Source: Eledone cirrhosa
Lineage: Eukaryota
Reading direction: 5' to 3'
Assembly: GCA_964016885.1 (NCBI GenBank)
Contig: OZ024743.1
Location: 97,526,001 to 97,590,000 of the forward strand
DNA length: 64,000 nucleotides
The position numbers and the translations under genes are program-made. Within the stretch, counting starts at the first letter, position 1. Every line of letters starts with the position of its first letter. Positions 1 through 64,000 of the stretch are shown piece after piece. Under the pieces are notes generated by a model. The model did not search any database. It saw only the letters and a list, made by a program, of their open reading frames with translations, and was not told the DNA's origin.

Positions 1-469
1 CACCAGGAAAGATTTGGTAGGGCAAGGGTCAAAGGCATAGTTGTGATGATATTTTCCAATGTAAATTTCGTTTTATTTCTTGCATATCCAATGGCCACAT
101 GTATATAAGGTGACTTCAAGTATATATGTTATTGATAAGTAATACTCGATAGAATATCAGACAGTCTGTGCAATTCGATCATTTCTTTATATTGTCATCA
201 GCAGCGTGAAGATTTAGTAGTGTAGACACTTAACAATAACCCGATGCAGGATGACTACATATTTATATGTGCCAGATACCGGTCACCACTGCAAGCAGCG
301 AGATCACTGTACAGTTAACAAGTGTTTAGCTTGTTTGCAGTGTTGAGTTCAAGTCCCCATATGAGTGTCTCCACTAACGAATGAGCTACGACAAACTGGC
401 ATTATACTGGGTATATTATATAAAAGCAATAGCCATTTCTCTAATGTTGTTCCACGTGTACCAGGAAAT

Positions 470-915
470 TTACAAACTCTATAGAAAAGTGATTTTCTAT
501 AAAGTAGCTGTAGTGTCGAGAACGTAATTCTTTGTCGTAGAATAATAGCAACATAATAACATCCAACACCTCCCAGGACTTGTCGCAGGTCCATCGCCAG
601 TAGCTGCGGCTTTGGGTGGAGACTGTAATATATTTTTCGAACAGGCCACTCTATCTAAGTCCTGAATATGCCCTTTGTTACTCCGTGCGAATGACGATGC
701 ACTATAGATGTCTGTACAGATTCCGATCGTTTTCTGCAAATTCAGTATTTTGGTGGGCATTTGCGGCAGTCAGAAATTTAGTACGTTTATCAGACCCACG
801 AAATCTAGGCCTTTGTGGAAGCGGCCTTTATTCGCCTCATCACATCTAACATCATATCTGGTGGCCGTGCGCTGTCCGCCATCAGCATCGTTCTCTACCA
901 GAACAACTCCGTCGA
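470..915 (-). pseudogene. Highly degenerate piggyBac-like transposase remnant
   Basis: Minus-strand fragments across frames ('DVMRR..RFHKGLDF', 'RVACSKNILQSPPK', 'GRCWMLLCCYYSTTKNYVLDT') resemble piggyBac motifs (MxRNRF..I.RFLHF; RCxFRQYIPxKP; GIKxWMLCDxxTxYVLN) in the expected order. Many stops and frameshifts. Confidence 0.4.
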
Positions 916-2669
916 TACACACACACACACATACACCCTCCCTCCACAAACACATATTTATATATATATATATATATATAAGAATATAGGCTTGATTGGG
1001 ATATAATAAACCTTTTTTTATAAATACTCACTAATAAATATGGTGTTCTTGTGTTTATATATTGTTTGTGTAGAGAGATTAAGATGGAGATAGAGAGAGA
1101 GAAAGAGAGACAGAGGGAGAGTAAAAGAGAGAGAGAGGGAGAGAAAGAGTGAGAGAGGGGGGAAAAGATAGAGAGAGAGAAACCCTTTCGACATATTTGT
1201 TCGATTACCTAATTACTGCTGCAGGCTTATGTAACTAATAAATACATAGTTTAGCTCAAATGACATCAATATGAATATTTCCATTACCTTTTTCATAACA
1301 TCTATTTACTAATCAATAATATATATTTATCTTTTTTCTCAAATTATTATTATTGTTATTATAATCACCACCACGACCATCATCATCATCGTCATCATCA
1401 TCACCACCATCATCACAGAATCGGTAGTGCAATAGGTAAACTATTTTGTGGTATCTATTTTGATGCAATTCAATTTCCTCAGTATACTACCTGTGGTGTA
1501 CGTGATCAATTGGTATATAAGTATGTGAAACATTTTCTTATGTTTTCTTTGCTATCTTGTCAAAACCTCTGCATTTTTTGGCTCATAAATTATCACGTCA
1601 CATCCACCTTTCAATTCTTTGAAATAATCGGCAGCGTGAAACTTTTTTCCTTTCGAGTTCTATAAAACAAATAACATTACGACAATGAAATTTATATTCC
1701 TTATGGTTTTTCCCTGCAAAATTAGTCTTATATATAGTGAAAGACATAATGTTATCTTCTGTGTTACTCCTTTAGCACATATCTATCCATTCATACACTT
1801 TACTGTTAACAGTTAGTGGTGATATGTTACCAACGAAATTCTCAGCATTTCTATTGCCATTAAAAGTAATTTTGTTTCATTTCAATTTCAATATTAGTGA
1901 AAGCCTTTGAATGTATTTTCTAATGTATTTAGATAATCTTTTGTTAATCTGACATCCGAATTTAAAAGGGTAATTGAAATTTTGGAATCTAATAAAGCAT
2001 CTCCCGCTTTTAATTCAACATTTTCTCCTCCAACTCACAAAACAAGCACGATTTCCTATCACAATAATGTTTATCTTAGCCTTTCTGATAATCAAAAGAC
2101 AGGATGTGAAAAAGTTGAAACTAAGACTTTAAAAGAAACTAGGTATTTGTTATCTGATTCATTGATGGACAAGAAATATTAAACTTGACGAGAATACTAG
2201 TTTTACATAGCATATCATGCAATCAACTACAGATTTCTATATATGTATCAAAGATTTAATTTCAAATATTATGTGGTTTACATATACTATTGTACTGAAC
2301 ATACCTGCATTTAAGTTACGAGATTCTTGTGTTTTATTATGGGTAGCAAAAAATAAAATCAAGTAAAATGAAACTAATAAAGAAAATAAGAATTGTTCGT
2401 TTTCAGTTGAGAATAATACAATGGTTTATTATTGAGAGACCCTACACTGATCTACATACTCGTTACGGACGATCAACTTTTTAAAAAATTAGATAGTCGT
2501 CTTGGACATTAGAAGCTGGATACCAAGGTAACATAAAAATGTGAATAAAGCTAAGATGAATCATAATTAATGTGGTGTCCAGGCTACAATCGATGAGTTG
2601 TAACTGATAAAAGAGTAAAACAACTCTACATTTTGTTGTAATTTGTTGCGTACTTGGGGGTATAAAAAG

Positions 2670-2856
2670 GGTGGGGGATTGGCAGTATCGCTTGATACAA
2701 CATTTTAGTTACAACTATCTACGTTCTGATTTCAAATACTGCACAAGCAACCTTTCAGGGTCGATAATATAAAGTACCAGTTAAATAATGGCGTCTTTAT
2801 AATCGATTTTCTCTTTCTCCCAAATTGCTGGCTTTGTGCCAATGTTAGAAAGAATT
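2670..2856 (+). mobile_element. Octopus-type tRNA-derived SINE (diverged)
   Basis: Contains ttggcagtatcg...gttctgatttcaaat...gggtcgataatataaagtaccagt...gctggctttgtgcc, matching the other copies in the window. Confidence 0.7.
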
Positions 2857-3502
2857 GTGCATCAAATACATCAAATGTTAAATTGTACTATTAGTTGAAC
2901 ACACTAATGTTCATTTTATTGAATAGAACAGAGTACAGCACGCGTTAAACATGCAATATTTAGTGCTTGAGGAAGTTCGAAAAATAAATACAATAAAATA
3001 TCATGTACTAGCCATTCCGAACAAGAAATAGCTTCACAAGTGAAGTTAAATAAACAGCAAATGAGAAATGAATCAACTTCTAATTTGTTACAGCGGGTCT
3101 GTGATTCTGTTGTAATCCACTTACAAAAATAACTACAAATCACTGAATAAAGATTATGTTTATACAAATTGTAATTTGTGTATTTTACGATAAACAAGTA
3201 CACAGTTTGAATATTTCACGAATTTTTCGTGTCTTAAAAACAAAAACATTGATTCTCATGTCTAAATGCGGCACTTACTTTTGTTATCAGTCATTGAAAA
3301 CAGAAGTCGATGATTTTCTTTTAAACCATGAACATTTTTTTATCCTCATTAATATTTTCCACTTTCTGTGGAAGAAGTACGCCATTAATGTTTCATATGA
3401 TTAGCAATAATTACTTTGTTTATTCAGCAATCAACAAAACGAAAGAAGGAGAAAACTCAGCAAATATATTTACCTATAATGGTCACTAATATTATCTGTG
3501 CA

Positions 3503-3541
3503 GCAGTAGTAGCAGTAGTAGTAGTAGTAGCAGCAGCAGTG

Positions 3542-3583
<42 letters not shown>

Positions 3584-3590
3584 ATAGTTG
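3503..3590. repeat. (GTA/GCA)n trinucleotide microsatellite
   Basis: Seen directly. Confidence 0.9.
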
Positions 3591-3694
3591 TGGAGGAGGG
3601 GTGACATTTACTTTATTGTCAAATATTATTGTTAATATTTTTTTTGTCTAGCTTCATTTTCTTTTGTTTTCTCTCTCTTTTATTGGGGACTTCT

Positions 3695-4842
3695 AGAGTG
3701 TGTGTGTTTGAGGGAGAGAGCGAGTGAGTGTATGTGTGTGAGTGTGTGTCTGTGTGTGAGTGAGTGTGTGTTTCAGGGAGGGAGCGAGTGAGTGTATGAG
3801 TGTGAGTGAGTGTGTGTCTGTGTGTGAGTGAGTGTGTGTGTGAGGGCGAGAGAGAGTGAGTGTATGTGTGTGAGTGAGTGTGTTTGAGGGAGAGAGCGAG
3901 TGAGTGTATGTGTGTGAGTGAGTGTGTGTGTGTGTGTGAGTGTGTGTGTGAGTGAGTGTGTGTGTGAGGGAGAGAGAGAGTGTATGTGTGTGAGTGAGTG
4001 TGTGTCTGTGTGTGAGTGAGTGTATGTGTGTGAGTGAGTGTGTGTGTGTGGTAGAGAGAGAGTGAGTGTATGTGTGTGAATGAGTGTGTTTGAGGGAGAG
4101 AGCGAGTGAGTGTATGTGTATGTGTGTGAGTGAGTGTGTGTATGAGGGAGAGAGCGAGTGAGTGTATGTGTGTGAGTGAGTGTGTGTCTGTGTGTGAGTG
4201 AGTGTGTGTGTGAGTGAGTGTGTGCTTGAGGGAGAGAGCGAGTGAGTGTATGTGTGTGAGTGAGTGTGTATCTCTGTGTGAGTGAGTGTGTGTGAGTGAG
4301 TGTGTGTTTGAGGGAGAGAGCGAGTGAGTGCGTGTTTGAGGGAGAGAGAGAGTGAGTGTGTGTGTGTTTGAGTGTGTATATGTGTGTGAGTGAGTGTGTG
4401 TGTGAGTGAATGTGTGTGAGTGTGTTTGTATGTGTGAGTGTGTGTGTGTGTTTATGTGTGAGTTAGTGTGTGTGAGAAACAGTGAGTGTGTGTGAGTGAG
4501 TGTGTGTATGAATGAGTGTGTGTGAGGGAGAGAGAGTGAGTGTGTGTGTGTGTGAATGTGTGTGTGAGTGTGTGTGTGAGGGAGAGAGAGAGTGAGTGTG
4601 TGTAAATGAGTGTGTGTGTGTGTGAGGAAGAGAGAGAGTGAGTGTGTGTGTGCGAGTGTGTGTGTGAGTGTGTATGAGAGAGACAGAGTGAGTGAGTGTG
4701 TATGTGTGAGTGTGTGTGTAAGTGATTGTGTGTGAGGGAGAGAGAGTGAGTGAGTGTGTGTGAGTGTGTGTGTGTGTGTGTGAGTGTGTGTGTTAGTGAG
4801 TGTGTGTGAGTGTGTGTGTGAGTGAGTGTGTGTATGAGTGTG
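3695..4842. repeat. Compound (GT)n/(GA)n minisatellite, about 1.15 kb
   Basis: Recurring unit like gagggagagagcgagtgagtgtatgtgtgtgagtgagtgtgtg. Confidence 0.9.
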
Positions 4843-5596
4843 CCTCTGTTGGCTGTAACATAGTGGTAAATGATAGAGATAAAATTGCTGTGTACAATAA
4901 TGGCGGTGTCTCTTGTTTTCGGAGACCTACGTTTGGGCGGAGATTTCTATTATGCTGTAACATATTGGCACCAATCACAAGTCAAATCCACTCCACTATT
5001 TCATTGACAATCTTGAAATAAGGGACGAAATTTGATCTCCAAGTTATTTGAACAAAGAATATTAAGAAAATATTATGCAATCATTTTCCTGACGTTTTGT
5101 CGATTCTCGCAATACAGCGACTTCCCTTATTCACTATAGAGGTGCGAAAAGCTAAATGCACAAGAAATGCAACTACAAACATGCAGTGAAACAATGAAAC
5201 ACTAATGATACAAGCTTTAACAGTTTATATATATATATATTGTTATATTTTGGAGGGTCATGTTGCTAATAAAGTTTAACAATATCTGTTTCAACACACC
5301 TTTTCAGCAAAATCTAGCAAAATAAATTCAAAAACGAATTATATATACATACATATATGTATATATATATATACATATATATATATATAAACGGAAAAAA
5401 TGAAACGAAATTTCATTTCCCACTCTCAGTACGGCTGTTACTTAAATATAAGTATGTACACGTACATACATATATGTATACAGACGTACAGTAGTATGTA
5501 TATATATATATATACATACATGCACACATATATATACGTATGGATTCACCGAACATTTATTATAATGCTCGGTGTTTGTAAACAAACACACCGTGC

Positions 5597-5649
<53 letters not shown>

Positions 5650-5651
<2 letters not shown>

Positions 5652-5988
5652 TAAAAAGGAAAAGAAAATGCTGACACAATTTTCCCAGTGAAAAATAGTT
5701 TAATTATGAATAAGTTTAAATTAGTTATAAGTATTAGTTAGTATTCAGTTTTAATTTTAAGTATTTACCGGTTGCACCTTTCTTATGCTTTTCAAAAATA
5801 ATTTTGAGATAGAGTGCTCGTGATTTTTGCTTAAAACTAAAACTGAATTCTAACTAATACTTATTACTAATTTATACTTATTCCTAATTAAAGTATTCTT
5901 CACTGGAAAAAATTTGTCAGCATTTGATTTTCCTTTTTACTAATATATCACAACTCATGTGTTACACCTCTAATTTTTTTTAATATTT
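5650..5988. mobile_element. (TA)n-embedded fold-back element: arms 5650-5761 and 5830-5941, plus tail
   Basis: Imperfect inverted repeat of about 110 bp with (TA)n on both sides. The loop holds a decayed hammerhead-like string on the minus strand (ttgaaaa-gca..tgc-aACCGGT). Confidence 0.7.
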
Positions 5989-6013
5989 ATATATATATAT
6001 ATATATATATTAT

Positions 6014-6157
6014 AATAATTAATTCTGTACTCGCACCACCAACTACACAAATGAAGACGGGTGAATTGCATTAAGTCGGGTGCTCTTCATAATATTACAT
6101 CGATGTTGACCATACGGAATGACCAGCTCTATCCAGTGGTGAACCAACAAACCTAAA
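6014..6157 (+). mobile_element. Solo copy of the tail of the 7.8-10.9 kb element, in (TA)n
   Basis: Diverged reverse complement of 7806-7950, e.g. ttgaccatacggaatgacca..ctatccagtggtgaacca. Confidence 0.8.
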
Positions 6158-6160
6158 TAA

Positions 6161-6202
<42 letters not shown>

Positions 6203-6288
6203 TCCCCCATTTTGACGCTATAGTCGCATATATGTTATGGAATACTGTTAGCTTCTCGCTACAACAATTTCTATACTTTTCATTTATA

Positions 6289-6335
<47 letters not shown>

Positions 6336-6721
6336 TATAGCAGTTTAACAAAACACAACGAACGGTCCAGCAACATATTAATTTAATTAACTATTCCAAA
6401 TTTCATTTATGGAAATCATCCGGTTATTGGATTTCTGTAAGATCTTAGCTATAGTTGGTTTGGATCAGAAGCATTGACTCTTATGATAAAGCAACACAAG
6501 AATATATTATTCATATATATGTATTAACTGTTTTAACCTGTAAGTTACATACTAAGTTGGGTAACATTTGCAAATATATATGTAGAGCGAATCTTGTCGA
6601 ATGATACTCCAAATATGAAGACTCACGCTATACTATTATATGTGTCTGTGTGTGTGTTTTACCTGTCTGTGTGTGTGCATGTGTTTGTACGTGTGCGTGT
6701 GCGCGTGTGAGATTCTGCGTG

Positions 6722-7140
6722 AGTGGCCGCAAACACTGATGTGACGCGACTTGTACATCGCTTCCGGCAAGACCTGTCCTGCACCTCCGGGGCCCTCTTT
6801 GTCTCCCTAGTCATACAAGCCACCCTCATGTCAATGATCAATCACCCCCATCATATTACTCCAAGTCCGTCATCCACCTGGGTGGACGGCGTTCCCGTTG
6901 TCATATTCGCGCAGTTGGAATGCACTTTCGTTCTTCTCTTCCCGAAGTCCGTCAAATCAATGATTCTGTCAACATTGAAGAGGTGACGCGGCATTCTGTC
7001 AACAGATAATTTCGTTACTGTTCCATTTCTCCATTGAGATATGTAATGCATTCGGGGGCTTGACCAAGAGTTCTTTGCCCACTTGTAGGAATGCCTCCTA
7101 TTTCTCTTCCACAGGTTGTTGTGGGGCAAGGGCACCGGAA
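6722..7140 (-). mobile_element. Gypsy-type LTR retrotransposon 3' remnant (integrase C-terminus and start of LTR)
   Basis: Minus strand gives 'SQWRNGTVTKLSVDRMPRHLFNV' and 'ERRPPRWMTD', typical pol C-terminal motifs. These are followed by a purine-rich tract and TGT at about 6817. Confidence 0.6.
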
Positions 7141-7717
7141 CAGCTTGTTGGGGCGACGGGCTCGCGAATCCTGATGTGATGTCACTGGTGCCACGCTTTG
7201 GGGAAGATCTCCCCTCCACTTCTGGTACCCTAACCCAAAGTTTACAAGCTTTTATAGAAAACTTTAATATTACTCCTTCTTTGACTCCATTTTCATATAT
7301 TTGATATATCCTTATACGTTGTTATGTCATATATTCGTATACTGACAATGCATACATCCAATGTGTGTATATTCAACGCATGTGTGTTGAGACAACGTGA
7401 GAAATAAACAGAATCACGTGAGAGAGGAAATGTGAGAGTTGACTGTGAAAGGTGTGTTCCATGTAGACAAAGAGAATTGGAGATAGAAAGTATATATATA
7501 TATATATATGTATATGTATATATAAATGTATATATATATATATATATATATATAAATGTATATATATATATATATGTATATATGTATATATATATATATA
7601 CATATATACATACAAACATATATTCAGATATGTATATGTATATATATGTGTATATATAATATATTTATATATACATAAACACAACACACACACATATATA
7701 TATATATATATACATAA

Positions 7718-7780
<63 letters not shown>

Positions 7781-7805
7781 ACCATATATATATATATATA
7801 TATAT

Positions 7806-10800
7806 CTTTAGGTTTGGTGGTTCACCACTGGATAGAATTGGTCATTCCGTATGGTCAATCTTGGTGTAATATTGTGGAGAGTACTCAACGTAGTGCAGTT
7901 CACCCGTCTTCGTTTGTTTAGTTGGTGGTGCGAATACTGAGTTAATTATAAATAAAAATAACAGGAGGCTGGACTTGTGTAAATCCTTGAAAGGTTTATT
8001 ATACTCTGATCATTTCAATGACCGGGTTCCATATGAATCCGGTGATATCATCAGGTATTGCAATATAACAAAGGAATATGTAAAAAACTATGGGTCCGAA
8101 AAATCAGAGACAAAGACAAAGAGGACGACTGACCAACTAGCTGCCTTCACCTCGGCCAGTCGCCCTCAAAGTGATGGCAACTGAATCTACAAATGACCAT
8201 CTGGTGAGGGGGCGAAGGCTTATAATGAACTACCACCTCTCCGTCAAGGAAAAAGGAGAAGAAAGAAGAAAAAAAGAAGAAAGAAGTCAGCGTAAGGGTC
8301 ACACTACATTCATGCTAGAAAATTCCGCGAAAAATGCTACTCCAAAGAAATTATATTTAACAAAGGCATATATAATGGGTGTCTGTATGGTCTAATGTGT
8401 GAACCGAAAATTGGAACGTTAAACTTATGTTACGAGTTATAGGATGACATTAAAGTAAAAAATATTAAATTGCAAAATGATAAATTGAAAAATAAATTAT
8501 TAGAAAATTAAAGGTTAAGGTAGCGAGATTTATTTAATGAACTTACAGAGAGAGTCTTATATGAAAAAAATAATCTCGATAAGATATCAGGATGGGATAT
8601 AGAGTAAAGATTTCCGATTGTGAGTCCCAGCCAGCACCCCACAACCATGAGTCAGCCAGTTTCGAGTGGTATCGTCTAGCGAAAGAAATGGAAACTAATT
8701 TTTCCATGTACTCTAGGAACGTAGCTACCTTAGGCCCCGGGAGTGCTAGCGGGAAGTCTACAATTTCGACAGGCCATCGTCTTTATCAAACGAATATTAT
8801 TAAATCAGACATGAAGAGTTTATTTACGTGCCAGTAGAGGCATGATACAGTTAATAGTTATGCCTAAACCTGGAGTGTATAGGTATAAGCATAATATGGA
8901 GGCCAAAACAGGCGGCGCGGTGGGACCGGGGCAAAGCAACCCGCTCCGAGTAATTTCGTTTACCGAAAGAGGGTAAATTTATTTTTCCGCGCAGTCAAAG
9001 AAGGCTGAACTTTCCGAGTGCCCAGCGCGCAGCCGGGAAAAGCCACCACATAAGTCGAAGGTAGCAACCCAATGAAAAATGCAAATAGACCATAATTATT
9101 TTAAAGTCCCAGTTAGTCCAGGTTATAAGTAGTCTGGTTCTTTGGTGGGTAGGGGTCTATGAAAGGTGCATAATGACCTAAGTAAGGAAAGTTACAAAAA
9201 AATAATAAAAGCAGGATACAAATATAAAATACAAATATGAAGATAAAATACAAAGATAAAGAATACATTCATAAAAATACATTAATAAATTAATAAATAA
9301 ATAAATTAATAAACAAAATTAATAAAAGTAAATAACTAGGGATGTAGAAAGACGGAAGTATATAAGAACGTATCGGAGGAATCACAGTGTAGGGGAAATA
9401 CAAAACTTTATACTCGGTTCCACATGTTACCATTCCATCTCTTCCATCCTCTATATCTATATGTACAAACTGTATCTTACTACAACTTGATCTATTTTGT
9501 ATTTCCCCTACACTGTGATTCCTCCGATACGTTCTTATATACGTCCGTCTTTCTATATCCCTAGTTATTTACTTTTATTAATTTTGTTTATTAATTTATT
9601 AATTTATTAATTTATTAATGTATTTTTATGAATGTATTCTTTATCTTTGTATTTTATCTTTATATTTGTATTTTATATTTGTATCCTGCTTATATTATTT
9701 TTTTGTAACTTTCCTTACCCAGGTCATTATGCACCTTTCATAGCCCCCTACCCACCAAAGAACCACACTACTTATAACCTGGACTAACTGGAACTTTAAA
9801 ATAATTATGGTCTATTTGCACTTTTCATTGGGTTGCTACCTTCGACTTATGTGGTGGCTTTTCCCGGCTGCGCGCTGGGCACTCGGAAAGTTCAGCCTTC
9901 CTTGAGTGCTTGGAAAAATAAATTTACACTCTTTCGGTAAACGAAATTACTCGGAGCGGGTTGCTTTGCCCCGGTCCCACCGCGCCGCCTGTTTTAGCCG
10001 CCATATTATGCTTATACCTATAAACTCCAGGTTTAGGCATAACTATTAGCTGTATCATGCCTCTACTGGCACGTAAATAAACCCCTCATGTGTGATTTAA
10101 TAATATTCGTTTGATATAGACGATGGCCTGTCGAAATTGTAGACTTCCCGCTAGCACCCCCGGGGCCTAAGTTAGCTACGTTCCTAAAGTACTCGGAAAA
10201 ATTAATTTCCATTTCTTTCTCTAGACCATACCACTCGAAACTGGCTGACTCATAGTTGCGGGGTGCTGGCTGGGACTCACAATCGGAAATCTTTACTCTA
10301 TATCCCATCGAGATTGATTTTTTCATATAAGATTCTCTCTGTAAGTCCATTAAATAAATCTCGCTACCTTAACCTTTAATTTTCTAATAATTTATTTTTC
10401 AATTTATTATTTTGCAATTTAATATTTTTTTAATTTAATTTAATGTCAACCTATAACTCGTAACATAAGTTTAACGTTCCATTTTCGGTTCACACATTAG
10501 ACTATACAGACACCCATTATATATGCCTTTGTTAAATATAGATTCTTTGGAGTAGCATTTTTCACGACCTTTTCTAGCATGAATGTAGTGTGACCCTAAA
10601 GCGGACTTCTTTCTTCCTTTTTTTGCTTCTTTCTTCCCCTTTTTCCTTGGCGGAGAGGTGCTAGTGCATTATAAGCCTTCGCCCCCTCACCAGATGGTCA
10701 TTAGTAGATTCAGTTGCCATCACTTTGAGGGCGACTGGCCGAGGTGAAGGCAGCTAGTTGGTCAGTCGTCCTCTTTGTCTTTGTCTCTAATTTTTCGGAC

Positions 10801-10939
10801 CAATGGTTTTTTACATATTCCTTTGTTATATTGCAATACCTGATGATATCACCGGATTCATATGGAACCCGGTCATTGAAATGATCATAGTATAATAAAC
10901 CTTTCAAGGATTTACACCAGTCCAGCCTCCTGTTATTTT
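7806..10939. mobile_element. Giant inverted-repeat element: tail 7806-7954, arms 7955-9405 and 9495-10939, 89-bp spacer
   Basis: The arms are reverse complements with scattered substitutions and small indels (the same spurious ORFs appear on opposite strands). Flanked by (TA)n. A hammerhead-like motif lies near the outer end of each arm. Confidence 0.9.
10834..10878 (+). ncRNA. Degenerate type I hammerhead-like motif (mirror copy at 8016-8060, minus strand)
   Basis: caatac-CTGATGA-tatcaccggattcatat-GGAA-CCCG-GTC-attg. The GAAA box and stem I are imperfect. Confidence 0.45.
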
Positions 10940-11462
10940 CTTTATATATATATGTAGCACATTGTGACGTGACCAAATGCAACAAGCAGAGGAAGACTCT
11001 GGGCCAGCAAGTATAGGGAAGAAATGAATGTTATTCGCTGCAAATATGTTATAATGTACGTAACTGTTGCAATCTCATTGTCATATCACGACTGACATCA
11101 CTAGAGAAATCGAGAAATATAGAAGTAAAGGAAATCTATATAGTGTTGGTTGATTGGTGATAGGAAAATCATTTTGTGTGAATGCTATATAGTGTATGCT
11201 ACATTCAGCAACTTTATCTGAAAAATATTTACATTTCAACAACAATATGTGTGCACGAAATATTAGGCTACGCAAAGGAAATTACATAGCACGCAATCTA
11301 CATAAGAATATTGGTGCCACGGTTTATTAATTCGTACAAACTACAACATATTCTTCACACATACACAAACACTTACATACATTCATACTTACATTCAAAT
11401 ATACATACATACTTACATACATACTCACACACACACACACACACACACAGACACACACACAG

Positions 11463-11552
<90 letters not shown>

Positions 11553-11590
11553 GTATATATGTATATATGTATATATGTATATATATATAT

Positions 11591-11769
11591 ATTATTCAAA
11601 ATATTGACTGCCAAGACTGGAATTGAACCATCAAGAGAGTTGAGTTATGTCATACATCAATTCATGTATTTTATCTGATGAGGACGTACTGAAAAAACAG
11701 CACCTCCGAAATATATATAATAAACCATATATTTTGATTATGTGAACGTCATCATTTATTAATATTTTG

Positions 11770-11775
<6 letters not shown>
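11591..11775 (+). mobile_element. Hammerhead-bearing short element in (TA)n with 15-bp inverted ends
   Basis: attattcaaaatatt ... aatattttgaataat, flanked by (TA)n. Confidence 0.75.
11670..11724 (+). ncRNA. Minimal type I hammerhead ribozyme
   Basis: Stem I tttat/ataaa; CTGATGA at 11675-11681; stem II ggacgtactg-aaaaaa-cagcacctcc; GAAA; palindromic stem III ATATATAT; AUA cleavage triplet (after 11719). Confidence 0.8.
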
Positions 11776-11819
<44 letters not shown>

Positions 11820-11826
11820 TTTTATA

Positions 11827-11900
<74 letters not shown>

Positions 11901-12044
11901 CAGCTGGACGGCTGGAACAGGTAAAAGGGTTAAAGAATATATATATGTATGTATATACTTATTCATATAATAAATATAATTATATATATTCATATATATA
12001 TATATAAAAAATATATATTTTCTATTATTTTATTTTATTACGTA

Positions 12045-12340
12045 TTCCAACCGTGAAGCTGAGGCCATGCTGGGACATCATTATTAATGCTAAACTGTCT
12101 ATAGCCACCTTTCCCTTGTTGGCCATTGATGCAAAAGGGTGTTTATTGGTGTAAATTACTTCCCTTAAATTGCCTATTGTTGTTTTCAGCCAATCCGTAT
12201 ATGGCATCCAAATCTTGTTGTAACATCAGCCGGTGTCTTTATTGCTTGTCCTACCTTTGTGTCATCAGCATAGCTCGTGAGGAATGGTGTTGTATTATAG
12301 AGGGCCTGTCTGAGAGCGATCACCCTAGGCACTCCAAGAC
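12045..12340 (-). pseudogene. CR1/L2-type LINE reverse transcriptase fragment
   Basis: 'LTSYADDTKVGQAIKTPAD', then after a frameshift 'LQQDLDAIYGLAENNN'. Confidence 0.8.
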
Positions 12341-12408
12341 ATATATACATATATGCATAAACACACACACAATATATTCATATATTCACACACACACACT
12401 CACACACA

Positions 12409-12516
<108 letters not shown>

Positions 12517-13269
12517 TGTGTCTAGTTGTTCTAAATCTGAATGTAGCCATGTCAGGTCGAAGTTGTCAAACTGAAGTTAAACAAATTGATCTGTGAAAGG
12601 ATCAATTTTAAGCCAAGTGCACGTGTATTCCGTAATAGAATTATCTAAGCTACACATCTAATTGTATGCATGGACATTGACATTGGGTAGTACACATGCT
12701 TCTACATACAGATATTTAAATCGAATGGATAAACACTACAAAACCCAATTTAAAACAGGAACATTATGAATTTAATATAATTAAGCCTTTCTAACATTCT
12801 AAATCATACACGTCTATAAATTTGTATGAATATATATGCATATACATACAAACACATGCACACACAAACACCCACACGTACATATAGTGCCATACATACT
12901 CACTCACATACACAGATATACATATCCTTATATGTATATATGTATGAAAAGACATATTTGCCGAGAGCATGGATTCATTAACAAGGGATAAATGAAATAA
13001 AAGTGGGCAGTTGCCTGAATTCTAATATTTAAGATAATAGTTGAGTACAATATGCTGTACACAAAGAATCGTTATTTTATATACATTTCCTTCTCGCGTT
13101 GAGATGAAAATGTATAATTTAATAGCAATTTTTAGGATTGAGAAAGGGAGAAAATTTTAAGAAATTAACCACAAAAGTTTGTTTAACGATATGACTATAA
13201 ACATAGCTTGATCTTTTTTCGGACGCGAATAATAATAAAGCAAAGAGATTCGTATGTCTGGCCTCCAAA

Positions 13270-13371
13270 AATAATTGTTTCTACTTTTGGCACAAGGCCA
13301 GCAATTATCCATTGCATTACTGGTACTTTATTTTATCGACCCCGTAAGGATGAAAGGCAAAGTAAACCTCC
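13270..13371 (-). mobile_element. SINE 3' part
   Basis: taattgtttctacttttggcacaaggccagc...ttttatcgaccccgtaaggatgaaaggcaaagt. Confidence 0.85.
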
Positions 13372-13801
13372 AAAAATAATATAACTCTGTTAGCGTGGAA
13401 CTGATCCAAAGGTAATCTGTATAACTTATGCTTATGGGATCGGATTCATGTCGTTTTGCTGATGTATGCTAATCTAGGCACAATCTTTTTGTATCTTTAA
13501 ATTTTCTAGTCTTCCACCCTTAGATTTCATAGTTGTAATTTAAAGTTACGAATTAATCCAACAGATCCCACTTCATATGCATATTGTCATGCATCCCAAA
13601 GTATGCACTGAACAAAGTGAAGTACTTTGAAATGTATGGTCTCAAATGTATATGTAAAACTATGTTATCCTTTGTGGTATGCCATTCAGTTTTATTACAA
13701 GATTTGCCTGATCTGACTCGCACATGAAATGACATAAGAAAGCGTCTCTGAAAGACCCATACTTTCATGCAAATTCCCTGTTCGCCTCTCTCTCCCTGTC
13801 C

Positions 13802-13875
<74 letters not shown>

Positions 13876-14252
13876 CGTATGCGTGTGTGTTTCTTTTATA
13901 ACATGTCTTTTATTATGTATATGCGTCGTTATATATATATGTATGCTTGTATCTGGGCGGTTAGTATATTTTGTTCACCGTTTGTTCAAATACTTATTTC
14001 ACATACAAATGTTTCTCAAACCGATTGACGTCTTGAAATTGATAATAACGCAATGATATTTCTCTTTGTTTTGGTTGCATTATATTTTGAGTAATTTTCA
14101 TCGTAATATTATTTTCAATTATAACCAGTGTTAAGATAACTCTATTCGAAATTATGATGTTTATATGATATAACAATATATAGAGTCAATGGAAGGCTAC
14201 GTCCCTGGTTCTTCAAGTTGTGGCTCAAGGCTTTCTAGAGTTCGGTTGTATT

Positions 14253-14541
14253 CAGGGTTGGACTTAGACCCTATGGAGCTGGGGGCATTTCAGGTTTAGG
14301 AGGCCCCGCTCATACACAAGAAATTAGAATACCAGCAAACATCTCAATTTTACATATCAAATTTAGCTTGGTGCAAGTAATTGGAATTGAAATACAGGTA
14401 TTAAATTCAAAAGCTCTAACCATCCTAAAACTAAAAGGTCCAGCTGAGGGCATAAACAAATTGTTGCGACCGTCGCTGTTGGGGGCCGCACCGCTGGGAT
14501 CACGATGCAATTACACCATTTAATTCATTAAATCCGGCCCT
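14253..14541. mobile_element. Probable hAT-type MITE remnant
   Basis: Ends cagggttggacttag and taaatccggccct fit a CAGGGCCGGATTTA-type TIR, with internal ggggcc/ggcccc subterminal motifs. No TSD recognised. Confidence 0.5.
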
Positions 14542-14642
14542 TTGCAGCATAGAGTTACGGCCCTTTATGATCTGAGTTCAAATCCCACCGAGGGTAATTT
14601 GACTTTCATCCTTACAGGGACGATAAAATAAAGTAGCAGTCA
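14542..14642 (+). mobile_element. SINE internal fragment
   Basis: gcagcatagagttacggccctttatgatctgagttcaaatcccaccgagg...gataaaataaagtagcagt. Confidence 0.8.
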
Positions 14643-15391
14643 AGGATTTAATAACACCACCCCCCCCACCCCCCCAAAAAAAAATTACTCGGAAACCATT
14701 ATTTAGTATTAACAACATGAACTTACACTGCAATATTTAGTTTTAGGATGGTTAGAGCTTATGCATTTAATACCTATATATTTTCAATTTCAATTACTTG
14801 CAGTAAGCTAAATTTCATACGTAAAGTTGCAGTTTAAGTCGTAGGTGTAGTAATGTTAATTGCCTTTCCTTTAAGATACAGTGTCAAGGTGAATTATGCT
14901 TAAGCGTTTGGAGTAGAATAATCTGACTTACAAATTGCCTGGCAACTAAAGGAATCCCTAAACTGAAATGCAAAGGAGAATTTAAATGAATGAACAAAAT
15001 AATTTCATTCAAAAACATTTAATTAGTTGATATAACTTTTGGCAAAAAGACTAGACTTCTTTCCTTTTAATAACTTCATTGTAGAGATGAAATTCTCATC
15101 CATATTAATTTTGATCGGTTTTATTTCGAGTCATCATCAAATCGTTTCGTGATATGTAGATAATATGAATCTCGATATAAATCGTATATAAACAGGGATT
15201 ACTAATGTTCTTATCGGATATTTCAGCCATATGTATAATAAAGGAATGTACAATTATGAATCTGTGCACGAAGGTATTCAAATAGTGTTATCGAAGTATT
15301 CGGAATAGTATTAATATTACATTTATTGCTATCTAGACATTTGTTGCTCTGCTTTTAATATATGTATGTTGTGGTTTGGGTACTATAAAGA

Positions 15392-15523
<132 letters not shown>

Positions 15524-15827
15524 GAGAGAGAGGTATTCATTATATTACGGCTAATTAGTGAATCTTGTTATTCTGGAGTATTGGCTGTTTTCACAGTTCC
15601 ATGCTACAAGAATCTGATGACCATTTGGTAAACAGGCAAAACTCATGGTAACAAGATTCACTAATAGAATTGATATTATATCTCTACTTCACTATTGAGT
15701 CCTTTCTCTCAGCCGTCAGCTATGTACGAATACACATACACACACGCACAAACACACACACACATACATACATATATATATATAACCCATATATATATTT
15801 AACCCATATATATATATACATATATAT

Positions 15828-16009
15828 AACGAACGATGTGTGGTAAGGAACCAGATGGACCATAACGCAGAGAGTACTGAATATTTAGGGTAGTAGAGTG
15901 GGTAATAGGAAAATGTTCAAGACCCCGACGGCAGAGCTCAAGCCGTTTCGACGAAACAACCGTCGAAACGGCTTGAGCTCTGCCGTCGGGGTCTTGAACA
16001 TTTTCCTAT
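15828..16009 (-). mobile_element. Hairpin-plus-tail element, copy 1 (perfect 49-bp arms 15905-15953 and 15961-16009)
   Basis: Flanked by (TA)n. Arms contain the 3' half of a hammerhead: GAAA-CGGC-ttgagctct-GCCG-TC. Confidence 0.9.
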
Positions 16010-16341
16010 ATATATATATATATATATAACCCAGCGAGCCCGGAAAACCGTTTGGCTTACACGAATAACTTAGACATAGTTATATTGTCCTGCATTCCAG
16101 AGCACAATAAAACACGAATTAAGGTACAAAACATGTAATTATCTTGTTTAGCCAAGTATTTCCTCTTTATAGCAGAGTAATCTAAACGGGGAGAAATGTT
16201 TCACAAAATTCTCCAAAGAACCCTTGTTTTGTATATTACAATACAAGATGACAGTTATAGAGCCTTTCATACACTATTAACCGACTTATTAATATTTATA
16301 CGGTTTTCCGACTTCTTAATATTTAGACGGATTTTATGTAA

Positions 16342-16518
16342 ATATCGGTAGAGGGTCGGACGCCATGCTTTGCAGCAAAGAGTTACGGCTCTTTATGGTC
16401 TGAGTTCAAATCCCGCCGAGGTTAAATTTGCCTTTCATCCTTACGGGGGTCGTTAAAATAAAGTACCAGTAATACACTGGGATAATTGATGGCCTTGTGC
16501 CAAAAATAGAAACAATTA
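16342..16518 (+). mobile_element. Octopus-type SINE
   Basis: B-box-like gagttcaaatccc; core tttgcctttcatccttacggggg; tail ggccttgtgccaaaaatagaaacaatta. Confidence 0.9.
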
Positions 16519-18148
16519 AACCGATACTTATATTTAGTGTTTAGTAACAAGAAGAGTGTGAAAGAAGATTTTGTAAAATGAAAATTCTATATATCTGCGT
16601 TAAAATGCTTTAGGAAAATATGATAAATATTTACATAAAATGTAAACTACATCTGACTAAAAATTAATGTAGAATATGTACATAATGGATAACGTAAAAA
16701 ATCCACAAACTTTCGTATACAAAATTACTTTACATATAACACAAGGACCTAACTATTCCAATAAACTGGCGCCCTTTCCTTGCTCAGATTGTCTACCTTT
16801 ATACATATATGATATCAAACCGGGAAAAAAGATAAACACCGGTTTATTTGATCATGGATATCCAGGAAATAAATATACTGATTTACATTAAAATATATTT
16901 CGAATCAATACCACAGTATGGAGTATATACAAATTTGATTTATTATTTAAAATTTATAATTTGTATCCCGAAATACAATAAATGCGATGTAACCGTCTAT
17001 ATGAAGTAGTCGAGATACAACCGATCAATTTCCTGAAATGTCAAATCATACTGCATTAATACTTTAATGTCAAAGACTCTCCACTTGATTTCATTTTAAC
17101 CAGTTTCCTTAATCTCCTTGGACAGACATGTACGGAATGTCACCTAAGCAGCCTTATATTGTTTATCACAGTATTTTACCAGCATCTTGTGCATTAGAAT
17201 TCTTTTGACACACATTATTTAAAATGTATAAATCTACCTCTTTCTCCAGATTTCATTTCAAACAAACCGATAAAAGTATATTTATAGATAAATGCAACGA
17301 TATGCGATATTAACGTTACAGATGCATATATTGTATGTGGGAAAGGTATTTGGGGAACATATAATATATATAAGCAAAACATTGTTAAGCATTTATTTTT
17401 ATACAGTTTTTTAATGAATACAATTACATTACTTATTCCTATTAAAAGTCCCTTTTATACTAATCTGTAATTTGATACTGACGATCATGTGACTTGATTG
17501 CAGTGTAAAGAGAAATGGCTGATGATCACCCATTGATTCAAGAGCTTCGTTTCCGGCTTGGGCTGCAACCATTGTTGTCCTGATGCCTGTCACCGTCCGT
17601 GCACTCAGATGGGAAAATATGAAGAACAGTTTGCTGATGATCACATCACAGCTTGATACTACATCATTGGCAATGAGTTCAAAGTTTGCCAGGATAAGTA
17701 ATATTCTTTTGTCTAATGACTTTATGACTACAGTTCAGAATCAAACTGAGTCAGGCTTTTTCTGAGATGTATTTATATATGTGTATTTTTTTATATTTAC
17801 TGTGATCGAAGTGACAACGCCTGAAGTGAACATAGACATTTATTTTTAACCCAAATTCACTAACACGTGTCACGCATTTATGGCTGGGAGGGGGGAACAA
17901 CATATTTACCATAATCTTTGCGCGGTAAAGGTTTTGTATTTCATCCGCCGCCCTTCTAAAACAACCAGGAATCTGTTTTGGAGCGTCATTTTTAGTGACT
18001 GACATCCCGCAGCAGGTAACAAGTCTGGTATTTTCTTAAGTCAAGGGAAATAATCATTTATAAAATGGAATCTGCTAGCGATTTGGTCTGATCAACACTA
18101 TGAATATTATATTCACACAGACACACACAGACACATACACACATGTAT

Positions 18149-18191
<43 letters not shown>

Positions 18192-18244
18192 CATGCATAC
18201 ATATATATACGTATATATATACATACATGCATACATATATATAC

Positions 18245-18294
<50 letters not shown>

Positions 18295-19619
18295 ATGTGT
18301 AATATATTGTGAAATCAAAATTGATTGAGACATGCCAAGATAATTTGAAATTCAATGTGTGAGTGTGCTTGGCTAATTGTTTATGCATGGTTTGTAAAAA
18401 TCTAAAATATGTTTGGCTTTATTAAATATTCGAAATATTGCGTCTAAATTTTCCCACTCTCAATATTTTCTGTATGCAAAAAAAACAAAATTAACTAAAT
18501 TTTTATTGTCACTAATTTTGATGCTATTTTGAAGAGAGAAAATAATCAAAATAAGCTTTTTGTACTTCAAATTTTTAATTGTTAATCTGTCTTTCAATGT
18601 TTTGAAAGTTTGCAACCTTAACGCTTTATCTACTGATTGAGTATCTTTTGTGAGCTAATTGTCAAAATATCAAATATGAACAGACGCCATTTGAAACTGT
18701 GATTATGCTAACATTGAGTGCTGCGCACAAGAAACTGTCATTCATACTTTGTCATCAACGAATCAGTTTGCATTAAAACCAGGCCTTTTTTAAATTCCAT
18801 TATGACGTTTCTTGGTTCATCATACAATTGATATTTTTGTAAAAAGAAAATATTTTCCAACTTTCTTGGCATAGAATATCCATTAAAGTTTCTTCTTCCA
18901 ACAATGGACAGACGGATTGTGATCTATCTGATGACGACTGTTGTAAAACCTATATACATCAATATTTATTGTAACAGCATTTACAGTAAATGAATAACAA
19001 TTGTTAATAATAAATGATTGATAGCTATCGTTTGATAAAATCTTAAAATTAGTTTAATTATTAAGGATAAAGAGGTAATAGCGAGATTATGGCCATGATG
19101 GTGAAACAATAATTTCAAACACAAATCGTAACAAGGTTTAGAATTTTATTTATCAAAATGTTATCTCTTATTCATTTAGGCTAGACTAAATAAGCATCTC
19201 ATCGTAAAATACTTGTCAGAGCTATTTAGGTATCATTCTTATATAGTGCATCCCTCCCACCAAAGTGTTTATATGTTCAAAGCTGCTCACAATCAGATGA
19301 TATATATCTATTTGGGACATTGTGTTAGAAATGGTGGATTTCAGAGATGTAACTCTCGACTACAACTTATACGTAAGAGTGTAATGGATTCTTGTCGGGA
19401 GAGCTAGGAGGCCATATCTTTGGGATAACATGATCCTGAAGATTGTAAGACATCCTTTTTGGGGTCGTCTTCGTTTTATGAAATGGTGCAGTCTTGTTGG
19501 TAGTTGCACAGTTTTCCTTTGTTCACGCTCTCTATTCAGAGCATCAAAACCCTCCCCAATACCTCCTTATAGTCAGAAACGTTGACCCTCGAGACTTGAG
19601 GTGAGACATGAGGAGGGGT

Positions 19620-20085
19620 GACAACTCTCTTGTTGCTGACGAATCCAACAACCATCACAGAGTGTTTCATCATTCGAACGTCTTTAGAATCTTTGCATAA
19701 TCATCTGCCATTCCTTCGGTGGTCTTTTGCTCATGTTTCTCAGGTGCCTCCACCTTGTATTTTATGGTTCTTCCCCTGCTCGCTCCTGTAACGCCCAACC
19801 TTGTACAGGATATATTAAGAAAATGACCAGTGCACTCTCAAATTCCAGCCTGAACTGGCATACACATAGCTCTCCACATAATTTCGCTGCTGACCTCTAC
19901 GTAACGCTGTTACTTTGACCACTTTCTTATTCTTCCTTATCCACCTTCTTCCAAGCAACAGTTAGCTCCAGGAAACTGCTGAGTATTGTCATCTTGGAAA
20001 TGAAGATGTCTGACTGATCTCAACAGGAACTGAGTGATATGTGATGAAAGCCTCAGCTACATCTCATTAAACATCTCAACTGTTA
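19620..20085 (-). pseudogene. Degenerate RTE-type LINE 3' end
   Basis: Minus-strand fragments 'CTGHFL', 'GVTGASRGRTINTRW' resemble the RTE C-terminal GH..R / G.R.RGRP...W motifs. Confidence 0.5.
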
Positions 20086-20206
20086 TTAACTAGTCTCTCA
20101 TATTGAATCCCGTAGTACTTATATCGCTCATACACACAAAGACAAACACACATACACACACGCACACACTAACATACACGCACACACACATACCCCCCCC
20201 CCACAC

Positions 20207-20237
<31 letters not shown>

Positions 20238-20238
20238 T

Positions 20239-20427
20239 AACGAAGGAAATGTGGTAAGGAACCAGATGGACCATAACGCACCAAAGTACTCGATACTTAG
20301 GGTAGTAGAGTGGGTAATAGGAACAAGTATGACCCCGGCGGCAGAGCTCAAGCCGTTTCGACGGCTAATTCTGGACTGAATTAGCCGTCGAAACGGCTTG
20401 AGCGCTGCCGTCGGAGTCATACTTGTT

Positions 20428-20432
<5 letters not shown>
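20239..20432 (-). mobile_element. Hairpin-plus-tail element, copy 2
   Basis: Same family as 15828-16009. Arms 20317-20371 and 20378-20432, in (TA)n. Confidence 0.9.
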
Positions 20433-20487
<55 letters not shown>

Positions 20488-20879
20488 CATAGTGCTCTAG
20501 GTGTTAATTCCTGGTTGTTGTTATATAATTAATTGAAATAAAATATAGTTCATACCATGACATCTATAATCTTGATCATGAAACTTTTATGAAATGCCGA
20601 AACCTACATTAAAATTACTTTTATTATTATCAGCACCAACATCATCAACAATATCATCATCATTATCAGCAGCAGCAGCAACAACAGAATAATTATTAAG
20701 ATTATCATTATTCCTATTGAAATGGTGATCTTTAGTTGTTTTAATGTCTAATTATTTTACTATATGGCGGGAAATAGCTGATGGCTTTAACAGAATTATT
20801 TTAAGTCGAATTATATCAAGTCATGGAATATGATAGACTCGAGTTCTATACAATATACGATCTCCTGTAGACTTGGCGC

Positions 20880-21060
20880 TTCACAAATTCCATATTGAAC
20901 TTCTAGTGACCGAGTATTTCTCGCTCCTACTTAAACCAATTCTATAGATCACACATTTATGATCGATATAGCAGACCATTTGTACTACCGACGACCTGTA
21001 TTGAACGTTCCCGTTGACCCTATATAAATAGCATCTGGATGACCAGGTGTTGCTGATCCA
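20880..21060 (-). pseudogene. Possible mariner transposase remnant
   Basis: Frameshifted 'ERSIQVVG..KW/VCYIDHK...W' loosely matches mariner EPFLDRIVTGDEKWVLYDN...W. Confidence 0.3.
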
Positions 21061-21419
21061 TGTCCACACTGATAATGTAGTCAGTAGTTCACTAGCAATT
21101 TAAAAATTCTGAGCAAGTCTTCTAGGATGTTATACTACCTGCTTGTATAGACTAGTTCTACAAAATTCTATTTTACGTCTATGACACTGCTCTATTCAGT
21201 GTGTTTAGGGATGTCATTGTACCTTTCAGAGACAGGAAGGAGGTGTAATTTTACTTCATATTTTAGTTAATATATGTTTTTCTGGTGCAAGTAAAAGGCC
21301 GATGAATGGAAGGGACAATATTTACCATTTTTTAAACATTTTATTTTTATCACTTCTATATAACTCTGTATAGCTATATATATATATATATATATATATC
21401 AATCGACTTTCGCCAAATC

Positions 21420-21604
21420 AGACCGAAGAAAAAATGTTTCCGTTGGATTTCCAGTTGCTAATACTATCTATCTCAACTCCAGGTAGAAAGAGCAACGTGA
21501 AATAAAATGTCTTACTCAAGGACATAACGCATCACCCGCTCCTGGAATCAAACTCACAACCTCAAGATTGCGAATCCAATTGTCTAACCACTCAGCCACA
21601 CGCC
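21420..21604 (-). mobile_element. Second tRNA-derived SINE family
   Basis: Minus strand has ggcgtgtggctgagtggttag (A box), gagtttgattcc (B box) and the core tgtccttgagtaagaca. Confidence 0.75.
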
Positions 21605-22471
21605 ATACGTTATATAAAAGAGAGATGTTTGTTGCTTGTTTGGTTGGTTCATTTGCGCATCACAAACAAAACGAAAGCTGAAAATCGAAATGTAGGTAGA
21701 GCAATGGAATAAGGATATACCTAGGAAGGTTTATTTATACTAATTCAATAAAATCAAAGAAAAGGGAAAACAGCCCGTGTATGCTAATCAAACTAACTGC
21801 TATTTCTAGCAGAATTCTCTCTGCGCGTTCCTTGTCAGTAATGCTCGAGTTTCGCGACCAGCGTCTCCGATTCGAATGCTGGTTTACAATTACACCAATA
21901 TACACACACATGCACATATACAAATACACGTGTGCAAACACACACACATACACACACACATAGACATGCGCGTTCACACAGACATACACACACACATTTA
22001 CATCTATATCTATATATAATATAAAATATTGAACTTCTATAATCCCTTTGATAAACGTGGACCAGCCATGTCTATACAATGACACACTTTACAGTCAAGC
22101 GGAAGATGAAACATCTCCTAATGTTCACTATTCTTGGAGGCAATCATCAAGGAGAAAATGCATCCCCAAGATTCCTCTTATCCTCTAACGAGGTGCCATT
22201 CAATTACTCAAGACTTCAGTTCCCCGTTAAAAACAGTTTTGCTATGACCATAAAGTTGAGAGTTTCAAAGCTGTAAGATTGAATATAAGAGAATCACTTT
22301 TTATTTATAGACATTTATATGTAGGTTGTTCACATAGTGGAAACACCTAGAAATCATCATATACTATATACAAACGATAAATCGAAGAATAGAGTGAATC
22401 TGGAAGATCTTTTACATTTTTTTTCTTTTGTCACACACACACACACACATACACACACGCACACACACACA

Positions 22472-22540
<69 letters not shown>

Positions 22541-22731
22541 AGTATACACACACCATTGTCCCGCCTGTTTCTGTAAACCAGACAACGCATCCAATACAGT
22601 CATTTTCTTTTCTACCTATCTTCTATCATCTGTTTACCCGGGCGAAGCTGAGTACATCAGCTAGTGTGTATGTATATATATATATATATATATATATACA
22701 TACATACATATATATACATATATATATACAT

Positions 22732-23341
22732 ATGGTGGCTGCCAACTCGTTTTCGAGTACGGCCACTACTTTATACCCATGTAGGAGAACTCCTACCGAT
22801 GCACTGAACGAGTGTGACTTTTTACTCCAGCCAGCGACTTGAAAACTCTGGTACAAACACTACACTTTTGACAATTATTGACACATAGTGCTGGGCCCAT
22901 GGTACCATGTGACGACAAGTGCAGAGAGATCTCCAGATATAAAGCAATGCCTGTGCCGTGAAGCTTTTATAGTGAGCAAAGGCACTGCACAAAGCCAGTC
23001 CCACTCTCTTAACCAAGATGATATTTACCAAAAAGAAGAACAAGTCAACATCATTGGATACCACCAGAGTTGCAGGTGTTATATCAGAGTTTTCCTTCTC
23101 CTAGAATTCTGCCTTGACAAAGGCTAAGGGGTCATCTCTCTCGGTGATTTTGGATGGCCATTGACTCTTAAGAGCTCCTTTGCCCTTTGACAGGTTTTGT
23201 TTTTATTCCTGCAGGATATCCAAAGTGACCCTCCTCACCAAGAAACCTTGGTGGGGTTGCCAGTTTAGTCGCAAACGACCCGACCATGAGACAGGTTGTA
23301 CTGGGATACATGTTACCAGTAGCACCAACTGGTGGCCTGAC
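22732..23341 (-). mobile_element. Non-autonomous RTE-derived element, about 610 bp, copy 1
   Basis: Near-identical to 49963-50567. The 3' end translates as KCSVCTRVFKSLAGVKSHTRSVH (C2H2 finger seen at RTE C-termini). No RT. Flanked by CATA/TA repeats. Confidence 0.75.
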
Positions 23342-23401
23342 ATACACATGACATACACATATATGTATATATATGTCTATATATATATATATATATATAC
23401 A

Positions 23402-23468
<67 letters not shown>

Positions 23469-24085
23469 CATACATACATACATACATGAATAAGATTGAA
23501 GTTATATTTTAAACAAATATTTGTTAAATATCTGGTCCTAATTTTAAGTAATCCCATAACAGATCTTTAATAGTTTATTTATGTATTAATTTCTCTACTA
23601 ATTTCTCTCTAACGCATCATGATATTTAATAGCATTGTTGCTCAATGATGACTATTGTACTCTTAATATATGACTAGGAACGTATCGTATATTATCATAA
23701 ATAAAACAATAGTATGTTTAGTATCCAGTATAAACGGAAATGAATTCTGTTAAATAGAGACAACAGTGTAAAAATATGAAATCGTAACAGTAAACGTCAC
23801 CTACCATAATCTTGTAGTTTAAGAATATACAATTATCGACTGTTTTGTGTTTCATGTGATAAGGAATGATAAATTTAAATATTATAAAATCGATTGGTCT
23901 ATTATAAGACTGGTGAATAGTTTGCGTCGGATTATATACAGTTTTCTCTTTATAAATTTATGGATAATCTACATCAGGAAGCTCAGAATTACGATTCAAT
24001 TTATAATAAAATCTAAACGTAAATTTTTTTATTGAATAATCTTTTCTTCGTTTCTTCGTTTGTAAAAATAAATGTTCACTAATCC

Positions 24086-24196
<111 letters not shown>

Positions 24197-24210
24197 TACA
24201 CCCACACATT

Positions 24211-24244
<34 letters not shown>

Positions 24245-27200
24245 CATACACACATGCAAACGCACACATATGTATATAACATCGAAGAGGAAATCTATGG
24301 GGATATTCAATGAAAAGGATGAGGGAGTTAGGGTGTATTTTAATTTTTGTTTGCATTTCGTTTTATACCAGCTGCTTATGAAAACAAGAAAATATTTTAA
24401 AGCAAATTTGTATATTTGATTTACATCAGACAAACAAATGCTACAATCAGCGCATTTAAATATTTTACCAGCTGCTCGTTTAACCTTGAAACTTATTTTT
24501 TACACATGTTAAATTCTTCTCAACATCTCACATGTCGTGTCTTATTCACCTAATATATTTTAAAGACATTTCCATGTACTTAGTCTTATATATTTCTATC
24601 GCTATTTCTATAGCTATGCTCTCTATCTCAACGCTACATATATTTTGCTGGTGCGTAAATTCAAATCATATTTTGTGTATTTAGGAAGTATATAATATAT
24701 AGACATAATAATCTGTAAATTAGCATATATTCTTCTATTTGCCATTATCACAATGGATGCTACGTATTCCAACAAGCAATATAGAAAATTTTAAAAATAC
24801 GTTATTTTTACGGTTCATCATTAGGATGTCAGGCTGCTGTATTTTCATCCTTGTAAGAACAATCTCAAAACATAAGAAATATCATTATTTGGTTCCCTGT
24901 TCCTCTCATATACTATATATTGTATAACACCATTTAAAACGATATAATTAGAGACCTGTCCACTTTTATAGATGTATCCTTTCAAAAGCCTGATCTCCAT
25001 ATAAAATATTCATTATCATTAACACCCTACACATATTTATTTACATTAAAATAACCAATAAGTATGTTTTGGTGTGGTTTTCATCCTTGAAATGTAATTA
25101 ATAGTTATTGATTATGATATTTCAATGTTTTTATTCACGAGTAAACGTTCTCCTAGTGCAAGATGATTTCAACAACTAATTAAACGTCTTAAAATATTGC
25201 TTTCTTGAGATCATGATCAGTCAAATACATTGAAACCTTAGCTAACATTCATATTTAAAGCAGTTAGAATATAACTTTTCAATTTTTGTATTTTTATTAT
25301 TATAATTTTAAATTTCATTTGAAATTTCCTACGCAGAATCCGACGAGTTGACGTTGCATTCTTTTCGAATCGGGAAATTTACCAAAATGAAATCATTTGT
25401 TGAAGCCTAATAAAAAATATTTGATTACATCATTGAAGAGGCAATCTACTATTAAGTGTTGATATATTGTTATCAGTACTCCATGGCATTACTTTATATT
25501 CTTTTACAAAAAATTCTAATATATCTCAACAAATGGCACTGTGAAACTCTATTCATTTAATTAACATTATCATTTGTTTTTAATGAGATTGGTTCATTTT
25601 TATTGAAGGCTCAAATTACTTTTCCCATATTTTCAGTTTAAGACAATTTATATTTATTTCATGAATTCATAGACGTTTATCATCTCAATATCCTCCAGTA
25701 TAAATCCATGTATTTTATACAGTATTCACCGAAATTTGAAAAACATTTAATTGAATTCTTAAATGTGTTTATTTGTTCTTTTTCCTGTTCTTAGTTGAAT
25801 AATTAATGAGATAATTTGTAAATGTTAAACACAAAACACAGTTACCATTAATAAGAAATATTAAAAGAATTTTGGAATAATTTTCTTGGTGAACTAATTG
25901 ATGAACCAACATCATTAACATGGTAGCTTTACATTAGGAAATAACTTTTACTAAATTGTTCGATAATAAAAGCATAGTTTCTGCAGCTGTATAACTTATG
26001 GCAATCAACTAGTGGCTCGGAAGAACATATCAAGGACCTCAAAAAGGTGAGCAATAAATTAATCCCAATTTTTTTATAAATAGGATTTTTCTTTAGTAAA
26101 CACGAAATAATTAATTTATAGACCATGATTTAATGGATTTGAAATACTAGCATGAGCTAACGTTCCAGACCTATAATTTATTGTATTGGTTTTGAAGTCC
26201 CATGATCTGACTGAAAGAATAGAAATCATGTATATGATGTAAAACACGAAATGTCAAGAATTGCTCTGAGCTCTTTGTTTTGTCTATTTGAGTTTTGTGA
26301 ATAATAACAGTAAAATATTACTAAGAATGTATTTTTATAAAATGTGGTTCATTCTCCTAATACCAGTGGGAAACATGTTGCTGAATACATTAAAAAAATC
26401 TGTTCATAATATATTTTTCAATATGTATAATAATAGCCATGGATTTGGTTTTATGTGGACTTGCTCAAAACCGTTAATCATTTATTACGCAAATAGCTGT
26501 CCACCCCAAACTTGCGAAATTAATAATATATAACTTTAAGGTCTGATTGTTGTATTTGCTTGCTCCAATGTGGTAGAATTTATTTAAGAGACAAAGTAAA
26601 TTAAACATCATCAACCTCGTCAATTACAAACACCCTCATAACTATAGTGCTACATGTTAAATTATCCTTGGTCAAGAAATTATTATAACTGGCATGTTCT
26701 GCTTGTCAGCTATGTTTACTATAATGGTTACTCGTATTTAAATGTAATACTCAGTACAACATCCGGTAAACTTCGTGGAAATTATTAATTCCTGTCACAT
26801 CGCCAGAATTAAACAGTATTTCAATATTTCAATTGCTTGGTAGTAGGATTGGTGACAGTTTGCGAAAGATATATACCAATTAACTTTAGATGTTAAAAGC
26901 TTTCTGTTGAAAGAGAATAAATATAATTCGTTCATAAAATCTTACGCCTCACTCCAACATTTTCATTAACGATTTTGCTGCTATGCAAAATGATTAACAC
27001 ATATAGGTCAAATCTATTTACAGTCTATATCAACAAATTAGAACGCTTTTTCAAGTGATTCTTTACGTTAACTTATTCCGTATTTTCGAAAAGCATTTTC
27101 AATAATATTGTATCTTAATATGCAATGATGTAATGCATTTAGGGTGTTCAGAACGAGCGCAATGTCGGGGTTACGATTTCTACACTTGATGGCTTCTTGT

Positions 27201-27700
27201 ATGCAAGATAAATCAAGTTGTTTCGGTTTTCCGGCGATGTTGTTACTAGCGGCATTTCTACCTCAACATTGGCCTCTCCCTTGGACAATGCTGGAGTCGT
27301 GGAAATGGGAGACTTGCATGTATGGGTGATTGTTGGATATTTAACAAAATACCTTGACCAGACATGCATTTGGACGTTCTGTAAATGGAAACATAAGGCG
27401 AATAGGAATGTGTATAGATTGATATTTCTCCTCACACACACACATATATACATATGTATGTATGGTCCCGTAACTCCTGATAGAGTCATAGAAGCGCCGT
27501 AGTGACATGCGGCGATTCTTGTACAATTTAAAATTTGGCGGAGCCCATCTCCACACCAAGTTAGAATTTCAGAACTTCAGATTTCTTCTAGAGAAGCATA
27601 GAGTGAGAGAATGGAAGTAGGGAAGAGATCGAGAGGAAGAATCAATTCCAGTACTATACTTGTAATTTTATCGATCTTACATGGATGAAAGGCTGATCTC

Positions 27701-27744
<44 letters not shown>

Positions 27745-27778
27745 TTGTATATTCATTTTTTCCATTACCATTATAAGG

Positions 27779-27863
27779 GGTATGACGAGCCGCGGATTAC
27801 AGAGTCGGGATAGATCGATACAGATCGAACCTTGAGCTGATCAGTGGCGAAACGCGTGTCACC
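27779..27863 (+). ncRNA. Type I hammerhead with long stem II and a C3-to-A substitution
   Basis: ggt-ATGACGA-gccgc...(about 60 nt)...gtggc-GAAA-CGCGTG-TC-acc. Palindromic ACGCGT in stem III; GUC triplet. Lies inside a microsatellite-flanked island at about 27745-27997. Confidence 0.65.
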
Positions 27864-27994
27864 AACCAATAATCGTCCTTGTCATTTTGTTTTACTTTAA
27901 TACACTCTGTCTAGCTCTACACATCGACACTGAAGTGAACCTAAACATCGAGTGCTCATCTGTGAACCTACAGTAACTCCAAGTTACATTCCCT

Positions 27995-28055
<61 letters not shown>

Positions 28056-28058
<3 letters not shown>

Positions 28059-28280
28059 TGAACACACTAAAGAGACTATATATATATATATATATTCTGA
28101 ACACACTAAAAAGACTGTATATATATATATATATTCTGAACACACTAAAGAGACTGTATATATATATATATATATATATTCTGAACACACTAAAGAGACT
28201 GTATATATATATATATATATTCTGAACACACTAAAGAGACTGTATATATATATATATATATTCTGAACACACTAAAGAGA

Positions 28281-28316
<36 letters not shown>

Positions 28317-28426
28317 TGAACACACTAAAGAGACTGTATATATATATATATATATATATATATTCTGAACACACTAAAGAGACTGTATATATATATATAT
28401 ATATTCTGAACACACTAAAGAGACTG
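28056..28426. repeat. Nine copies of a 23-bp core TTCTGAACACACTAAAGAGACTG separated by variable (TA)n
   Basis: Counted directly. Confidence 0.95.
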
Positions 28427-28539
28427 TATATATATATATATATATAGTAATAATAATAAATGTCAAGACTCAAATCCGAAGAGGGCTCGATAAGGATAAT
28501 ATATATATCAAATATATAAAAACCATAGAGCAAATATTT

Positions 28540-28674
28540 ATTAAAATAACATATTAAATTTCAAGCAAAGAATCGCTGCTTTCACCATTAACGGGATTTT
28601 CTGAAACAATCAGAAGATCCCGTTAAAGGTGAAAGCAGCGATTCTTTGCTTAAACTCTAATCTGTTATTTTAAT
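28540..28674. repeat. Imperfect hairpin (about 65-bp arms, 5-nt loop) ending in (TA)n
   Basis: aagcaaagaatcgctgctttcacc..aacgggat / atcccgtt..ggtgaaagcagcgattctttgctt. Confidence 0.85.
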
Positions 28675-30439
28675 ATATATGTAGAGATATATTAGTTTTT
28701 GCATAGACGAATCAACAATACGTCGTTCAAGAATCAAAATAAATTGAACGTTCGTCAAGACTATCTCTCGTCTATTTCTCCAACTGGTTCTTTCCTTCCT
28801 TATCTCCTAACTGCATAAATATTATTTCAACTAACGATGTTTTGGAACACATTACTCTAAAATATATCAACAACAAAGACATTTAAATCGATTACTTTAG
28901 CGAACTCGATTATATACCCTGTTGCGGTATCGTAGCCAACACAATATATTTGACTACTAGATAGTGGTACACAAAACTATGCACCTTTTACAATCATTCG
29001 TCGTTACTATTGATTCTACAAATGTCGTCTCTTACTAAAACGATAGACTAATTAAGTGACAAATTTCGTACGGGGATTTATTTGACGCGTAATTTTCTAA
29101 AATCGTGATTTCCTTAGACGTGTTAGAATTATAAAGGAAGCTACTTTTTTTGTTTGTTTTTCTTTTAATACACGACAATCAAATTAATTTTCAGGAGATA
29201 TTTCTCAACTCTTGTAGCATAATTTAGGAATTTGAAAATGAAAGCCAATACGTGTGATTATTATGTGACACAAACATAGCTTTAAGTTATTATCAAATCA
29301 AATAGAGTACAAAGGAGAAGTATACAAGATACATAGTTTAAGACAATTTCAAGATTATTGCTTTACAGTGAACAGATGTCTTTTGTTTCAAATACATGCG
29401 ACACAAAAATAGGTTTCAAATGTTGCTATAATTAAGTGGCAATTATCAAAACAAAAATCATAATGGGTTATAATTAAAGCACAAAGCAGTAATTCCGGGT
29501 AGGGAAAATGCTTCGAACCAGCCTAGGTACTTTACGTGTACTTGGTTTTATGGACCCCAGAAAAAGGAAAAAGCAAAGCGGTCTTCTACGAGAGTAGAAC
29601 TCAGAATATAAAGAGTCGGAACAAATACCGAAAGGTAATTTGTACCTCACTTTGCCATTATTATCAGTAGTAGTTGTATTACTATTATCATTGATTTCAG
29701 AAGTAGTAGTCATTTGCTACATAGGTTTTGTTGATTTTCACTTGCTTGCATAACATTCCACATTGAGGTTTTTGTTCTAAACTGTAAAGAAGCTGTGTAT
29801 ACATTGTTCTCTGAAAAGATGACTCCAATATATTCGGGTCTACAGCCCAGATATTGCAACTTTTAAGCACATTACTTCCAAAAAATCTAAAAACAAACGG
29901 AGAAGACACCATCCTCTATATTCGCAAATAAGTACAAAACTATTTAGACCTTGCAGACTATGAATCAGGATTTCAGCAAATGTCGAAAGATAAACAATAA
30001 TTACGTTACCGCCAACAATATCGCCAGCACCACTACAGAAACAACCAACTTGACCGCCTCCGATAACAACAACAACAGCAGCAACAGAACCAACAACAAA
30101 TACAACTCTACGTGGGCAATTTATTATATAAATTTCCAGCAATTAAAAATTCAGCATGATAGTCACAAACTGAAGAACTACAACACTACAACGAACGCTG
30201 CAACCACCACTACCACTATCACTCCCACCACTACTGCAACAACAAACATACAACAAGCAAAACAGAAATGTAACAGTAGTGCAGGCAACACTGACAACAC
30301 AAATAGGAAGAACAACAATATATTCGTAACAACGTCTACCAAAGGAACTGAACCTTTTAACAGGGAACTTTTAGAAAAGGACATGTTTAACACAAGCGGC
30401 CAAATTGTTCAAATTTGAGAAATTATGGGTAGACTTACT

Positions 30440-31930
30440 CATCACTCACACCAGATGCTGGTGTATGCACAGAAAAACTGTAATATATAGGTGCGTGTCC
30501 ACAAACACAAACCTGAGAATCAGACCAACGTAGAAATAGCACTGAAGAAGATAAGGCACGCTATACAATACATCGCGAATACCAAGTACTTTGTGGGCAT
30601 TTCAGAGCTCATTACGGAACCTCTCTATGATACGTGTCGGAACGACAAGTATGTTTCCTACCCTTTTTTAATTGGAGGTACGACGGTAAGGGTCAAGTTT
30701 TCTGAGATATCACCAGAGATACATATCTGGTAGTTATTGGACTGCTTCGTCTTAGAAAGAAGAATCATCTTCCTGGGGGTCAAACTAACGTGCTCTGTAG
30801 TAAGTGTGGAGGTCATACGCCACATCAAAGCAAATAGCATCCACAGAATCCCTGACCTCTATTCGTTTTCCGGTAGGAGTGGAGTTGTTTATTATGCTTG
30901 AGAGCAGAAAGCTTCGTTGTCATCTGTGTTGGAAAAATAGCCACCTGAGAGCGTTCTGCCCTCAACTGAAGTGAGGGAACCACAGGACCCGAAAAGCCAC
31001 ACCAACAGCGACTCCAACTTCGGTAACAACAGCAACATCAACAAGGACACCAACAAAAGCAGCAGAAGTGTCACCACCACAAATAACAAGAAGAAACAAA
31101 AACAGACATTAAAATCATCCAGGGGTCCTGCAAACGATACTTTACCTCTTAATTTCCCTCTCCTTTATCTTTCCGTCTTCTCTAAACAAAGACACACATA
31201 TAGACACTGACAAACACACACACACTCCCACCCACGAGATAGATTCCACAGGCAGCGGTACTTCCACATCTCAAAGTGAAGTTGACGGAGTCCCCCTTCC
31301 CCGATAATTTAGAATAAAAAGAAAACACACACACCAAGCTTTGTGCCAGTGAGAATGGCTAACGAAGAGTTGATGAGACAAATAGAACCAAGTTAAGATA
31401 TTAAGAGAGACGGGAGATTTCCGGCACCAGACACTTTTAAAGTGAAAAAACAAATCTAAGGACAGTGCACACGTCTTTTGAGACTTACAAAATTTCGGAC
31501 ACCGTAACGAGCAGGGTGGCCATTCTCACCGAGTAATGTGACGAGAAGAAGCTATTCCTGGAAGGTCGTGCGATGGTGAACGCGTATATCGTGTCCGTTA
31601 TTACCACCTGACCGTTGTGCCTTTCTCTGGTACAAACCTCACCAAATTGGAGCACTCGTTCTTCAACTTTTTGTGGAAGGGACAGGTTCCACTGGTAATG
31701 CATCTGCAGACAATAACTTTTGCCCCAAGGGCTGGGCATAATGTGGCAGATAATATGCAGACATGTGACGATGCTACGCCATCTCTAGATTCCTAGCCGG
31801 TGAACAGGTGTAGCCGTCCTCTGTCAGATGTCATTCCTCAGCTTATCTCTTTGACTGACATGCAGTTGTGTGTGAAAAGAAAACCGAGATTTGGCGCTTG
31901 ATATCTGGATTGTTGTCAAGTACTTACAGC
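30440..31930 (+). mobile_element. Degenerate Tx1/L1-clade LINE fragments
   Basis: 31500-31800 gives 'KKLFLEGRAMV.NAYIVSVI..LTVVP...LTKLEHSFFNFLWKGQVPLV...GLG', the post-RT region of L1/Tx1 ORF2. The upstream part is only tentatively ORF1-like. Confidence 0.65.
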
Positions 31931-31944
31931 TGTCTACCAGTTGG

Positions 31945-32165
31945 CTGTTGGATTGACAATATCCGTAGAGAGTCGGACACCATGCTTCTCAGCATAGAGA
32001 TACGTCACTTTAGGTTCTGAGTTCAAATCCCGCTGAGGTTAGCTTTCCCTTTCATCCGTACGAGGTCGATAAATAAAGCACCAGTAATGTACTGGGTCAA
32101 TTTAATTGACTTCCCCTTTCCCTTCCCATTGCATGCCTTGTACCTAAATCCGAATCCATTATTAT
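31945..32165 (+). mobile_element. Octopus-type SINE
   Basis: gttctgagttcaaatcccgctgaggttagctttccctttcatcc...gtcgataaataaagcaccagt. Confidence 0.85.
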
Positions 32166-34415
32166 TATTATTGTTAGTAGTAGTAGTAGTAGTAGTAGTA
32201 GTAGCAACTGCTGTTGTCATTGAAGTTGGTAATATTGTTGTACTGTTGCTGCCACTGTTTGTTTTCTTGTTCAGATTTGCCTCCATTTCATTCGGCATTC
32301 TTTAATGGTTTTCAAGTGTAATTTTTATCCTGAATTTCATTTTAGACGCGGGCATATATTGATTTATTTGGAATATAACGCCATACCAGCGTATGGCAAA
32401 TAAGATCTTTAGTTATGTAACAATTCCACCTTTTCCTTATAGTGCAAAACTTCAGATTAAATATGCCCACCATCACAGGGGGAACCATCGCGAATATTCA
32501 AGAAAGAATAGTATATAATATAACTAAAAACCGCTCCCAAACAAAAATAAAAACCAAATGCGAAAACAAATGATATTGAACATACAGAACGCCTAACTGT
32601 AGAACATATAACAAGATAACATGTTAGCAATATCAAATGTTATTATAGTCAACATATCATGACAACCATAGTGGCGTTCGCACAATCACACATGATTTGC
32701 CTGACGAAATCTTTTCGAATGTAAGTCATCCAATTTTTTACAAGAGCCCCTGCAAATAAGAGATCTCAACGTGAATCATTTTACGAAGAAGTCAAAACCA
32801 TAACAATTATGTGAAGAAAACGGGATTTACCGTCAGAAGTTATTAACCAGCCACATGCGAAAAGCAATATAACATACATGTAGCTTGCTAATGACACGGG
32901 GGTTTAGCTTGAAGCAATTCAAAACAGTCATGGAGACAGATGGAACCCAAACACATTTGTTGAGAGCGATATGGATATTGGACGATATGCCTTACCTTTC
33001 AAACCAAGGGTGAATGTGCAAATCTAGATAGTGTCAGGCACAATTGTTCATACCAGGGTCCCACAATATTTGAGACAACGTCGTCTACTGGTTCATGCTA
33101 ACATTTGAGATACTCAGCCCCGATGTAACTTCCGCTGGGATCACCATTGACATAAAAGTCCTCATGACCTCGTGGCCTCACAAGCTCACAAAACCTCCCA
33201 GCACCATGCTCCGTATTGGGTGTCACTTAAGACTAATCGTTCAGATCAGATGTAGCATATTAGTAACAGTTACTTAAGGGCTTTCTGCTAAGTATATTTG
33301 AAAGGAGAATAACAATATGAACAACTGTAAAACATGGTAGCAGCCTCAGGTAAGGGAGGAGCAATTGCTGCAACTCTGGAGACGTCAAAAGAACTTGCCT
33401 CCTATTCATTCCCATGAGTTAACAAGGAGTTTTAGGCAGTCACTCAGCTCTAACTGGTAGTGACTTTCCACAGCAGATGGAGATGTAGTAACACACCACA
33501 CCAACAACAGAAATCGATGACACCAACACCATTAATTTTTTAACGACTGAAGACAGTTGCATACGATTACATTTACACATAAAAATTAGTAAAATCTTGC
33601 AAAGTCAAGCTAGTTATATAGAACAAAAAGGAAGTGCAAGGAGGTGACATATTAAATATGGAAACAAACTTTGGTATTTATGTAAAATATACATATAATA
33701 ATTTTGGATATTTAAAATAGTAACAATATTTAGTCTTAAAAGGACAGCTCACTTATATATAGTTGAGAAAGCGTTGCCTGCATTAACTAAAGCACCTTAC
33801 ATTCCTGATTACACAGTCTCTTTAATCAGTATTTGTAGTGCACAATGTTAGGAAGGTCACAACCTTTAATCGGGACTACTTAAAATAAGGTCAAATGTCC
33901 TGTATATCATAATTATGGTATGAGACCATTTTATTGTTCACCAATCCATTCTGTGATTTCTATCGTATCTATTTATTTTATTATGTATTTGTTTCTCGTT
34001 TGCACAGTCGTGGTGCATGTGATATGACTTCTGAATCAGTTTTTTTCTATTGGCCTTACAAAGGTCTGTGAACTTTTACGAAAAAAAGTGGATTCCTTCT
34101 CATGGGTAATGGACGCCTCATATTTCAGGTAACGGCCTTTGGAATGTTTGATGAAAGGGGTTGTTTTTTTCTTTTTCAGCGAAGGCCTACCGATTCATTT
34201 AGGCCTTCGGTTAGCTTCCATCCCCAACAGTGCTTGCCGTAATACTGCTCTAAACGAGACTTCGGTACTTTTCGCCGTTGTCATTGCTGTCCTTAAATAA
34301 CATGTACTACCACGTGTGTAGCAGCTTTTTTACGTCTTATTTTGCTGTTATGTAATATGTTGGGAGGGGGGGGGATTACTCGTGTGACATAACGCCATTA
34401 TTAACTTGAACTGGG

Positions 34416-34608
34416 GGCGGGGGATTGGCAATATCGGTAGAAGGTCGGATGCCATGCCTTGAAGCATAGAGTTACCTCCCTTTATGATCTGAGTTAAAAT
34501 CCCACCGAAGTTAACTTTGCCTTTCATCCTTACGGGGTCGATAAAATAAAGTACCAGTAATACGCTGGGATAATTGCTGGCCTTGTGACAGAAGTAGAAA
34601 CAATTATT
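34416..34608 (+). mobile_element. Octopus-type SINE, full length
   Basis: ggcgggggattggcaatatcggtag ... gctggccttgtgacagaagtagaaacaatta. Confidence 0.9.
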
Positions 34609-34934
34609 AACTTGATATTTACAATGAGCCAAAGAATGGAATAATTTGAAACGAAAAGCTTGTTGTTTCTTTAACATACCTTAATTAGAGGTTGACTTCC
34701 ACACAGTTCAATAACATTTTGTCTGTTAAATAAGATGCAAAGTGAAAATAAATTAATCTGTTGTACTTAAAATTCATCGAGAAATCTGCGAGGTAGTTCA
34801 GTGAGGTTTGCATGGCCAAATTCTAATAACAACAGCAAGAGGAGAACCGACAACATCAATAGCAACGACAATAATAACAAATACAAGTAAACAACACCAA
34901 TACCAATAACAACATCATCAACAACTACAACATC

Positions 34935-34989
<55 letters not shown>

Positions 34990-34992
<3 letters not shown>

Positions 34993-35347
34993 TTGAGCAA
35001 GTATAAGGACCTGGAGATAGAAATTGGAAAAATGTGGAAATTGAGAACTAAAACAATACCAGTGGTTGTAGGCGCTCTGGGAATGATACCTAAGGGGTCT
35101 AATGATTACATATCGCAAATCCCAGGAAACCCGCGTATAGGAGAAATACAAAAGATAGTACTAATGGGAACTGCCCATATACTATGGAAGATTCTGTCAA
35201 TATAAGTACATCACAAGTCTAAACACTAAAGATGCATGTGTGAATATGTATGTTCTTATTTGAACATGGCGGACCTTGTTGTCTCTTGAAGTCAGTGGTT
35301 GTGACTTGGTGATAACTCGTATGAACATAAAGCAAGATAAATGCAAC

Positions 35348-35349
<2 letters not shown>
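34990..35349 (+). mobile_element. R4/Dong family A, severely 5'-truncated copy
   Basis: 'KYKDLEIEIGKMWKLRTKTIPVVVGALG' plus a 3' UTR nearly identical to 41690-42050. (TAA)n on both sides. Confidence 0.92.
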
Positions 35350-35383
<34 letters not shown>

Positions 35384-35396
35384 CATAATAATAATA

Positions 35397-37182
35397 AGTA
35401 TGCCGAAAGAAGTCCCGTGGTACAAAAGACCAGTTACTTATTGATAAGATGGTAATGAGCAATTGCAAGAGGAGACACACTGGTCTTGCCATGGGATGGA
35501 TAGATTAAAAAAAGTCATTCGACATGGTACCTCATTCTTGGATAACCAAAAGCCTAGAGATCTTCAAGGTAGCAGATAGCATCAGACAGTTGTTGAGCAA
35601 AAGTATGAAGTCCTGGGAAACAGAGTTAACATCGGGTGGAGAATCCTTGGGAGGCGTGAAGATCAAGAGAGGTATCTTCCAGGGAGATAGTTTGTCCCTT
35701 CTGTTGTTTGTCCTTGCCCTGATACCCCCGACCATTATACTGCGAAAAGTGAGAGCAGGATACAAGTTGGGAAAAGGAGAGCTTACCATCAACCACTTCC
35801 TCTTCATGGACAATCTTAAACTCTTTGGGAAGAGTGAGAAGGAGTTGGATGTACTTGTTGACACTCTCCGTATTTTCAGCAATGATATATGTATGCAATT
35901 TGGTATTAATAAGTGTGGAGTCCTTGTGATGAAGAGGGGTAAATTGAGCAGAAGCAACGGAATCCAAGTACCAACAAGAGAGATGATAAAGGAAATTGAC
36001 ACTGAAGAAGGATACAAGTATTTGGGTGTTCTGGAGGCTGATGACATCAAGAACAAAAAAATGAAGGAATTGATAAGATCTGAATACATTCGGAGAGTAA
36101 GGAGCGTATTAAAATCACATCTGAACAGTAGGAATGCCATAAGTGCAGAGAATTCCCGAGCTGTGTCTATTATTAGGTACAGTGCGGGAATTCTGAGATG
36201 GAATGTTGCTGAACAAAAAGAAATGGATAGGAAGACTAGGAAGCTATTGACTATCTACAACATGTTCCACAAAAGGAGTGATATTCAGATGAAGAAAAAC
36301 AACCTGCACAAATACGTGAGCGACAGTAGGGAGCCAATGCTCAGAATTGTACTGACGGAGAAGACAATAGACCAGGGGATGTTCAAGAAGGAAATAACAA
36401 CAAGGAGAAAGAGCAACCTTCATGAAAAATCCCTTCATAGTACCTTCTTTGAAAAAATTGAATTTAGTGATCCACAGACCCACAGACATGGAACTGGTTG
36501 AAAAGAGGAGACCTTAAAAAGGCTACAGAAGGAATGCTAATGGCTGTGGAGAGAGAGGAGACTGTGACTCACATTGTATCCGAGTGTAAACACCTAGCCC
36601 AGACTCACTATAAAGGCTGGAGACATGATGTGATGGGCAGAGTGATCCACTGGCACCTATGCAAAGTAAACAATTTACCACATTCTGAGAAGTGGTATGA
36701 GCATAAGCCAGAGTCGGTGATAGAAAACGATCGGGTGAAGGTGCTATGGGATTTTAGGATACAGACGGACGAGAAATTAGAACACAATAGACCTGACATG
36801 GTGGTTTTGGACAAGGGAAAAAGATCGTGGCTGGTTGTGGATGTAGCCTGCCCATTCGAGACGAGAGTGCAAGAAAAGGAGAGGAAGGAAATTAACCGAT
36901 ACCAGGACGTAAAGTGAGAGGTAAAAAGGATTTGGAACTGCCATGATGTCAAGGTAGTCCCGATTGTCATAGGCGCACTAGGTACTATCTCAAAGAGTTT
37001 CCAAGGATGGTTAAAGAAGATTAGTCCAGCCCCGCTTTTTGGAACACTTCAAAAGGCATGCTTGCTGGGAACAGCAAGAACCCTCCGATACGTCCTGAAT
37101 ATCTTAGGCTGCAGGTAGTGGCTTGATATACATTTCAACAAACTTTTCAGTTAACTAACATCAATGACTAAGACTCAAAGAG
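35397..37182 (+). mobile_element. R4/Dong family B, 5'-truncated (RT and RLE endonuclease, decayed)
   Basis: GIFQGDSLS, FMDNLKLF (catalytic D to N), YKYLG, ETVTHIVSEC, HNRPDMVV..D, PIVIGALG. Bounded by (TAA)n. Has internal deletions relative to the 63-kb copy. Confidence 0.92.
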
Positions 37183-37189
37183 TAATAAC

Positions 37190-37231
<42 letters not shown>

Positions 37232-38147
37232 TAACATATTTAAAACAATTGTGATATAACAATTCTTAGTACAAATGATACATACAGCACCCGACTCAAC
37301 TCTCAGTAAATTCGGATCCATAATATCCTGTTATATCGCTCAAATATTCAATTTTGTATTATACATTTTATATTCAAAAAAGAAAATGGTTATAAATGGA
37401 AGAAAAAAAACCCTCTGTCTACACTATATAGAACAGCCAAATAACAGCAATTTCACCAACACCACAAACTAGATACACCACCTATCCCATCACCCCTCTG
37501 TGTACACTAAATACAACAGCCAGATAACGGCAATTTCACCACCACCACCAATCCCAGCATAATAATAATAATTACTATTATTATTGTCTCAGATTTTCAC
37601 AAAATGTTTAATTCCAATATTAAGAAAATATGTCAACACATATATAAAACATACGCGTCAAACCGCAATGATACACAGATCAAACAAACTACAGTCTATT
37701 CAACAAAACTCGGTAACGACAACGCCATCACTATAGTCACCGCCGCCACCACTCCATCCATCATTGCTACCACTATCCCATCACCGCCGCCACCACTCCT
37801 TCATTGCTACCACCACTATTCCCCCATTACCTTCTGTTAACTTAAGAAAGGGGAAGGTGGCGGTATCACTAGACAAGAGAGAGGCTAGCAAAATATATAA
37901 ATAGATTGACTTAGTGTCCCGGCCACCGGCCAAACGTCAACGAATATGGCACTGCTGGCTCCCCCTTCCCCACCAACAATAGAAAAATCCCCAGCAGCAC
38001 CAACGACATAGCCAACCACAATAACAGGCAACTTCAACACAAAGTATATTATATTATTAATAATAATTTCATTCTTAAGCCACGCAATGCTCACATTAAG
38101 GAACCACTCATGAGAATAACAATTTAATAAAACAACAAAAAAGAAAA

Positions 38148-41100
38148 CCTCGTGACCAAGAAATACCGGGATGGCGGCCGGCGAGGAATAGCCGTGTCTC
38201 TAGGGAAGGACGACCCCTCTAGTCTTGGTTGACACTCGTCCTAGAAGTGGTAACACGAAATGATTACCCCTTGGCGGATAAGGATAAAACGCGACAAAAT
38301 AAAGTAAATGTCAAATGATAAAATCTCATACCGGATCGGCCGTCACCCGGGTCAAAAAGGGCCGCGTCCCTCAGAGAGGAACCAGACTGGGGTCGAAAAA
38401 TCAGCTAATGGTTCAAACCTTCCCATCACTACGGAGCTGGAGACCTCCCATAACCGGAATACTCCTACTGTTGGCCCTCCATGCTCATCACCAAGAAATC
38501 CAAAGAAAAAAAGAGAAAAATGGTCAAAGGAAGATAATAAAGAAGTCCTTGAGGCCTTCTACACTGCTATGTACTACCTACCCATCAAATAGATCGAATA
38601 CAGAACAGACATATATTAACTGAAAAAAGAAACATCCCGAAAACAGAGGCTATATTGACAGTAACAAACTAGCCAATATACGAAGAAATATTGTAAAATA
38701 AAGTTACTAACTGATATAGAAATTGATCAGATCAAGCTATCAGCACAAAGTCAGCGAAGGGAAAATGAAACATGTGTCAGTGAAAACGAGGTAAATTGTA
38801 ACACTTCGAATCCCATGGTTGGGGTGGAATCACTGACAACAGAACAAATTAAAGAAAGGATCGAAAAAGTGGAGGGACTGCATGCTAACTATGAAACTCA
38901 AAATGAAAACAATGAGATCGTAAATGATAAAGAAATGAATGAGAATGAACTTGCCAACTTGAAGGATGAAATTATGATCGAATGGATGAAAATGAAAGAA
39001 TCTGACATGGGGGAACGAGACACTCTCCCTAAGATCCAGAACTCCAAACAGAACCAAAAGATAATACACAAGACTAACATAATTCTCAAAAACATTATCA
39101 TCACAAACAAACTAAACATTACTGATTTAAATCATCGTTATTATGCATCGGCTAAAGTCACCACTGACTTATGTGGAGTGAAAATGCAAAAACAAAGGAA
39201 TTCCCACAAGAAATCTACTTGGCAAGAAAACATCAATCGCCAAATAAACCTTCTCCGATCTGACATAGAAATTTTGACAAACTATAAGGTAGGTGAACAT
39301 GTTAAACAAACTAAACTTAGAAAATTGAAAAGAAAGTACAGTATAAAATCAACAAGTGACATAGACATGCTGATAGAAATAATCAAGCAAACAGTGTCGG
39401 CCAAAGCTGCTCGTATAAGGCGCTTTGAAAAACGATCTAGATTCTATAAGGACAATATGTTTAAAAACAACCAAAGAAACTTCTACAGAAAAATTGGTAA
39501 GTCAACAATAACTGCCAAATCAATACCACCCAAGGAGGAAGTTCAAGAATTCTGGGAAATGATCTGGGCCAAAGAGAAAGTTCATAATATACATGCCCCA
39601 TGGATAGACAGACAAATGAAAGATACAGCTCACCTTGTAGAACAAATATGGGAAAATATAACAGTTGAACAGTTGCGTTTGGCTCTTAGAAAAACCAGCA
39701 AATGCAAATCCCCAGAAAAAGACAAAATACAAAAGTTTTGGATAAATGCCTTCACAGAGTCTCATGAGCTGTTAGCCCAACTTTACAATGAAATAGTTAA
39801 GGAGCCAGAAAAGATACCATCATGGCTAATTAACGGCATTACATTCCTGCTTCCGTAGAATGATGAGACAAACAATCCCAAAAATTACAGACCGATAACT
39901 TCCTTGACCACAATGTATAAAATTTTAACATCAGTCCTAACTGAATATACATATGACCACCTGATAACAAATGACCTATTTCCCAATGAGCAGAAAGGGT
40001 GTAAACGAGGCTCATATGGCTGTAAAGATCAGCTTTTAGTTAACAAAATGATACTGGAAGATTGATATAATAGACACAAAAATCTATCAAATGCTTGGAT
40101 AGATTATAAAAAAGCATTCGATAGTTTGCCACACAGTTGGATTGAAAAATGTTTAGAGATTTTCAAAATATCTCCCGTTGTCAGGAGGTTTTTGTCATTC
40201 AGTATGAAGACATGGAAAACGACACTCCTTTTGAATAGTGAAACAAAATCACTGGAAGCTGGAGAAGGTAATATTAATTGTGGAATTTTTCAGGGTGACT
40301 CTTTATCACCGCTTTTATTCTGCATCGCACTTATACCATTAAGTAAAATGCTCAATGAAACAAAACATAGATATAAAGTCTATGACAAAACCATTAATCA
40401 CTTGTTCTACATGGATGACCTGAAACTATTTGCAAAAAATGATGAACAATTGCAAGGGCTATTATCCACTGTGGAGCAGTTCAATGATGACATTAAAATG
40501 GAGTTTGGACTAGATAAATGCGCCAAAGCAACGTTCACCATAGGAAAGCTGCTGAAAAGTTCAGACATTAATCTTGATCGAGGGAATGTGATAAGAGAAC
40601 TTGATCAAGAGCAAACTTACAAATATCTGGGTGTTTGTGAAGGAGACGGAATCAAGCACTCGACAATAAGGGAAAGGGTAAGGAAGGAATGTTACCGCAG
40701 AGTAAGAGCAATCTTAAGAACGGAATTGAATGCAAGGAATAGGATCGATGCCATAAACACGCTTGCCATACCAGTAGTAACCTACAGTTACAATGTCATC
40801 AACTCGTCAAGCACAGAGATCCGTAGGCTCGATACAAAAATTCGAAAATTCTTAACCATGCGCAGAATGCATCACCCTAAGGCAGATACAGATAGAATAT
40901 ATCTCCCTAGGAAATAAGGAGGACATTGCGTTGAAAACTGCAACAATTGGATTATCTACATATCTAAGGGAATCACATGACAGGATGATCAAACTCGTTT
41001 TGAAACACGAAAGCATCAAAAGAACATACTCCATTACAAAAGATGCACAAAGATACAATAATGGACTACAAATTTCAGAAGTCCCATTTACTGCTGAAAT

Positions 41101-42050
41101 GGAAAACACAGAAAAAGCAAAGCAGGTAAAAGTAACTGCAAAGAAAGAACTGCTACAGAAACTGGCTAAGAAATGGTAAGAAAAGCCTCTGATGTTGACA
41201 AAACTTTAACCCATCAGTGGTTGGCATCCTCTGGACTGAAATCGGAAACTAAAGGACTGATTATATCAGCACAAGATCAGAGTCTGCCAACAAAAAATTA
41301 CCAACCCAACATAATAAAAAATGGATGCAGCCTATTATGCCGTGTATGTAAAAAACAACCAGAGACCATTGACTATATAATTTCAATGTGCAGTCCTATA
41401 GCTCCAACCGAATACCTAAACAGGCATGACAAAGCTGCACAATACATACATTGGATAATGTGTAAGCATTTTGACCTGCCCCATCAAAAGAATTGGTGGG
41501 AGCATCAACCACCTCCCATACTTGAAAAATATCACATCTCAATCTTGTGGAACTTTAGCATCCAAACAGACCGAAAAATAGATGCAAATAGACCTGATAT
41601 AATACTGAAGGACTTTCAAAAGAGGGTATGCCTGCTAATTGATATGTCCGTTCCAATAGACAAGAATGTATCTATAAAAACATTTGAAAAATTGAGCAAG
41701 TATAAGGACCTGGAGATAGACATTGGAAAAATGTGGAAATTGAGAACTAAAACAATACCAGTGGTTGTAGGCGCTCTAGGAATGATACCTAAGGGGTCTA
41801 ATGATTATTTATCGCAAATCCCAGGAAACCCGCGTATAGGAGAAATACAAAAGATAGTACTAATGGGAACTGCCCATATACTATGGAAGATTCTGTCAAT
41901 ATAAGTACATCACAAGTCTAAACACCTAAAGATGCATGTGTGTGTATGTATGTTCTTTCTTGAACATGGCGGACCTTGTTGTCTCTTGAGGTCACTGGTT
42001 GTGACTTGGTGATAACTCGTATGAACATAAAGCAAGATAAATGCAGCTGT
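38148..42050 (+). mobile_element. R4/Dong family A, near-full-length non-LTR retrotransposon
   Basis: One interrupted ORF from 38308 to 41904: N-terminal KWSKEDN motif, RT (NYRPIT, QKG, WIDYKKAFDS, GIFQGDSLSPLLF, YMDDLKLF), CRVC..ET knuckle, NRPD..D..K..KY restriction-like endonuclease. Ends in taataataa. Confidence 0.95.
38308..41904 (+). pseudogene. Disrupted RT-RLE polyprotein of the Dong element (about 1200 codons)
   Basis: ORF pieces at 38308, 38815, 40126 and 41173 share a frame and are separated by premature stops. The 40931 piece is frameshifted. Confidence 0.9.
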
Positions 42051-42065
42051 AATAATAAGGGGGGG

Positions 42066-42302
42066 GGGGGTAAATTGAGCAGAAGCAACGGAATCCGGGT
42101 ACCAACAGGTGAGATGAAGAAGGATACAAGTATTTGGGTGTTCTGGAGGCTGATGACATCAAGAACAAAAAGATGAAGGAATTGATTAGATCTGAATCCA
42201 TTCGGAGAGTAAGGAGCGTATTAAAGTCACATCTGAACAGTAGGAATGCCATAAGTGCAGTAAATTCCTGAGCTATGTCTATTATTAGGTACAGTGCGGG
42301 AA
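42066..42302 (+). mobile_element. R4/Dong family B internal fragment
   Basis: Matches 35937-36190, from gggtaaattgagcagaagc to attaggtacagtgcgggaa. Confidence 0.88.
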
Positions 42303-42361
42303 CAAAAAAACAAAAATATAATAATAATGATTTATTTATTTATTTATGTATTTTAATAATA

Positions 42362-42552
42362 ATAATTGTTTCTACTTTTGGCACAAGGCCAACAATTAGC
42401 CAGTGTATTACTGGTACTTTATTTTATCGACCCCATAAGGATGAAAGGCAAAGTTAACCTCGGCGGGATTTGAACTCAGAATGGAAAGGGCCGTAACTCT
42501 TTGCGTCAAAGCATGGCGTTCGACCCTGTACCGATACTGCCAATCCACCGCT
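42362..42552 (-). mobile_element. Octopus-type SINE, full length
   Basis: Reverse complement of the 34416 and 57052 type, flanked by TAA-rich repeats. Confidence 0.9.
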
Positions 42553-45500
42553 ATTTTAATAATAATAATAATAATAATAATAATATATAAAGTGAGTTCT
42601 CAATCAGAATAAGAAATATTGTTAATATATATTTATAAACGCAACAGGTATTAGGAAATGTAGGGTTTTCGATTTCTAACAATATATAAGGTCTCTGAAA
42701 CTATTATATATACTACTTACTATAGCATCCATTATATTTCATGAAATATCGTTCTACGTTTGTACAAACACTCTCGCTTAAGCAATCAGCATTCATTATA
42801 TACGACTGAATTCATTCGAAACTCCTATCGTTCTTTAAATGCCGTATCGCACGCAGCAGTGATAATACATCGACTGAATGTACCTATTGATGAAATAGTT
42901 TGCTTTTCTATATCATATAGCTTGCTTTCACAACCATCTCCAACGTTTCATGAAATCACATTAATGCAACAATCAAGAAACTTCTTTCAGATGGATTCAG
43001 ATGTTCTTCATTGTCGATAAGTAAGTCATTTGAAACTGTTTTCCGCCGATAAAATTTTCCTGGGATTTTATCGTATGAAACGTATCTACTGTACGCTTTT
43101 CCCTGCTATATAATAGCCGCTATTTAACGTATTTATATTACCAGTTCCCCAATGGCAGTAAGCAAATAAAGATACGAACGAATATATAACTTAAGCAGCC
43201 TCTGGTAATGTAAGTTTAGATTATATTTGTAATCTTAAATTCAAAGGTAACATTTAACTCTTTGAAAGATATTTCGGTTAACAAATTCTTCATATTTCAC
43301 TAGATTTTCTGTTTTTCTTAAATTAAAGGTTGTCACTCTCGTTTTGGAAACTTTAAAAATCGTTCCTCATTCATATTTTTATTCAACGAAGTATCAGGAA
43401 TTAAAACTCAAATATGTTCTGTTCAGAGTATTTGATCCTAGTGTAAATCGATGAAACCCAAAAGCCTCGACTACCATTATATACTTTAGATATTAAAAGG
43501 AAAGACAATCAGTTTACTAAATATCTTAATGATGCTTTTTCAAGACCTGTTTTAAAGGTTTTCTGTATTAATCTTTCCATATAAGTTGTTGTTTAATTCT
43601 TACTTATATATCGTCGTTATTTCATCCCTTCTCATTTTATAAAGCCATACATAAATATCACCAGCAGGCGTAAATGATTATATGTGTGAGATTGCAAACA
43701 AAATTATATCTGTGAGTGCATGCACAATTACAATGTTGTTATGCATGAATTTACATTGAAACTATTTGTTACTATATTTAATTACATTGCTCTAAATTAT
43801 ATATTTCATGTTATGTATTATGTTATGCTATATTTATATATATATAAATATATATATACATGAATATATATATTCATTATTTACTTTTTCTGTAAAATGA
43901 ATACAATTTTTACAATAAAATTTATTAAACCTTTACTTTTGTTTCGTTTAAGATTTATTTATTCATTGTTTCTGTAAATGACATCATTTTAAAACTTAAT
44001 ATGATAACTATAAATTGGCAATTTATATCTGGATTTATATATGCTTGAATATATTTTAACATAAACAAATTGTTTCTGAAATCAAAGAAATCATTTGTCC
44101 CAGATGTATATATACATTAAAAGTAATAGATGTAAGTGACTATCAAATTAATATGTAAAGAGATAAAGCGTCAAAGAATTAAGCTTTTCATATCACTGTT
44201 TAGACATGTGAGAAAAAAAAGAATTATCAGACGCTATAATTAGTTGTATGTAGTTATTACCTACTTGAAGACCAAATGCTGATTCTAAAGTGAATATCTT
44301 ATTATCATCAACATTATTAATTTAGCTTGTGAGCTACCTCTAACATTGAGCACTATTAACTGTGACTATCCATCAAAACATATATAATTTGTTAATTTCC
44401 ATGTTAACTTTAATACTCAAATTTGGAAATAATTTATTCAGGTCTTGGAATTCTCTGAAATTCAAATTACTCTTCATGGTACTATACTTACCATTAACAG
44501 AAGTTCACTATGAGTAAGTAGAATAAGTGAGATCAACTAAATAGCACATTTGGCATTGAATATTCCTGGAACATGCGTTCATGTTAGTAACTTGTCATGT
44601 TTAATATAGGGTTATGTATTTGGGTAGCTGTTCTGTTGGCATAATCTTATACTTCCTGCTTACATACACAATTCTGAGATCCACCACTGATGATCACAGT
44701 GTTGGAGGATATCAGGCAGTATATCTATGTTATCGGCTGTTTGTTTTACATAGGCTGAATGAGTAATGGAGATATTCCTTTTATGGTGTAGAACAAATTT
44801 TAAGTTTCTTAGTGATGAATTAATGAAGTAACAGCAGCCAAGAGCTGTCAGTCTGGGACATGTTTATGATGTTTCCATTGATGTTATTGTAACAACAGAA
44901 TAGATCATCTACTAAAAAGAGTGTCACCAAATTAAACTTAATTTTCACCTGCACATTTGAGTTTCGTAAATTTCCTTCGTCCAATTTTAAGGCGAGAGGA
45001 TCTGTTTTCTCTCTACACGGAGATAACTCTCTTACAAGATCATTTAAATGTTATTGTGTATATATACCATTGTCTCTTGTTTTTAAATCAAGCATACATC
45101 TAAAATCATTAACGCGCTATGCGTTCACCTCATAACAAGTGGGTCTCTTGAAAAAATAATAAACATTTCATTAAGTGCAAAATCTTTGTCTTAATGGCTA
45201 ATATCACAACTAAAATTCATCTGCTACATTTCTATGATTACATGTAGCAGTTAGCGGTTTTGATAAAAGAAACACAACGCTGGCAGAGAAGGTCCACAGG
45301 ACTTTTACATTCACAAGGCATATAGATTAAAGAGGAGCAATCTGACCAAATTCTCTAAAAGCATACAATATTTCAAATATAGTTATCAATATAGTAATTT
45401 GTCTCATTTGAATGATATACGTGCTAATAAAAAAAACTCAACAGAATTTTGAAATCAATATCAATATCATTTCAGATAGAAATATATTGTTTACTCGTGT

Positions 45501-45593
45501 TTATCCTTACAAATGTTCGTCTTATGCAGTTTTATTTGCATAACAGTGTTAATCCTTAACAAATAAAAAATAATAATACATGTTTTTGTTCTG

Positions 45594-45673
<80 letters not shown>

Positions 45674-46814
45674 AAATGCGCTAGGGGGATATTTCCTGTA
45701 AGTTTATTTCAAATCTGACAGCACCATAAGGTATTAATTTACAGTTATAGTCTGAAAACATATATCATTCTAAAATTGAACAAAAATAAAGGAAATAATC
45801 GATGTTTAAATAAACATCAATTGTGTATTTATTTAAAGCTAATTGACTTTCGCTACACATACTTACTGAGTGAATGCGTGATACTTGGTGAAATTGCCTT
45901 TAATATATCCATTCGCTGTAGATATTTTACAAAATTGATAGTTATTTGAACACTTCCTTATATTATATTGTCACAAAATAAAACAAAATGAAAATTAATT
46001 ACAGAAAACAAAGGGAATTGATTACAAGATGGCCTATTTCGTCATGCATCTATACAGAAGGAATACACAATGTGAGATGCAAACAGTTCTGCCAAAACGT
46101 CAATGCATTCGTAAAAATGAAATAAATTTTCCATTAAACAAACGTATATGTGATAAGTCTTTATAATTGGGTAATTTTCTGCAACAACATTTAATTATCC
46201 TATTGGGCCTTCGAGAGCAAATACAACTTCAATTTGAAGTGGGGGGAGGTAAATGTATATGCTGCAACATTTTGAACAATTGATACCATAGTTTCAATTT
46301 TTGAAATAGACTTAAACGAAGGACAATATTAGCCACCATAGAAATATATTGTAAGTGGTGTGGCTAAACATTTACCAAGCAGAATCTATTAAGATATATC
46401 GGTTTTTAGTTGAACAGCATTTCGGTATTTTGAGACCACAAAATACTCGATGATTTTCTTCAACTTCGAACTTAGAAAAATCCCAATCTTAATTTTAATC
46501 CAACCCCAAGTGTAAATCTGAAATCTGAAGACAATTCTCGGGAACGAGGCAAAACCACACACTAAACGCCTGTTGGAATTGCGGTATCTTCATTTATGTT
46601 TGTGCTTCCCGTAAATAATATTCCTACTCCGCATGTATGATAATTGTTTTACAAATTAATTGCACAGAAAGAAGTGTTGCCGAAATACGTGACCTATATT
46701 AAAACAACATAAAATATTCATATGATGTATGAAAAGCTCTTGAACGAAGATATCTTCTCTAAATTAGTGAAATATACAAAAATTTTAGTTGTAGGTTGAT
46801 TTGTAAACTCAGTT

Positions 46815-47155
46815 TTACCGAGTGGCTAAGAGGTTCGCTTCGCAAACCGTAGATCGCAGGTTCTATTCCACTGCGTGATATATTGATCAAATATCATTTA
46901 ACATATTTTCATCTAAAACCAAGCCTTGCGAATGAAATTGGGCATAAAGAAACTGTTTGGAAGCCGGTTGGATGGACTAGACGTGTAATCCAAAGGGTCA
47001 GGATTCTCACACACTGTTTCACGTTGAATATCCCAAAGAATAACGTAATAGGTCCATGGTCCGTGTAATGCCCCGCCACTTACACGTTGACGCCATGCGC
47101 AGGCTGTTCCATTGAGCAGACAACTGGAATATTCTTAGTCGAAACTGACGGAGTT
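46815..47155 (+). mobile_element. Diverged tRNA-derived SINE (third family)
   Basis: gagtggctaagagg (A box) and ggttctattcc (B box), then ccaagccttgcgaatgaaattggg..gaaactg. Confidence 0.55.
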
Positions 47156-49129
47156 CTATAGCTTGATTGATCAATCTAAGATTCCTTGCTTCTACGTGAA
47201 AATCAGAAAGTTTAAATGGCCATTATTACAAAATATAATGGAACATTGTTTCTTTAAAAGTTTACAATTTTATTTAAATAAAAGTTTGACCGAGCTCAGG
47301 TCTTTCAACATATCTAACTAGAAACGTTAAATCAGAAAGAAATAATTCTACTAGACGAGTGTATGGAGTTGAACCAATTCATAATCTTGTCGACAAGATG
47401 TCTCTAATATTTAAATGAACTTACGCATGAAATAATCCTGCTATATCCAAGATGTATCTCATCATTCTTCAAATATTGGTTCGTTACATAGTGAAAATGT
47501 CTCAGCTGTATAAGTAATGAAGTATTTGATTAATGTGACGTAAATGCTTTTTCTAACGATACTAACAATATACGGAAATGGAATGGTTTCAATCGGGAAT
47601 CGATATTGAAGTAATGGACTTAGTTTGGAAGAAGATGAGGTACGCAGAAATTTCAGTTCTACTTTATGGAGATTGAAATAAAGAATTTTTAAAGGTTTGA
47701 TAGTTAGTTGTAAAATAAAATATGTGAATAATCATAATATATTTCGATTATTCTGTATAAAAGTATTTATACGATTAATATGAAATACATATTCTCACAG
47801 AAAAAATTAAAGGGACTTTAAAGAATAATGAAAAAATTGCTAATATTGATTACAATATTACTTTTTTAACAATTGTTTTGAAAACGAAAACATTATTGTG
47901 ACAAGACTTGTGAACATAAATACAAACGCGTTCTAATGCGGGCCTTAAATGGTTTCTGAGATTCAATTAGACGTATATTAAACGATGTTTGATTCCTTCA
48001 TGATGGGCACACATTCTATTACCATAAATGATGCAATTTAATATTCATGATAATTAAGTCATTTCTCTATAAAAAATACAAAAATAAAACAATCTGAATA
48101 TAAGGGAATTCAAGTAGATGTTAACTTTCTCCAAACTTGCTACTCTTTCCGTGATAAACGTTACACTATTAGAGCTGTCTTATTTCAATTAAGTTTGGCA
48201 ACATAAAATTTCATATTCTTAGATTAATATAAATATTTAGGTTAAAATATGCTTGCATTGGGGGTTAACATGTGTGGTAATTTAAATGCTCTGTGTTTCT
48301 ATGTTATACGACCTGAAAATATACATTGATAAATGTACTGACTACAACAGTGTCAGAATGTTTGGGGGAATGGCGGGTACGTGGCGAGGTACAAAAAGGA
48401 TGAAAACTTTCCTGATTAGGCATTTTAATTAGGGTTTACACAACAAATGTACTTAATGTTTTATTATATTTTGAAAATAATTCTTCGTTATTATTTTCAA
48501 CGTGAAAAAAAATAATCTGCTTAATTCGGAGGATAGATGATTAATTCCAACACGCATTAAGAATAAATATTAGACGGTGAAAATCTATAAGAAAAATACA
48601 AAACCAAGATAAATGTAATTCCGTGATAGATAACATTTTAATGATAGAAAAATACATGACAAAACATTAGAAATGAGAATTTTTCCCTTTTCTTTCTATA
48701 TTTATAGAGATTTTCGGATTTTCGGAAACCTCAGCATTCTCCATTTTTAATATCTCTGTCGTTTACATACTTGGTCTTTATTTAGCACCATATTTAGACA
48801 CACACAGAGACACACACACACACACACACACACATACACATGTACACATACACGCACGCACACACACACACACACGCATATATATATATATATACGCGCA
48901 TATGCATACGTATACATTTATAATTATATATATATATATATATGCTTACACACACTATTATATTTATGTGATTGCGTGGGGAATCCTTTACATGCATGCA
49001 AACATACATACCTACATAAATACATACATACATACATACATACATACATACATACATACATACATACATACATACATACATACATACATACATACATACA
49101 TACATACGAATGCTGAACAGATTATTTGC

Positions 49130-49450
49130 CAGAGATCCAAAAACGGTTTATCTTCGGTGTGAAATGGTCAATCTCTGTAAAAGGAATCCCTACAGAAGAG
49201 CAGGCTGAATGCTACTGGAGATCTAACGAGGAAGCAAACGACGCGTTTTAACATGGGTTATATCAATAAAATAATTAGAAGGTGACTACTGATAGCATAT
49301 TAAACAAAAGGAATATAAAATAGATTGTACAAGACTGGAAATTGTTATATAGGAAGTGGTCGAACGAAATCTTCAGGCCCAGATTTCATAACGAGTTACT
49401 GGCTGATGTATCTCACTTTTTATAGATATGATCTGACACCAGTAACTGCT
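49130..49450 (+). pseudogene. Ancient R4/Dong-like remnant (region before the RT)
   Basis: 'PTEEQAECYWRS' and 'KSSGPDFITSYWLMYLT' parallel 'PKEEVQEFWEM' and 'KSPEKDKIQKFWINAFT' in the 38-kb copy. Confidence 0.5.
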
Positions 49451-49962
49451 ATTGAATGCCTGACCCAGAGGCGGTGCACTTTGCACTTAAAGGTGATAAG
49501 AAGCAATTCGGGACTGATACCATACACTACCAAAAATGCATCTTGTTGTGCGATAGATTGTCGGTGTTACTCTTCGCCTCTCATCAAATCCATTATCATA
49601 CCTTCTCACAAAATGTAGTGATCATAGAGATCAATCCAGAAGTAATCCCCACCTTTACTTTGTCGACGACCTAAAGTTTTATGGGCCAAATATCAACTAG
49701 ATCAAAAAGCAATTGGAACAAAATGTGAGTGAACTTGGATATGTGGAAACCGAATGCAGTTCCTTAATTCATAACTACAAATGGTTACCATACCTTAAAA
49801 TTTAAAAATATGTAACATATGTTTACAGTTCAAAGGATGAACTATTACAAACGAAACGATGAACATTTTCTTTTCTTTAAAACCTTGCAACTGGCAATTT
49901 GTCCACTCAAACATAAACTCAAAATTAAGAGAAAGAGATAACATGCATGCATACATACATAC

Positions 49963-50567
49963 ATGGTGACTGCCAACTTGTTTTCGAGTACAGCCACTAC
50001 TTTATATCCATGTAGGAAAACCCCTACCGATGCGCTGAACGAGTGTGACTTTTTAGTCCAGCCAGCGACTTGAAAACTCTGGTACAAACACTACACTTGT
50101 GACAATTATTGACACATAGTGCTGGGCCCATGGTACCATGTGACGACAAGTGCAGAGAGATCTCCAGATATAAAGCAATGCTTGTGCCGTGAAGCTTTTA
50201 TAGTGAGCAAAGGCACTGCACAAAGCGAGTCCCACTCTTTTAACCAAGATGATATTTACCAAAAAGAAGAACAAGTCAACATCATTGGATACCATCAGGG
50301 TTGCAGGTGTTATATCAGAGTTTTCCTTCTCATAGATTTCTGCCTTGACAAATGCTAAGGGGTCATCTCTCCCGGTGATTTTGGAAGGCCATTGACTCTT
50401 AAGAGCTCCTTTGCTCTTTGACAGGTTTTGTTTTTAGTCCTGCAGGATGTCCAAAGTCACCCTCCTCACCAAGAAACCTTGATGGGGTTGCCAGTTTAGT
50501 CGCCAACGACCCGACCATGAGACAGGTTGTACTGGGATACATGTTACCAGTAGCACCAACTGGTGAC
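49963..50567 (-). mobile_element. Non-autonomous RTE-derived element, copy 2
   Basis: Same as 22732-23341, with (CATA)n on both sides. Confidence 0.75.
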
Positions 50568-50608
50568 ATACATACATACATACATACATACATACATACA
50601 TACATACA

Positions 50609-50641
<33 letters not shown>

Positions 50642-51110
50642 GCATACACACATCTTCGAGGCAAGCAGCCGCATATGTGGTGAAGAATATTCATAATACT
50701 TGAGATGAATTCTATCTCCAACACTAATGCCACAAATACTAGCCTTGGTAATTAACTGAATCATATTCATTGACGTCACCTTTTATTTTAAAAAAATAAA
50801 TTTAATCTAAAAGGTTAACTCAACCTACAGGGACTTCCTATAAGCAGCATGGCTGGACACAATATCCTCATCTACAACACTAGTGAGGAATCGAGGAAAA
50901 AAAACTAGAAAATATAAACAGAATCATTTTAGTTGTTGTTACAGAATAAACCGAAACTATAAATTGCAGTTTTCATGGCGTTACAAGCTCAATAACGATC
51001 AATTTCATTGTTATAGAATTGCAAACATGTATGAATAGTATGAAGCTACATCCAGAGTTAAATTATTTCCCAGCCAGCCATAAGCAACGTTTGCCGAACA
51101 TAGACATAAT

Positions 51111-51255
51111 ATAAACATTACTAAAAACAATAATTGTTTCTACTTTTGGCACAAAGCCAGCAATCTCAGTGCATTACTGGTACTTTGATGCACTGGGATA
51201 ATGTCTGGCCTTGTGCCAAAAAGTAGAAACAATTATTATTTTTAATAATGTTTAT
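51111..51255. repeat. Palindrome made of two opposed SINE 3' tails plus shared flank
   Basis: ataaacatta..aataattgtttctacttttggcacaa..cagtgcat / atgcactg..ttgtgccaaaaagtagaaacaattatt..taatgtttat. Confidence 0.85.
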
Positions 51256-52269
51256 GTTTGAAAGTGCGAAACCACTACAAATAACGTCACAAATTGAGCA
51301 TTTTCCTAGTTAAGACATGCAATCAATACGTGTTTTGTTTTCCTGTAGCCATTAACAAAAAGCAACAGCAATGCACAAACAGTATCTTTCCATAGTCCTG
51401 CCGGCGACAATTTTGGTACTACGTGTAACAAGTAACTTTAACTCGACAGCTATATCCATTAAGAACAAAATACCGTCAATGAAAATAATTCTACCTGGCA
51501 AGTGAAGAGGAGTACAACCAGCTAAAATATATCCTTAGTGTAACTTTCGAAAAAGAGATTAATTTATGTATATATCCTACTCCCAAAAGGAGACATAAAA
51601 CGACAATAATAAGCAGAAACTGGATAAAGAATTTCTGCTTTCTACCAACGAAATCAGGGGTGAATATTAACAATAAATTAGGTTGCATTTTGACAAATTA
51701 ACGTTTGTTTATATGCTCTAGTGCCGACTGTACAACATTGTCTTTGTGATATTTGAGATGTTAACAGAAGGAAAACAACACAAAAATATCATTAAATGTT
51801 TTAAAAATAGAGAAAAAAAATATCGCTGACATAGGGAAAACTATCGTTCATGTGACACTGCTTATCTCATATAAACAAAACCAAAAAATCTATGCTCCTC
51901 CCCAACAAAGAGTGAAGGATAAAATAGAAATGATGTTTGGAAACAGTACATTCAGAACTCTTCAATATAATTTTATCACCTCAAAATAAAACTTGAGAAT
52001 TGTCAGCAAGAAATCTCGATATAAGAATAGGATGAAACTATAAGGATATAAAGGCAAATTAATATATGTTACTGCAGACCCGTCCCGAAACGACTGGTAC
52101 TTTTTGGAGAAAAATATATGGCGAGGATAAAAAATCCAACTAATAGGCAGTTTCATTGAAAAAGACCCGAACGAACAACTGCCATTGCATTACATCACAT
52201 ACAGACAGTATTAACGATGATAACTTTCAGACTGTGCTAGGAAAACCTCTACCACATGCTCTCATATAA

Positions 52270-52960
52270 CTACTGGTTGACATTAGCAGAGACATGATTG
52301 GTCCCCCAAAACCAAAGAAACCCTTGACACAATTCTAGCGATCCATTGTATGCCAGAACCTAATGTATATAATATATACAATCAGTGTGAGCCTATTCCA
52401 CCAGGGTTACAGTGACAACAATAATGTCACAGATGAGTAATCAGTTGGGAGTAAAGAAGTGGGGGAGTGTATTGAGCAACTCATAATTAACGAAATAGCG
52501 ATGTCAGAGGTACGGCGACATAAGAAGAATTTGGTTATAGTCTGGCTGGATTGCATGAAGGTAGATGATATTGTACCTTAATCACAGCTCTAAAGATCAT
52601 ATCTTCCTTCGACGTCACTGTCTTGAAATTGAACACAGAGAAGGAAAGCTATGTTGTCGCTGATATAATCGAGTATGGTAGAGGTATACTTCAAGGTGAC
52701 AGTCTCCCTGTGATACACTATATACCGTCAGTAGCCCTTCACATTTATACAGAGGAACTAATATGGATTCGCAATTGTTTCATAGGAACTCAGAAACACT
52801 AACCTAACACAGCCTCTTCATTGATTACCTGAAACTGTATGCCAATAATATAACTGATATAAAGCAAAACCTCAACATGGTTATGACATTCTCGAAAAAT
52901 ACAGGGATGAGGTTTGGCCAAGATAAATGTTCCTATATGATTGTAAAGCGAGGAAATATT
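52270..52960 (+). pseudogene. Ancient R4/Dong-like RT remnant
   Basis: 'KKNLVIVWLDCMK..D.VP', 'RGILQGDSL', 'LFIDYLKLYA', 'GMRFGQDKCSYMIVKRG'. Confidence 0.8.
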
Positions 52961-53162
52961 ACAAACCAATCTAGCATCATCACTATCATTGGGCTATCGA
53001 TTTCACCGTTATCAAAAGGAGACTGCTACAATACTTAGTAATAAATGTAACTATAGCCTCTGATGTAATTTCTAACAAGGAACAAGTAACACACACACAC
53101 ACAAACACACACACACAGACACACACACACACACTCACACATATGTATATGTATATATATAT

Positions 53163-53341
53163 AACAAAGGAATTGTGGTAAGGAACCAGATGGACCATAA
53201 CGCACCAGAGTACTCAATACTTAGGGTAGTAGAGTGGGAAATAGGAAAAAGTATGACCCCGATGGCAGAGCTGAAGCCGTTTCGACGTCCAGAAATAGCC
53301 GTTGAAACGGCTTGAGCTCTGCCGTCGGGGTCAAACTTTTT

Positions 53342-53346
<5 letters not shown>
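53163..53346 (-). mobile_element. Hairpin-plus-tail element, copy 3
   Basis: Same family as the 15.8 and 20.2 kb copies, in (TA)n. Confidence 0.9.
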
Positions 53347-53379
<33 letters not shown>

Positions 53380-53619
53380 TGTATGTATGGTCCTGTAACT
53401 CCTGAAGGATTCACACGGCCTTTCCAGTGTATTTTGTAAGCCTGGTGGAGCTAATGTCCGCTCCAGGTCTTAATACGACGGATTTCTTTCAGAGAAGGAT
53501 AGAAGGCGAACGAGTGAAAGTAGGAAAGAGATATAGAGGAAGAATCGAACCCAGTACTGGACTGATCATTTTTATTGACCTTGAATGGATAAAAAGCAAT
53601 GGAGACCTCGATATATATA

Positions 53620-53826
53620 TCAATAATATTAATAAATGGAAACTATCTTTATAAAACCATATTTATTTTATTATATATATTTCAAGGATACCAAATCTTT
53701 GGTACGCTCTCATCAGATAAAATACAAAAGCTGGTTTACAGATAGTGACATATTCAGACAAAAACTTAATGTTGTGAGTTCTATTTGAATAGTGAAGGAA
53801 AACTTCAAATCACAAGATGAATATGC
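53620..53826 (-). mobile_element. Hammerhead-bearing element in (TA)n, related to the 58.4-kb element
   Basis: Shares atattaataaatggaaactat.tttataaaaccatatttattttattata with 58441-58490. Confidence 0.8.
53664..53724 (-). ncRNA. Minimal type I hammerhead ribozyme
   Basis: Minus strand: tattttat-CTGATGA-gagcgtaccaaagatttggtatcctt-GAAA-tatata-TA-ataaaata, with an 8-bp stem I. Confidence 0.85.
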
Positions 53827-53840
53827 TATATATATATATA

Positions 53841-53926
<86 letters not shown>

Positions 53927-56900
53927 CCAAATCGGTGTGGTATCGAACAAATTCATTGCGGAATTTGAATGTGAAATGTGCTTTTCGTACTTCCTGGTAT
54001 CAGTGAATACCGGTGCAAGACTGAGACCAATTAAATGGCATAAACGTTGTTCAAATGTGTTGTTTCGCTTTTATTCTAAAAAACATTAATATGTGATGAA
54101 AGAGAAAAAGAGCAAGAGAGAGAATTAAAGAGGAATAAAGAGAGAGTCGGGGACAGAGAAAGAAGGAAGCTGAGAGTATACCGTCTGCCAGCATATGAAA
54201 TAATTATTATACACATAGACAGCAATAAAATATTTTAGAACACATAGCTGGTTTTATAAAGGGAAAGCAGCTCTCAATAATTTTCATGGCTCTGTATTAC
54301 TCAAGAACCTAGATAAGAGATAGGGCGACAACAATCTTTCTTTTCTTTGTGAACAACCAATAATATTAGTAACGTGTCACTATTCAAGTAAACACTAAAA
54401 TCTCTTTTATTATGATATTGAAACATTTACTGATATAAATTGCCAAATTTCTATTAATCTTTTGAATGCAGAAGTGTTGATGTTGCCCATAATGATACCT
54501 TATGAAGAATGAATAAGGATACAGACATTGCTTTGTATTATTCCGTTAGTCGTGAAACATGTTTCGGGTGTTGACTCCTTGATGACTGTTATCTTAATTA
54601 GATAGCCAATTAAATGTTAATCTCCAACTAGAGCTAATCGTGCGCTTTATCATAAAAAGATCGACAACACTTAAGCTACACATTGGGATTGATTGTGATA
54701 CAATCACAAACTGTTTTGTTTTTTTTGTATATTTGTGCAACAGTCATCAATCATATATTTTACATATATTTTACATCTATGTTTTATTTTATAATCTAAC
54801 GCAGAATTTTGAATCCTTCATGTAATTAGCTATTTTCAATCTTTACATGTAAAGATCTGTCGCATTTTCTGTACAAGAAACCCATATATCAATTTTGATG
54901 TTTAAAGCAACTCTTTACGTAAAATGACATAAACTAAATTGAAAATAATTAAAAAGCAAGGTAGAAGATCATTAGATATAACATAGGAAACAATGTTTCA
55001 ATTCGTCCTTCAATTGTTGATACCCTTTTCTTGGCAGCAGGAAATGGAATTCAGAATACAGAGTTGCACAAGATGCCACAAAGAATCCCGTCAAAAATAG
55101 TCCCCATGCACCAAGCCCAACAAATGAAACAGCAACATTTACCTTGGTAGGATTTGAATTCAGAACAAATCGACCGCTGCACACTCTCTGCCTCTTTGGC
55201 ACCTTTTTCCCTTCAAAGTCATTAATTAATGAACTAATCTAAGTGCAGATTAAACAGGATCTTATGTGATGATCGAAACATCTTCAAAATAGATTATATC
55301 TTACGAGTAATAGATTACATCTTAATTTAAAATTTCTCGTTGATGATATCATATCATTTGAGATTATTGAAAAAGATCCAGTTAATTATTTCGAAGCTGT
55401 TTATATCAGTTTGTTTCATGCAGTTCTTAAATTATCAGCTACTTCCACCTAGTAGAATATTTGCTGTAATATCCATTGCATATGAATACATTTTTAGAAT
55501 GAAAAATATTAATTATCTGGTCGCCTTCATATAGTATGTTATTATACCTTAAACATGTTTATTGAAGATATAATGGTATAATTTGGAATATTGGAGGCAA
55601 CATTTTATGATATGAATTAATGATTAATATCTTTACGATGTGTACTACTATGTTACAGTTTTATATAAATTTAAAAATTACAAAAAATACTTAATACATT
55701 TGTAGGGATGGAAACAAACAACATCAAGAATATTCACTTAATACACAAATTTCCTGTAGTGTTTGGAAACCCAGTCAGCCTAGTACACTCTAGAGCGGTC
55801 AGTCTAATAGAAGCTGAAATAGTCAGTATGAAGATTATGAGAAAGTCGTGTCATTATATTGAACTTACGAGAGCAAAATTTAGTTATATCTGAATTATGT
55901 CTAGGTGCTCCCATGAGCAAAATATGTAAAGAAAAATATTTATATACTTTTCTCATAGGATTAAAATATATAGGTAGACAACTGAGAAAAGTGAAGAGGA
56001 GACTTGGGAAAAGGTAAATTAACAAGAATAAATATTTACCCACTAATGAGAAACAGAAAATTGGAAATTCACATCCAGTTATTATCTGGTAGCAGTATAC
56101 ACTTCAAAATTTTCTAATGAAAGACAGGGTTTGTATATTTGTATATATGTTGTTTGTTCTCCATATACTATTGTCTCTGTGTGTCTGCTTTTATGTATAT
56201 CGTTGTTTAAGTATTTATTGTTGCATAAGGACATAAGAGGGTATGGTTAAGTTCAATGTTTAGCTAGGAACATCTATAAGCAAATCTAAGAACATAGAGT
56301 TACGAAAATAACGGTGGGCTCCAGTTTTGTCTACATGACGTGAATAGGTATGTGGATAGCTAGAAATAGCAACCAAAAACCATTTGACAATAAGAAGCTC
56401 GACCAAATTTAGGAGCATATTTATATTACTAAAATAAATAACGATGTTGTGTCTGAGAAATTACCAACACCCGCCATAAAGCCCGCAATGTGTGGTTTGG
56501 CCAGTTCTTATATTTCCTTAGATATGTATGTTCATATAAGTAGTTCTCTCACCGATGATTTCAGCTAAACATTGAACTTAACTATTCAAAAGATGAAACA
56601 TGGTGCTGTAGCTATTAAGAAATTAAGTATGACAGAGTAAAATATTTACTGTTCGTTATGTACCCTTTGATTTTTGTTAAACTGCCTGTACCGCCCGTTT
56701 ATGATTAATATGTTCTTACTTTTTTTGCAAATTATCTCCTCTGTATTGTTTGATATATTTCTATCTATGTTATTCGCTCTTGAATTTGTATTAAGAGCTC
56801 GTAATGTATCCCCGGAAAATCACTATAGAAAGAAAAAAGGCCATAGATTAGAAAACTCGTGATTTCTCTCTATTTGACCATAGTAAATAAATGATACAGA

Positions 56901-57051
56901 CTGTAGGTCTTTGATTCGATGAGATTATTCAATCTTCCATTAACCCACTAACCACTTTGGAAAACACATGAATGCCAAAGTTGTGTATCAACGTCCTGTA
57001 ACTTTGAGGCGTTTCTCCTTTGTCGGAGAAATGTCATTATTACGCAATACA

Positions 57052-57239
57052 CGGTGAATTGGCAGTATCGGTAGAGGGTTGGACGCCATGCTTTCTAGCA
57101 TAGTTACGTCCCTTTACGGTTTGAGTTCAAATCCTGCTGAGGTTAACTTTGCCTTTCATCCTTACGGGGTCGATAAAATAAAGTACCAGTAATGTATTGG
57201 GTTTTGCTGGCTTTGTGCCTAAAGTAGAAACAATTATTA
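57052..57239 (+). mobile_element. Octopus-type SINE, full length
   Basis: ggtgaattggcagtatcggtag...gagttcaaatcc...aaagtagaaacaatta. Confidence 0.9.
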
Positions 57240-58383
57240 CGCAATACACATTCACAAACTAAAATATATTTCACAATAAGCAGCTTACTTTCAATATCCG
57301 CGCCTATTGGCAAAGTTTGTGTTATAGGTTCGGTGTCCGGGTTTATCTATCACCGAGATCAACTCCGCAGTTCATCATTCTGGGGTCGATAAAATAATAT
57401 ATTTCATTACTGGCGTCGATACTTCCACTTATTCACTTCCTCCCCCCTTAACGCTCTCTTCTTCTATGGAATACATTTGCTATGTTAAGACTTGGAGAAA
57501 GGATGGGTTACACCAACACACGTCACATGTCCCTATTGTGCCTCTACGATTCCATTAGGTATTTGGGGTCCATGCATATGGATTGCATTCTAGTATATCT
57601 AACCTTATATCACGACTCGATAATGTACTAGCTAAATAATGCTTAGAAAGTATTTTATCTAAAGGCAAACATACAGTCCACCGCAGGAATGGAATACAAA
57701 TTCTAAAAGTTAGTAAAACACTACTTTCTAAAATTATTCTCCACCACCCCGATACTTTTAAACCATTAATAAACTATATTAAACTATATTCATTGCACAT
57801 TCTATATTTGATGATAGAAAGCAAATTCCCCGCAATAAAGAAAAACACATTCGGATTAAAGAGGTGTTCAATCAAATTATTGAGTACATACAGATCTTAA
57901 TTTTATGCTGTGTCAGCTTTTGGCTAAATCAGATCAATATAATAAGTGAAGCAAGCCACTGACTCAAAATTAATCGTTGGGATATTTTCGCTACACCTTA
58001 CTTTGCTAACACTTGTACTAGGAAATTGAATGTCTCAAAATAATTAATCGCAATGCCTAGAATACAGATTATAATGCTGATTAAAAATCAATAAACTTCT
58101 AAATCAGTCATTACAGATATTCTGTAATCGCACTCAGTGATCTATTATAGTTGATGGAATTTTGAATGCATAATAATACTGACTTATATGAAAATGCTGA
58201 CGGGAAATATTCAGCTATATCCTTTTTCTTATACTTCCGAGTAGGCTTTAAAAAAATCACCAATATCTATCCAGGTTTAATCTTCAATTATATAATTATA
58301 TTAATATAGATTTAAATAAATAGATTGCTTGATTGATAGCTAGACAACCAGATAAATACATAGATTAATCGATCGATAAATAG

Positions 58384-58437
<54 letters not shown>

Positions 58438-58443
<6 letters not shown>

Positions 58444-58877
58444 TTAATAAATGGAAACTATATTTATAAAACCATATTTATTTTATTATACATATTTCAA
58501 GGGCAACCAAGGCAAATTAGGGTGCACTTTCATCAGATAAAATACAGATTTGCTTTATAAATAAATATTGCCATACCCGGGAAAAAGACAACCTTAACGG
58601 TTGGAGCTTCTTGGATTGCTCCAACCGTTAAGGTTGTCTTTTTCCCGGGTATGTCAATATTTATTTATAAAGCAAATCTGTATTTTATCTGATGAAAGTG
58701 CACCCTAATTTGCCTTGGTTGCCCTTGAAATATGTATAATAAAATAAATATGGTTTTATAAATATAGTTTCCATTTATTAATATATTGTGTATTTACTCC
58801 ACTAAACTGTTGAGTGCTTTATATGAGTTATAAAAATGTTTAAGCTTGATGAATCCCAACAAATTAAATATAACCTC
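58438..58877 (+). mobile_element. Fold-back element: 170-bp arms (58438-58607 and 58618-58787), 10-nt loop, 90-bp tail
   Basis: I see one mismatch between the arms. Pure (TA)n on both sides. Each arm carries a hammerhead. Confidence 0.92.
58681..58746 (+). ncRNA. Minimal type I hammerhead ribozyme (mirror copy on minus strand at about 58479-58544)
   Basis: tattttat-CTGATGA-aagtgcacc..ggttgccctt-GAAA-tatgta-TA-ataaaata. Confidence 0.85.
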
Positions 58878-59010
<133 letters not shown>

Positions 59011-60065
59011 GTTGATTGGATGTTTTACAGATTGTCAGCTAGAAAGACAGATAGAGAGATAGATAGAAAGAAAAAAAAATTATATTGAAGGAGGAAACGT
59101 CAACCAATAACAACCAACTAGGATAATTATAATATATTTATTATGTGGCAAATATACGACCTACTACCATACCATGCATTGGTTCTTAATATCTGATTCT
59201 CTACTTTTATCATGCACTGAAATAATATGCCAGTAGCCAAGGATTCAGTTATATTTTCTTTAATCCTGTGTATTCCATGTTCCCAATTTTCCCAGTTTAT
59301 TACAGAAATATTTCCCTCTGTAATCATATTGACCTATTTTAAAAAGGTGTACTTACGTGAGAATGTATCTCAGATAACATAAGCCTAAGACTGAAAATTG
59401 TGCTATAATTTCAGTTAGTATGTTGTAACATAGTTACGGTTCCAGCAACAGGGTAATCACACATTCAATATACCAATAATACAAGATGATTTAAATTACC
59501 TAGAAATTTAAAAAATGTAATCATCCGCTGCTGAGATAATGGATCTCCTGTGTTCTACACAAGTGTGTCCAATTCCGAACATTTCATATAGACTAAGTGT
59601 GGTGTATTAGACGTATAGGTATTTGAGCTGCGTACGATTAAAATCAAACATATGGGAGTCTTAACAAGTATAGTTCATTTCTCACACTGAATTTTAGCGG
59701 GAAAATTCAATGAATGGTTTATTTTTTTATTTTTGGTGAACAATCACTTGTTCACTAGAGGTATGACAGCCAGAGTGACAAGATACTGACTCCACATATC
59801 AGTGTGGAGCAAACAAAAATTAAAACATTATCTTAGTATTTGGGGAATAACGTTAAATGGCAGATAAGGCACAGGAAGCAATAAGTATCGACAAGGTCAC
59901 AGATTGTGACGAAAGGACTACAACAATTAGTTGATTAATAAATGGAATGGTAGAATAAAAAATGCCTTTATTAAATCAGATTAAATCTCATTCGGTGCAT
60001 GTAATTATCAATATGATCTTCCGAATATACATTAGGTGTGAGTTTATGTGTGAGTTTATGTGTGC

Positions 60066-60161
<96 letters not shown>

Positions 60162-61790
60162 CTTTGTGTTGAAGAATTTTTCCGTACCAAATATTTCTGG
60201 GTTCTATCTCTCTCAAAATAAGTAACATGGTATAATAAATGTGCTTTAAGATTACAAATGTTAATCTAAATCAATTAGTAACTTATTTGGATAGGACTGG
60301 GGTCCCTATCATTAAATCCTCCAGGACACCTCCAACGAGATATACCTTGGAGGAGGCCAGCTAAACCTGCATAGGTGTGAGCTGTCACACACACAGTAAC
60401 GTATTGAGAGAAACAAGAAGAGTAAAACTTTCTATTGGTTAGTGAACTAATGATATGACTTAGTATCTACAACAGCCTAGGAAACAATTGAACTGTCATC
60501 CTCATTCACTTCAGATGCTTTGGATTACGTTTAATTCATAAAACTCACATCAATAGTTGTGAATACGTTCCCTTTATAACGTTTGTAAGCCTTTCAAAAA
60601 TCATTCAGATAAAGGAAGAAATAAATGGATATTTATTTCAATGAGAGACTAAATCAGCTTTATATGAATGCGAGCTCATTGTTTCTGATAATACTGTACT
60701 GAGATTTCAACACATTTCATCTAATGATGACATGATTTTATTGGTGATCATAGAGCAATCCATCTAAACCGACACTGTTAAACTGTTAATGTCATCTAAT
60801 TTATCCCATTTGCACCAAGCCTGTTTCCACATGGGCTGAGATCTATTAATCAAAGAACTTGTTAAGACATCTATCAATGGCCATCCTTATAGGACAAACG
60901 TCTACTATTATTGTGACAAATCAATGAATTTTGATCAATGACTCAGGCTATTATGTTGATGTTGTGCTGGTAGTAACTTCAGTTTAATTCATGGTAACCG
61001 GTTTGTTTATTTTTTACTTCAAGAAAGTCGAAATCATTACAAAGCAGTAAGTTGCTTTCCCAAAGATATCAGTAAAATTGTTATTATCTTGTGCATGTGT
61101 AGATATTCTAACGGCATTACACTAACCTACCAAACACACTTTGTTGAAATTTGACAGTAAATCTGAGGTGAGATCATGATAGAGACCTGCAAATCAACTT
61201 CTAATTAGATCTATGCCAATACTATCCAATTTACCATCAAAATATCAACACACTCACTACACATACGAAGTAAAGATATATTCTAATCTACGCCCATACA
61301 CATGAAGGACGCTATTAAATGACAGACATTTTTTACGGATGCTAATTTTACCATCTCTGGTAATCCACTCGAACTACTATAGAGACTTTCTTTAGTATAG
61401 ACTGCATAATATAGACTGACACTTTTTTTCAGGGCCAGAAATTAGTTTATCACCATAACATTACAAGCACCAGTGAGATCCATAATGCAATACAGTTCCT
61501 CAACTAGAACCCTTCTGATATTACATATACAGTTATCCCAAGACTCTAGAAAAAAGTCCTCCTGTTTGAATAGTTTGACACTATGTGACTAAACGAGAAA
61601 GAAAAAAATTAGCATATACACTTGGTATGTCTACACACTGCCTTTTACACTGCAACATGTGTGTCTGCTCCTTCTGACTGGGATCTTATCACTTCTACTC
61701 AGGGTCATTTGGATCACTCGTCATTCCTCTTTTTATCTTGCAATGAGAAAACCTGCTACCTAGCAATTTGCACACAGTACTTTATTACCC

Positions 61791-61835
<45 letters not shown>

Positions 61836-61839
<4 letters not shown>

Positions 61840-62110
61840 TGTTGTAATAATATTGCCAGAAAAACACTCCCTGATGATGTCGCAGATGTGCAACGAAAGA
61901 ACTTTGTTAGACTATATATATGTGTTTGTGTCTATATTATATCTGTATTTTTGACCGTTGGTCAGTCAATGGTAACATTGAGGACCGAATAAATTAACTG
62001 TGAAGATATAAAAGAAGCAGAACCGAAAACCAATCAAATAGTGAGTGTGTCTGTTGTTATTTCTGGCAATATTATTACAACAATATGACCCTCCCCAAGT
62101 ATAACCACAC
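61836..62110. mobile_element. Element with perfect 27-bp inverted ends plus a short tail, in (TA)n
   Basis: atattgttgtaataatattgccagaaa at 61836-61862 and its reverse complement at 62060-62086. Confidence 0.75.
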
Positions 62111-62143
62111 ATATATATATATATGTGTGTGTGTGTATGTATG

Positions 62144-62192
<49 letters not shown>

Positions 62193-62369
62193 GTGTGTGT
62201 ATATATATATATGTGTGTGTGTGTGTATATATATATATATACAAATATATACAAATATTTGTGTGTATGTCTGCGTATGTGTGTATGCATGTGTGTATGT
62301 GTGTATGTGTGCGTTTATGTGTGTGTTTGCCCGCACGTGCGCACTTCTGGTGTTGGTATGTATGGGGTG

Positions 62370-62775
62370 TGTAGACACAAACCCCTTAAACTAAAAGTAG
62401 TAAACTACACACCTACAATAAAAACAGCAACAATACGAAGGAATAGGACAGGGAAGGGAGAGGTAATGTAAAGGGAGAACAGGAAGAGATAATACCTACG
62501 ACTCTTAACTTGTCCCGCCACCAAATTTCCTGACTTCGTCTTTCCACATGAAGTCGTTGTCTCCCTTCACTAGCCATCTTCTGCCATCGACCTTTACATA
62601 GCAAACACGTAATCACACAAGTGCACACAGATTCAGACTTATACACACACATACAACAATGACGGGGAAACAATACATACATCAAAGCACGAGGAGCGTG
62701 CCTGCGCACATGGACACAGATATCGCGAGAGATCGTTCGTGACTATAAGTCGATTGGCCACAGCTCCCCCACTCA
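62370..62775 (-). mobile_element. Probable 3' LTR with polypurine tract
   Basis: Minus strand: gagtgggggagc, then TGTggcc ... gtctACA (62762 down to 62370, about 390 bp). Confidence 0.5.
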
Positions 62776-62924
62776 CCAAGTAGTTCACTGTGAACAATAT
62801 CTTCATCCACATCCCCATGATAAACGATTTGGATAGATCCATGTTGCTTCCATGTTGGCGTAATGCAAAATGGGAAATATACATAGTGCATACCAGCGTT
62901 ACTAAGTCATAAGAGAAATATATA

Positions 62925-62939
62925 TATAGGTATATATAC

Positions 62940-63017
<78 letters not shown>

Positions 63018-63032
63018 GTAATATATATATAG

Positions 63033-63088
<56 letters not shown>

Positions 63089-63115
63089 ATATATATATAT
63101 ATATAGTAATAATAA

Positions 63116-63176
<61 letters not shown>
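62925..63176. repeat. (TA)n followed by (TAA)n
   Basis: Seen directly; the (TAA)n part is the target of the adjacent Dong copy. Confidence 0.95.
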
Positions 63177-64000
63177 CACCTCCTCTTCATGGACGATCTT
63201 AAGCTCTTCGGAAAGAGTGAGAAGGAGTTGGATGTGCTTGTTGACACTGTCCGTATTTTCAGCAATGATATATGTGTGCAGTTTGGTATTAGTAAGTGTG
63301 GAGTCATTGTGATGAGGAGGGGTAAGTTGAGCAGAAGTAACGGAATCCAGATACCAACAGGTGAGAGGATAAAGGAAATTGACTCTGAGGAAGGATACAA
63401 GTATTTGGGCGTTCTGGAGGCTGATGGCATAAAGAACAAAAAAATGAAGGAATTGTTAAGAACTGAATACATTCAGAGAGTAAGGAACATATTGAAGTCA
63501 CATCTAAACAGCAGAAATGCCATAAGCGCAGTAAATTCCCGAGCTGTGTCTATTATTAGGTACAGTGCGGGAATTCTGAGATGGAATGTTGCTGAACAAA
63601 AAGAAATGGATAGGAAGACTAAGAAGCTATTGACTATCTACAACATGTTCCACAAGAGGAGTGATGTCGATAGACTCTACCTAAGGAGATCTGAGGGTGG
63701 AAGAGGTCTTATCAGCATAGAGGACTGTGTTCAGATGGAGAAAAACAACCTACACAAATACGTGACTGATAGTAAGGAGCCAATGCTCAGAACTGTACTG
63801 AAGGAGGGGACAATAGGCCAGGGGATGTCCAAGGAGTAAATAATATCAAGGAGAAAGAGCAGCCTTCAGGAAAAATCCCTTCATAGTACCTTCTTTGAGA
63901 ACACTGAATTTAGAGACCCACAGACATGGAACTAGTTGAGAAGAGGAGACCTTAAAAAGGCTACAGAAGGAATGTTAATGGCTGCGCAGGAGCAGGCCCA
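63174..64000 (+). mobile_element. R4/Dong family B, 5'-truncated, runs off the window
   Basis: Starts immediately after (TAA)n with [13 protein letters not shown], then YKYLG and RLYLRRSEGGRGL. Confidence 0.93.

What the first reader, a model, noticed from the sequence alone, without database searches (positions are those of the whole stretch)
7806..10939. 3-kb inverted repeat (two arms of about 1.45 kb, 89-bp spacer) with no coding capacity
Seen: the arms have diverged by scattered substitutions and indels, which argues against a simple read artefact. A 150-bp tail lies on the left only, both ends meet (TA)n, a hammerhead-like motif sits 60-100 bp from each outer end, and there is a CpG-rich patch at about 8900-9070 / 9830-10000. 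Inference: a long non-autonomous member of the same system. Such closely spaced long inverted repeats are usually unstable. If transcribed in an intron it would form about 1.4 kb of dsRNA, a likely substrate for ADAR editing (extensive in coleoids) or Dicer.
Basis: partly seen in the sequence, partly recalled or inferred. Interest (0 to 1): 0.7.

Follow-up and report, generated by a model that had tools for sequence, protein, structure and literature searches.

The report
Giant ribozyme retroelement, two-armed insertion
This 3-kb mirror repeat is two back-to-back copies of a common, unusually long (about 2 kb) non-coding repeat with a hammerhead-ribozyme-like motif, likely pasted in by a Penelope-type retrotransposon enzyme copying one RNA from both ends of a DNA break; some related copies elsewhere carry A-to-G scars that likely record RNA editing of such hairpins.

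Summary
The inverted repeat is real: arms 7955-9405 and 9495-10939, about 95.6% alike, with a 141-bp tail on the left only. It is not single-copy DNA. Both arms are 5'-truncated copies of a non-coding 1945-bp unit; the 'spacer' is simply more of the right arm. The head-to-head layout with one tail is the family norm and is the published footprint of Penelope-like elements (PLEs). The arms share 11 dispersed variants, so they likely come from one template. A young Hydra-type PLE in the genome has the same hammerhead variant and end hairpin, making its enzyme the likely mover; no sequence parent was found. The window copy shows no editing, and no RNA data were available. Eight related loci, one of them in this family, carry one-strand A>G hypermutation with ADAR context. 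The marks are near-identical in both arms and absent from tails (0 of 130 A). The scan noted the two-arm, hairpin and ADAR features before, on other DNA of this genome. What is added here is size: twice the longest published retrozyme unit found. Verdict: new variant of a known kind.

The parts
7491..7805 (.). TA-rich microsatellite, left target flank
   Evidence: TRF period 2, 158 copies
7806..7947 (-). 141-bp tail; 3' end of left arm at end site A
   Evidence: Many copies start at unit position 1, others at 142
7883..7942 (-). Bulged hairpin motif (ACTC ... TT-GAGT) beginning a few nt after end site B; a twin follows site A in read-through copies; predicted RT-positioning element
   Evidence: weak fold alone (whole-tail z -0.05); similar motif after the hammerhead of a coding Hydra-type family
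7948..9405 (-). Left arm, unit positions 142-1571, 5'-truncated
8001..8058 (-). Type I hammerhead-like motif, left copy; U16.1 changed to G at 8006, so predicted inactive
8644..8721 (-). Conserved internal module, second copy (left arm)
   Evidence: nhmmer
8928..9004 (-). Conserved CpG-rich module (GAGT/ACTC, GGAAA/TTTCC, TTTCG/CGAAA palindromes) shared with sister families; role unexplained
9406..9494 (+). 'Spacer': extra 5' sequence of the right arm (unit 1571-1667); joint at 9405/9406 with at most 2 shared bases
9495..10939 (+). Right arm, tail-less, ends at site B (unit 142)
9896..9972 (+). Conserved CpG-rich module (right arm)
10179..10256 (+). Conserved internal module, second copy (right arm)
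10836..10893 (+). Type I hammerhead-like motif, right copy: CUGAUGA and GAAA cores, palindromic loop III, predicted cut after 10889; U and U flank stem II instead of G10.1-C11.1
   Evidence: compared with PMC4209133 passages
10940..10954 (.). Short (TA)n, right target flank
6015..6157 (+). Separate tail-only fragment of a sister subfamily in (TA)n, 86% alike and inverted to the left tail

Best explanation
The repeat is one insertion of a non-coding, 1945-bp hammerhead-bearing retroelement made of two 5'-truncated copies set head to head, likely written by a borrowed Penelope-like (probably Hydra-clade) reverse transcriptase that primed from both DNA ends of a cut in (TA)n on the same RNA. Inferred steps: the enzyme binds two bulged hairpins on the sense RNA and starts a few bases before each, at site A (gives the tail) and site B 141 nt further in (no tail). 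The two cDNAs stop at different points (unit 1571 and 1667) and are joined with little or no homology, which leaves a family-derived spacer. The template was longer than a cleaved monomer: a re-ligated circle (about 50%) or an uncleaved multimer. Read-through of such loci would fold into about 1.4 kb of duplex. In relatives such RNA was likely edited by ADAR and occasionally copied back into the genome. For this locus transcription is untested.
For: Shown: (1) High-copy family: 99 matches among 40 scored of 4239 candidates; 5027 exact hits to a hammerhead 22-mer, 0 control; 145 exact hits to an interior 20-mer. (2) Tandem period 1945 bp. All 39 newly fetched loci with the exact tail/post-tail joint continue into non-coding unit sequence, none into an ORF. 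(3) Geometry: 20 of 20 close pairs among the first 100 hits are head to head; one tailed plus one tail-less end in 17 of 20 of these pairs and in 17 of 23 two-orientation loci of 38 family loci. The longer arm is the tailed one in 8 and the tail-less one in 9 of those 17 (read), as two independent primings predict. (4) The window arms share 11 derived variants spread over unit 260-1456, 7 seen in no other locus, against 0-4 shared with any of 43 other long copies; private changes are 28 and 29. (5) A>G-hypermutated relatives carry the same marks in both arms: 14 of 14 (L189) and 20 of 21 (L190), against at most about half between loci. The marks are on the hammerhead-sense strand. The T>C control pattern gave 1 hit, not hypermutated, against 5. 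Context in L081: edited after U 26/29, A 20/39, C 4/14, G 1/14, matching ADAR's depletion of upstream G (PMC5625713 passages). Tail A edited 0 of 130, upstream A 52 of 150 in three tailed arms. (6) A young coding family (758-codon frame, DKT and CxCX5C motifs) has a U/U-flanked hammerhead followed by the same hairpin motif in 10 of 29 loci; one locus joins its ORF to sister family B (L130). Literature: inverted 5'-truncated copy plus one-sided tail, (TA)n targeting by Hydra (PMC8557442); both strands cut and extended, two internal start sites bounding the tail (PMC11167929).
Against: No autonomous element sharing the unit's 3' sequence was found: 0 of 30 GIY-YIG loci, 0 of 29 other Hydra-758 and 0 of 24 other Neptune-type loci, 0 of 30 loci of a third family. 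A second chimera joins family B to a Neptune-type ORF instead (L127), so the mover is not pinned down. The hammerhead lacks the conserved G10.1-C11.1 pair, has no Rfam match and was not assayed. The tail is 141 bp against 30-40 bp in print. Some loci break the rule: 2 of 20 pairs have two tail-less ends and 15 of 38 family loci show one orientation only. L069's long arm pair shares only 1 derived variant in 929 columns. Edited loci were found with patterns aimed upstream of site B, and intact tails could be selected for RT binding, so the unedited tail does not prove a fold-back source. L081 is edited in its interior, not near its 3' end. Family A as a whole shows no A>G bias (11.4 vs 10.2 T>C per 1000; 0 of 65 copies flagged).
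Confidence: 0.82

Rival explanations
1. Same family, but the inverted arm arises by self-priming (fold-back) of one cDNA or of an antisense template, as proposed for rotifer Penelope, with later trimming of one end.
For: Also predicts identical marks in both arms. Proposed in PMC3846280 (passages). Some turns lie in the stem II palindrome (ends near unit 230-235 in 5 of 55 read-through copies).
Against: Here the spacer is continuous with the tail-less arm, so a fold-back of that strand could not supply the tail. The longer arm is tailed in 8 and tail-less in 9 of 17 loci. Editing polarity points to a sense template.
Confidence: 0.1
2. A single insertion was later duplicated in inverted form at DNA level, or two independent insertions were homogenised by gene conversion.
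For: The arms are only slightly closer to each other (4.2%) than to the nearest other copies (4.2-4.9%); conversion in inverted repeats is well known (recalled).
Against: The right end stops exactly at the family-wide site B; it contains unit sequence (1571-1667) that the left arm lacks; shared variants are dispersed, not in a tract; the same layout recurs genome-wide.
Confidence: 0.04
3. Assembly artefact: two haplotypes or paralogous copies joined in inverted form.
For: No served contig bridges 9405/9406.
Against: The same runs also show zero depth on the single-copy flank 11015-11330, so the hole says nothing. Both ends and the tail follow family rules, the arms share private variants, and 4.4% divergence is symmetric.
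Confidence: 0.02
4. A non-autonomous DNA transposon (foldback or MITE type) with 1.45-kb terminal inverted repeats and TA target duplication.
For: Long inverted arms, TA flanks, no ORF.
Against: The whole 3.1-kb structure was seen at no other locus; copies have variable 5' truncations, tandem read-through, asymmetric ends and RNA-editing-type scars.
Confidence: 0.02

Closest known systems
Insertions of endonuclease-bearing Penelope-like elements, Hydra clade in particular (Craig et al. 2021, PMC8557442; Frangieh et al. 2024, PMC11167929)
   Same: Inverted 5'-truncated copy, tail at one end only, hammerhead near the 3' end, 5' truncation, partial tandems, (TA)n targets, two fixed 3' ends
   Different: No ORF; tail 141 bp rather than 30-40 bp; both arms 1.45 kb; no sequence parent found
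Animal non-LTR retrozymes (Cervera and de la Pena 2020, PMC7229834; Li et al. 2026, bioRxiv 10.64898/2026.07.22.740005)
   Same: Non-coding, type I hammerhead with palindromic loop III once per unit, seamless head-to-tail copies, proposed PLE dependence
Non-autonomous Chlamys elements such as MRC1 (PMC8557442, passage)
   Same: Non-autonomous PLE derivatives with pLTRs and head-to-tail copies
   Different: Those generally match an autonomous family at the 3' end, and most Chlamys lack canonical hammerheads
L1 twin priming (recalled, not read)
   Same: Both DNA ends prime cDNA on one RNA, giving an inversion joined by microhomology
   Different: Here both primings are at fixed sites near the same 3' region, so the arms are near-full mirror copies

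Membership tests
PLE-type insertion (non-autonomous) | Inverted 5'-truncated copy next to the main copy | tested here: met
PLE-type insertion (non-autonomous) | Tail extension at one end only (30-40 bp in print) | tested here: met
   One-sided in 17 of 20 pairs, but 141 bp long
PLE-type insertion (non-autonomous) | Hammerhead motif near the 3' end | tested here: met
   Core boxes, stem I and palindromic loop III conserved across copies; variant at 10.1/11.1; no Rfam hit
PLE-type insertion (non-autonomous) | Microsatellite target, (TA)n | tested here: met
   Flanks listed
Autonomous PLE | ORF with PLE RT and GIY-YIG endonuclease | tested here: not met
   Longest stop-free frame 95 codons; no Pfam hit over cut-off
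Derivative of a Hydra-clade PLE | 3' sequence shared with an autonomous family | tested here: not met
   No BLAST similarity in 113 coding-PLE loci other than the two chimeras; search not exhaustive
Derivative of a Hydra-clade PLE | Shared cis-architecture (hammerhead variant, hairpin motif after the end sites) | tested here: met
Non-LTR retrozyme | Non-coding tandem unit with one type I hammerhead per unit | tested here: met
   Period 1945 bp; L009 and L204 exceed two units
Non-LTR retrozyme | Short monomer (170-400 nt; up to 972 bp) | tested here: not met
   1945 bp
Non-LTR retrozyme | Self-cleavage of the hammerhead | not testable with these tools
   Needs an in vitro assay
Non-LTR retrozyme | Abundant linear and circular monomer RNA | not testable with these tools
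   No RNA holder listed; 36 of 55 read-through copies pass the predicted cut site a second time, which fits a circle or an uncleaved multimer
Foldback/MITE DNA transposon | Fixed element with symmetric terminal inverted repeats repeated across loci | tested here: not met
   Joints differ at every locus; ends asymmetric

The most novel reading that the evidence does not exclude
A class of giant (about 2 kb) non-coding ribozyme RNAs, probably circles, parasitises Hydra-type Penelope enzymes through twin hairpins. Its two-armed insertions create long hairpin loci whose transcripts are ADAR-hyperedited and can be written back into heritable DNA, a loop in which one RNA molecule templates both arms and the enzyme can switch between parasite RNA and different autonomous PLE mRNAs.
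Probability: 0.4. Interest if true: 0.72.

Novelty: new variant of a known kind. Interest (0 to 1): 0.52.

Why it matters
How PLEs make their inverted, one-tailed insertions is still open (PMC8557442, PMC11167929). This family gives genomic tests: both arms carry the same molecule-like editing marks, on the sense strand, which argues against the antisense self-priming model. It also extends retrozyme-like parasites to about 2 kb, beyond the period cap of the latest survey, so such families may be missed elsewhere. It suggests a steady source of long dsRNA substrates for ADAR and a rare route for RNA edits into germline DNA. The window locus itself is an old, unedited passenger.

Tried and rejected
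Rfam: no hit at gathering score; only microsatellite noise at E<=5. Coding remnant: none. Parent search: PF01541 loci, Neptune-type, Hydra-758 and a third RWK-bearing family show no shared 3' sequence; 39 tail/post-tail loci lead to no ORF. RNA: no RNA holder listed. Read laying: the served contigs cover only repeat sequence and miss both the joint and the single-copy flank, so they are uninformative. ADAR bias in the window arms and in 65 family A copies: absent. Apparent compensatory changes in the CpG module seen in L081 were rejected as A>G hypermutation; the remaining stems are nearly invariant, so RNA structure versus DNA palindrome is undecided and no covariation count was run. Pattern: 6 of 7 hits were single changes. 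No strand control was run for the patterns. End points at unit 570 are alignment breaks, not true ends. Host gene: none recognised; the window's RVT_1 hits at 35.5 and 40 kb belong to other retroelements. Literature searches listed no paper on a kilobase-size retrozyme, on twin priming in Penelope, or on ADAR-edited genomic PLE copies; this is a limited open-access library, and supplements of PMC8557442 (family lists, hammerhead files) were not opened and may already hold related families.

Full report
Observation. The inverted repeat is as described. A gapped alignment gives 1380 matches, 63 substitutions and 5 indels between 7948-9405 and 9495-10945; the arms are 89 nt apart. Bases 7806-7947 have no partner on the right. 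Both ends meet (TA)n. No frame in the family majority sequence exceeds 95 codons without a stop, and 4 of 4 arm frames tested have no Pfam hit over cut-off.

What it is. One arm matches a dispersed family: 99 matches among 40 scored of 4239 candidates, 84-97% alike. Copies begin at unit position 1 or about 142 and end at scattered points. Tandem copies give a period of 1945 bp. Against that unit, the left arm is positions 1-1571 and the right arm is 142-1667 in reverse, so the spacer is part of the right arm. A hammerhead 22-mer has 5027 exact hits, control 0, shared with sister families that diverge upstream of unit position about 300. An interior 20-mer has 145 hits. This is the gradient of 5' truncation expected of a retroelement. 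Among the first 100 listed hammerhead hits, all 20 pairs closer than 3.5 kb are head to head; 17 of these 20 have one tailed and one tail-less end. Of 38 best-hit loci, 23 have both orientations, 17 with that layout, and 15 have one orientation. Among the first 100 interior hits only two loci, one being this window, have both arms matching that far, so this is one of the longest hairpins in the family.

Hammerhead. On the sense strand the motif has stem I, CUGAUGA, a long stem II, GAAA, palindromic loop III and UA at the cut site. Stem II is flanked by U and U, not the conserved G10.1-C11.1 reported for PLE hammerheads (PMC4209133, passages). Rfam does not find it. The left copy has U16.1 changed to G and is predicted dead. 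Activity is untested.

Mechanism. PLE insertions often carry an inverted 5'-truncated copy and a 30-40-bp tail at one end, and Hydra-clade elements insert into (TA)n (PMC8557442, passages and section 11). A purified PLE protein cuts and extends both target strands and starts at two internal RNA sites that bound the tail (PMC11167929, parts 1-2 of 4). The family fits: two fixed ends, each a few bases before a bulged hairpin of the form RCTC...TT-GAGY (lead from e1-8837782). The window arms share 11 derived variants spread along the unit, 7 seen in no other locus, against 0-4 with any of 43 other long copies, and then carry 28 and 29 private changes. That fits one template and one date. Not every locus agrees: L069's long pair shares 1 variant. 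The tailed arm is longer in 8 and the tail-less arm in 9 of 17 loci, which suits two independent primings better than the fold-back model of PMC3846280 (passages). Of 55 read-through copies 36 pass the predicted cut site again and two exceed two units, so the template was a circle or an uncleaved multimer; these data do not separate the two.

The mover. No coding element shares the unit's 3' sequence among 30 GIY-YIG loci, 24 Neptune-type, 29 Hydra-type and 30 further loci. A young family with a 758-codon frame, DKT and CxCX5C motifs (RWR in place of RWK) has a U/U-flanked hammerhead followed by the same hairpin motif in 10 of 29 loci. Two of 60 loci sampled by the hammerhead pattern join sister family B to a coding PLE in the same sense: L130 to that Hydra-type family and L127 to a Neptune-type family. 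These may be template switches or nested insertions. Hydra-type RT is my best guess (about 65%).

dsRNA and ADAR. The arms could pair over about 1.4 kb, with 30 perfect runs of 21 bp or more. No RNA holder was listed and no host exon was recognised, so nothing is shown for this locus. The window arms have 1 and 2 private A>G changes; none of 65 family A copies was flagged. One sister copy, L081, has 51 A>G among 61 changes in 341 comparable columns of its 5' part and none in 704 columns of its 3' part, with ADAR-like context (PMC5625713 passages). Targeted patterns found more: 5 hits at 3 loci and 7 hits at 6 loci; the T>C control for one search gave 1 hit, not hypermutated. In all, 8 distinct loci are hypermutated (L081, L189, L190, L191 weakly, L193, L194, L195, and L196 with its near-identical twin L197); L193 is family A, with 17 A>G among 26 changes. 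Two-armed cases share their marks: 14 of 14 and 20 of 21, against at most about half between loci. In three tailed arms 0 of 130 tail A and 52 of 150 upstream A are changed, as expected if the RNA was edited as the stem of a hairpin locus like this one; ascertainment and selection for intact hairpins are caveats. Such copies are rare, a handful against thousands.

Artefact check. Served contigs do not bridge the joint, but they also miss the single-copy flank, so this is no evidence either way. The family-wide ends and shared private variants make a misjoin unlikely.

Comparison and novelty. It works like a non-LTR retrozyme moved by PLE enzymes, a link argued in PMC7229834 (passages) and bioRxiv 10.64898/2026.07.22.740005 (part 1 of 5 and passages). 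It is not an autonomous PLE. Earlier notes of this scan report the two-arm layout, twin hairpins, edited copies and circles for other, mostly 310-470-bp families in this genome; they are leads, not support, and a look-up by this sequence found nothing. Seven paper searches listed no report of a kilobase-size retrozyme or of ADAR-marked genomic PLE copies; supplements were not opened.

Verdict. A real, old, two-armed insertion of an unusually long non-coding hammerhead retroelement: a new variant of a known kind. Interest 0.52.

Noticed in passing
L081 (G000:C1:27332954-27335450), about 1061-1885: Family B copy with dense sense-strand A>G hypermutation in its interior 830 nt and none in its 3' 750 nt or short arm; may record a switch from unedited to edited RNA, or an interior duplex.
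   Followed up: partly
L127 438-4506 with L131: One two-ended structure whose left arm starts as non-coding family B and continues into a young Neptune-type ORF; the right arm is the Neptune-type 3' end with its own hammerhead.
   Followed up: partly
L130 1550-4085: Hydra-type ORF and the start of its 3' UTR joined to 5'-truncated family B ending at site B.
   Followed up: partly
window 8928-9004, 8644-8721 and mirrors; families B-D: A 78-bp module of three short palindromes occurs twice per unit and is the best-conserved interior piece between sister families; promoter or RNA three-way junction, unexplained. Absent from the coding PLE loci tested.
   Followed up: partly
L114, L120, L124; L117, L128; L091: At least three sister non-coding families (about 70% alike inside, 84-87% at the 3' end); family B looks younger (about 1% spread) and has a 506-bp internal repeat.
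   Followed up: partly
Three young coding PLE families with many intact frames (about 1278, 758 and 781 codons, 96-100% alike); the 758-codon family has a long microsatellite-like 3' region.
   Followed up: no
window 6015-6157: Tail-only fragment between the two end sites, in (TA)n, inverted to the element's tail 1.65 kb away.
   Followed up: partly
window 58429-58796; 14345-14829; 15905-16009, 20317-20432, 53241-53346: Other short fold-back repeats beside (TA)n, possibly insertions of other PLE-type families.
   Followed up: no
window 35509-36917, 38665-41904, 63090-63984: Fragments of other RT-encoding retroelements (RVT_1 hits at 35.5 and 40 kb).
   Followed up: no
window arms: Private changes lean to G>A on the top strand in both arms (7+7) over C>T (2+4); small numbers, not tested.
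   Followed up: no
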